From an uncultured Actinomycetes bacterium (GTDB taxonomy: Bacteria; Actinomycetota; Thermoleophilia; RBG-16-64-13): a stretch of DNA of 36,240 nucleotides. The position numbers and the translations under genes were made by a program. The stretch covers positions 1 to 36,240 of the forward strand of contig CAVPLM010000022.1 of NCBI GenBank assembly GCA_963706025.1, given 5' to 3'. The notes below the pieces were generated by a model. That model saw only the letters and a program-made list of their open reading frames with translations. It had not been told where the DNA came from and made no database searches. Positions within the stretch are counted from its first letter, which is position 1; each line of letters starts with the position of its first letter. Below, piece after piece: positions 1 through 36,240 of the stretch.

Positions 1-29
1 AAGCACCCACATATGCAGGGCTTTCTAGG

Positions 30-103
30 TGCGCCTGGCGCGACTCGAACGCGCGACCTTTGGTTTCGTAGACCAACGCTCTATCCAACTGAGCTACAGG
101 CGC
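30..103 (-). tRNA. tRNA-Arg(ACG)
   Basis: Reverse complement GCGCCTGTAGCTCAGTTGGATAGAGCG-TTGGT-CT-ACG-AA-ACCAA-AGGTCGCGCG-TTCGAGT-CGCGCCAGGCGCA folds as a cloverleaf. It is followed by CCT, so CCA is not fully encoded. Confidence 0.97.
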
Positions 104-107
104 ACAC

Positions 108-201
108 TGGCGGAGAAGGAGGGATTCGAACCCTCGAAAGGAGAATTCACTCCTTCACTCGCTTAGCAGGCGAGCGCCTTCAGCCTCTCGGCCACTTCTC
201 C
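108..201 (-). tRNA. tRNA-Ser(GCT)
   Basis: GGAGAAGTGGCCGAGAGGCTGAAGGCG-CTCGC-CT-GCT-AA-GCGAG, long variable arm, GGTTCGAATCC T-arm and encoded CCA. It lies 4 nt upstream of tRNA-Arg, the common Ser-Arg tandem. Confidence 0.97.
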
Positions 202-239
202 CTATGGGGCGGCGAGGACCGCCGTCTCAGCGAGCGATT

Positions 240-268
240 ATTCTAGCAGAGCGGTCATGGGGTGTCAG
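240..268 (-). promoter_or_regulatory. sigma70-type promoter of the tRNA pair
   Basis: Minus strand CTGACA (263-268), 17-nt spacer, extended -10 TGC-TAGAAT (240-248), about 40 nt upstream of tRNA-Ser. Confidence 0.65.
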
Positions 269-389
269 GGGATCCTGGTCCGTGCATGGCCGGGGCGGCG
301 CAAGGGTATATGTTATTGAGATCAAACTGGGACGGCCCGGCGGCGGAGCTGCCCAGCGAAATGCGTCGTTTGAGCCAAGGGAGGTTGCG

Positions 390-599
390 ATGAAGATCAG
401 TGCAAGGAACATGCTCAAGGGCAAGGTGAAGAGCGTGACCCACGGCGCGGTGAATTCCGAGATCGTCCTGGAATTGCCGGGTGGCGCCGAGTTGGTCTCG
501 ATCATCACCAAGCATTCGGCGGAGGAACTGAAGCTCGCGGTCGGTTCCGAGGCCTACGCGGTGGTCAAGGCCAGCAACGTGATGATCGCGGTCGACTGA
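390..599 (+). CDS. mop: Molybdenum-pterin binding protein (Mop/molbindin, single TOBE domain), 69 aa
   Basis: MKISARNMLKGKV...SIITKHSAEEL...AVVKASNVMI is the Mop signature. A GGAGG RBS precedes ATG390; the ORF-track start at 204 is over-extended. Confidence 0.93.
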   Translation: MKISARNMLKGKVKSVTHGAVNSEIVLELPGGAELVSIITKHSAEELKLAVGSEAYAVVKASNVMIAVD

Positions 600-621
600 G
601 CCCAGGAGTTCCTCGCGTCTG

Positions 622-1605
622 ATGCGCATCCTCGTGACCGGAGCCACCGGTTACATCGGGGGACTTATAGTTCCGCGGTTGTTGGAGCGTGGTCACTCGG
701 TGCGCTGCCTCGTGCGCGACCGGACGAGATTCGCCCGGGCCTCGGCGCCACCGGCCCCGTTGGGGGGCGAAAGAGCCGCGTCAACCGGCGAGGCGTTGTC
801 TGCCGCGATGCCGGGCTGGGCGGACCAGGTCGACCTGGTTGAAGGCGACGTCCTTGACATCGACTCGCTCGCTCCGGCCCTGGCCGACATCGAGACCGCG
901 TACTACCTCGTTCACTCGATGGGGGGCGGGTCCGGTCCCGATTTCGCCCAACGTGACCGTCATGCCGCCTCCAACTTCGTCCTGGTGGCTCGGGAGCAAG
1001 GCGTGGGGCGCATCATCTACCTGGGTGGCCTCGGCGACGAGGAGGCAGAGCTCTCCGAGCATCTGGCCAGCCGGCAGGAAGTGGGTCGGGTGTTGGCTGC
1101 CGGGGGCGTGCCCGTCACCGAATTCCGGGCGGCGGTGATCGTGGGGGCCGGGAGCATCTCTTTCCGCATGGTCCGCTATCTGACCGAGCGCCTCCCGGCG
1201 ATGATCACCCCGAAGTGGGTCAGCACGCGGATCCAGCCGATCGCCGAGGACGACGTCCTTCGCTATCTGGTAGAGGCCCTGGACCGGCCCGGGTCGGCCG
1301 GCAAGGTCATCGAGATCGGGGGGGCCGACGTGGTCACCTACGGCGACATGATCACCACATACGCTCGTCTCCGGGGGTTGCGACGCGCACTGGTCCCGGT
1401 GCCGCTGCTGACCCCCAGCCTCTCCTCCTACTGGGTAGCGCTGACCACGCCCATTCCCTCCTCGGTCGCCCGGCCGCTCATCGAGGGGCTCAAGACCGAG
1501 GTGGTGGTCAGAAGCCCGCTGGCCCGCGAGCTGTTCGAGTTCGAACCGGTGGGCTACGAGGAGGCCATCAAACGGGTGCTCGACAAGGAACCCGTGTTGC
1601 GCTGA
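622..1605 (+). CDS. Atypical SDR / NAD(P)H-binding protein (YbjT-like, no C-terminal DUF2867)
   Basis: ILVTGATGYIG Rossmann motif, YYLVHSM, IIYLGGLG, SEHLASRQEVG, FRAAVIVGAGS. Confidence 0.88.
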   Translation: MRILVTGATGYIGGLIVPRLLERGHSVRCLVRDRTRFARASAPPAPLGGERAASTGEALSAAMPGWADQVDLVEGDVLDIDSLAPALADIETAYYLVHSMGGGSGPDFAQRDRHAASNFVLVAREQGVGRIIYLGGLGDEEAELSEHLASRQEVGRVLAAGGVPVTEFRAAVIVGAGSISFRMVRYLTERLPAMITPKWVSTRIQPIAEDDVLRYLVEALDRPGSAGKVIEIGGADVVTYGDMITTYARLRGLRRALVPVPLLTPSLSSYWVALTTPIPSSVARPLIEGLKTEVVVRSPLARELFEFEPVGYEEAIKRVLDKEPVLR

Positions 1606-1692
1606 TAGCCCCCGGTCCTCCTGGTCGGCTCCGAGACCTACGCGGTCCCATGGTGGGGGTTGTCCTCGTCGCCGGAGGGGAGTTCCGCCTCC

Positions 1693-4563
1693 CTAGCAAA
1701 CCTCAGAGGCCGGCCGGGTCCGCGCTGTCCGGCGCTGGACCCATTTCTCGAGCTCCACGATCACGTGGATCGCCACCCCGACGCCTATCACCCAGCCCCA
1801 GGACTCGAGCGAGATCGGGGCGCTCTCAAAGAGCCGGTTCATTCCGGGGAGGTAGGTGAAGAGCAGTTGCAGGGCCACCATAAGGCCTACGCCGCCGAGA
1901 AGGAAGTGGTTGGTCCGCAGGCTGGACCGCCACGACGGCAACGTCAGCGATCGGCAGTTGAACAGGTAGAAGATCTCCCCGAACACGAAGACGTTGACCG
2001 CGACGGTACGGGCCTCGGCCACGGTGTGTCCGGTCAGTTGAGCGTATTCGAAGAGACCGAAGGATCCAGCCAGCAGCAGCACCCCGACGATGACGATGCG
2101 GCGGATCAGCACCCCGTTGAGGATAGGTGCCTTGGGTACCCGGGGTGGCCGGAGCATGATGCCGTCTTCCTTGGGTTCGAAGGCCAGCACGAGGCCCAGC
2201 AGGATCGCGGTGGTCATGTTGATCCAAAGGATCTGCACCGGCAAGATGGGCAGAGCCACGCCCGCGAAGATGGCGGCCATGATGACCAGGCCTTCGCCTA
2301 GGTTGGTGGGAAGGGTCCAGGCTATGAACTTGGTGAGGTTGTCGAACACTCCGCGGCCTTCCTCGACGGCAGCCTCAATGGAGGCGAAGTTGTCGTCGGT
2401 CAAGACCATGTCCGCCGCTTCTTTGGCCACCTCGGTGCCGGTGATGCCCATGGCTACTCCGATGTCCGACTGCCGCAACGCGGGGGCGTCGTTGACCCCG
2501 TCGCCGGTCATGGCTACCACGTGACCGCGGCTCTGCAAGGCGTTCACCAGGCGCAGCTTCTGCTCAGGGGTGACGCGAGCGAACACGGTGGTCTCTTCGA
2601 CCGCCTGAGCGAGATCGGCCTCACTGATCGCGGATAGTTGCGTTCCCGTAAGCGGCTGCATGTCGACGATCGCGGTGCATCCCGGCTTGCGCAGGTTAAG
2701 CTGATAGGCGATGGCGGAGGCTGTGAGGGCGTGATCACCGGTGATCATCTTCACCTGCACGCCGGCGGCATGACAGGCTTCGATGGCTTTGATGGCCTCA
2801 GCCCGCGGCGGGTCGATCATGCCCTGCAGGCCCAAGAAGACCAAACCGGTCTCCACGTGCTCGTGCGTGATCTCGTCGGTGTCGGGCGGGAGCTCCTTCC
2901 GCGCGAAGGCAAGCACCCGCAGTCCCTGGGAGGCCATGTCCATGGCCAACTGCTCCGCGCGCTCCGCATTCAGCGGCTGCAGTGAGCCGTCACCGGCCGG
3001 CTCCGAAGAGGACCGGGCCAGCACCTTTTCCACCGCCCCCTTGACATAGGCGATCCGGCCGCTCATGTCTATTCGATGCAGCGTGGCCATGTATTGGTGC
3101 TCGGATTCGAAAGGCACCGTGTCCAATCGAGGAAACACATGCTCCAGACCCTCATAGTGCAGACCGGCCTTGGCGGCAGAGACGATAAGCGCGCCCTCGG
3201 TGGGGTCGCCGTTGACGTGCCAGTGGCCATCCTCGAAGAAGATGGAGCTGTCGTTGCAGAGAGATCCGGCCCGGAGAGTCTCGACGAGCGCCGGTACTAC
3301 ACCCCTTCCCTCAGCGGAGCGCTCGCCCGGGTCCACACCGGCAGCCACATCGAGGTCTGCGCTTGGCTTCTGCGGGGCCTTAGCTACCAAGGTCCCGTCG
3401 GCGTCCATGATCGTGCCCTCAGGGGCATAGCCGCCGCCCGTGACGCTGTAAAGGTGGCCTCCGGCGGCGACCCGCTGCACGGTCATCTGATTCTCGGTCA
3501 AGGTGCCGGTCTTGTCGGAGCAGATGACAGTCGTGCTCCCCAGCGTCTCCACGGCAGGGAGCTTGCGGATGATCGCGCGGCGTCGCGCCATCCTCGACAC
3601 TCCGATGGCCAGCGTGATGGTCACCGCGGCAGGCAGGCCCTCGGGGATCGCCCCGACCGCCAGCGCGACCGCCGCTAGGAACATGTCCACCAGCGGTTCT
3701 CCGCGCAGCAGCCCGATGATGACGGTCAGGGCAGCCAGGCCGAGGATGATGTATAGGAGGAGCCGGCTGAACTCGGCGATCTTGCGGGTGAGGGGGGTCT
3801 GCAGCTCATGGGCCTCGGAGATCAGACCGGAGATCCTGCCCACCTCGGTAGAATCGCCGGTCATCACCACCACTCCGGCTCCTTGACCGGCTGTGGCCAG
3901 AGTGGAGGCGTAGGCCATGTTGATGCGATCGGCCAGAACCGTGTCCTCGGGCATCGGATCGATCCCTTTTTCCACGGGGACGGACTCGCCGGTCAGAGCC
4001 GACTCGTCCACGCGCAGGTCGCGGGAGTACGTCAACCGCATGTCGGCCGGTATCTTGTCTCCGGATTGCAGTACCACCACGTCGCCCGGCACGAGTCCGG
4101 TGGCCGAAAGACGGACCCGCTGATCGTCACGGACGACTGTGGCCTCGGTGGTCAAGGTGCGCGAAAGGGCCTCGATTGCCTTCACGGCCTTGGATTCCTG
4201 CAAGTAGCCGATAGCGGCGTTGATCAGCACCACCCCGAAGATGACCCCGGCATCGACCCATTCGCCCAGGGCGGCGGTGACGGCTCCCGCCACGATCAGG
4301 ATGATCACGAGGGGCTGATTGAACTGGGCCAGCACCCGACGCAAAGGGCCTATTCCCCTCTGTGGGGTGATGGTGTTGGGTCCGTACTGGAGCGTCCGCG
4401 CCTCGACCTCAGAGGCGGTTAGACCCTCATCTAGGTCGGTGGCAAGTAAGCGTAAAATCTCATCTGTTGTCAGCCGGTGCCACTGCTGGGCCGGCTGTGA
4501 TGGGGGCCCGGGCATGTCGTGTCCGTGCTCGTTGGTGGCCAGTAGCACGCGCGCCTCCGGCAC
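1693..4563 (-). CDS. P-type cation-transporting ATPase, P2A-like (CtpF/PMA1 group, probably Ca2+)
   Basis: DKTGTLT phosphorylation motif, TGES, PEGL, MITGD, TGDGVNDAPAL and about 10 TM helices. The true start may be ATG4515. Confidence 0.95.
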   Translation of the reverse strand: MPEARVLLATNEHGHDMPGPPSQPAQQWHRLTTDEILRLLATDLDEGLTASEVEARTLQYGPNTITPQRGIGPLRRVLAQFNQPLVIILIVAGAVTAALGEWVDAGVIFGVVLINAAIGYLQESKAVKAIEALSRTLTTEATVVRDDQRVRLSATGLVPGDVVVLQSGDKIPADMRLTYSRDLRVDESALTGESVPVEKGIDPMPEDTVLADRINMAYASTLATAGQGAGVVVMTGDSTEVGRISGLISEAHELQTPLTRKIAEFSRLLLYIILGLAALTVIIGLLRGEPLVDMFLAAVALAVGAIPEGLPAAVTITLAIGVSRMARRRAIIRKLPAVETLGSTTVICSDKTGTLTENQMTVQRVAAGGHLYSVTGGGYAPEGTIMDADGTLVAKAPQKPSADLDVAAGVDPGERSAEGRGVVPALVETLRAGSLCNDSSIFFEDGHWHVNGDPTEGALIVSAAKAGLHYEGLEHVFPRLDTVPFESEHQYMATLHRIDMSGRIAYVKGAVEKVLARSSSEPAGDGSLQPLNAERAEQLAMDMASQGLRVLAFARKELPPDTDEITHEHVETGLVFLGLQGMIDPPRAEAIKAIEACHAAGVQVKMITGDHALTASAIAYQLNLRKPGCTAIVDMQPLTGTQLSAISEADLAQAVEETTVFARVTPEQKLRLVNALQSRGHVVAMTGDGVNDAPALRQSDIGVAMGITGTEVAKEAADMVLTDDNFASIEAAVEEGRGVFDNLTKFIAWTLPTNLGEGLVIMAAIFAGVALPILPVQILWINMTTAILLGLVLAFEPKEDGIMLRPPRVPKAPILNGVLIRRIVIVGVLLLAGSFGLFEYAQLTGHTVAEARTVAVNVFVFGEIFYLFNCRSLTLPSWRSSLRTNHFLLGGVGLMVALQLLFTYLPGMNRLFESAPISLESWGWVIGVGVAIHVIVELEKWVQRRTARTRPASEVC

Positions 4564-4596
4564 GCGTGCCTAAGCGCAGGCCGGAATCCCGGCAAG

Positions 4597-4618
4597 CGGA
4601 GCTCCTCGAGGAGCTCCG
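4597..4618. terminator. Perfect 22-bp palindrome downstream of tatA (hairpin or operator)
   Basis: CGGAGCTCCTC-GAGGAGCTCCG, 13 nt past the tatA stop, with no clear U-tract. Confidence 0.45.
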
Positions 4619-4631
4619 GGTCAGCTCGTAC

Positions 4632-4940
4632 TCAGCTCTTGTCGGTCGTCTCGGTCTTCGCCGCGGTGTCGGCGACGGTGGCCTCGGCGGCAGTTGTCGT
4701 GGCGGCGGCCTCGGCGGTAGTTGTCGTGGCGGCCGCCTCGGCACCAGCCGGCGTGTCGGCGGTCACGTCCTCTTTGATAGCCGACTGCACGTCGTCTTTG
4801 GTCTCTTTCAGGCCTTTCTTGAAGCCGGTGATCGAGCGACCCAGCGACGAGCCGAGATCCGGCAGTTTCTTAGGCCCGAAGATGAGCAGGGCCAGAACGA
4901 GAACGATCGCGATTTCCCACGGTCCGATCCAACTAGGCAT
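4632..4940 (-). CDS. tatA: Twin-arginine translocase subunit TatA/E
   Basis: IGPWEIAIVLVLALLIFGPKKLPDLGSSLGRSITGFKKGL; GAGGAG RBS; Ala/Thr-rich tail. Confidence 0.95.
   Translation of the reverse strand: MPSWIGPWEIAIVLVLALLIFGPKKLPDLGSSLGRSITGFKKGLKETKDDVQSAIKEDVTADTPAGAEAAATTTTAEAAATTTAAEATVADTAAKTETTDKS
4681..4742. repeat. 27-bp tandem repeat (x2.3) in the tatA tail
   Basis: GCCTCGGCGG(C/T)AGTTGTCGTGGCGGC(G/C) at 4681 and 4708, partial copy at 4735. Confidence 0.85.
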
Positions 4941-5085
4941 CCAAACACACTCCTCGTGAGCACTTCCGAAATCGGAGGCAACGTATTATCTCACGGCTTG
5001 CGGGAGTCCGTCTCAATGGCGAACCTGACTGCACCGACCGCCGTGGCGCCTTGTGCGCCCGCGGGCCCGCCGCCGCGAGCTTCCG

Positions 5086-7406
5086 CTAGAACGAGTCTTT
5101 GAGCCGACGCCGGATGTCGACAGTGGTCACGCGCCCACCGAGGGTCTGTCCACTGTCTCCGTCTGGGACCGTCGACTGCCGGGGTCCGGCTATCTCCGAA
5201 GCCGGCCGCTGTTCGAAGAATCGGCGGGTCCCCTCGGGAAGGAAGCGCGTGAGCTGGGCGTACCCGTGTACATCGCTGAAGCTTCGAGGGTATGTGTAGT
5301 ACCTCAAGGGGTAGCACACGTAGAGCCAGTCCTTCGCCCGAGTAAGAGCCACGTAGAACAACCGGCGCTCTTCTTCGATCTCCTCCAGTTTGCCGGTGGC
5401 CATGTCGGAGGGGATGTTGCCATCGGCGGCATGAATCACGAACACCACGTCCCATTCCAGTCCCTTGGCCGAATGCATGGTGCTGAGGATGAGGAAGTCT
5501 TCGTCGAGCACGGGTGGTCCGGCCAGATCCTCGGTGTACGTGGGTGGGTCCAGGGCGATCTCCGCGAGGAAGCGAGCCCGATCCGGAAAGCGGGCGGCCA
5601 GCCACTCCAGTTGCTCCAGGTCCATCAGACGGGCACGGGGATTGTCGTAGAGACGTTCCAGAAGCGGCGCATAGAAAAGCCTGATCCGTTTGATCTGGGA
5701 GGCGAGATCACCAGGCTCGCGACTACCTATGCCGGTCATGAGCGACACCAGTCCCTTCCAGGCGCCGCCCGCAGCAGGGGATGGGGCGGGGTGAGCGGTC
5801 CAGGCGGCGAATCCGGCTTGGACCGGCCCGGCCCCGCCGGACGCGGCGGACCCGGCGTCGGCAGCCGAGGCGCCGCCCTCCGAATTGCCGCCCGGTGAGG
5901 CGCCGCCCGCCGCGGCCCCTTCGGACAGGCGGTCGAGGAGTGCCCGGGCCTTCTTGGGCCCGACACCGGGCAACAGCATGAGCACCCGGGTCCCGGCCAT
6001 ACGGTCCCGCGGGTTCTCCGCCAGGCGGAGAAACGCCATGAGGTCCTTGACGTGCGCCGTCTCTACGAAACGCAGCCCTCCGTACTTGCGGAAGGGGATG
6101 TTACGCCGGGTGAGTTCCAGCTCGAGGGCCAGGCTGTGATGCGAGGCGCGGAAGAGGACCGCCTGGCGACGAAGGGCCAGATTTGACTCCCGGTGCTCCA
6201 GCACCTGGCGGATGACCGCTTCGGTCTGTTCGTCCTCGTCTTCGCAGGAGAGCAGTTGCGGCTTGGCGCCGTCGGTCCTTCGGGACCAGAGGTTCTTAGG
6301 ATGGCGCTCCGTGGCTCCAGCGATCACCTCGTTGGTGGCGTCCAGTATGGCCTGAGTACTGCGGTAGTTCTGTTCCAGGGTGACGATGCTGGTCCCGGGG
6401 AACTGCTGGGGGAAGTCGAGGATGTTGCGCACCGTGGCGGCCCGGAACGAGTAGATGGCCTGGGCGTCGTCCCCGACGGCTGTGAGGTCCTTGCCGCCGG
6501 GGCAGAGCATCTGCAGGATCTCGGCCTGAAGCCTGTTGGTGTCCTGATACTCGTCGACCAGGACGCAGTCGAACCGGCTGCGGACGGCCCGGGCCGCGCG
6601 AGGATCGGTCAGCAGGCCGTGCCAGAAGAGCAGCAGGTCGTCATAGTCGAGCACGCTCTGCTCGCCCTTGTGGTCCACGTAAGCGGCGAAGAGACGGCGC
6701 AGGTCCTCCGTCTCGTCCTTGCACCAGGGGAAGTGCGTCTCGACCACCTCCTCCACGGGCTCGCGGGCGTTGACGCAGCGGCTGTAAATGTCCATGCAGG
6801 TGCCCTTGAGCGGGAAGCGACGGTCGTTCTTGGAGAGCCCCAGCTCGGTACGGAGGATTCCCACGAGGTCCTCGGCGTCGGCGCGATCGAGGATGGTGAA
6901 CGAAGGGTCGAGGCCGATGGCCCGCCCGTGGAGACGGAGCAGGCGGGTGGCCGTGGCGTGGAAGGTGCCGCCCCAGACCTTGCCCGTGGCCGCCGGGCGT
7001 GGCCCCGTGGACCCAGGGGAGGGGCACTGTCCAGGGGCGCCGAGGGCTCGAGGGCCGCCTGTGCGCTCTGCTCGCCTCCCCGGATGTGGCTCTGAGCGTC
7101 GCCCCGCCCGCCGGCCGGGACGCCGGCGCGGCGGGTCTCGGCCTCCAGCCGACGCAGGATGCCGTCTACCCGCCGAAGCATCTCGGCGGCCGCCCGCCTG
7201 GTGAAGGTGAGAAGGAGGATCCGCCCCGGGTCGGTGCCCGTGGCGATCTTGTAGGCGACGCGATGAGCCAGGGTGGCGGTCTTGCCCGTGCCGGCGCCGG
7301 CCACGATCAGCAGCGGGTCGTCGCCGTGCAGCACCGCCAAGCGCTGCTGGTCGTTCAATTCGGCAAGGATCGTCCCAATGGGAGTCCCAACGGGGATTTC
7401 AACCAC
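5086..7406 (-). CDS. UvrD/Rep/PcrA-family SF1 ATP-dependent DNA helicase, split by one frameshift at about 6990-7140
   Basis: The N-terminal frame has LNDQQ, AGAGTGKT and LTFTRRAA. The second frame resumes at KVWGGTFH and has VDEYQDTN, VGDDAQAIYSFR, NYRST, STMHSAKGLEW and EERRLFYVALTRAK. Pseudogene versus sequencing error is unresolved. Confidence 0.9.
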
Positions 7407-7622
7407 CTTGAGCTGCTGCCTCCCCTCTGTATCTTGGCCGACACCGGCGCCTGCCGGATCACGCGCGCAGCGGGCTCGGGTGAAACGAGCCCCGGCCCCG
7501 AGAGCGTCCGTGCGAGAAGAGGATACAGCCCGGGGCGGACGGACGAGCCGGCCGGGGGAGGATCCAGAGTGGTGGGGCCGTATCCAGCGCGTCTGGAGCG
7601 CCGGTTGCGTGGAGCTGCCCGG

Positions 7623-9200
7623 TCAGAGGAGCGGCAGCCTCAACTCGAAACGCGACCCCTGCGGTGAACTCTCAACCGTGACTGCTCCACCGTGGATGTT
7701 CATGGTGGCTTTGACTATGGCCAGGCCGAGTCCGCTGCCCGGGTAGGCCGACACGTTCCTGCCCCGGTGGAAGCGCGAGAACAGGTCTTCCAGATCGGCG
7801 TCAGGGATACCGATGCCCGTGTCTTTGACCCACACCACTGCGGTCCGGTCCTGGGTCTGGGCGCCGAGTATCACTGATCCCCCGGGCGGCGTGAACTTGA
7901 GGGCGTTGTCGACCAGGTTTCCCAGGGCCGTCTGCAGCCCTGCCTCAGAGCCCATGACCCGCAACTCGCCCGCGGGGAGGTCGAGCGCGAAGTCGATCCC
8001 CGCCTGCTCGGCTCGGGAGGCGGCGGAATCCGCCACCTGTCGGGCGAGAGAAACCAGATCGATCGGTTCCACGGAACTAGGCATGGTGCCGGTGTCGAGC
8101 CGCGATAGGAGCAGCAGATCGGTGGAGAGCCGGTCGATGCGTTCCGCTTGGCGCATGGCCCGGCCGATGAGCCGGCTCCGTTCGGCCGCGTCATCCTGGT
8201 TCTGCGCCAATTCAAGGTCGGTCTCGAGCGCGGTCAGCGGTGTGCCCAGTTCGTGGGCCGCATCGGCTACGAATCTGCGCAACGCCGAGACCGTGTGCTG
8301 CATCTTGTCGGCCATAGCGTTGAACGAGCCGGCCAGGCTGCCGACCTCATCTGCGCGGTCCACTTCTGCCCTCACGGTCAGATCGCCGTGGGCCATGCTG
8401 TCGCTGGCCGCGGTTATCGCCAGCAGGGGTCGAGTTAGACGCCTGCTCGTCAGCCAGCCGACTACGGCGGCCAGTAAGACTGCAGCAACGCCAGCCAACA
8501 GCCAGGCGATGAGCGCGCTCCGCAGAGCGGTGGAGCTGTAGGCCGGCCCCTCGGAAAGCCGCACGATGGCCACGGTCTGCCCATTGCCGGTCAACTGCGT
8601 CTCAATGGCGCGGTCCGACCGAGGGCCGTCCCCCGACCACCCGCCGCCGAAGATCCCCTGCCCCAGCGGGCTAGGGAGGCCATGCCTGCCCTTTCCTTCT
8701 CCCCGATGGGCGGTCCCCTCATCTTCTTCCTCGAGCTCATCTTCTTCCTCGAGTTCGTCTTCGCTCTCGCTTCCCTCGTCGCGATTCCCTACGATGCCGG
8801 TGGCATCGATGCTGCTGACAGGACCCGAATCGACCAGGAGCGTCCCCTCGGGACCGAAGACCCGTATCCTCAGCTGCGTGGAGAGAGCCACCGCCTGTAC
8901 CTGCCGCCGGGCGGCGGCTACCTCGGTCGCGTTTCCTGCGCCCGCGGTCGCGCCTCCGGCCGCCGACACCTCGGCGGCCACCGAGATCCAGTCCACCTCC
9001 GATAGGTCTTGTGCGGCCTGCTCGGCTCCGGCCTTAAGGTAGGAGGTCTCCGACCGTGAGTAGTAGTTGCCAAGTAGCGGTACCAGTATCGCCCCCAGCA
9101 CGAGCATCGTGAGCAAAGCCACGCCTGCGAAGCTGATGGGCAACTTGGTCTTCAAAGACATCCGCCCGATGCGGCCGCGGAAACGCGTCACGGCGTTCAT
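7623..9200 (-). CDS. Membrane sensor histidine kinase (HAMP-HisKA-HATPase)
   Basis: Two TM segments, HAMP (DEVGSLAGSFNAM), H-box FVADAAHELGTPL, N-box NLVDNALKF, DTGIGI and GSGLGL; ATGA overlap with the regulator. Confidence 0.95.
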   Translation of the reverse strand: MNAVTRFRGRIGRMSLKTKLPISFAGVALLTMLVLGAILVPLLGNYYSRSETSYLKAGAEQAAQDLSEVDWISVAAEVSAAGGATAGAGNATEVAAARRQVQAVALSTQLRIRVFGPEGTLLVDSGPVSSIDATGIVGNRDEGSESEDELEEEDELEEEDEGTAHRGEGKGRHGLPSPLGQGIFGGGWSGDGPRSDRAIETQLTGNGQTVAIVRLSEGPAYSSTALRSALIAWLLAGVAAVLLAAVVGWLTSRRLTRPLLAITAASDSMAHGDLTVRAEVDRADEVGSLAGSFNAMADKMQHTVSALRRFVADAAHELGTPLTALETDLELAQNQDDAAERSRLIGRAMRQAERIDRLSTDLLLLSRLDTGTMPSSVEPIDLVSLARQVADSAASRAEQAGIDFALDLPAGELRVMGSEAGLQTALGNLVDNALKFTPPGGSVILGAQTQDRTAVVWVKDTGIGIPDADLEDLFSRFHRGRNVSAYPGSGLGLAIVKATMNIHGGAVTVESSPQGSRFELRLPLL

Positions 9201-9925
9201 CCGGAGGTCGCGAGCCGGTAGCCGAGACCGGTGACGGTCAGCACCAGACGGGGATTGCCGGGGTCGAGCTCGATCTTCTCCCGCAGGCGTCTGATGTGCA
9301 CGTTGACCGTCTTGTCATCGTAGTAGTCGGCGGAATGACCCCACACCTGCTCCATCAACTGCCCGCGACTGAACACTTGCCCGGGATGCTGGGCCAGGAA
9401 CACGAGGAGACGGAACTCCGTGGGGGTGAGATTGATGCTCTTCTCACCGCGGCTGACTCGGGCGCAGGCACGGTCGATCACCAGGTCCGATACGAAGAGG
9501 AGATCGGCCTCCGCGGTGGAAAGCTCCCCGTACGCTCGCCGCAGCAGCGCGCGGACTCGCGCGATCAGTTCGCGCAGCTTGTAGGGCTTGGTGAGATAGT
9601 CGTCGGCCCCCATCTCCAAGCCCAAGACCTTGTCGACCTCGTCACCCTGGACGGTGAGGATGAGCACGGGCTGGCGGAGACCGAGGCGGCGCATCTCGCG
9701 ACAGAAATCGAAGCCGGAGCCGTCGGGCAGCCGGACATCGAGTATCACAAGATGCGGGTTCTTGTCACGAGCATAGGCGACGCCTGCAGTGCCGGTCGAT
9801 TCCCAGTGCACCCTGTAGCCTTCCCGCCCCAGGCCTTCGCCGAGACTCTCGGCGATGGCCGGATCGTCCTCGATGAGGAGGATGGTGGTCTCTGTCTTGA
9901 TGTCGTTGTTGCTGTCGGTGGCCAT
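9197..9925 (-). CDS. OmpR/PhoB-family response regulator
   Basis: LLIEDD, ILDVRLPDGSG, GADDYLTKPY, and winged helix LTPTEFRLL...VNVHIRRLREKIE...GLGYR. Confidence 0.96.
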   Translation of the reverse strand: MATDSNNDIKTETTILLIEDDPAIAESLGEGLGREGYRVHWESTGTAGVAYARDKNPHLVILDVRLPDGSGFDFCREMRRLGLRQPVLILTVQGDEVDKVLGLEMGADDYLTKPYKLRELIARVRALLRRAYGELSTAEADLLFVSDLVIDRACARVSRGEKSINLTPTEFRLLVFLAQHPGQVFSRGQLMEQVWGHSADYYDDKTVNVHIRRLREKIELDPGNPRLVLTVTGLGYRLATSG

Positions 9926-9969
9926 GCTCGCGAGGTTACCACGCCTCTCCGGCCCAGTTGGGTCAAGGA

Positions 9970-9999
9970 CCCGGCCGGGCTCCGAGGAGCCCGGCCGGG
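9970..9999 (-). terminator. 14-bp perfect inverted repeat after the PepSY gene (terminator/attenuator)
   Basis: CCCGGCCGGGCTCC-GA-GGAGCCCGGCCGGG, followed by TCCTT on the minus strand, between the PepSY gene and the regulator. Confidence 0.65.
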
Positions 10000-10032
10000 C
10001 GGACGAGGGAACTGGAGGTCGGTCTGTTTTAG

Positions 10033-10815
10033 CTAACTGATGTTGCTCGAAGTCGAGGTGGTCGAGGGAGAGGCGGTACCGGAGCCGTCGCGGCTACGGT
10101 CGCGGTCCTGGGTTTGATCTTGATCGAGCTCGCCATCGCAGTCGCCGCCATGCCGGCCACCCATGCCCCTGTGCCCTTCCTCGGTCTTCACCACGTTGAA
10201 GGACTCGTCAAGGTACACCGTCACCATGGTGCCGTCGGCCTTCTTCACATGCACTTCGTACTTGGCGTTGCCGTCGGCGTCGGTCTCGGCCCGCACGACG
10301 GTGGCGTCGCTGCCGACTTCGGCCAGCGCCGCCGCCTGGGCCTTGGCAAGGGTGTCGCCGGTGAGGGGCGTCTCGTCGCTGCGCTGACCGCCTGCATGTC
10401 CACCGCCGCGCCGGCCTCCCGCGCGCCCTTCCTCGGTCTTCACCACGTTGAACGACTCGTCAAGGTACACCGTCACCATGGTGCCATCGGCCTTCTTCAC
10501 ATGCACCTCGTACTTGGCGTTGCCGTCGGCGTCGGTCTCCGCCCGCATGACGGTGGCGTCGCTACCGACTTCGGCCAGCGCCGCTGCCTGGGCCTTGTTG
10601 AGGGTGTCGCCGGTGAGGGCCGTCTCGTCGCTGCGCTGTCCTTGCGCGCCCTGTCCGTGGGGCCCCTTCTGAGTCGCCGTCGCGGCGCTCTTGCCGGACG
10701 AGGTCGTGCCGGAGCTACCGGTCCCGGTCGCAGCGAAAGCCGCCGATCCTATCGCGAGCGTGAGGACAATTGCGCCTACCGGCACTACCCATCTTTTCTT
10801 CAGGAACTGCTTCAT
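10033..10815 (-). CDS. Secreted protein with two PepSY-like repeats
   Basis: Signal peptide MKQFLKKRW...SAAFA with AAGGAG RBS before ATG10815; two copies of KAQAAALAEVG...AETDADGNAKYEVHVKKADGTMVTVYLDESFNVV. Confidence 0.8.
   Translation of the reverse strand: MKQFLKKRWVVPVGAIVLTLAIGSAAFAATGTGSSGTTSSGKSAATATQKGPHGQGAQGQRSDETALTGDTLNKAQAAALAEVGSDATVMRAETDADGNAKYEVHVKKADGTMVTVYLDESFNVVKTEEGRAGGRRGGGHAGGQRSDETPLTGDTLAKAQAAALAEVGSDATVVRAETDADGNAKYEVHVKKADGTMVTVYLDESFNVVKTEEGHRGMGGRHGGDCDGELDQDQTQDRDRSRDGSGTASPSTTSTSSNIS
10173..10638. repeat. Near-identical 214-bp direct repeat (period 252 bp) encoding the two PepSY domains
   Basis: Copies at 10173-10386 and 10425-10638 differ at few, mostly synonymous, positions. 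Confidence 0.9.
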
Positions 10816-10983
10816 GAAACGGTTCTCCTTTCGACACCTGCACTTGGATCGGTCTCCCGATTGCCCCAGTATCCCGGACGCCAGATGTGCCCGGATTAGC
10901 GAGGGGATACGGTTTCGTAACCGGCGGAAATATAATCGGGGTGCAGTAGCCTTCAGCACTGGAGGGTAGGGAGATCACCACCG

Positions 10984-11654
10984 ATGGGAACCGCGGCTTC
11001 TAGGGCAAACGGCAGAAGGCGCCGCGCGCCGAGCTCGTCCTCGGGGCCGGACTGCTCGCAGCGGCCTGTACGTTCGCCTACCTGCGTTGGATCCGCCCTT
11101 GGCACCTGGTGTGGGGCGCCACCGAGGAGGAGAAGAGCAGGCCCATGGTCGGTGACGACGAGATCCCCGATCCGCAACTCGACGCCACCCGGGCGATATC
11201 TATCGCCGCCCCGGCGACGGCCGTCTGGCCCTGGCTGCTTCAGATGGGCTACAAGCGCGCCGGCTTCTACAGCTATCGCTTCGACAACGCGTGGTCGCCC
11301 AGTCCCTGGTACATCCTTCCCGAGTTCCAGCGGCTCCAGGTTGGAGACATCGTGCCCACCGGGCCCGGAGAGGGCTTCACGGTGAAGTCCATGGAGCCGG
11401 ATCGTTCGCTCCTGCTCGTCGTCGACCAGGATCCCCTCCGGGTCAGCGCGGCGATCCTTCTCGACCAGGTGGCCCAGGCGGAGACGCGCATGGTCGGCCG
11501 GGTGCGCGTGCGCTTCGGGACCGGCCTGCCGGTCTTCCTCTACCGCCTGCTGTTCGACCTGGGTGACTTCATCATGATGCGGAAGATGTTCATCGGTATC
11601 AAAGAACGAGCCGAGCGTTGGGCGACCTCCGGCGGAGGAGCGGAGCTTTCGTGA
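10984..11654 (+). CDS. SRPBCC-like membrane-anchored protein, frameshifted near 11025
   Basis: The frame of ORF 11109 extends upstream as AELVLGAGLLAAACTFAYLRWIRPWHLVWGATEEE...ATRAISIAAP..VWPWLLQMGYKRAGFYSY but hits TAG11001. ATG10984, with RBS and upstream TATAAT at 10931, is in the adjacent frame. Confidence 0.7.
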
Positions 11655-12454
11655 AAATGATCTGGAAAGGCGCCATCTCCTTCGGGCTCATCACCATCCC
11701 GGTGCGGCTGTACCCGGCCGTCCAGGAGAAGACAGTTGCCTTCCGTCAACTCCACGACAAGGACGGCGGCCGCATCTTCTACACCCGCGTGTGCTCGCTG
11801 TGCGGGGAAGAGGTCCCCTACGATCACATCGTCCGCGGGTTCGAATACGAAAAAGGACGGTACGTCTCCCTCACCGACGACGACCTGCTGGCGGTGCGGG
11901 CCCGCTCGTCGCGTACCATCGACCTGGTCCAGTTCGTCGATCTGGCGGCTGTCGATCCGGTCTACTTCCAAAAGCCCTACTACCTGGAGCCGGACGATCT
12001 GGGGCTCAAGCCCTACCAGATCCTACGCCGGGCCATGGAAGCCGCGGGCAAGGTGGCCGTTGGCAAGCTGGCCCTGCATGCCAAGGAGCATCTGGTGACG
12101 CTCCGCCCGTATGCCGGGATGCTGGTTCTGGAGACCATGAACTGGCCGGACGAGATCCGCGAGGCCGCCTTCCCCATCATGGACATCGACCCGGGCATCC
12201 GCCCGCAGGAATTGGAGATGGCCGTCAGCCTGGTCGGGCAACTGTCGGCGGAATGGCGCCCGGAGGAGTTCCGGGACGAGTACCGGGACGCGCTGCTGGC
12301 GTCGATCGCGGAGAAGGTGGCGGGGTTGCCGGTAGAAGCCCCGGCCGAGGGGCCGGCGCCGGCCGGAGGCCGGCCCGGCGAGGTGGTGGACTTCATGGCC
12401 GCGCTGCAGGCGAGCATCGAGGCGGCCAAGAAACGGGCGGCCGGCGGGAGTTGA
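11651..12454 (+). CDS. ku: Ku, non-homologous end-joining DNA end-binding protein
   Basis: IWKGAISFGLITIPVRLYPA, GFEYEKGRYV, IDLVQFV, YFQKPYYLEP, VVDFMAALQAS; GTG11651 overlaps the upstream TGA, with a GGAGGAG RBS. Confidence 0.96.
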   Translation: MKMIWKGAISFGLITIPVRLYPAVQEKTVAFRQLHDKDGGRIFYTRVCSLCGEEVPYDHIVRGFEYEKGRYVSLTDDDLLAVRARSSRTIDLVQFVDLAAVDPVYFQKPYYLEPDDLGLKPYQILRRAMEAAGKVAVGKLALHAKEHLVTLRPYAGMLVLETMNWPDEIREAAFPIMDIDPGIRPQELEMAVSLVGQLSAEWRPEEFRDEYRDALLASIAEKVAGLPVEAPAEGPAPAGGRPGEVVDFMAALQASIEAAKKRAAGGS

Positions 12455-12526
12455 CGGCTGACGGACGCGGCCGGCGGGACCTGACCTAACGGGCCACCGA
12501 CACGGTCCAGTTCGCGCAAGTCAGGG

Positions 12527-13273
12527 TCACGGAGACGCCGGGCGGCCGATAGGGATCACGTAGATCGGCTCTTCCTGTTCGGACATCTGTAGGACGTCTC
12601 GCACCTGCTCGTCGGAGAACGCCCCGACGGTCACCGCCCCCAAGCCGAGGGCGGTCGCCTGCAGGCACAGGTTCTCAGCTGCATGCCCGGCCTCCAGGTG
12701 GACATACCTGATGCCCCGATCCCCATACTTCTCAGTGGTGCGAGCGTATACCCCGGCGATGACCACATCGGCCGCGGCCTCAGCTACCCAACCTTGATCG
12801 AGTGCCGTCTCCGCCAGACGGGCGCGCACGTCGCCGGACAAGACCGGCACCAACTCGTGGCCCGTGGGCCGGTAGTGGTAGACACCGGTATCGAGACCGG
12901 TAACGAGTCCGGCGGCCAGGTAGATCTCCAGAGGGTAGGTACCCCCGGCGGAAGGAGCGGCCCGGGCGCCTTGCGGCGAGGTGATCCCCTGGGCCGCCCA
13001 CAGCAGCTGACCGACTTCCTCCAGCGACAACGGCTCGTCGGTGAACTCCCGCACCGAACGCCGGGCCTGTATGGCTGCTTCGAGTGACATCGGGCCTTCT
13101 TTGCGGGGCTCGGGGAGCTTCACGGTCTGGGTCTCTTCGGCGGCCTGCCGGCTGGTGATGCTGGACTCCTCGTGCTCGGCGCCTTGGCCGGCGCAACACA
13201 GACTCGCGCCTGCAGCGAGAAAGACGACGACAAGCGTGATCAGCGCCGCTCGTGCCGCTTTCATCAGGCTCAC
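12527..13273 (-). CDS. SagB/ThcOx-family FMN-dependent dehydrogenase (nitroreductase fold) with an N-terminal signal-like segment
   Basis: RRSVREF, QLLWAAQG, APSAGGTYPLEIY, YVHLEAGHAAEN, GLGAVTVGAF. Confidence 0.9.
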   Translation of the reverse strand: MSLMKAARAALITLVVVFLAAGASLCCAGQGAEHEESSITSRQAAEETQTVKLPEPRKEGPMSLEAAIQARRSVREFTDEPLSLEEVGQLLWAAQGITSPQGARAAPSAGGTYPLEIYLAAGLVTGLDTGVYHYRPTGHELVPVLSGDVRARLAETALDQGWVAEAAADVVIAGVYARTTEKYGDRGIRYVHLEAGHAAENLCLQATALGLGAVTVGAFSDEQVRDVLQMSEQEEPIYVIPIGRPASP

Positions 13274-13312
13274 CTCCGCTCGTTTGTGGCCAAACTCACC
13301 GCGACCACCGAC

Positions 13313-13744
13313 CTAGGAGCCGATGATTCCCCGGATGCTCGACTCGACGAGAGCTCTCACTCTCTCAGTCTCCTCCTCGTCAGAGTAGCGGGTGCGGGGC
13401 CAGAAGAAGCCCTTGAGACCGTCGCCGCGGTTGCGCGGGACCACGTGGACGTGCAGGTGGGGCACGCTCTGGCTGATGCGGTTGTTCATGGCCACGAACG
13501 TGCCCTGTGCCTCCATGGCCTTCTCAACGGCGCGGGTGACCAGTTGGACTTCCGCGAAGAAAGGGCCGAGAAGTTCGGGTGGCACCACGGCCAGGGTCTC
13601 GAGGTGGCGCCTCGGGAGCACCAGACAATGCCCGGGGAAAAGCGGCCGGTGGTCGAGCAACGCGAAGGCCACCTCGCTCTCGTAGACCACTGGGGTGGCT
13701 ACCTGGCCCTGGATCATTCTGCAAAAAAGGCAGGTGTCCGGCAT
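13313..13744 (-). CDS. HIT-family nucleotide hydrolase (Hint-like)
   Basis: CLFC, PLFPGHCLVLP and histidine triad QSVPHLHVHVVPR. Confidence 0.94.
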   Translation of the reverse strand: MPDTCLFCRMIQGQVATPVVYESEVAFALLDHRPLFPGHCLVLPRRHLETLAVVPPELLGPFFAEVQLVTRAVEKAMEAQGTFVAMNNRISQSVPHLHVHVVPRNRGDGLKGFFWPRTRYSDEEETERVRALVESSIRGIIGS

Positions 13745-13866
13745 CGGCGCGGGACCTCGGACATTCTTGAGCGAAAAAGGATCCGACGATCCGATGCGCT
13801 CGGTGCACTGACAGGGTCAGTATACGGAGAGAGAAGGTTCGATGCGGAGGCGCGGACTGGACCGGT

Positions 13867-15255
13867 CTAGAACGCCCGCCTGACCGGCTGTCCCCAGGAT
13901 CCCCGCTTCGTCACGAAATCGGCCAGCCCGCGACAACGCCAGAAGCTGTGTAGCTGCCGGTATCCGAAGCTCTCCAAGAAGGCGTATCCGGATAGGATCA
14001 AGGTGTCTCGCAGACTCGGGTACTTGCGGAAGGCCACCGCCTCCAATAGCAGCGAGGACATGGACATGATGGTGCCCAGCAGCATGGCGCAGGCCAGGAA
14101 GGTGACTGCCAGCTGCCAGTCTATGGCCTGAGCGACTATGGCCGTGGCCACGATGAAATAGCCGACAACCTCGATCGCAGGGCTGAGCAGCTCGCAGAAC
14201 ACGAAGAACGGGAAGCCGAGAAGTCCGACCCCGCCGTAGCGACGGTTCAAGCAGAGTCGGCGGTTCTTCATCAGGCTCTCGGCGAGCCCCCGCTGCCAAC
14301 GCCGTCGCTGTTTGCTCAGACTCTTCATGTCTTCCGGCACCTGGGTCCAGCAGATGGGATCCGGGAGGAACAGGATGCGGTACTGCTTCTTCTTGTCGTA
14401 GAACACCCGATGCATCCGCAGGATGAGCTCCATGTCCTCGCCGACGGTATCGGTACGATAGCCGCCCACCTCTATCAGAGCCGTCCGCCTGAAGATGGCG
14501 AATGCGCCGGAGATGATCATGACGGCGTTCAGGCGTGACCAGCCCATGCGCCCAAAGAGGAAGGCGCGGAGATACTCGACGATCTGGAACCGGGCCAGGC
14601 CACTGCGCGCGAGTCTCACCTGCTTCACTTCGCCGTTCTCGATCACGCAGTCGTTGGCGGGCATGACCACCCCTCCCACGGCGACGACCCGGTGATCCTC
14701 CAGGAACGGGCGGGTGATCTGGACCATCGACTGGACATCTATGATCGAGTCCGCGTCGATATTGCAGACCAGCGGAAACGAGCTCACGTTGATGCCCGCG
14801 TTGAGGGCGTCCGCTTTGCCCCCCTGGTCTTTGTCGACTACCCGTAGGCCCGAATAGGTCATCGAATCGTAGAGACCGCGGATCGGAGCGCAGGGAATGT
14901 CACAGCGGACGACGCCCGGAGCGGGGACGAGGTCGAATGCGCGTATGAGCGCGTCCATGGTCCCGTCGGTGGAGCCGTCGTTGACGGCCACCACTTCCAA
15001 TTCGGGATAGCGCACGGCAAGGGCGGAAGCCACCGTATGCACGATGGTCTCTTCCTCGTTATGGGCGGGGACTATCACGGTCACCGGCTTGTAGAACGTA
15101 GTGCCGAAGATGCCCTCGTATTCGGTCATCGCGCTCACCCGAGCGTAGCGTTTCACCGTATGCGCGGAGATCACGATCAGATAGAGATAGAACCCGTTTA
15201 TGAAGACGAAGTACGCGAAGAAGAGCAGGTTGATGTAGTAGAGGACCTCTTTCAT
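13867..15255 (-). CDS. Processive GT2 glycosyltransferase (PgaC/IcaA/cellulose-synthase-like)
   Basis: VPAHNEE, VNDGSTD, GGKADALNAG, IDADS, GEDMEL and QRRRW, with N- and C-terminal TM helices. Confidence 0.93.
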   Translation of the reverse strand: MKEVLYYINLLFFAYFVFINGFYLYLIVISAHTVKRYARVSAMTEYEGIFGTTFYKPVTVIVPAHNEEETIVHTVASALAVRYPELEVVAVNDGSTDGTMDALIRAFDLVPAPGVVRCDIPCAPIRGLYDSMTYSGLRVVDKDQGGKADALNAGINVSSFPLVCNIDADSIIDVQSMVQITRPFLEDHRVVAVGGVVMPANDCVIENGEVKQVRLARSGLARFQIVEYLRAFLFGRMGWSRLNAVMIISGAFAIFRRTALIEVGGYRTDTVGEDMELILRMHRVFYDKKKQYRILFLPDPICWTQVPEDMKSLSKQRRRWQRGLAESLMKNRRLCLNRRYGGVGLLGFPFFVFCELLSPAIEVVGYFIVATAIVAQAIDWQLAVTFLACAMLLGTIMSMSSLLLEAVAFRKYPSLRDTLILSGYAFLESFGYRQLHSFWRCRGLADFVTKRGSWGQPVRRAF

Positions 15256-16301
15256 GCGTACACCTTCTCGTGGAGCTCGACTTCTCCCAGAGAGTGCAAC
15301 GCCTTCTGAGCATAGACCCGCACCCGAAGATCGTCGTCTTCGAGGCGAGCGAGGATCAGGGGAGCCGACTCCACGGCACCCAAAGTCGCCAACGCCTGTA
15401 CGGCCTGGCTGCGAAGGACCCAGTTGGGGTGGGTGAGCAGTTCGCTCAGACTGGGGATGGCGCCGGTATCGCCCATCTTGGCGAGTGCTTTGACGATGTG
15501 GATGAGGACTTCTTCATGCTCCGAGAGCCGGAGAAGTCGGAGAAGGCTGCCCGCCGCCGGGCGGTAGGCAAAGAACGCCAGGAGATCCACCATCACCACC
15601 TGCGCAGCCTGGTCGCTGCGGTCCACTTGCTTGTTGGGATTGAACGAACGGGACGGGGTCTTGCGCGAGTACTGGGCTATCAGGTTTTCGAGGGTCTTGT
15701 GGATCACCGGGCAGACGCCTTCCTCGAAACGGGAGAGCAACTCGGCGATGCCATGAAGGGTGATGCGGGTCCGCTGGTAGACCGCGCGGAACACCGGTAT
15801 GAAGTAGCTGGGGTCGCGAAACGAAGCCGCGGCGTAGCCGGCGGCGAGCACGACCGCGGGATCCTCTGAGCGCAGCAGTTCGGCGACCGCCTCCCGGGGC
15901 AATCTCTCCCGAAGACGCCCCAGGGTCTTAGCGGCCGCGGCCCGGTCCAACGGATCGCGCGACTCGGCCAGCTGTCTCTGGAGCCTCTGAGTGAAGCCCA
16001 ACCTGCGACTGAGGTGCCGTAGCCGCAGTGGAGAGCCAGAACCCAGCTGACGGAGTTGCTCGTCCATGAATTCATGGAACAACGTGAAGCAGGCATCGGT
16101 CACTATGCTCTCTTTGATGCGGACCGTAGGCTCGCGCCTTCCCTCCAGTGCTTCCGGTAGCAGGCGGACCCAAAACCGCCTGAACTTCCGGGTCTTGGCG
16201 CCGGATTTGCGGACGTGCATGGTCACCAGAACTAGGAACAGGCCGAGCAGCGTGACCAGCTCTACGGCGATGACCACCAAGACAACGTGAAGCATGCTCA
16301 T
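15252..16301 (-). CDS. Membrane-anchored HEAT-repeat protein
   Basis: N-terminal TM helix; HEAT units DRAAAAKTLG, HPNWVLRSQAVQALATLG and DDDLRVRVYAQKAL; ATGA-coupled to the GT2. Confidence 0.85.
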   Translation of the reverse strand: MSMLHVVLVVIAVELVTLLGLFLVLVTMHVRKSGAKTRKFRRFWVRLLPEALEGRREPTVRIKESIVTDACFTLFHEFMDEQLRQLGSGSPLRLRHLSRRLGFTQRLQRQLAESRDPLDRAAAAKTLGRLRERLPREAVAELLRSEDPAVVLAAGYAAASFRDPSYFIPVFRAVYQRTRITLHGIAELLSRFEEGVCPVIHKTLENLIAQYSRKTPSRSFNPNKQVDRSDQAAQVVMVDLLAFFAYRPAAGSLLRLLRLSEHEEVLIHIVKALAKMGDTGAIPSLSELLTHPNWVLRSQAVQALATLGAVESAPLILARLEDDDLRVRVYAQKALHSLGEVELHEKVYA

Positions 16302-16312
16302 AACACGATGGT

Positions 16313-16339
16313 TTATCGGCGTGAAGTGCTATAGCCTCA
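16313..16339 (-). promoter_or_regulatory. sigma28 (FliA/WhiG)-like promoter of HEAT-GT2
   Basis: TGAG-N15-GCCGATAA on the minus strand: perfect -10 octamer, partial -35, 11 nt before ATG16301. Confidence 0.5.
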
Positions 16340-16470
16340 AGGGTGGATCGGAGTGCGCCGAGGGTACACGGGGGGTGGCGGCCGGATTCCGTAGCCCGGC
16401 TCGCGGGCTTGTCCGGAGGGGCTCTGTGCTCCGCCGCGATCCGAGGCACCCCGCGCAGGGGTCTGGTGCC

Positions 16471-17823
16471 CTAGCGGCCGGCCTCTCGTGCGAGGCGCAG
16501 CGCCTCGACGAGCGCCGGTCCCTTGGGGCGCTCGAGCTGGTCCATGGTGCAGTCGCGGGGATCCTTGTCCGGGCGCCAACGCTCGAAACGGGTCGCGTGG
16601 CGGAAACGGTCGCCGGTGAGCTGGTCGTAGCTGACCTCGACCACCAGAAGTGGCTTGACGGGGACGAAGTCGAGGTCCTTCTCGCCGCTCCAACGGCTGG
16701 CGGCACCGGGACGACGGGCGTGCTCGCCGAAGCCGGCGGCAGAAGGGTCGCCGGGCCCGGGCTGGAGCGGCTGCAGCGCCTGAAGCAAGACCGCGGCCTG
16801 CGTCTCGCTGAACGACGAGCAGTGGCCGATGAAGTGCAGCTCACCCTCGGGGTTGTAGAGGCCCAGCAAGAGGGAGCCGACCCGCTTCCCGTCCTTGTGC
16901 AGACGATAGCCGCCCACCACGCAGTCCACGGTGCGGCGATGCTTGACCTTGATCATCTCCCGGCGCCCTTCTGCGTAGGGGCGTTCGAGCGCCTTGGCGA
17001 CGATCCCGTCGAAACCGGCGGGTTCGAAGTCGTGGAACCAACGGCGGGCAACCTCCACGTCCGTGGTGCTGGGGGAGAGGAGCCAGGGGCCGCCATCATT
17101 GGGGGCGGCCCGCGCTCCGGGGACGGCAACGCCGGGCACGCCGTCCGCGCCGGTGGCGTCGCCGGCCCCCGGGACGGCCGTCGGGCCGGTGCCGGTGGCG
17201 CGCCTAGCTCCGGAATCGGCCGTCGGGCCGGTGCCGGTTCCCAGGAGGTCTGCCAACTCCTCCAACATGGCGCGACGTTCGCGGAACGGCCGAGAGCGGA
17301 GGTCCTCGCCTCGCAGAGCGAGCAGGTCGAAGAGGGCCAGGTGAGCCGGGGTCTCTTGGGCCAGCCTCCGAACGCGGCTCTCGGCGGGATGGATGCGGTT
17401 CTGCAGGGCATCGAAATCCAGCCTGCCCTCTACGATGACGACGACCTCTCCGTCGGCCACCGTTCCGGAGGGCAGGCAGGCGAGGCCGGGCTCCAGTTCC
17501 GGGAAGTAACGGAGCAGCGGCTTGGCATTGCGGCTGTCGAGGCGGGGGGCGCCCGCGTCGCCGGGGCTGTGGGCGCCGCTGCGGGCACCGCTCCGCCCCT
17601 GGGCGCCATCGTCGTGGGCAGCACCACCTCCGCCGGCCAAGCCGCCCGGGTCGGGGGCGCTACCCCCGAGGATGTCGCCGCCGTCGCCGTGGGCGCCGCT
17701 CCAAATGACCACGCGAAAACCGTCCCACTTGGGCTCGTAGGCCCAGCCCGGAGGCGGAGGTAGCTCGTCGGCTACCTCCGCCTCCATCGGGGTGATGGGC
17801 GGGGAAAAGGGCCAGTCAGCCAC
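16471..17823 (-). CDS. ligC: ATP-dependent DNA ligase, LigC type, with two low-complexity insertions
   Basis: YEPKWDGFR motif I, RYFPEL, DGEVV, FDLL, DGIVAK, IKVKHRRTVDCVVGG, SLLLGLY, RWRPDKDPRDC. Confidence 0.9.
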   Translation of the reverse strand: MADWPFSPPITPMEAEVADELPPPPGWAYEPKWDGFRVVIWSGAHGDGGDILGGSAPDPGGLAGGGGAAHDDGAQGRSGARSGAHSPGDAGAPRLDSRNAKPLLRYFPELEPGLACLPSGTVADGEVVVIVEGRLDFDALQNRIHPAESRVRRLAQETPAHLALFDLLALRGEDLRSRPFRERRAMLEELADLLGTGTGPTADSGARRATGTGPTAVPGAGDATGADGVPGVAVPGARAAPNDGGPWLLSPSTTDVEVARRWFHDFEPAGFDGIVAKALERPYAEGRREMIKVKHRRTVDCVVGGYRLHKDGKRVGSLLLGLYNPEGELHFIGHCSSFSETQAAVLLQALQPLQPGPGDPSAAGFGEHARRPGAASRWSGEKDLDFVPVKPLLVVEVSYDQLTGDRFRHATRFERWRPDKDPRDCTMDQLERPKGPALVEALRLAREAGR

Positions 17824-17852
17824 GGCGACTATGAAGTCCGGACCTTTCTCAA

Positions 17853-19712
17853 CTAGTCCTCGTCGTAGTAGTTGTAGGTGTTGCCGTGCAGGTTGTTGTT
17901 AGCCCCGATCATGGGGTTCGCAGGGTAACCGACGTACAGGCCGAAGTAGTTGCCAGCGCACTCGTTGTTATCGACGGTGCCTGTGGCGCTGTCGCTGAAC
18001 CAAATGCCCGCCTCGGCGTTGCCCAGGCAGAGGTTGTCCTCGACCACAGCGTGCGTATCGTCGTGGACATCGATACCATCACGCTCGTTGTGGGAGCACT
18101 CGTTGCCGCGAATGGTGCCGGTGACATCCTCGCTGAAGGTGATGCCGTCCTCTCCGTTGTAATTGCAGGTGTTGTCTGCGAGCGTAAGCTGCGCGTTATC
18201 GTGAGTCGAGATGCCGTCGATGAGGTTGTAGTTGCATAGGCAATTCCGGACCGTTCCCACCGTGTCTTCCTCGAAGTAGATGCCACTGGCGTAGTCACCG
18301 GCGTCCCCGTTGTGGGAGCAGTTGGAGTTCTGCACCGTCACCTCCGAAGAGTCGTAGGCGGAGACCCCGTGAAGACCGTTGTCGACGCAGTCGCACAGGT
18401 CGACGACTGCCGAGGAGTCGTCAAAAAGCCCTATGCCGTTCTCCCCGTTGTCCGACATGATGCTGTTGGTGACGGTGGCAGAGGCCTGATCGACCAACTC
18501 GACACCGTGGAGGTCGTTCAGGGTGAACACGCAGTCGGTCACAGTCGCTTCGGCGGATCCGTAGAGATACAGCCCAGCCCCACGCTGGTTGCTGGATCTG
18601 TTGCCTCCCGAGAAGTGGCAGCGAAGCAGATCGACGGTCGCATCTCCGACGTCCATGACGTTCACGGCCTTGCTTGTCGCGGTGCACACGAACCGGATGT
18701 CTTGAGCTGAGAAGCTGACCGAGTGGACGTCTACCACCCAGCCCGCGTATGTGACCGTGCTGCTGTTCGGCCCCTCCATCCCGCTTCCCGCGAGATTGAA
18801 CGAGAAGTCGACGAGGATCATCTTGGTCAGGTTGAAGGTGCCAGGTCCCAGATGGATGGTGGTGCCGGGATCGATGTCGGCCACAGCGGCCTCGATGGTT
18901 GGATAGTCACCGCTACCGTCGGCATACACCCACACCCCGGACGGGGTAAGCAGGTTCAGCAGGTTCCACAGTATCTGGGCCACCTCGCCCCGGGTGGCGT
19001 TGGCCCCGGTGTTCCAGCCGGCCAGGCCGGGGGTGGCAAGAGAAGCCCGGATGCCTTCGAGCAGGCCGTTGTACTCGGCCTTCTGGATGTTGGCCCCGTG
19101 GGTGGGGTCTCCGGCGGGAAGCACCCCCCCGGTCCAGCCCGCGGGTGCGGCCGTGAGGGCGCCGGGGGCCAGGTTATCGGCGGCCCGCACCACCATGCTG
19201 ATCACCTGCTGGCGGGAGATGTTGCGGGTGGGGGCGAAATGGGTGGCGTCGGTGCCCTTGGTGATGTTGTTAAGGGCGCACACAGCTACGTATTCGTGGG
19301 GATAGAGCTTGGCCGGGTCGTCGGGGTCCAGGTCGACAAAAGGCACGGCCGGGTTCGGCCAGTCGCTCTCTGCCACCGGCAGATCCAGAGTGAGCACGAT
19401 CATCTTGGCGAACTGCTGGCGGATGACCAGGTCCTCGGGACCGAAGTTGCCGTTGGTGTAGCCCCCGATGATGGCCTGGTCGGCCATACCGGTGATGGCG
19501 TCGTAGTAGGGGTGGGAGGCAGGGACGTCGGGGAAGGCTAAGGCGGGGGAGGCGAGGAGTAGGACCAGGACCGCGGCCAGCAAGACCGCTCCCGTGATCC
19601 CGAATCTAGCGCGGCGTGTTGGGCCCTTGGGGCGTGTCGCCCCGCCCAAAGTGGGCCCTGGTGGCGCATCATGGCGGTCGTGAAGGTGATCAGCTGTGCG
19701 GTGGTCGACCAT
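17853..19712 (-). CDS. Cell-surface protein: signal peptide, S-layer homology domains and a right-handed parallel beta-helix
   Basis: PALA-FPDVPASHPY...IIGGYTNGNFGP...RQQFAKM and TRGEVAQIL SLH motifs; GDYPTIEAAV...PGTF followed by many xNxxxxNxxxGI coils. Confidence 0.85.
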   Translation of the reverse strand: MVDHRTADHLHDRHDAPPGPTLGGATRPKGPTRRARFGITGAVLLAAVLVLLLASPALAFPDVPASHPYYDAITGMADQAIIGGYTNGNFGPEDLVIRQQFAKMIVLTLDLPVAESDWPNPAVPFVDLDPDDPAKLYPHEYVAVCALNNITKGTDATHFAPTRNISRQQVISMVVRAADNLAPGALTAAPAGWTGGVLPAGDPTHGANIQKAEYNGLLEGIRASLATPGLAGWNTGANATRGEVAQILWNLLNLLTPSGVWVYADGSGDYPTIEAAVADIDPGTTIHLGPGTFNLTKMILVDFSFNLAGSGMEGPNSSTVTYAGWVVDVHSVSFSAQDIRFVCTATSKAVNVMDVGDATVDLLRCHFSGGNRSSNQRGAGLYLYGSAEATVTDCVFTLNDLHGVELVDQASATVTNSIMSDNGENGIGLFDDSSAVVDLCDCVDNGLHGVSAYDSSEVTVQNSNCSHNGDAGDYASGIYFEEDTVGTVRNCLCNYNLIDGISTHDNAQLTLADNTCNYNGEDGITFSEDVTGTIRGNECSHNERDGIDVHDDTHAVVEDNLCLGNAEAGIWFSDSATGTVDNNECAGNYFGLYVGYPANPMIGANNNLHGNTYNYYDED

Positions 19713-19835
19713 TTGAACCCTCCATCATGTCGCTCTTTCGCGGGTCGGCTCTCCAGGGTGGATAGCCTCAGAGTCCCAACGCGAGAGTATGACCGCGAGG
19801 ACGAAAGCGCAAGCCCTTTCGAATCGGGCGAAGCG

Positions 19836-21515
19836 TTATCGCGAAAGAAGACCCGTCTGCTCGGTCGAGCGCACCCGGATGGCAGCCTCGTTGGCGACGG
19901 GGCATTGGTACTCGCAGATGCCGCACCCGATACAGCGCTCGGGGACCACGTAGGGGAGCTTGACACCCGCGTGCCGTCCGGTCCCGCTGCCACTGCCGGA
20001 GCCGGTCCCGCTACCCTGCCCGGTCCCGGTGCCGCTACCCTGCCCGGTGCCGCTACCCTGGCCGGCACCGCTGCCCTGCCCGGCACCACTTCCGCCGGTG
20101 TCGAAGATGATCGCCTTCTCCGGGGTGGGGCAAAGCTCCTGGCACACCAGGCAGTCGCGTCCCTCCGCCCAGGGGATGCAGGTGTTGCGGTCGATGTAGG
20201 CGCGGCCGATCACCTTGAGCCTCTTCTCCTCCAGCGTGAGCTCGTGGATGGCCTGGGTGGGGCAGACCTTGCCGCATTCGTTGCAGCTCCAATCGCAGTA
20301 ACCGCGACGGAAGTCCATCTGTGGAGTGAAGAAACCTTCCACGCCGGCGTCGAAGACCGCCGGCTGGATGACGTTGGTGGGACACCCCTTCATGCACTGG
20401 GCGCAGCGCGCACAGGTAGCCATGAAGTCCAACTCGGTGCGGGCCCCGGGAGGCCTGATGAGATGCGGGTTTCGCTGGATGCGTCCCAGTCCGGTGAATA
20501 GGAAGAAACTCCCTACGAAGGCCAGACCCCCGGCCTTGAGCAGGGCCCGCCGGCTGGGGTCGTATGCGTGCTGCTTGCGGGGCCTGCGGCCCCAACGGAT
20601 GGCTCCTTTGGAGCAGGCGTCGGCGCACTCGAGACCCAACTGACAGCGGGAGCAGTCGGTGGAGGAGCCGCCGTCGCGGACGGCGTCCATGGGACAGGCG
20701 GCGACACAAGCTTCGCACGTGGCGCACACGCGGTCGTTGACTACGCGGCCGTAGATGGCGCCCCGGCCGACCAAGCCCAGGAGGGCGCCCAAGGGGCAGA
20801 GGTGGCGGCACCACAGACGGCGTTCTATGAAAGAGATGGCGAGTATGCCTACAAACATCGCCAACATGACTAGTTGCAGCTTGTAGGCGAGTCCGTTGGC
20901 GAAGACCAGCCGCCCGGTGAGGATCTCAGTAGCGCGATCGACGGCGCCTTGCAGTGGGGGGATCTCGTAAGCGACATCACCGACCAGCCTCAAGCCCCTA
21001 TCGACGGCGGGATAGAGGAGGGTAGTCGCCGAGCGGGTGAACAGGGAGAGCGGGTCGAACACGAGGAAGACCGCGCTCCCGAAGAGGATCAGGAACAGCA
21101 CCACCACCAGCACGAACAGGGGCATCTTGCGCAACACCGTGCGGGCTCGCGGCCCCGGGTGGCGCTCGCGCCGCGGCCCGAACAGCTCCACCATGAATCC
21201 GAGAGGACAGACGTAGCCGCAGAAGGCCCGGCCAAGGAACAGAGGGCTCACCAGTACTGGGATCGCCAGCAGGAACTCCCACCGGATCACCCCATTCACC
21301 ACAGAGTTGATGGCCAGCAGCGGATCGGCGAGTAGAAAACCGCTGAGGAGGATGGTGCCGAGGGGCCAGAAGGTCAGGGTCAGAAGGACAAGGAAGAGGA
21401 TAAGGAACAGGATTTGGAAAACGCGCCTATGGCGGTGAAGGCCGCGAGGGCGGCCCTTCGCCCGGGTCGGGGAGGCGTCGGTCGGACCGTGGTAGGTCGG
21501 CTCGAGGGCCATCAC
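19836..21515 (-). CDS. Polytopic membrane polyferredoxin (NapH/MauN-like fused to NapG/MauM-like)
   Basis: GRAFCGYVCPLG and RLWCRHLCPLG CxxxCP motifs, several CxxCxxCxxxCP clusters, IRPPGA, internal SRRALLK. Confidence 0.9.
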   Translation of the reverse strand: MMALEPTYHGPTDASPTRAKGRPRGLHRHRRVFQILFLILFLVLLTLTFWPLGTILLSGFLLADPLLAINSVVNGVIRWEFLLAIPVLVSPLFLGRAFCGYVCPLGFMVELFGPRRERHPGPRARTVLRKMPLFVLVVVLFLILFGSAVFLVFDPLSLFTRSATTLLYPAVDRGLRLVGDVAYEIPPLQGAVDRATEILTGRLVFANGLAYKLQLVMLAMFVGILAISFIERRLWCRHLCPLGALLGLVGRGAIYGRVVNDRVCATCEACVAACPMDAVRDGGSSTDCSRCQLGLECADACSKGAIRWGRRPRKQHAYDPSRRALLKAGGLAFVGSFFLFTGLGRIQRNPHLIRPPGARTELDFMATCARCAQCMKGCPTNVIQPAVFDAGVEGFFTPQMDFRRGYCDWSCNECGKVCPTQAIHELTLEEKRLKVIGRAYIDRNTCIPWAEGRDCLVCQELCPTPEKAIIFDTGGSGAGQGSGAGQGSGTGQGSGTGTGQGSGTGSGSGSGTGRHAGVKLPYVVPERCIGCGICEYQCPVANEAAIRVRSTEQTGLLSR

Positions 21516-21521
21516 GCGCCC

Positions 21522-21567
21522 CCGGTCACCAGAGGCCTCCGGTCACCAGAGACCTCCGGTCATCAGG
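21522..21567. repeat. 17-bp tandem repeat (x2.6) filling the DUF362-polyferredoxin spacer
   Basis: CCGGTCACCAGAG(G/A)CCT at 21522 and 21539, plus CCGGTCATCAGG at 21556. Confidence 0.85.
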
Positions 21568-22648
21568 CGGTCCCCTCGAAGATGGTGTACTTCGACAGGT
21601 CGATCTCGCCGAGACCACGGGAGGCCGCCTCGACCAGACTGGGCAGATCGCCGGGCTGCCAACCCATGATGGTAGTGCCGTACGCATCGACGGCCACCTG
21701 GCTCGTGCCGGCGACGACGGTCTTGGGCATTGCGACGTCGTCCAGGTTCCCGCCCGTAGGGCCGTTCCGGGTCAGGATGCGATATGCGTCGAGGATCACC
21801 AGGTGCGGCTTGACCCGGGTGTTGACGTCGGTGATCTTCTGCGGATAGTCGAGGTGGATCTTCCCTCGGGAATCACCCATGATGCCCATGAGGTTCTTCA
21901 TGGCCAGGGTCAGCCCGGCCATGCCGTGGGTCTTGCCGATGGGGACGTTGATGAGCGTGTCGGCCTCCAGTGCTTCAGTGACCAGCGGCCAGGAGGTGAT
22001 GGCGACGCCCTCGGGAATGTCCACCCGGTCGAAGTCGCGGTTGTTCAGGTACTTGAGCTTGCCGCCCGCCTCGGCGGTAGCCTGCGCCAGGCCCGACTCC
22101 TTGAAGGCGGCCCGGGCGCTGCTGGTGGGATAGTCGAGCACGGTGACCTCGGCCGCGCCTACCTCTAAGCACATGCGGATGATGGTGGAGAGGACGATAG
22201 GGTTGGTGGTGGTGGCATACTCGGGGGGACGACCGGTGAGGACGTTGGGCTTGACCACCACCCGGGCGCCGCTCTTGACGAACCGCTCCATGCCACCGAG
22301 TTGGGCCATCGCCGCGCGTACGTTCTTGTCGGGGAAGTCACCGCGGATGACCGCCAGGTCGGGGGCGGCGGGGGCGGCGGTCGACGTGGTAGAGCCGGAG
22401 CCCGAGGTGGCGGCAGAAGTGGTGGTCTGGCCCGATACGGTTGTCGAACTCTCGGTCTCGACGGAGGTGGAGGTGGTCGTGCCCGGCTCCGCACTGTCTG
22501 TCGTCGCGGGAGATACGACGTCGATGGAGCCCTGGGACTCAGACCAGCGCAGCGCGCGGCCGCAGCCCGAGACCGCTGGGGCGATCCCGGCCAGCACCAG
22601 CCACCGTCCGGTGGAGAGGAGAAAAGTCCTGCGATCCATCTGCAGCAT
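21563..22648 (-). CDS. DUF362 protein with a Tat lipoprotein signal
   Basis: MDRRTFLL...AVSGC, Ser/Thr linker, then LGGMERFV, VVVKPN, TTNP, INVPIGKTH, TLAMKNLMG, VAVDAY. Confidence 0.88.
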   Translation of the reverse strand: MLQMDRRTFLLSTGRWLVLAGIAPAVSGCGRALRWSESQGSIDVVSPATTDSAEPGTTTSTSVETESSTTVSGQTTTSAATSGSGSTTSTAAPAAPDLAVIRGDFPDKNVRAAMAQLGGMERFVKSGARVVVKPNVLTGRPPEYATTTNPIVLSTIIRMCLEVGAAEVTVLDYPTSSARAAFKESGLAQATAEAGGKLKYLNNRDFDRVDIPEGVAITSWPLVTEALEADTLINVPIGKTHGMAGLTLAMKNLMGIMGDSRGKIHLDYPQKITDVNTRVKPHLVILDAYRILTRNGPTGGNLDDVAMPKTVVAGTSQVAVDAYGTTIMGWQPGDLPSLVEAASRGLGEIDLSKYTIFEGTA

Positions 22649-22723
22649 GGCGGCAGTCTAACAGGTCGCGCGCCCAGCGGGCGAGGTCACTGGCTGATCT
22701 GCTGCGGGGTTGCTAGGCGGCGG

Positions 22724-22770
22724 GGGCGGCCACGTCGCAGGGCGGCCACTCGCAGGGCGGCCACGCCGCA
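22724..22770. repeat. 15-16-bp tandem repeat (x3) in the divergent intergenic region
   Basis: GGGCGGCCACGTCGCA, GGGCGGCCACTCGCA, GGGCGGCCACGCCGCA. Confidence 0.85.
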
Positions 22771-22874
22771 GGGCTGACCGGCTGCGGTGCCGCCTTGGTT
22801 TCAACGGCGGCGCCGATGGAGACAACGATTCTGGACGACGCGCTTGCAGCGGACCCAGAGGAGGACTTCGACGG

Positions 22875-23579
22875 ATGAACGGGGAGCAAGGCCAGCCCAT
22901 GGCAGAGACCGATGCGGCCGGCCGTGGAGAGAGCAGCGGCACTGAGAAGCACATCGGCCGGCGGGCCTTCATCGGGCTGATCGTGGCAGGTATAGCGGCG
23001 CTCTTCGTGGGCAAGGAGATCCTTCCCCGGATCCCCACGAGCATCAAGGGCTCGGTGGGCGGAGGAGAGTTCCGCATCAACACGATCGTCCCTGGTGAGG
23101 ATTTCGACCCGAACACCTGGCGTCTGACCGTGGACGGCCTGGTCCGAAACCCGCTCACCCTCACCTTCGCCGAGTTCACCGATCTCCCTCAGGTGGAACG
23201 CACCCGGGACTTCTACTGCGTCGAGGGCTGGGGTGTGCCGGAGGTTAAGTGGAAGGGGGTCACCGTGCGCGAGTTGATGGAGCGCGCCGACATCGACCCG
23301 TTGGCCACCCACCTCGTCTTCGACTCCAACGACGGCGTGTACACCGAGTCGGTGACGCTCGAGGAAGCGCTACGTCCGGACACGCTCCTGGCCCACGAGA
23401 TGAACGGGGCCCCTCTCGAGCCTGGCATGGGACAGCCGCTGCGCTTGGTCCTGCCCGGGAGTTACGCCTACAAGAACATCAAGTGGGTGGTGCGGATGGA
23501 AGCGGTCGCCCTGGGTCCCGAAGGATACAAGGGCTATTGGGAGCAGCGTGGCTACCCGGCCGACGCCACCATCGGCTGA
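22875..23579 (+). CDS. Sulfite-oxidase-family molybdopterin oxidoreductase (MsrP/YedY-like) with a Tat anchor
   Basis: IGRRAFIGL Tat motif, WRLTVDGLV, DFYCVEGW (Mo-ligating Cys), WKGV, GQPLRLVLPGSYAYKNIKW, GYWEQRGY; RBS before ATG22875. Confidence 0.9.
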   Translation: MNGEQGQPMAETDAAGRGESSGTEKHIGRRAFIGLIVAGIAALFVGKEILPRIPTSIKGSVGGGEFRINTIVPGEDFDPNTWRLTVDGLVRNPLTLTFAEFTDLPQVERTRDFYCVEGWGVPEVKWKGVTVRELMERADIDPLATHLVFDSNDGVYTESVTLEEALRPDTLLAHEMNGAPLEPGMGQPLRLVLPGSYAYKNIKWVVRMEAVALGPEGYKGYWEQRGYPADATIG

Positions 23580-24303
23580 GCCGCCACTACCGGTGCCACC
23601 ATCGGCGGAGCCGCCACGGATCCCCCGTTGGGTCCTGGCCGAACGTCTCGCGCACTGGCTCTACGCGCTGTTCTTCCTCATAGCCTTCGTCAGCGGGCTG
23701 CTCATGTGGATACCCGCCACTCGGAGCTGGCTGGGCGGGGCGAGGGAGAGTGTCGCCTTGCGCCACGGGGTCACGGGTTTTGCCATGGTCCTCATACCGC
23801 TGGCTTTGATGCTGATCGCCGACCGGAGACGTCTGGCGCATGACGTCCGCGAGATCGACATGTGGGATGCAAACGACCGCCGTTGGTTCTGGGCGGCGAT
23901 GAAGGGCCGCACGCTGCGGGGCGGTGACATGCCGGCCCAGGGCAGGCTCAATGCCGGCCAGAAGGCCAGCGCCCTGCTGGTGGCGGCCATGGCCCTGGGC
24001 TTCGCCGTCACCGGGAGCCTGCTGCTGGCGAAGGCCGGACTGCCGGCGTGGCTGGTGTCGCGCGCACTGTGGTTGCATGGCTTCCTGGCCATCGCCGGAG
24101 TGGCCGTGCTCGCGGGCCACCTGGCCCACGTCTTCCTAACCCGTCATGGCCGCGGCTACCTGAGCTCGATGATCAGAGGAGCACTTCCGGAGGAGATCGC
24201 CCGCGAGCGCCACCGCACCTGGTGGGAGAAGCACCAGGCAGGGGACAACCCACCGGCAGGGGTTCGCCCACCGGCAGGGAGTCGCCCACCGGCCGGTTCG
24301 TGA
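23548..24303 (+). CDS. Cytochrome b (FdnI/Ni-hydrogenase b-type), four TM helices
   Basis: ERLAHW, LRHGVTG, QGRLNAGQK, WLHGFLA...GHLAH, SMIRG...RERHRTW. The start could be GTG23593. Confidence 0.88.
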   Translation: MATRPTPPSAEPPLPVPPSAEPPRIPRWVLAERLAHWLYALFFLIAFVSGLLMWIPATRSWLGGARESVALRHGVTGFAMVLIPLALMLIADRRRLAHDVREIDMWDANDRRWFWAAMKGRTLRGGDMPAQGRLNAGQKASALLVAAMALGFAVTGSLLLAKAGLPAWLVSRALWLHGFLAIAGVAVLAGHLAHVFLTRHGRGYLSSMIRGALPEEIARERHRTWWEKHQAGDNPPAGVRPPAGSRPPAGS

Positions 24304-24349
24304 TGTAGTAACCTACCCCTTCCTGAACCTCAGCGAAGGGACGTATCCG

Positions 24350-24823
24350 ATGCAAGTCACCCGCGGCAGCGTCGTGAGTTTCAACTACACGCTCACCGAT
24401 GACGAAGGGACCATCCTCGACTCCAGCGAGAACTGCGATCCTCTGGCGTATCTGCATGGCTACGACAACATCATCCCCGGTCTCGAGGGCGCCCTCGAGG
24501 GCGCCGCGGCCGGGCACAAGTCCCAGGTGGTGGTGGAGGCGGCCGATGCGTATGGCGAGGTCGACGAGGAGGCCATCTTCGAAGTCGCGAGAGACCAGTT
24601 CCCCGAGGGCGTGCCGGTGGAGCCGGGAATGCAGTTCCTGGGGGAGACCCCAAGCGGCGACGCGCCCTTCAAGGTGGTGGCCGTGAACGAGACCGGGGTG
24701 GTGGTGGACGCCAATCATCCCCTGGCCGGAAAGAGGCTGCACTTTGACGTGGAAATCGTGGACGTGCGACCCGCTTCCGACGAGGAGTTGGAGCTCGGTT
24801 ATCCACAGTCGGACGAGGAGTGA
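24350..24823 (+). CDS. slyD: FKBP-type peptidyl-prolyl isomerase SlyD (short form without a His-rich tail)
   Basis: YTLTDDEG.ILDSS, PLAYLHGYDNIIPGLE, AYGE, VDANHPLAGKRLHFDVEI. Confidence 0.93.
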   Translation: MQVTRGSVVSFNYTLTDDEGTILDSSENCDPLAYLHGYDNIIPGLEGALEGAAAGHKSQVVVEAADAYGEVDEEAIFEVARDQFPEGVPVEPGMQFLGETPSGDAPFKVVAVNETGVVVDANHPLAGKRLHFDVEIVDVRPASDEELELGYPQSDEE

Positions 24824-24833
24824 GGCTGAGCCG

Positions 24834-25307
24834 ATGGGCGGAGTGGTTCATACATCACGGATAACCATCACCAGGGAGAACGGTCCGACCCGCAAGGCCG
24901 TCATCGAGGGCTTCTGCGAGCCTATCTACTACGGGGTGCACGGAGGGATCAAGAAGTTCTACCGAGTGGATCCTGAAGTGGAGCATGCCGCCACGCTGGA
25001 TCACATCGTGGGGGCGGTCGGTGGCTGAATGATGGGGACACTGGCCACGGCGCTGGCCAGCCGCAAGATCCCTACGCACACCGACCGCTACGAGGCGAAT
25101 GTGGAGGGCGACATCGAAGACGTCGATGGTGTGCTGCGCATCTCCCGGATCCGGGTCGCCTACAAGCTCAAGGTGCCGGCGGGCAAAGCGGAGGAAGCGC
25201 GTGAGGTGTTCTCCGGCTACATCGAAGGCTGCCCGGCCGCCATGAGCGTGTGTGGATGCATCGATATCAGCGATACTCTGGAGATAACCGAGCTCGAGGG
25301 CAGGTAG
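24834..25307 (+). CDS. OsmC-like selenoprotein (Sec at codon 65, TGA 25026-25028), 157 aa
   Basis: ORFs ending at 25028 and starting at 25029 are one frame: ...TLDHIVGAVGG-U-MMGTLATAL...EGCPAAMSV. TGA occupies the first catalytic Cys slot of OsmC/Ohr and a SECIS-like hairpin follows. Confidence 0.85.
25041..25060 (+). promoter_or_regulatory. Bacterial SECIS-like hairpin
   Basis: CTGGCCA-CGGCGC-TGGCCAG: a perfect 7-bp stem starting 12 nt after the UGA, with G at loop position 2. Confidence 0.7.
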
Positions 25308-25344
25308 GGGCGTTTTCGCGGCGGCGGTTCTTGTGAGGTGCGTG

Positions 25345-27027
25345 ATGAGGTCTCGACGGAATGCACTGCTGTGCTTCTTGGTGTTCTCCTTGCTCACCGG
25401 CGGGCTTCTCTCGGCCGGCTGTGGATCCGGCCTGGAGAGAGTGCAACTGGAGAGCGGCCCCATCACCGGCGCGTCAGAAGACGTGCAGGGAGCGCAGATC
25501 TCGAGCTTCAAGGGCATTCCTTACGCGGCGCCTCCGGTGGGCGACCTCCGCTGGAAGCCGCCGCAGCCGGTGGCGTCCTGGACGGAGCCCCGGGCTTGTA
25601 CCTCCTTTGGGCCGGCGTGCCCACAACCGGCTCAGACAGAGATGTTCTATCTGGACGTGGGCGCCACCGACGAAGACTGTCTGTATCTGAACGTGTGGTC
25701 GCCGGCAAAGTCGGCCGACGAGCGGCTGTCGGTGATGGTGTGGATCCACGGGGGCAGCTTTGAAACTGGATCGGGATCGATGGAGGTCTACGGGGGGCAG
25801 AACCTGGCTGCCAAGGGAGTGGTGGTGGTCACCATCAACTACCGGTTGGGGCCGCTCGGATTCCTGGCCCACCCTGCTCTTTCGGCCGAATCGGCCCTAG
25901 GGGTGTCGGGCAACTACGGCCTGCTCGACCAGATCGCGGCCCTGCAGTGGGTGAGGAACAACATCGCCGGCTTCGGCGGCGACCCGGCCAACGTGACCGT
26001 CTTCGGCGAATCGGCCGGTGCCATCAGCATCCTGGACCTGCTGGTGAGTCCGTTGGCTGAAGGGCTCTTCGACCGGGCCATCGCTCAGAGCGGCATCCTC
26101 CTCGACTACGGATTCGGGGTGTCTACCACAGGGAGGCTCGAGGGCGCGGAGGCGGCGGGCGAGGCTTTCGCCGAGGGGCTCGGCATCGAAGGGTCGGACG
26201 CGGTCGAAGGTGACGCGGCCGCGCAGATGCGGGCCAAGACCCCGGACGAACTGCTGGCCGCGGCGGCGTTGGTCGGCGAGGACTCCGGCCTCATGGAGCA
26301 GGGCCTTGTCTGGAAGCCCGTGGCCGATGGCTATCTACTACCGGACCTACCGACAAGGCTCTGGACGGCGGGCAAACAGCACGGTGTCCCGTTGCTGATC
26401 GGTTCCAACGCCGACGAAGGCAATGCGTTCACGGCTGGACTCACCGTCTCTCCGGCCGAGTATGAGGCGCAGATGCGGCAGATCTTTGGAGACTACGCGG
26501 ACGAGGCGCTCGCGCTCTACCCCGTCGAGAGCCCCGAGGACATCACCCCCATGTTCAGTCGTATGCTTACCGAGGTCGGCTTCGCTTCCACGGCTCGTTT
26601 CGCGGCCCGAGCCATGAGCGCGCTCGGGGCTGGGACCACCGCACCGGCCGGGTCTACCGGCGAGGCAAGCTCACAGGCGGCTCCGGCGTATCTATATCAG
26701 TTCACGAGGGTCCCGCTCGGCAACGCCTTGGGAGCCTTCCACGGGGTGGAGATCCCATACGTGTTCGGGAACGCCGACCTGTTTGCGGGACTGGGGGAGA
26801 TCGAGCAGATCGACTTCGATCTGTCGGAAGCGATCATGGGCTACTGGACCCGATTCGCGGCCACGGGCGATCCCAACGGCGAGGGCGCGGTCCCCTGGCC
26901 CGCCTACGACGAGCGGTCGGATGAGCACCTCGAACTCGGCGACACGGTTCTGCAGGGCATCCTTCTGTACAAGGAGGCCTGCGACCTGGCCGACCAGGTG
27001 AGAGGGGTCGACCGGGCAGTGGAATAG
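25345..27027 (+). CDS. Type-B carboxylesterase/lipase lipoprotein (alpha/beta hydrolase)
   Basis: Lipobox LSAGC, FKGIPYAAPPVGDLRW, EDCLYLNVW, WIHGG, GESAG nucleophile, GSNADEG, GAFHGVEI. Alternative start GTG25333. Confidence 0.93.
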   Translation: MRSRRNALLCFLVFSLLTGGLLSAGCGSGLERVQLESGPITGASEDVQGAQISSFKGIPYAAPPVGDLRWKPPQPVASWTEPRACTSFGPACPQPAQTEMFYLDVGATDEDCLYLNVWSPAKSADERLSVMVWIHGGSFETGSGSMEVYGGQNLAAKGVVVVTINYRLGPLGFLAHPALSAESALGVSGNYGLLDQIAALQWVRNNIAGFGGDPANVTVFGESAGAISILDLLVSPLAEGLFDRAIAQSGILLDYGFGVSTTGRLEGAEAAGEAFAEGLGIEGSDAVEGDAAAQMRAKTPDELLAAAALVGEDSGLMEQGLVWKPVADGYLLPDLPTRLWTAGKQHGVPLLIGSNADEGNAFTAGLTVSPAEYEAQMRQIFGDYADEALALYPVESPEDITPMFSRMLTEVGFASTARFAARAMSALGAGTTAPAGSTGEASSQAAPAYLYQFTRVPLGNALGAFHGVEIPYVFGNADLFAGLGEIEQIDFDLSEAIMGYWTRFAATGDPNGEGAVPWPAYDERSDEHLELGDTVLQGILLYKEACDLADQVRGVDRAVE

Positions 27028-27084
27028 CGGGAAGGGCGCCGCTAGGACCGCGACGCCCCCTGGGACCGCTCTTTCATGAGACCT

Positions 27085-27939
27085 CTACAGTTTCTTCCCG
27101 CACACCGCGCAGTAGGTCGAATCGGGTGTGACCGCCGACCCACATTGAGAACAGAAGCCGGTGGGAGACGGAGGTAGCTCGACGGGCGAAGTCGCCCCTC
27201 CGGTAGATTCGGAAAGCGAGAAGGGCGGATACCGGTCGGTGATCAGTAGCACCGCGTAAGCTTCGACACGAAGCGTCCAGCGGTTCACGCCCACCACGTA
27301 GTCGAACAAACCGCGGGGATACCTGCCGGTGAAGAGAATTGCGAACCAAGCGATAACCACGCAAAAGGCCGCTCCAATCCACAAGAACGCCAGGACGAAC
27401 CAGTGGGGGATGGCCAGGAACCACTTCACTATCGGCAGCCCGCGACTGAGCCGACTGGCGTCGGGATAGGCGAAATCCAGGTGAACGGCCTGTTCCTCAT
27501 CGGTGGAGGGATACTCGTCACGGAGCAGCGTGGCGTACGCCGCCACGCGCATGAGAAAGCGCGAGAGGTTCAGGTTCCAGTCGAACCACCAGCGCGGGTA
27601 TTTCTTGCGAAAAAGGATCATGAGCAGGAGGGGAAGGAAGAGGATACCCACGGTCGTCCACGACCAGGAGTAGTCCGTGCCCTCGAGGCTGAGGTTTCCG
27701 CTACTGAGAAGGGCCGCGATTACGCCGATGGGAATGATCCAGATGAAGCGGAGCCCGGTGGTGAGCCGGTTCAACGGTCGGTCGGGGTAGTCCACGTTGA
27801 AGGTGAGAGGATATGGGGGCTCCGGGGAATACGGTGGGGTCGGAGCAGGAGCCGGGGGCCCTGCAGCGGGGGGCGCCGTCTCGGCCGGAGTCGGAGAAGC
27901 GGCGGGGGTCGACGGGTATTGGCTTCCGGGTTCTTCCAT
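27085..27939 (-). CDS. DUF4389 membrane protein (two repeats) with a C-terminal double-CxxC zinc ribbon
   Basis: LFRKKYPRWWFDW...AYATLLRDEYP and LFTGRYPRGLFDY...LLITDRYPPF repeats; CSQCG...CAVCG. Confidence 0.85.
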   Translation of the reverse strand: MEEPGSQYPSTPAASPTPAETAPPAAGPPAPAPTPPYSPEPPYPLTFNVDYPDRPLNRLTTGLRFIWIIPIGVIAALLSSGNLSLEGTDYSWSWTTVGILFLPLLLMILFRKKYPRWWFDWNLNLSRFLMRVAAYATLLRDEYPSTDEEQAVHLDFAYPDASRLSRGLPIVKWFLAIPHWFVLAFLWIGAAFCVVIAWFAILFTGRYPRGLFDYVVGVNRWTLRVEAYAVLLITDRYPPFSLSESTGGATSPVELPPSPTGFCSQCGSAVTPDSTYCAVCGKKL

Positions 27940-28048
27940 GGTCCACCTCCATCAGGCGGGGCGCGAAGTCGATGGCTTGATTACCAGAACTCCACCATAG
28001 CAAACCCGTGAACTGGTCGAAGAGCGGCGTGACCGCGCGGGAACTCCT

Positions 28049-28075
28049 TGAATGTGGCTTTGGCCTCCCCGATAA
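28049..28075 (+). promoter_or_regulatory. Second sigma28-like promoter motif
   Basis: TGAA-N15-CCCGATAA, about 180 nt upstream of the DUF1624 gene. Confidence 0.35.
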
Positions 28076-28256
28076 TGAGCGGACGCGCGACAGAAGCCGG
28101 TGCCCGCTCCTCCGCGCCCAAGCCGTTACTTTTCTGGTGACCGACCCCAGGGCTGCGAAGCGCCTGGTCGCATGTGGGGGCCTTCGGCCGTGAACGATGC
28201 TTAGAAGCAGCCCAAATACCGCGACGCATTCCTACCTGCGTTCATATCTGGCGGGT

Positions 28257-29024
28257 ATGCGTGCCAGCGTCTGGCCGGTTTGGAAGCTGCGTTCCGGGCG
28301 CGTGTGGGAAGTCGATGCCTGGCGAGGCATAGCCATCTGCATGATGGTGGTCTACCACCTGATGTGGGATCTGCGGAGCTTGGGCGGATACGATATCGCC
28401 GTCCGCTCCGGCTTCTGGAGCTACTGGCAGGTCGCCACCGCCGGATTGTTCACCATCCTGGTGGGGGTATCCCTGACGCTCAGCTATCAGCGGGAGCGCG
28501 AGCTCCGTCCGACCGGCAGCCTATGGAGCAAGTACGTCATCAGGGGTCTGACCATCTTCACCTGGGGTCTGCTGGTAGGAGTGGCGACCTTCGTGGCTTA
28601 TGGCCCCGATCGGTACGTACGATTCGGCATCCTCCATCTCATCGGTATCTCGATCATTCTTGCGTACCCACTGCTCCGTTTCCGCTGGCTCAATCTCGCT
28701 TTGGGCGTGATCATCATCGGCCTGGGCCCGGTGATGCGGGCCTGGAGACCGGACTTCCCGTGGCTGGAGTGGTTGGCTCCGACCCCAGGTAGCGGGGTGG
28801 ACTACGCTCCTCTGGTCCCCATGTTCGGCCGGGTGTTGATAGGGGTCTTTCTCGGCAATATGCTCTATCCGCGCGGAGTCCGGCGCTACAAGCCCGTGGA
28901 CCTTGCGGACAAACGCTCGGTGAAGGCGCTCAGGCGGATGGGCCAGAACTCGCTGCTGATCTACCTGGTTCACCAGCCCATTCTCCTTGGGATCCTGCTG
29001 CTGCTGGGAGTCATAGACTGGTGA
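28257..29024 (+). CDS. DUF1624 / heparan-alpha-glucosaminide N-acetyltransferase-like membrane protein
   Basis: RVWEVDAWRGIAICMMVVYH, FGILHLIG, VDYAPLVP, GQNSLLIYLVHQP. Confidence 0.88.
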   Translation: MRASVWPVWKLRSGRVWEVDAWRGIAICMMVVYHLMWDLRSLGGYDIAVRSGFWSYWQVATAGLFTILVGVSLTLSYQRERELRPTGSLWSKYVIRGLTIFTWGLLVGVATFVAYGPDRYVRFGILHLIGISIILAYPLLRFRWLNLALGVIIIGLGPVMRAWRPDFPWLEWLAPTPGSGVDYAPLVPMFGRVLIGVFLGNMLYPRGVRRYKPVDLADKRSVKALRRMGQNSLLIYLVHQPILLGILLLLGVIDW

Positions 29025-30025
29025 ATCTTGCCGTGACCATGATCGACGCGACAGAAAAGGGGTTCCGTGAGGCCGGGTTCGGTCACCGGGTGGTGGGTGT
29101 CGAGGTAGTTGGAACCTGAACGAGACTTTCGCGATGCTGCTGGAGCGGGGGCTCCTTTCCGAAAGCCTCTACAAGGAGTACGCCGACAGTCTCCGATTCG
29201 AACCGCCTCCACGAGTGCCGGCGGTGCGCTCGCTGGTGGTCGCCGCCACCCCCTCGCCGCCTGTGAAGGTCCGGTTCCATTTGGCGGACGGTCCGCTGGA
29301 GGCGGTGATCCCCTCCACCTACATCTCCTCGGCCTCTCGGGCTCGGTGTCTGCGATTGCTGGAAGAGGTCCTTGCTCCCGCAGGGTTTCTCGGTGGCCCG
29401 GGTGCCGGTGCCGGTGAAGTTGCTCGCCGTCCGGACCGGATTGGCCGAGTACGGGCGCAACAACATCGCCTACGTGCACGCACTTGGCAGCTTCGTCAGA
29501 CTGGACGCGTTTGCCACCGATGCCGACCTTGTCCCCCCCGGAGAACCCCGTGCCGGGCTCTCGTCTTTCCTGGTGGGGGGGCGCGAACCGGCGTCCGGTC
29601 ACTGGAGCCCTCCCCGGCGCATGGGCAGTTGTGGAGCCTGCCATGCCTGTTACCATGCCTGTCCCACCGGCTGCATCCCCTTTCCCGAGGAGGGGGTGGT
29701 GATCGCGGCCGAGCGCTGCCTCACCTATCTGAACGAGCACGAGGGCGATTGGCCGGATTGGCTGGACCCCACGGCCCACAATTGCCTGGTCGGCTGCATG
29801 CGCTGCCAGCTGGTCTGTCCCGCCAACAAGTACTATCTGAGGCGGGAAGAGGTGGTGGAGGAATTCGACCTCGACGAGACGGAGATCGTTCTCAAGGACC
29901 TCCCGGCGGAAGACCTTCCCGGCTCGGTACTGTCCAAGCTCTCGCGGCTCGACCTGGACGAATACTCCACTGTGTTGGGACGCAATCTGCGGGCGCTCGT
30001 GGGCCAAAACCTCGTTTCGGAATGA
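29021..30025 (+). CDS. QueG/reductive-dehalogenase-like double 4Fe-4S protein, broken by two frameshifts (about 29112 and 29387)
   Basis: Segments MNLAVTMID...VVGVEVV / NLNETFAMLLERGLLSESLYKEY...LAPAGF / SVARVPVPVKLLAVRTGLAEYGRNNI...CGACHACYHACP...RCLTY...CMRCQLVCP; GTG29021 overlaps the upstream stop. Confidence 0.75.
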
Positions 30026-30331
30026 CGCTTTGCCGACAGGGTGCGATCGGCGTCAGTGAGGCGAGGACTAGAGGGAGCGCCCATAGCAGCGCTACGAGCG
30101 CGACTGAAGGACAGATGGATCGCTCCGCCCAGCGCGGAATGAGGCGGCCAAGACTTCATCCTGAAACGAGTTCTAAGGCGCCGCAGCTCGTGACCACCTG
30201 CCGAGGCGGGCGCCGGCGCGGTCTCGGCCAAGGGGCACTGGCTGCCCCGGCGGCGATCGGGTCGGCCACCCTCGCTCGCGCGACGCGGTCAGGGCGAGAG
30301 GATTCACCCCCGACTGGGCGAACTGTCAACC

Positions 30332-32014
30332 ATGTTGACAGAGCAGGCTTTCTCCCCGGGGCACAGAGCGGTGAGCGCGGTTTGTGCGCAGCTTCACCGT
30401 GCCTATCACGACATCCGCTTCTATCCGCCTGGACACCCCACGGTTCGGCAGACTCTAGACTCGCTCGCGGGGATGCTCATTTCTTACGTGGACGAGCGCG
30501 GCACCCTGTTCCTCGAGGTCGCAGAGGAGCAGTTGCTCCATGAGGGCGAGCGGGTCTACTCCTACGAGGCCAGCCGCGACAACCTCGCCTTCCTCATGTT
30601 CCGGGACGGTGTGCGCTCCCTGTCGCTACATCCAGGGCTGGAAGAGGGGGAGATCGAGGCGCTGACCCTCTGCCTCGCCCACGCGGACGATCTGACGGAC
30701 GCCGAGCACGATCTGGTGACGAGATTCTGGGAGCAGGATTTCGTCCATATCGACTACCATGTGGCCGACCCGTTTCTTGGAGGGGAGGTACTGCGCGAGG
30801 GAACGGTCGACGCACTCAGGGAGACGGTGCTCCGCCGACTGGATGAAGTGGCCTTGCCCGACAAGCTCGAGACCGGCGTGCGATCAGGCGATCTCAGGGT
30901 GGTCGAGCCGGCGGAGATCGACGTGCAGAGCCTTGGCCTCAGCGCGCAGGAGATCGAACAGAGCGAGCAGGCCGTTGAAGACCCGTCGAACCTCGTCGAT
31001 GACTTCCTCGTGGTGCTGCTCGAAATAGCCGGGAGATCCTCAGGGGCCTACGATGAGAACGACCCGTTGACCCGCGCTCTGGTCACCGTAGTCGATTCCT
31101 ATATCGACAACCGGAACCTCGAAGGGCTCGAGCGGATCCTCGAGCAACTGCAGCGACTGGAGGCACAAAGACGCTGTCCTGCTGGCTTCCCGGGTCTGGT
31201 GATCGGCCGGGCGGTCACGGCAGAGAGGGTGAGTAGCCTCCTGGCCGGAACCGGCCAGGAGGCGCCCGAGCAGGTCGCCCGAATCGATCGCTTTGTGGCC
31301 ACCGCTCGTCCCTGGATAATCCCGGCCCTTCTCGAGGCATTGGCTGTTACCGAGGACAGGGCTGTGCGAAAAACTCTACTCGTGGTACTCGACACCGGGG
31401 GAGGGGTATCGGGGTCCCATCTGACTCCACTTCTCGAGGACACGCGCTGGTACGTGGTGCGGAACGCCGTCCAGTTGGCAGCGGGCATGCGTGACCCGGA
31501 GCTGGTACGGCCTCTGGAGCGATTGCGGCGTCACCCGGATGTGCGGGTGAGGCGAGAGGTCATGCGCACCTTGGATACCTTCGGAGGGGAGCCCGCGCTA
31601 CAAGTGCTGACCCAAGCCGTGACCGACGAGGACTCGTCGGTACGCACGCTGGCGGCAAGGAGTCTGGGTCGCCACGGCAGGCGGCAACACGAGGCGATCG
31701 TGCTGGCTCAGATCGAGGCACGCGACTTCGACAGCCGGCCCCCGGACGAGATCGAGGCCTTCTTGATCGCCCTCGCCGATCTGGCAAAGGAACGGGCGGT
31801 GCCGGTCCTGGACAGGCTTTGGAGGCGCAAACGCTTCATCGCTCGGCCGACCCCCATGCGTATCGCCGCCCTGAAGGCCTTGGGAACGATCCCTGGACCT
31901 TCCGGCCGGGCGGCGCTATTGGAGGCGGCGAAATCAGGAGAGGCGCAGATCAAGAAGACCGCTTCGCGAGTCCTCCAGGAGGCGCAGTACTCCGGTTGGG
32001 GGAGGCAGCCATGA
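30332..32014 (+). CDS. HEAT-repeat protein
   Basis: N-terminal FYPPGHP and LVTRFWEQDFVHIDY; C-terminal HEAT units DTRWYVVRNAV, HPDVRVRREV, DEDSSVRTLAARSLG. Confidence 0.85.
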   Translation: MLTEQAFSPGHRAVSAVCAQLHRAYHDIRFYPPGHPTVRQTLDSLAGMLISYVDERGTLFLEVAEEQLLHEGERVYSYEASRDNLAFLMFRDGVRSLSLHPGLEEGEIEALTLCLAHADDLTDAEHDLVTRFWEQDFVHIDYHVADPFLGGEVLREGTVDALRETVLRRLDEVALPDKLETGVRSGDLRVVEPAEIDVQSLGLSAQEIEQSEQAVEDPSNLVDDFLVVLLEIAGRSSGAYDENDPLTRALVTVVDSYIDNRNLEGLERILEQLQRLEAQRRCPAGFPGLVIGRAVTAERVSSLLAGTGQEAPEQVARIDRFVATARPWIIPALLEALAVTEDRAVRKTLLVVLDTGGGVSGSHLTPLLEDTRWYVVRNAVQLAAGMRDPELVRPLERLRRHPDVRVRREVMRTLDTFGGEPALQVLTQAVTDEDSSVRTLAARSLGRHGRRQHEAIVLAQIEARDFDSRPPDEIEAFLIALADLAKERAVPVLDRLWRRKRFIARPTPMRIAALKALGTIPGPSGRAALLEAAKSGEAQIKKTASRVLQEAQYSGWGRQP

Positions 32015-33420
32015 ACGAGCGCCTGGAGTCCGTACCTTCGCCCCGTTCCGGCCAGACGCTCGTCATGACTCTGGCTGCGACCATCCGCACTGCCGCATAC
32101 TACGACGCGGACAACGTGGTCATGCAGCAGGCCTGCGCCACCCTGGCTTCGATGCTGGCCGAGCACTGTGGAGAAGAAGGATCGGTCACCGTGGGCGCCC
32201 ACAGTCACTGCGTCTTCGTGGGCAAATCCCGGGTGCGGACGACGGTCTCCACCTATGGGCGCTTCTCCTATCTCGTCCAGCTGTTTGAAGCCTGGGGCGC
32301 CAACACCCTGACATTCGTCCAGGGAGTGACAGAGGAGGAGCTGCTGCAGGTAGCGCTTGTGCTTGCCCGCGAGCGGCCTACGGGGGTAGATGACCTGGCG
32401 GGGATGTTCGGTGCCCGGGGTGTCCACCGGGTGAAGGCAGACATCTTCGTGGGCGGCGCCGCGGCACAAGCTGTCGCTCCGATCGAGGCCTACGCCGCCG
32501 CCATGCAGATGAGTGATGACATGCGCGACGGGACTGATTCCAGCGAGCCCACCCACGTCCGGCGGCTCCGTCACGTGACCCAGGCGGTCGTCGATCAGAT
32601 ACTTCGCGATCCCAGCTCGTTGGTTGCTCTGACCACCATCAAGGATTTCGACCGCTATCTCATCTCGCACTCGACCAATGTGGCGGTGCTCTCCGTGCTG
32701 CTGGGTCAACGTCTTGGGCTGAGCAAGTCCAAGCTGGGAGAGCTCTGTCTCGCCGCTTTCCTCCACGATGCCGGCAAGCTGGAACTGATACCGGACGTCC
32801 TTCACAAGCCGGGAACGCTCGATCTCGAAGAATGGGAGGAGATGCGCCGCCATCCCATTCTGGCAGCGTACGCTCTGTTGGGCAGCGGTCGCTTCACCCC
32901 TTCCACCATGCGGGCGGTGGTGGTCGCATTCGAGCACCATCTCAGACACGACATGAGCGGCTATCCGCCCCTGGTCACGGGTCTCAAAGAAGAAGTGAGC
33001 CTCTTCGGGAGCATCGTTTCGCTCGTCGACTCCTACGATGCTCTGACCACCGCCCGCGTGTACCGAGATTACAATTTCACTCCCCACGAGGCCCTCGGCT
33101 ACCTCCTAGAAAACCGGGGGACTCTCTTCAGTCCGACCCTGGTCAAGTTGTTCGTGGAGATCATGGGTCTTTACCCCCCCGGGACTCTGGTGGAACTCAG
33201 CAGTGGCGACCTCGGCGTGGTGTGCGCGGCTCCCGCACTGGGAACTGCACTGGACCGGCCGAAGGTCCGTCTGGTGGTCGGCGAGGAACCCGGATCGGTG
33301 CTCGACCTGGACGAGCGCATGGGAGGCAAGTTCGTACTGAGCGTCAAGCAGGTGTTGAACCCGGCCAACAGAGGCCAGGTCCCTGCCGTAGACCTCTCCA
33401 TGTTCGAGCCGGCGAACTAG
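32011..33420 (+). CDS. HD-GYP domain protein (putative cyclic dinucleotide phosphodiesterase)
   Basis: HSTNV, LHDAGK, RRHP, EHHLRHDMSGYP, DSYDALTT.R.Y, YPPGTLV; ATG32011 (GGAGG RBS) overlaps the HEAT stop. Confidence 0.92.
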   Translation: MNERLESVPSPRSGQTLVMTLAATIRTAAYYDADNVVMQQACATLASMLAEHCGEEGSVTVGAHSHCVFVGKSRVRTTVSTYGRFSYLVQLFEAWGANTLTFVQGVTEEELLQVALVLARERPTGVDDLAGMFGARGVHRVKADIFVGGAAAQAVAPIEAYAAAMQMSDDMRDGTDSSEPTHVRRLRHVTQAVVDQILRDPSSLVALTTIKDFDRYLISHSTNVAVLSVLLGQRLGLSKSKLGELCLAAFLHDAGKLELIPDVLHKPGTLDLEEWEEMRRHPILAAYALLGSGRFTPSTMRAVVVAFEHHLRHDMSGYPPLVTGLKEEVSLFGSIVSLVDSYDALTTARVYRDYNFTPHEALGYLLENRGTLFSPTLVKLFVEIMGLYPPGTLVELSSGDLGVVCAAPALGTALDRPKVRLVVGEEPGSVLDLDERMGGKFVLSVKQVLNPANRGQVPAVDLSMFEPAN

Positions 33421-33520
33421 GCGACCGTTCCATCACCCGCGTCCATCGATCGGCGCGCGTCGATCAGTACCCGTCGCCGTTCTCGTCGCCCAAGAAGCGA
33501 CGGCCGTCACCGGCCGCGGC

Positions 33521-34024
33521 TCAAGAACTGGTGGCCAGCCGCTCGGCCGCCTTTCTCTCCACGTCCTGGTTTAGAGTATTGGGGTCGCCCTGGCGGAGCG
33601 CCTTGGTGGGGCAGACGCGCACGCAGGCCGGTTCCAGACCGTTCTCGAGCCTGATACTGCACAGGTCGCACTTCTGCATGGTCCCGTCCTTACCGAAGCG
33701 GGGCACCCCGAAGGGGCAGGCGATGGAGCAGCTGTGACAGCCGATACACAGCTCGGCGCTGACCTTCACCACCCGGGTGCCCGCCTCTCTGGCGATGGCG
33801 CCCGTGGGGCAGGCCATGAGACAAGGGGCATCTTCGCAGTGCATGCAGGCGAGAGAGATGTAGCGCAGCCGGGCTTCGGCGCCCGCTCCCGTCTCGACCG
33901 TGAACACCTGGCGCCAGGCAGTGGGCTCGGGACCGACCTCCAGATCGTTCTGATCCATGCAGGCCACGGCGCAGGCGAAGCAGCCGGTGCAGCGGTCGAC
34001 ATCGAGATAGAAGGCGTGGCTCAC
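33521..34024 (-). CDS. 4Fe-4S dicluster electron-transfer subunit (DmsB/NrfC family)
   Basis: CTGCFACAVAC, CMHCEDAPCLMACP, CIGCHSCSIACPFG, KCDLC...PACVRVCPT; GTGA-coupled to the upstream gene. Confidence 0.93.
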   Translation of the reverse strand: MSHAFYLDVDRCTGCFACAVACMDQNDLEVGPEPTAWRQVFTVETGAGAEARLRYISLACMHCEDAPCLMACPTGAIAREAGTRVVKVSAELCIGCHSCSIACPFGVPRFGKDGTMQKCDLCSIRLENGLEPACVRVCPTKALRQGDPNTLNQDVERKAAERLATSS

Positions 34025-36240
34025 CGCGTCACCTCCTGCGCGCCCGAGGGCTTGGGCGCCACCTTCTTGACCGCGCAGAGCGATGCCTTGAAGCCGGGGA
34101 AGCCGGAGATCGGATCCAGGTAGTCACCGGCGAGCAAGGTGTTCGCGTCGGCCTCCGGGTAGTCGTGGAACATGTGCGCGACTCCGGACCGGGCGAGCTC
34201 GGTGACGTTGGCGCGCACCTGGATCGACCCTTGCGGCGTGGACAACTCGACGAGGTCACCCTGGGCGATGCCGTAGCGGGCGGCGTCGGCCGGATTGAGG
34301 TCGACGGCCGGGTCCCGGCGCAGGCTGCGGGTCCAGGGCAGCCGGAAGGTGCGGGAGTGGATGAACATGGGCAGCCGCGTCCCGGTGCCCAGCACCAGCG
34401 GGTAGTCGGCGGCGACGTCGGGCGTCGAGACCGGGCTGAGCTTCGGCTCGTTGTAGACCGGGAGACCATCGATGCCGGGACGATCGGAGTACTTCTCGAG
34501 GATCGAGGAGACGAACTCCATCTTGCCGCTGGGAGTGGGGAAGCCGCTATTCTCGTACTTATTGTAGGTCACCGGCAGGGGGTTCGGCACCGGCATGCCG
34601 CCGGGATGCTCTTTGAGATCGGCCATCTTCATGCCGCTGGGCTCGAGGATCCAATCCATGGCTGCATCGAAGGCGGCGCCGAAGTCCGGGGCGCCGTTGG
34701 GCAGGAAGCCGCCAAGATCCTCCGAGGAGGTCTCGTCGTACTTCTGGTAATCCAGTCCCAGCTTCTGAGCCAGACCAAAAATGATGTCGGTGTCGGAGCG
34801 GGACTCACCCAGCGGCTCGATCGCGGGCTGGGTGCAGATCACGTATTTCTGCGGATAGCCACGCACCTCGCTACGCTCCACCGACCCGCAGGCCGGCAGG
34901 ACGATGTCGGCGTACTTGGTGGTGTCGGTGGTGAACAGGTCGACCGCGCAGATGAAATCCAGGGTCTGGACGGCTTCCAGCCATGCCTTCGAGGCGGGGA
35001 ACATCCTGTAGTTCATCCCGAAACCCACCAGAGCGCGGAGCGGATAAGGGTCACCCGTGGTTATCTGCCGGGGCATGTCCATGGCCTGACCCTGATCGAT
35101 CATCTCGGTCCACACGGGGAACCGGTCCGCTCCCAGACGGGGAGGCATGTCGCTCCACTTGCGCGGCATCTTGAACTGGTAGTCGCGTGTAGCGAAGCCC
35201 GCGCCGCCGACCTCGAGCCAGCTGGGCGGCTGGGAGACGTTGCCCCCGGGGATGTCGAAGTTGCCGGTGAGACCCACGAGGGCGGCCGCCGCCCGTTGGT
35301 TCTGCACCCCGTTGGTGTGATGGACGACCGGGGTGGAACTGGGCATCATCGCGGCCGGCTTGCTGGTGGCGTAGAGCAGGGCCGCTTCGCGGATCAGGGC
35401 CGCGGGCACACCGGTGATCTGCTCGGCGCGATCGAGGGGGAACTCGGCGGCGTACTACCTGATATTCGTCGAAGCCGTGGGCCCAGTCCGCGACGAACCG
35501 CTGTCGTGGAGACCCTCGCAGATGATCACGTTCGCCATGGCCAGAGCCAAAGCCCCGTCGGTGCCCGGCCGCACCCGAAGGTGCAGGTCGGCCAGACTTG
35601 CGCGTCGGCGAGCACGCGGAATTGACCACGACTGGGCTTCACGCGCCGGTCTGGGCCTCCACCAACCTACGTGCCCTAGGAGTGGCCCCATGCGCCGGGT
35701 TGACTGTCCACACCAGGGCCATGATCTTGGCGTTCGCCAGGTCAGGTCCGGCACTCTGACCATAGAGCAGACGCCAAGCCATCGCCAGGCGGTGAACAGG
35801 CGCTCGACTCGGTGCAGTAGTTCGGGGACCCGAATCGAGGGCAAGACGCTGCAGAAAAGGCCGGGGGGTGCTTAGGGTACCCACAGTAGAAGGCCACTAA
35901 CTCTGGCCCGCTCTCGGCTTTGATTCGCTGACAGGTTCTGGGCGACGGTGTCCATCGCCTCCGCCCAGGAGATGGGTGCCAACTCACCCGAACCCCGGGG
36001 CCCACTCGCCTTGAGCGGCGTGCGCAGCCGGTCCTCGTGGTAGACCCATTGGCGCTGAGCAGCCCCCCTCGAGCAGAGAGGTACCCCCGCCGTTCGGGTT
36101 CTGCTGGAGCTCCCCTCCACCTTGATGATGCGGCCGTCCTTGACGTAGCAGTCGAGGCCGCACTGATGCCGCGGGGTCGCAGATGGTGCAGACCGAATTG
36201 CGCACGTGGATCCCGGTGGCGTCGCCCGGGGTCTTGCCTT
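34021..36240 (-). CDS. Bis-MGD molybdopterin oxidoreductase catalytic subunit (DMSO reductase family); 5' part heavily frameshifted and cut by the window edge
   Basis: Pieces SVCTICDP / QCGLDCYVKDGRIIKVEG / YHEDRLRTPLK / FGSPNYCTESSAC / ADLHLRVRPGTDGALALAM across frames; intact C-terminal part with ADIVLPA, GFPTPSGKMEF and LNPADAARYGI. Confidence 0.9.

Follow-up and report, generated by a model that had tools for sequence, protein, structure and literature searches.

A predicted selenocysteine at the catalytic position of an OsmC/Ohr-type protein encoded by a gene that public annotation splits at an in-frame UGA

Introduction

In proteins of the OsmC/Ohr type two cysteines act in turn, the first being peroxidatic and the second resolving. 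In the genome of an uncultured Thermoleophilia bacterium (Actinomycetota, GenBank assembly GCA_963706025.1) a gene resembling this type is interrupted by a TGA codon at a place where the first of these cysteines might be expected. The question raised by this locus is whether the TGA separates two genes, marks a damaged or wrongly assembled one, or is translated within a single intact gene as selenocysteine (Sec). We analyzed the locus within a stretch of 36,240 nucleotides (contig CAVPLM010000022.1, positions 1 to 36,240, hereafter the window, to which all coordinates refer unless a contig is named). An initial annotation of this DNA, made from its letters and open reading frames, had proposed a hidden selenoprotein gene with a SECIS-like hairpin.

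That annotation had also noted that Sec-containing OsmC-like families were predicted before, and the literature bears this out: an "OsmC-like protein" family of prokaryotic selenoproteins has been in print since 2005 (Zhang, Fomenko & Gladyshev, PMC1088965). The Sargasso Sea survey (PMC1088965) describes three OsmC-like sequences assigned to COG1765 (YhfA) with the motif UxxT, and the GOS survey of 2008 (PMC2398784) places the family in pfam02566 with the same motif and table figures of 5, 3, and 161. The OsmC-like selenoprotein family is also listed in reviews from 2022 (PMC9312934) and 2026 (PMC13188914), the latter of which names a selenoproteome study of groundwater MAGs. Among the titles and abstract openings of the papers that a literature search retrieved, none concerned an experimentally studied Sec-containing OsmC.

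Results

A single frame split by public gene calls

When the TGA is read through, the forward strand of the window between 24834 and 25307 holds a single coding sequence of 157 codons followed by a TAG stop (25305-25307). It contains one in-frame TGA (25026-25028), which occupies residue 65 in the context GAVGG-U-MMGTL. Under translation table 11 the same DNA is listed as two ORFs, at 24744-25028 and 25029-25307. The proposal that two ORF fragments join in frame across a lone TGA agrees with our translation, and the expected product of 157 amino acids was recovered together with its later CP motif, which was located at Cys133-Pro134 (25230-25235, forward strand). Homologs share the start Met and are matched over residues 1-157 in the alignment.

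It had further been anticipated that standard annotation would split the gene in two, and the best database matches do consist mostly of half-genes. From the protein databases, 827 of 861 candidates matched the product, and 100 of the best 120 of these 827 were fragments of 89-111 amino acids that cover 57-60% of the query. The C-terminal fragments begin at Met66 in all four that were aligned. A 50%-identity library yielded 581 proteins at E <= 0.001, and the best 150 of these representatives were examined. They comprised 31 N-terminal fragments ending at the TGA, 22 C-terminal fragments starting directly after it, 46 other partial sequences, and 51 sequences that span column 65; that is, 53 of the 150 either stop at the UGA or begin just past it.

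The TGA codon is real and conserved

Confirmation of the TGA in sequencing data had been suggested as a check, and the codon is kept intact in contigs from two public runs of different studies. A 977-nt record from one of them (run X1, record 1) spans 24300-25129 with two differing letters, and an 831-nt record from the other (run X2, record 9) spans 24300-25052 with eight; none of these differences falls at the TGA. The source bin itself holds a second copy of the gene on another contig (C10), likewise with TGA, which is 97.0% identical to the window over 3471 collinear bases. The contamination of this bin is 7.31%, and the second copy most likely represents a second strain within it.

Among relatives in species-representative genomes, the residue-65 codon was TGA in all of the best 80 loci out of 318, which come from several phyla. 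Among relatives in metagenomes, the best 80 loci out of 443 had 78 TGA, two TGC, and no TGG. TGA and the hairpin described below are found at the same place in 158 of these 160 closest loci (the best 80 from genomes and the best 80 from metagenomes), across many phyla. In a set of 61 related genomes, 22 had a match to the gene. Eighteen of the 61 carry one in-frame TGA at the residue-65 codon (20 places), and four carry TGC or TGT there (five places), in a sister family with 33-38% identity. Amino-acid conservation is strong both upstream and downstream of the TGA.

At the nucleotide level, a block on the forward strand at 25023-25058, made of the last Gly codon, the TGA, ATG ATG, and the hairpin, is nearly invariant and shared across phyla (alignment A3). 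Contigs of other organisms in three runs (X2, X6, and X20) match the window solely over this block. In the RNA run among them (X20), the contig of a relative matches only 25025-25058, with 11 letters preceding the match, and does not bridge the UGA. According to record titles, members of the clade are found in freshwater, sediment, soil, and groundwater assemblies.

Cys, Sec, or Trp at column 65

The initial annotation expected homologs to carry either Cys or Sec at residue 65 and named Trp at this column as an observation that would speak against a selenoprotein. The codons follow the first pattern, with TGA in the 158 closest loci mentioned above and TGC or TGT in seven Cys-form loci. The printed protein sequences are more mixed: the full-length homologs among the best 120 of the 827 database matches show C in 9 of 20 cases and W in 11, and the 51 spanning representatives among the best 150 of 581 show Cys in 38, Trp in one, and other residues in 12. 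Since TGG is absent from the residue-65 codon in all 160 closest loci, the W in database entries is most likely a TGA that gene callers translated as Trp; TGA-carrying loci reach up to 92% identity with the W-form proteins. An in-frame UGA is aligned with Cys in homologs, which is the pattern by which selenoproteins are recognized.

A conserved putative SECIS hairpin follows the UGA

The perfect 7-bp stem with its loop 19 nt past the UGA, which had been noticed from the sequence of the window, was located exactly as claimed. This putative SECIS hairpin lies inside the coding sequence at 25041-25060 of the forward strand, with the 5' arm CTGGCCA at 25041-25047, a 6-nt loop CGGCGC at 25048-25053, and the 3' arm TGGCCAG at 25054-25060, so that the spacing between UGA and loop corresponds to 25029-25047. 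By itself it folds at -11.5 kcal/mol. Its small apical loop carries G at positions 2 and 3, in keeping with a bacterial SECIS element, and the loop variants seen in relatives (CGGYGC, GGUC, GGUUC, and similar ones) retain an early G. The folding energy of a 66-nt stretch was unexceptional for DNA of 65% GC (z = -1.01, with 29 of 200 shuffles at least as stable), and the case for the hairpin therefore rests on comparison.

Comparison among relatives provided several lines of evidence. Across 149 unique coding sequences of the TGA form, those of codons 69-75 that are 4- or 6-fold degenerate had a mean synonymous entropy of 0.51 (range 0.09-1.04, n=6), as opposed to 1.73 (range 0.85-2.33, n=67) in the other codons of this kind. 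In 132 distinct 63-nt segments taken from alignment A3, 96.5% of the cells of the 7-bp stem were paired. At the outer pair, double changes from CG to UA occurred in 13 of the 132 segments and pairing was broken in 19, one inner pair also had a UA double change, and wobble alternatives (UG/UA, GC/GU, and AU/GU) were frequent. Covariation is limited in extent, as the pairs of the GGCC/GGCC core scarcely vary. RNAalifold independently predicted the same seven pairs. Not one of 500 column shuffles equalled the pairing or the covariation observed for the whole two-helix structure, and slid registers paired at 23.8-53.9% compared to 90.8% in register. These controls overstate the result, since the sequences are kin and one of them supplied the structure.

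The second helix of that structure, a lower stem derived from the single-sequence fold (columns 11-16 with 47-52 of alignment A3), was rejected. It was 84% paired, one of its pairs was unpaired in 59 of the 132 segments, and its third codon positions were free of synonymous constraint. A search of the window with Rfam at gathering scores returned two tRNAs and no match to a SECIS family.

Folding energies were also compared between Sec and Cys forms. Energies of the 162 distinct TGA-form segments run from -7.9 to -16.0 kcal/mol, and in two close Cys forms a change from GGCC to GTCC breaks the stem, leaving -5.0 kcal/mol. In the five distant Cys forms, whose genomes are very GC-rich, the energies range from -4.8 to -16.5 kcal/mol, with four of them at -9.7 to -16.5. 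Because these distant forms mostly fold as stably as the TGA forms, energy alone does not discriminate between the two.

The genome encodes the Sec machinery

A search of the source genome for the Sec machinery, proposed as a further check, recovered selA (506 bits), selB (304), selD (388), and tRNA-Sec (79), all above curated cut-offs. Its selD (C5:742679-743602) is itself Sec-containing, with one TGA in the context SHGSG-TGA-ACKLG. Its UGA is likewise followed by a 7-bp hairpin, with a GGAC loop that begins after 20 nt, as compared to 19 nt in the OsmC-type gene; SelD belongs to an unrelated protein family and serves as a positive control for SECIS geometry only. Presumably, both UGA codons are read by the same SelB.

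Across the 61 related genomes, selA was detected in 45. Of the 18 TGA-form genomes, 17 had it and the remaining one is 66% complete; none of the four genomes with Cys forms only, which are 97-99% complete, had it. This co-occurrence is descriptive only, as kin genomes are not independent. TGA is the stop codon of five of the eight neighboring Pfam-supported genes and is internal to none of them. A general reassignment of the codon is excluded by its ordinary use as a stop in these genes.

An OsmC/Ohr fold with both catalytic positions

Sequence models placed the read-through product at the margin of known families. Pfam OsmC (PF02566) matched residues 56-142 with 29.5 bits against a cut-off of 27.5, a margin of only 2 bits, and the NCBIfam OsmC model gave about 15 bits against 85.8. 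The product scored 14.9 bits against a cut-off of 95 for NCBIfam NF041052 (OsmC_like_Se), and the source genome has no member of that family over the cut-off, its best score (38.7 bits) being that of another gene without stops.

A confident AlphaFold2 model built with 19 aligned homologs (pLDDT 87.5, pTM 0.81) has residue 65 inside a long helix (55-75), and Cys133 falls where helix 119-132 gives way to helix 134-138. Foldseek returned 53 matches in the PDB at E <= 0.001, of which those listed are OsmC, Ohr, or OsmC-like proteins, the best being Thermus thermophilus OsmC (1ukk_A, E 7.9e-07, TMq 0.55). The Ohr and OsmC reductases of known structure (1ukk, 1qwi/1nye, 6d9n, 1n2f, 6eb4, and others) share this fold with a Foldseek probability of 1.00 and TM values of 0.48-0.62. 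They also share the arrangement of a first catalytic residue in a long helix and a second one in a Cys-Pro at a helix break. On the other hand, sequence identity to them is only 10-22%, the first Cys is replaced here by the predicted Sec, and the first 55 residues of the clade differ from theirs and are strongly conserved.

Profile comparison with the PDB found nothing at E <= 0.01 when the alignment included fragments (A1). A second alignment (A4), searched at E <= 10, gave weak matches to Ohr 6d9n (E 0.0061) and OsmC 1ukk (E 0.099). In these weak matches column 65 stands opposite the first Cys of both proteins, and Cys133-Pro134 stands opposite their VCP/GCP motif, which upholds the original placement of the UGA in the catalytic Cys helix of OsmC/Ohr. 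Cys133, the presumed resolving cysteine, is nearly invariant and Pro134 is invariant in homologs; among the best 150 of 581 representatives, 34 of the 37 that reach column 133 have Cys there. Invariant residues of the N-terminal part include G34, H36, G37, I39, F42, and Y43, and R20, D56, and E95 are also invariant in homologs. In OsmC and Ohr the peroxidatic Cys is activated by a catalytic Arg and Glu, whose counterparts might lie among these last three residues.

Genomic neighborhood and phylogeny

Upstream of the gene the window contains a molybdopterin oxidoreductase (22710-23579) and a cytochrome b561 (23548-24303), which we take to be an MsrP/MsrQ-like pair. An FKBP-type isomerase (24350-24823) lies between the cytochrome and the selenoprotein gene, and a carboxylesterase (25333-27027) lies downstream. 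A survey of 146 loci turned up no reductase or other partner that is conserved next to the gene. The largest cluster of neighbors covers 18 of these loci and has no Pfam match; 17 loci have a MarR-family gene upstream on the same strand, 13 have TetR, and 12 have cytochrome b561. OhrR, the repressor of Ohr, is a MarR-family protein, and the upstream MarR gene may be read as an echo of the Ohr/OhrR arrangement, a weak hint at function.

A quick tree with SH-aLRT support and a midpoint root was computed for 84 rows, namely 79 distinct proteins from genome loci, the window copy, and four distant forms. Fifteen Actinomycetota copies group with the window copy and one unlabelled row (support 96), and this clade is nested among Sec forms of delta-proteobacteria, Acidobacteriota, and Nitrospirota, where the internal branches are short. 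The sister family's Cys forms are about 3.8 changes per site distant. The tree agrees with a spread of the Sec gene between phyla, for which we claim neither a donor nor a direction.

Discussion

Taken with the comparison of relatives, these results make it very likely that the UGA at 25026-25028 encodes selenocysteine at the catalytic site of an OsmC/Ohr-type protein. The locus would then be one gene for a thiol peroxidase of 157 residues with the OsmC/Ohr fold, in which Sec replaces the peroxidatic Cys. During translation the UGA would be decoded by Sec-tRNA(Sec), delivered by SelB once this factor has bound the 7-bp SECIS hairpin inside the coding sequence, and the machinery would be supplied by the selA, selB, selC, and Sec-containing selD of the genome. 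The analysis shows the pairing of UGA with Cys, the conserved hairpin, the Sec machinery, and the fold, while selenium insertion itself, the peroxidase chemistry, the substrate, and the reductant are inferred. In the proposed chemistry, U65 in its selenolate form would attack a hydroperoxide to give a selenenic acid, which Cys133 of the CP motif would resolve to a selenenylsulfide, and a thiol reductant would then reduce the latter.

Other readings of the codon have to be weighed against the insertion of selenium. The public gene calls, which list the two halves separately, could be taken at face value, as a 64-residue ORF ending at the TGA and a 92-residue ORF that starts at the adjacent ATG, coupled stop to start and sharing an OsmC domain between two chains. 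Such an arrangement would suit the ATG ATG that directly follows the TGA in 148 of 149 unique coding sequences. However, the break would remove exactly the catalytic Cys position, and in close Cys forms this place reads C-M-M, which makes the Met pair a matter of protein-level conservation. With a synonymously constrained hairpin at SECIS distance and the contrast in selA between TGA-form genomes (17 of 18) and Cys-form genomes (none of four), we regard two genes as highly improbable. There is likewise very little chance that the UGA is read as Trp or another standard residue, be it by local recoding, read-through, or an alternative code. The W printed in 11 of the 20 full-length homologs would fit such a reading, but the 160 closest loci lack TGG, loci with TGA share up to 92% identity with the W forms, the sense codons found at column 65 in genome and metagenome loci are Cys codons, TGA ends five of the eight neighboring genes, and TGA forms are found together with the Sec machinery. 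A nonsense mutation, a pseudogene, or an error of sequencing or assembly would account for a frame interrupted under table 11 in a metagenome bin with some contamination. It would leave unexplained a TGA shared by nearly all of the closest loci in independent assemblies, by the second copy in the bin, and by contigs of two studies, as well as the strong conservation of amino acids on both sides, and it can be dismissed with near certainty.

More weight is due to an alternative that accepts Sec and differs in function. The protein may be another thiol/selenol redox or sulfur-handling member of the OsmC superfamily, for example a YhfA-like one, with its N-terminal 55 residues conferring a different specificity. 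The OsmC domain of Pfam covers only residues 56-142 and barely passes its threshold, both NCBIfam models (OsmC and OsmC_like_Se) stay at about 15 bits, the invariant N-terminal residues lack a counterpart in the Ohr/OsmC profile matches, and a peroxide-related partner is not conserved nearby among the 146 loci, all of which would be compatible with such a role. Nevertheless, the protein retains the two catalytic positions of OsmC/Ohr, one in the helix (Sec or Cys) and one in the later Cys-Pro, OsmC and Ohr structures are the first matches of the fold, and 17 of the 146 loci have a MarR-family regulator upstream. We consider a function other than peroxidase unlikely, while giving it a real share of the probability.

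The predicted Sec peroxidase can be compared to the OsmC-like selenoproteins already in print. As far as their published descriptions extend, both have an OsmC-type domain, a UGA at the position of the redox Cys, homologs with Cys, and a downstream SECIS hairpin whose small apical loop contains a G. In the broad sense of the 2005 family, an OsmC-type domain with Sec, the present gene belongs to it, since PF02566 is over threshold and Sec is predicted at the redox position. The motifs differ in the available descriptions: the published one is UxxT, whereas here U65-M-M-G-T69 places Thr at +4 (UxxxT). The published family is also described as rare in marine data, in contrast to the dominance of Sec among the closest loci here. 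NCBI likewise treats an OsmC-related family, NF041052 "OsmC-related (seleno)protein", as a selenoprotein; because the present gene falls below the cut-off of that model, model-based annotation leaves the clade split.

On the basis of these published descriptions, it is conceivable, though we would put it at somewhat less than an even chance, that the clade is a distinct and undescribed subfamily rather than the marine UxxT one of 2005. Five features, read jointly, may set it apart. It would be dominated by Sec (158 of the 160 closest loci, with Cys in the other two), and it would have its own conserved N-terminal module of 55 residues and an almost invariant cassette of 33-36 nt made of UGA, AUG, AUG, and the hairpin. 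It may also have been transferred horizontally among Actinomycetota, delta-proteobacterial lineages, Acidobacteriota, Nitrospirota, and Methylomirabilota of sediments and soils. Finally, it would be covered by no curated model and for this reason be systematically split in public databases.

The biology predicted here is of a known kind, that is, a thiol peroxidase in which Sec takes the place of the peroxidatic Cys and is inserted through a standard bacterial SECIS element. The main value of the finding lies in annotation, as a dedicated model would repair hundreds of database entries from several phyla and would add a Sec-dominant peroxidase to surveys of the selenoproteome of sediments and soils. 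In addition, the near-invariant block of UGA and hairpin is a compact natural SECIS element for probing how SelB recognizes its target across phyla.

Conservation and genomic setting of the selenoprotein gene

In three metagenome or metatranscriptome runs, there were contigs of other organisms whose match to the window was confined to 25023-25058, which spans the in-frame TGA and the hairpin of the OsmC/Ohr-type selenoprotein gene (24834-25307, plus strand). The matched block measured 33-36 nt, was almost without variation between phyla, and was bordered on either side by sequence in which these contigs diverged from the window. In a separate metagenome contig (L154, positions 1015-1077), both arms of the stem were altered (GCA ... 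TCA, Ala to Ser). When paired by hand, this variant retains the capacity for a 7-bp hairpin, displaced by one register; such a hairpin would amount to a restructured SECIS element.

Directly 5' of the selenoprotein gene lies an FKBP-type isomerase gene (24350-24823), itself preceded by overlapping plus-strand genes for a molybdopterin oxidoreductase (22710-23579) and a cytochrome b561 (23548-24303), which together make up an MsrP/MsrQ-like pair. A cytochrome b561 gene was again found upstream in 12 of the 146 loci compared for neighboring genes. The whole selenoprotein locus was also present a second time within the source bin: window positions 23334-26804 aligned with L045 (G000:C10:303-3773) over 3471 collinear bases at 97.0% identity with zero gaps, and the TGA was present in this copy as well. 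With contamination of the bin at 7.31%, L045 looks like a second strain co-binned with the source strain, rather than a paralogue.

Selenocysteine-related genes and distant relatives

The selD gene of the source genome (G000:C5:742679-743602, minus strand) is a selenoprotein gene too, with an in-frame TGA in the context SHGSG-TGA-ACKLG and a 7-bp hairpin whose GGAC loop begins 20 nt past the UGA. The true tRNA-Sec is encoded on contig C3. Two tRNA genes were identified on the minus strand of the window, at 30-103 (Rfam tRNA, 71 bits) and 111-201 (59.9 bits). The latter also matched tRNA-Sec, but was rejected as such because this match (41.5 bits) was below threshold, and it is thus an ordinary long-arm tRNA. 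Two further OsmC-like genes without stops, at G000:C3:213037-213387 and G000:C3:666642-666992, gave weak matches to NF041052 (38.7 and 22.8 bits, respectively), indicating that the source organism has Cys-type OsmC paralogues as well.

Among the relatives, the copies L046/L049 (G019:C8) and L036 (G034:C28) were recovered in two tblastn pieces, in differing frames, near residues 134-139, and derive from incomplete bins (65% and 66% complete). Such a pattern suggests either a frameshift or an error of assembly close to the Cys-Pro motif. A distant relative belonging to another family of the same class (L041, G039:C1:671670-672128; 35% identity) likewise has TGA at column 65, and its genome carries selA. 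The sequence 3' of this TGA is unlike that of the gene studied here, and L041 may represent an independent or older Sec form.
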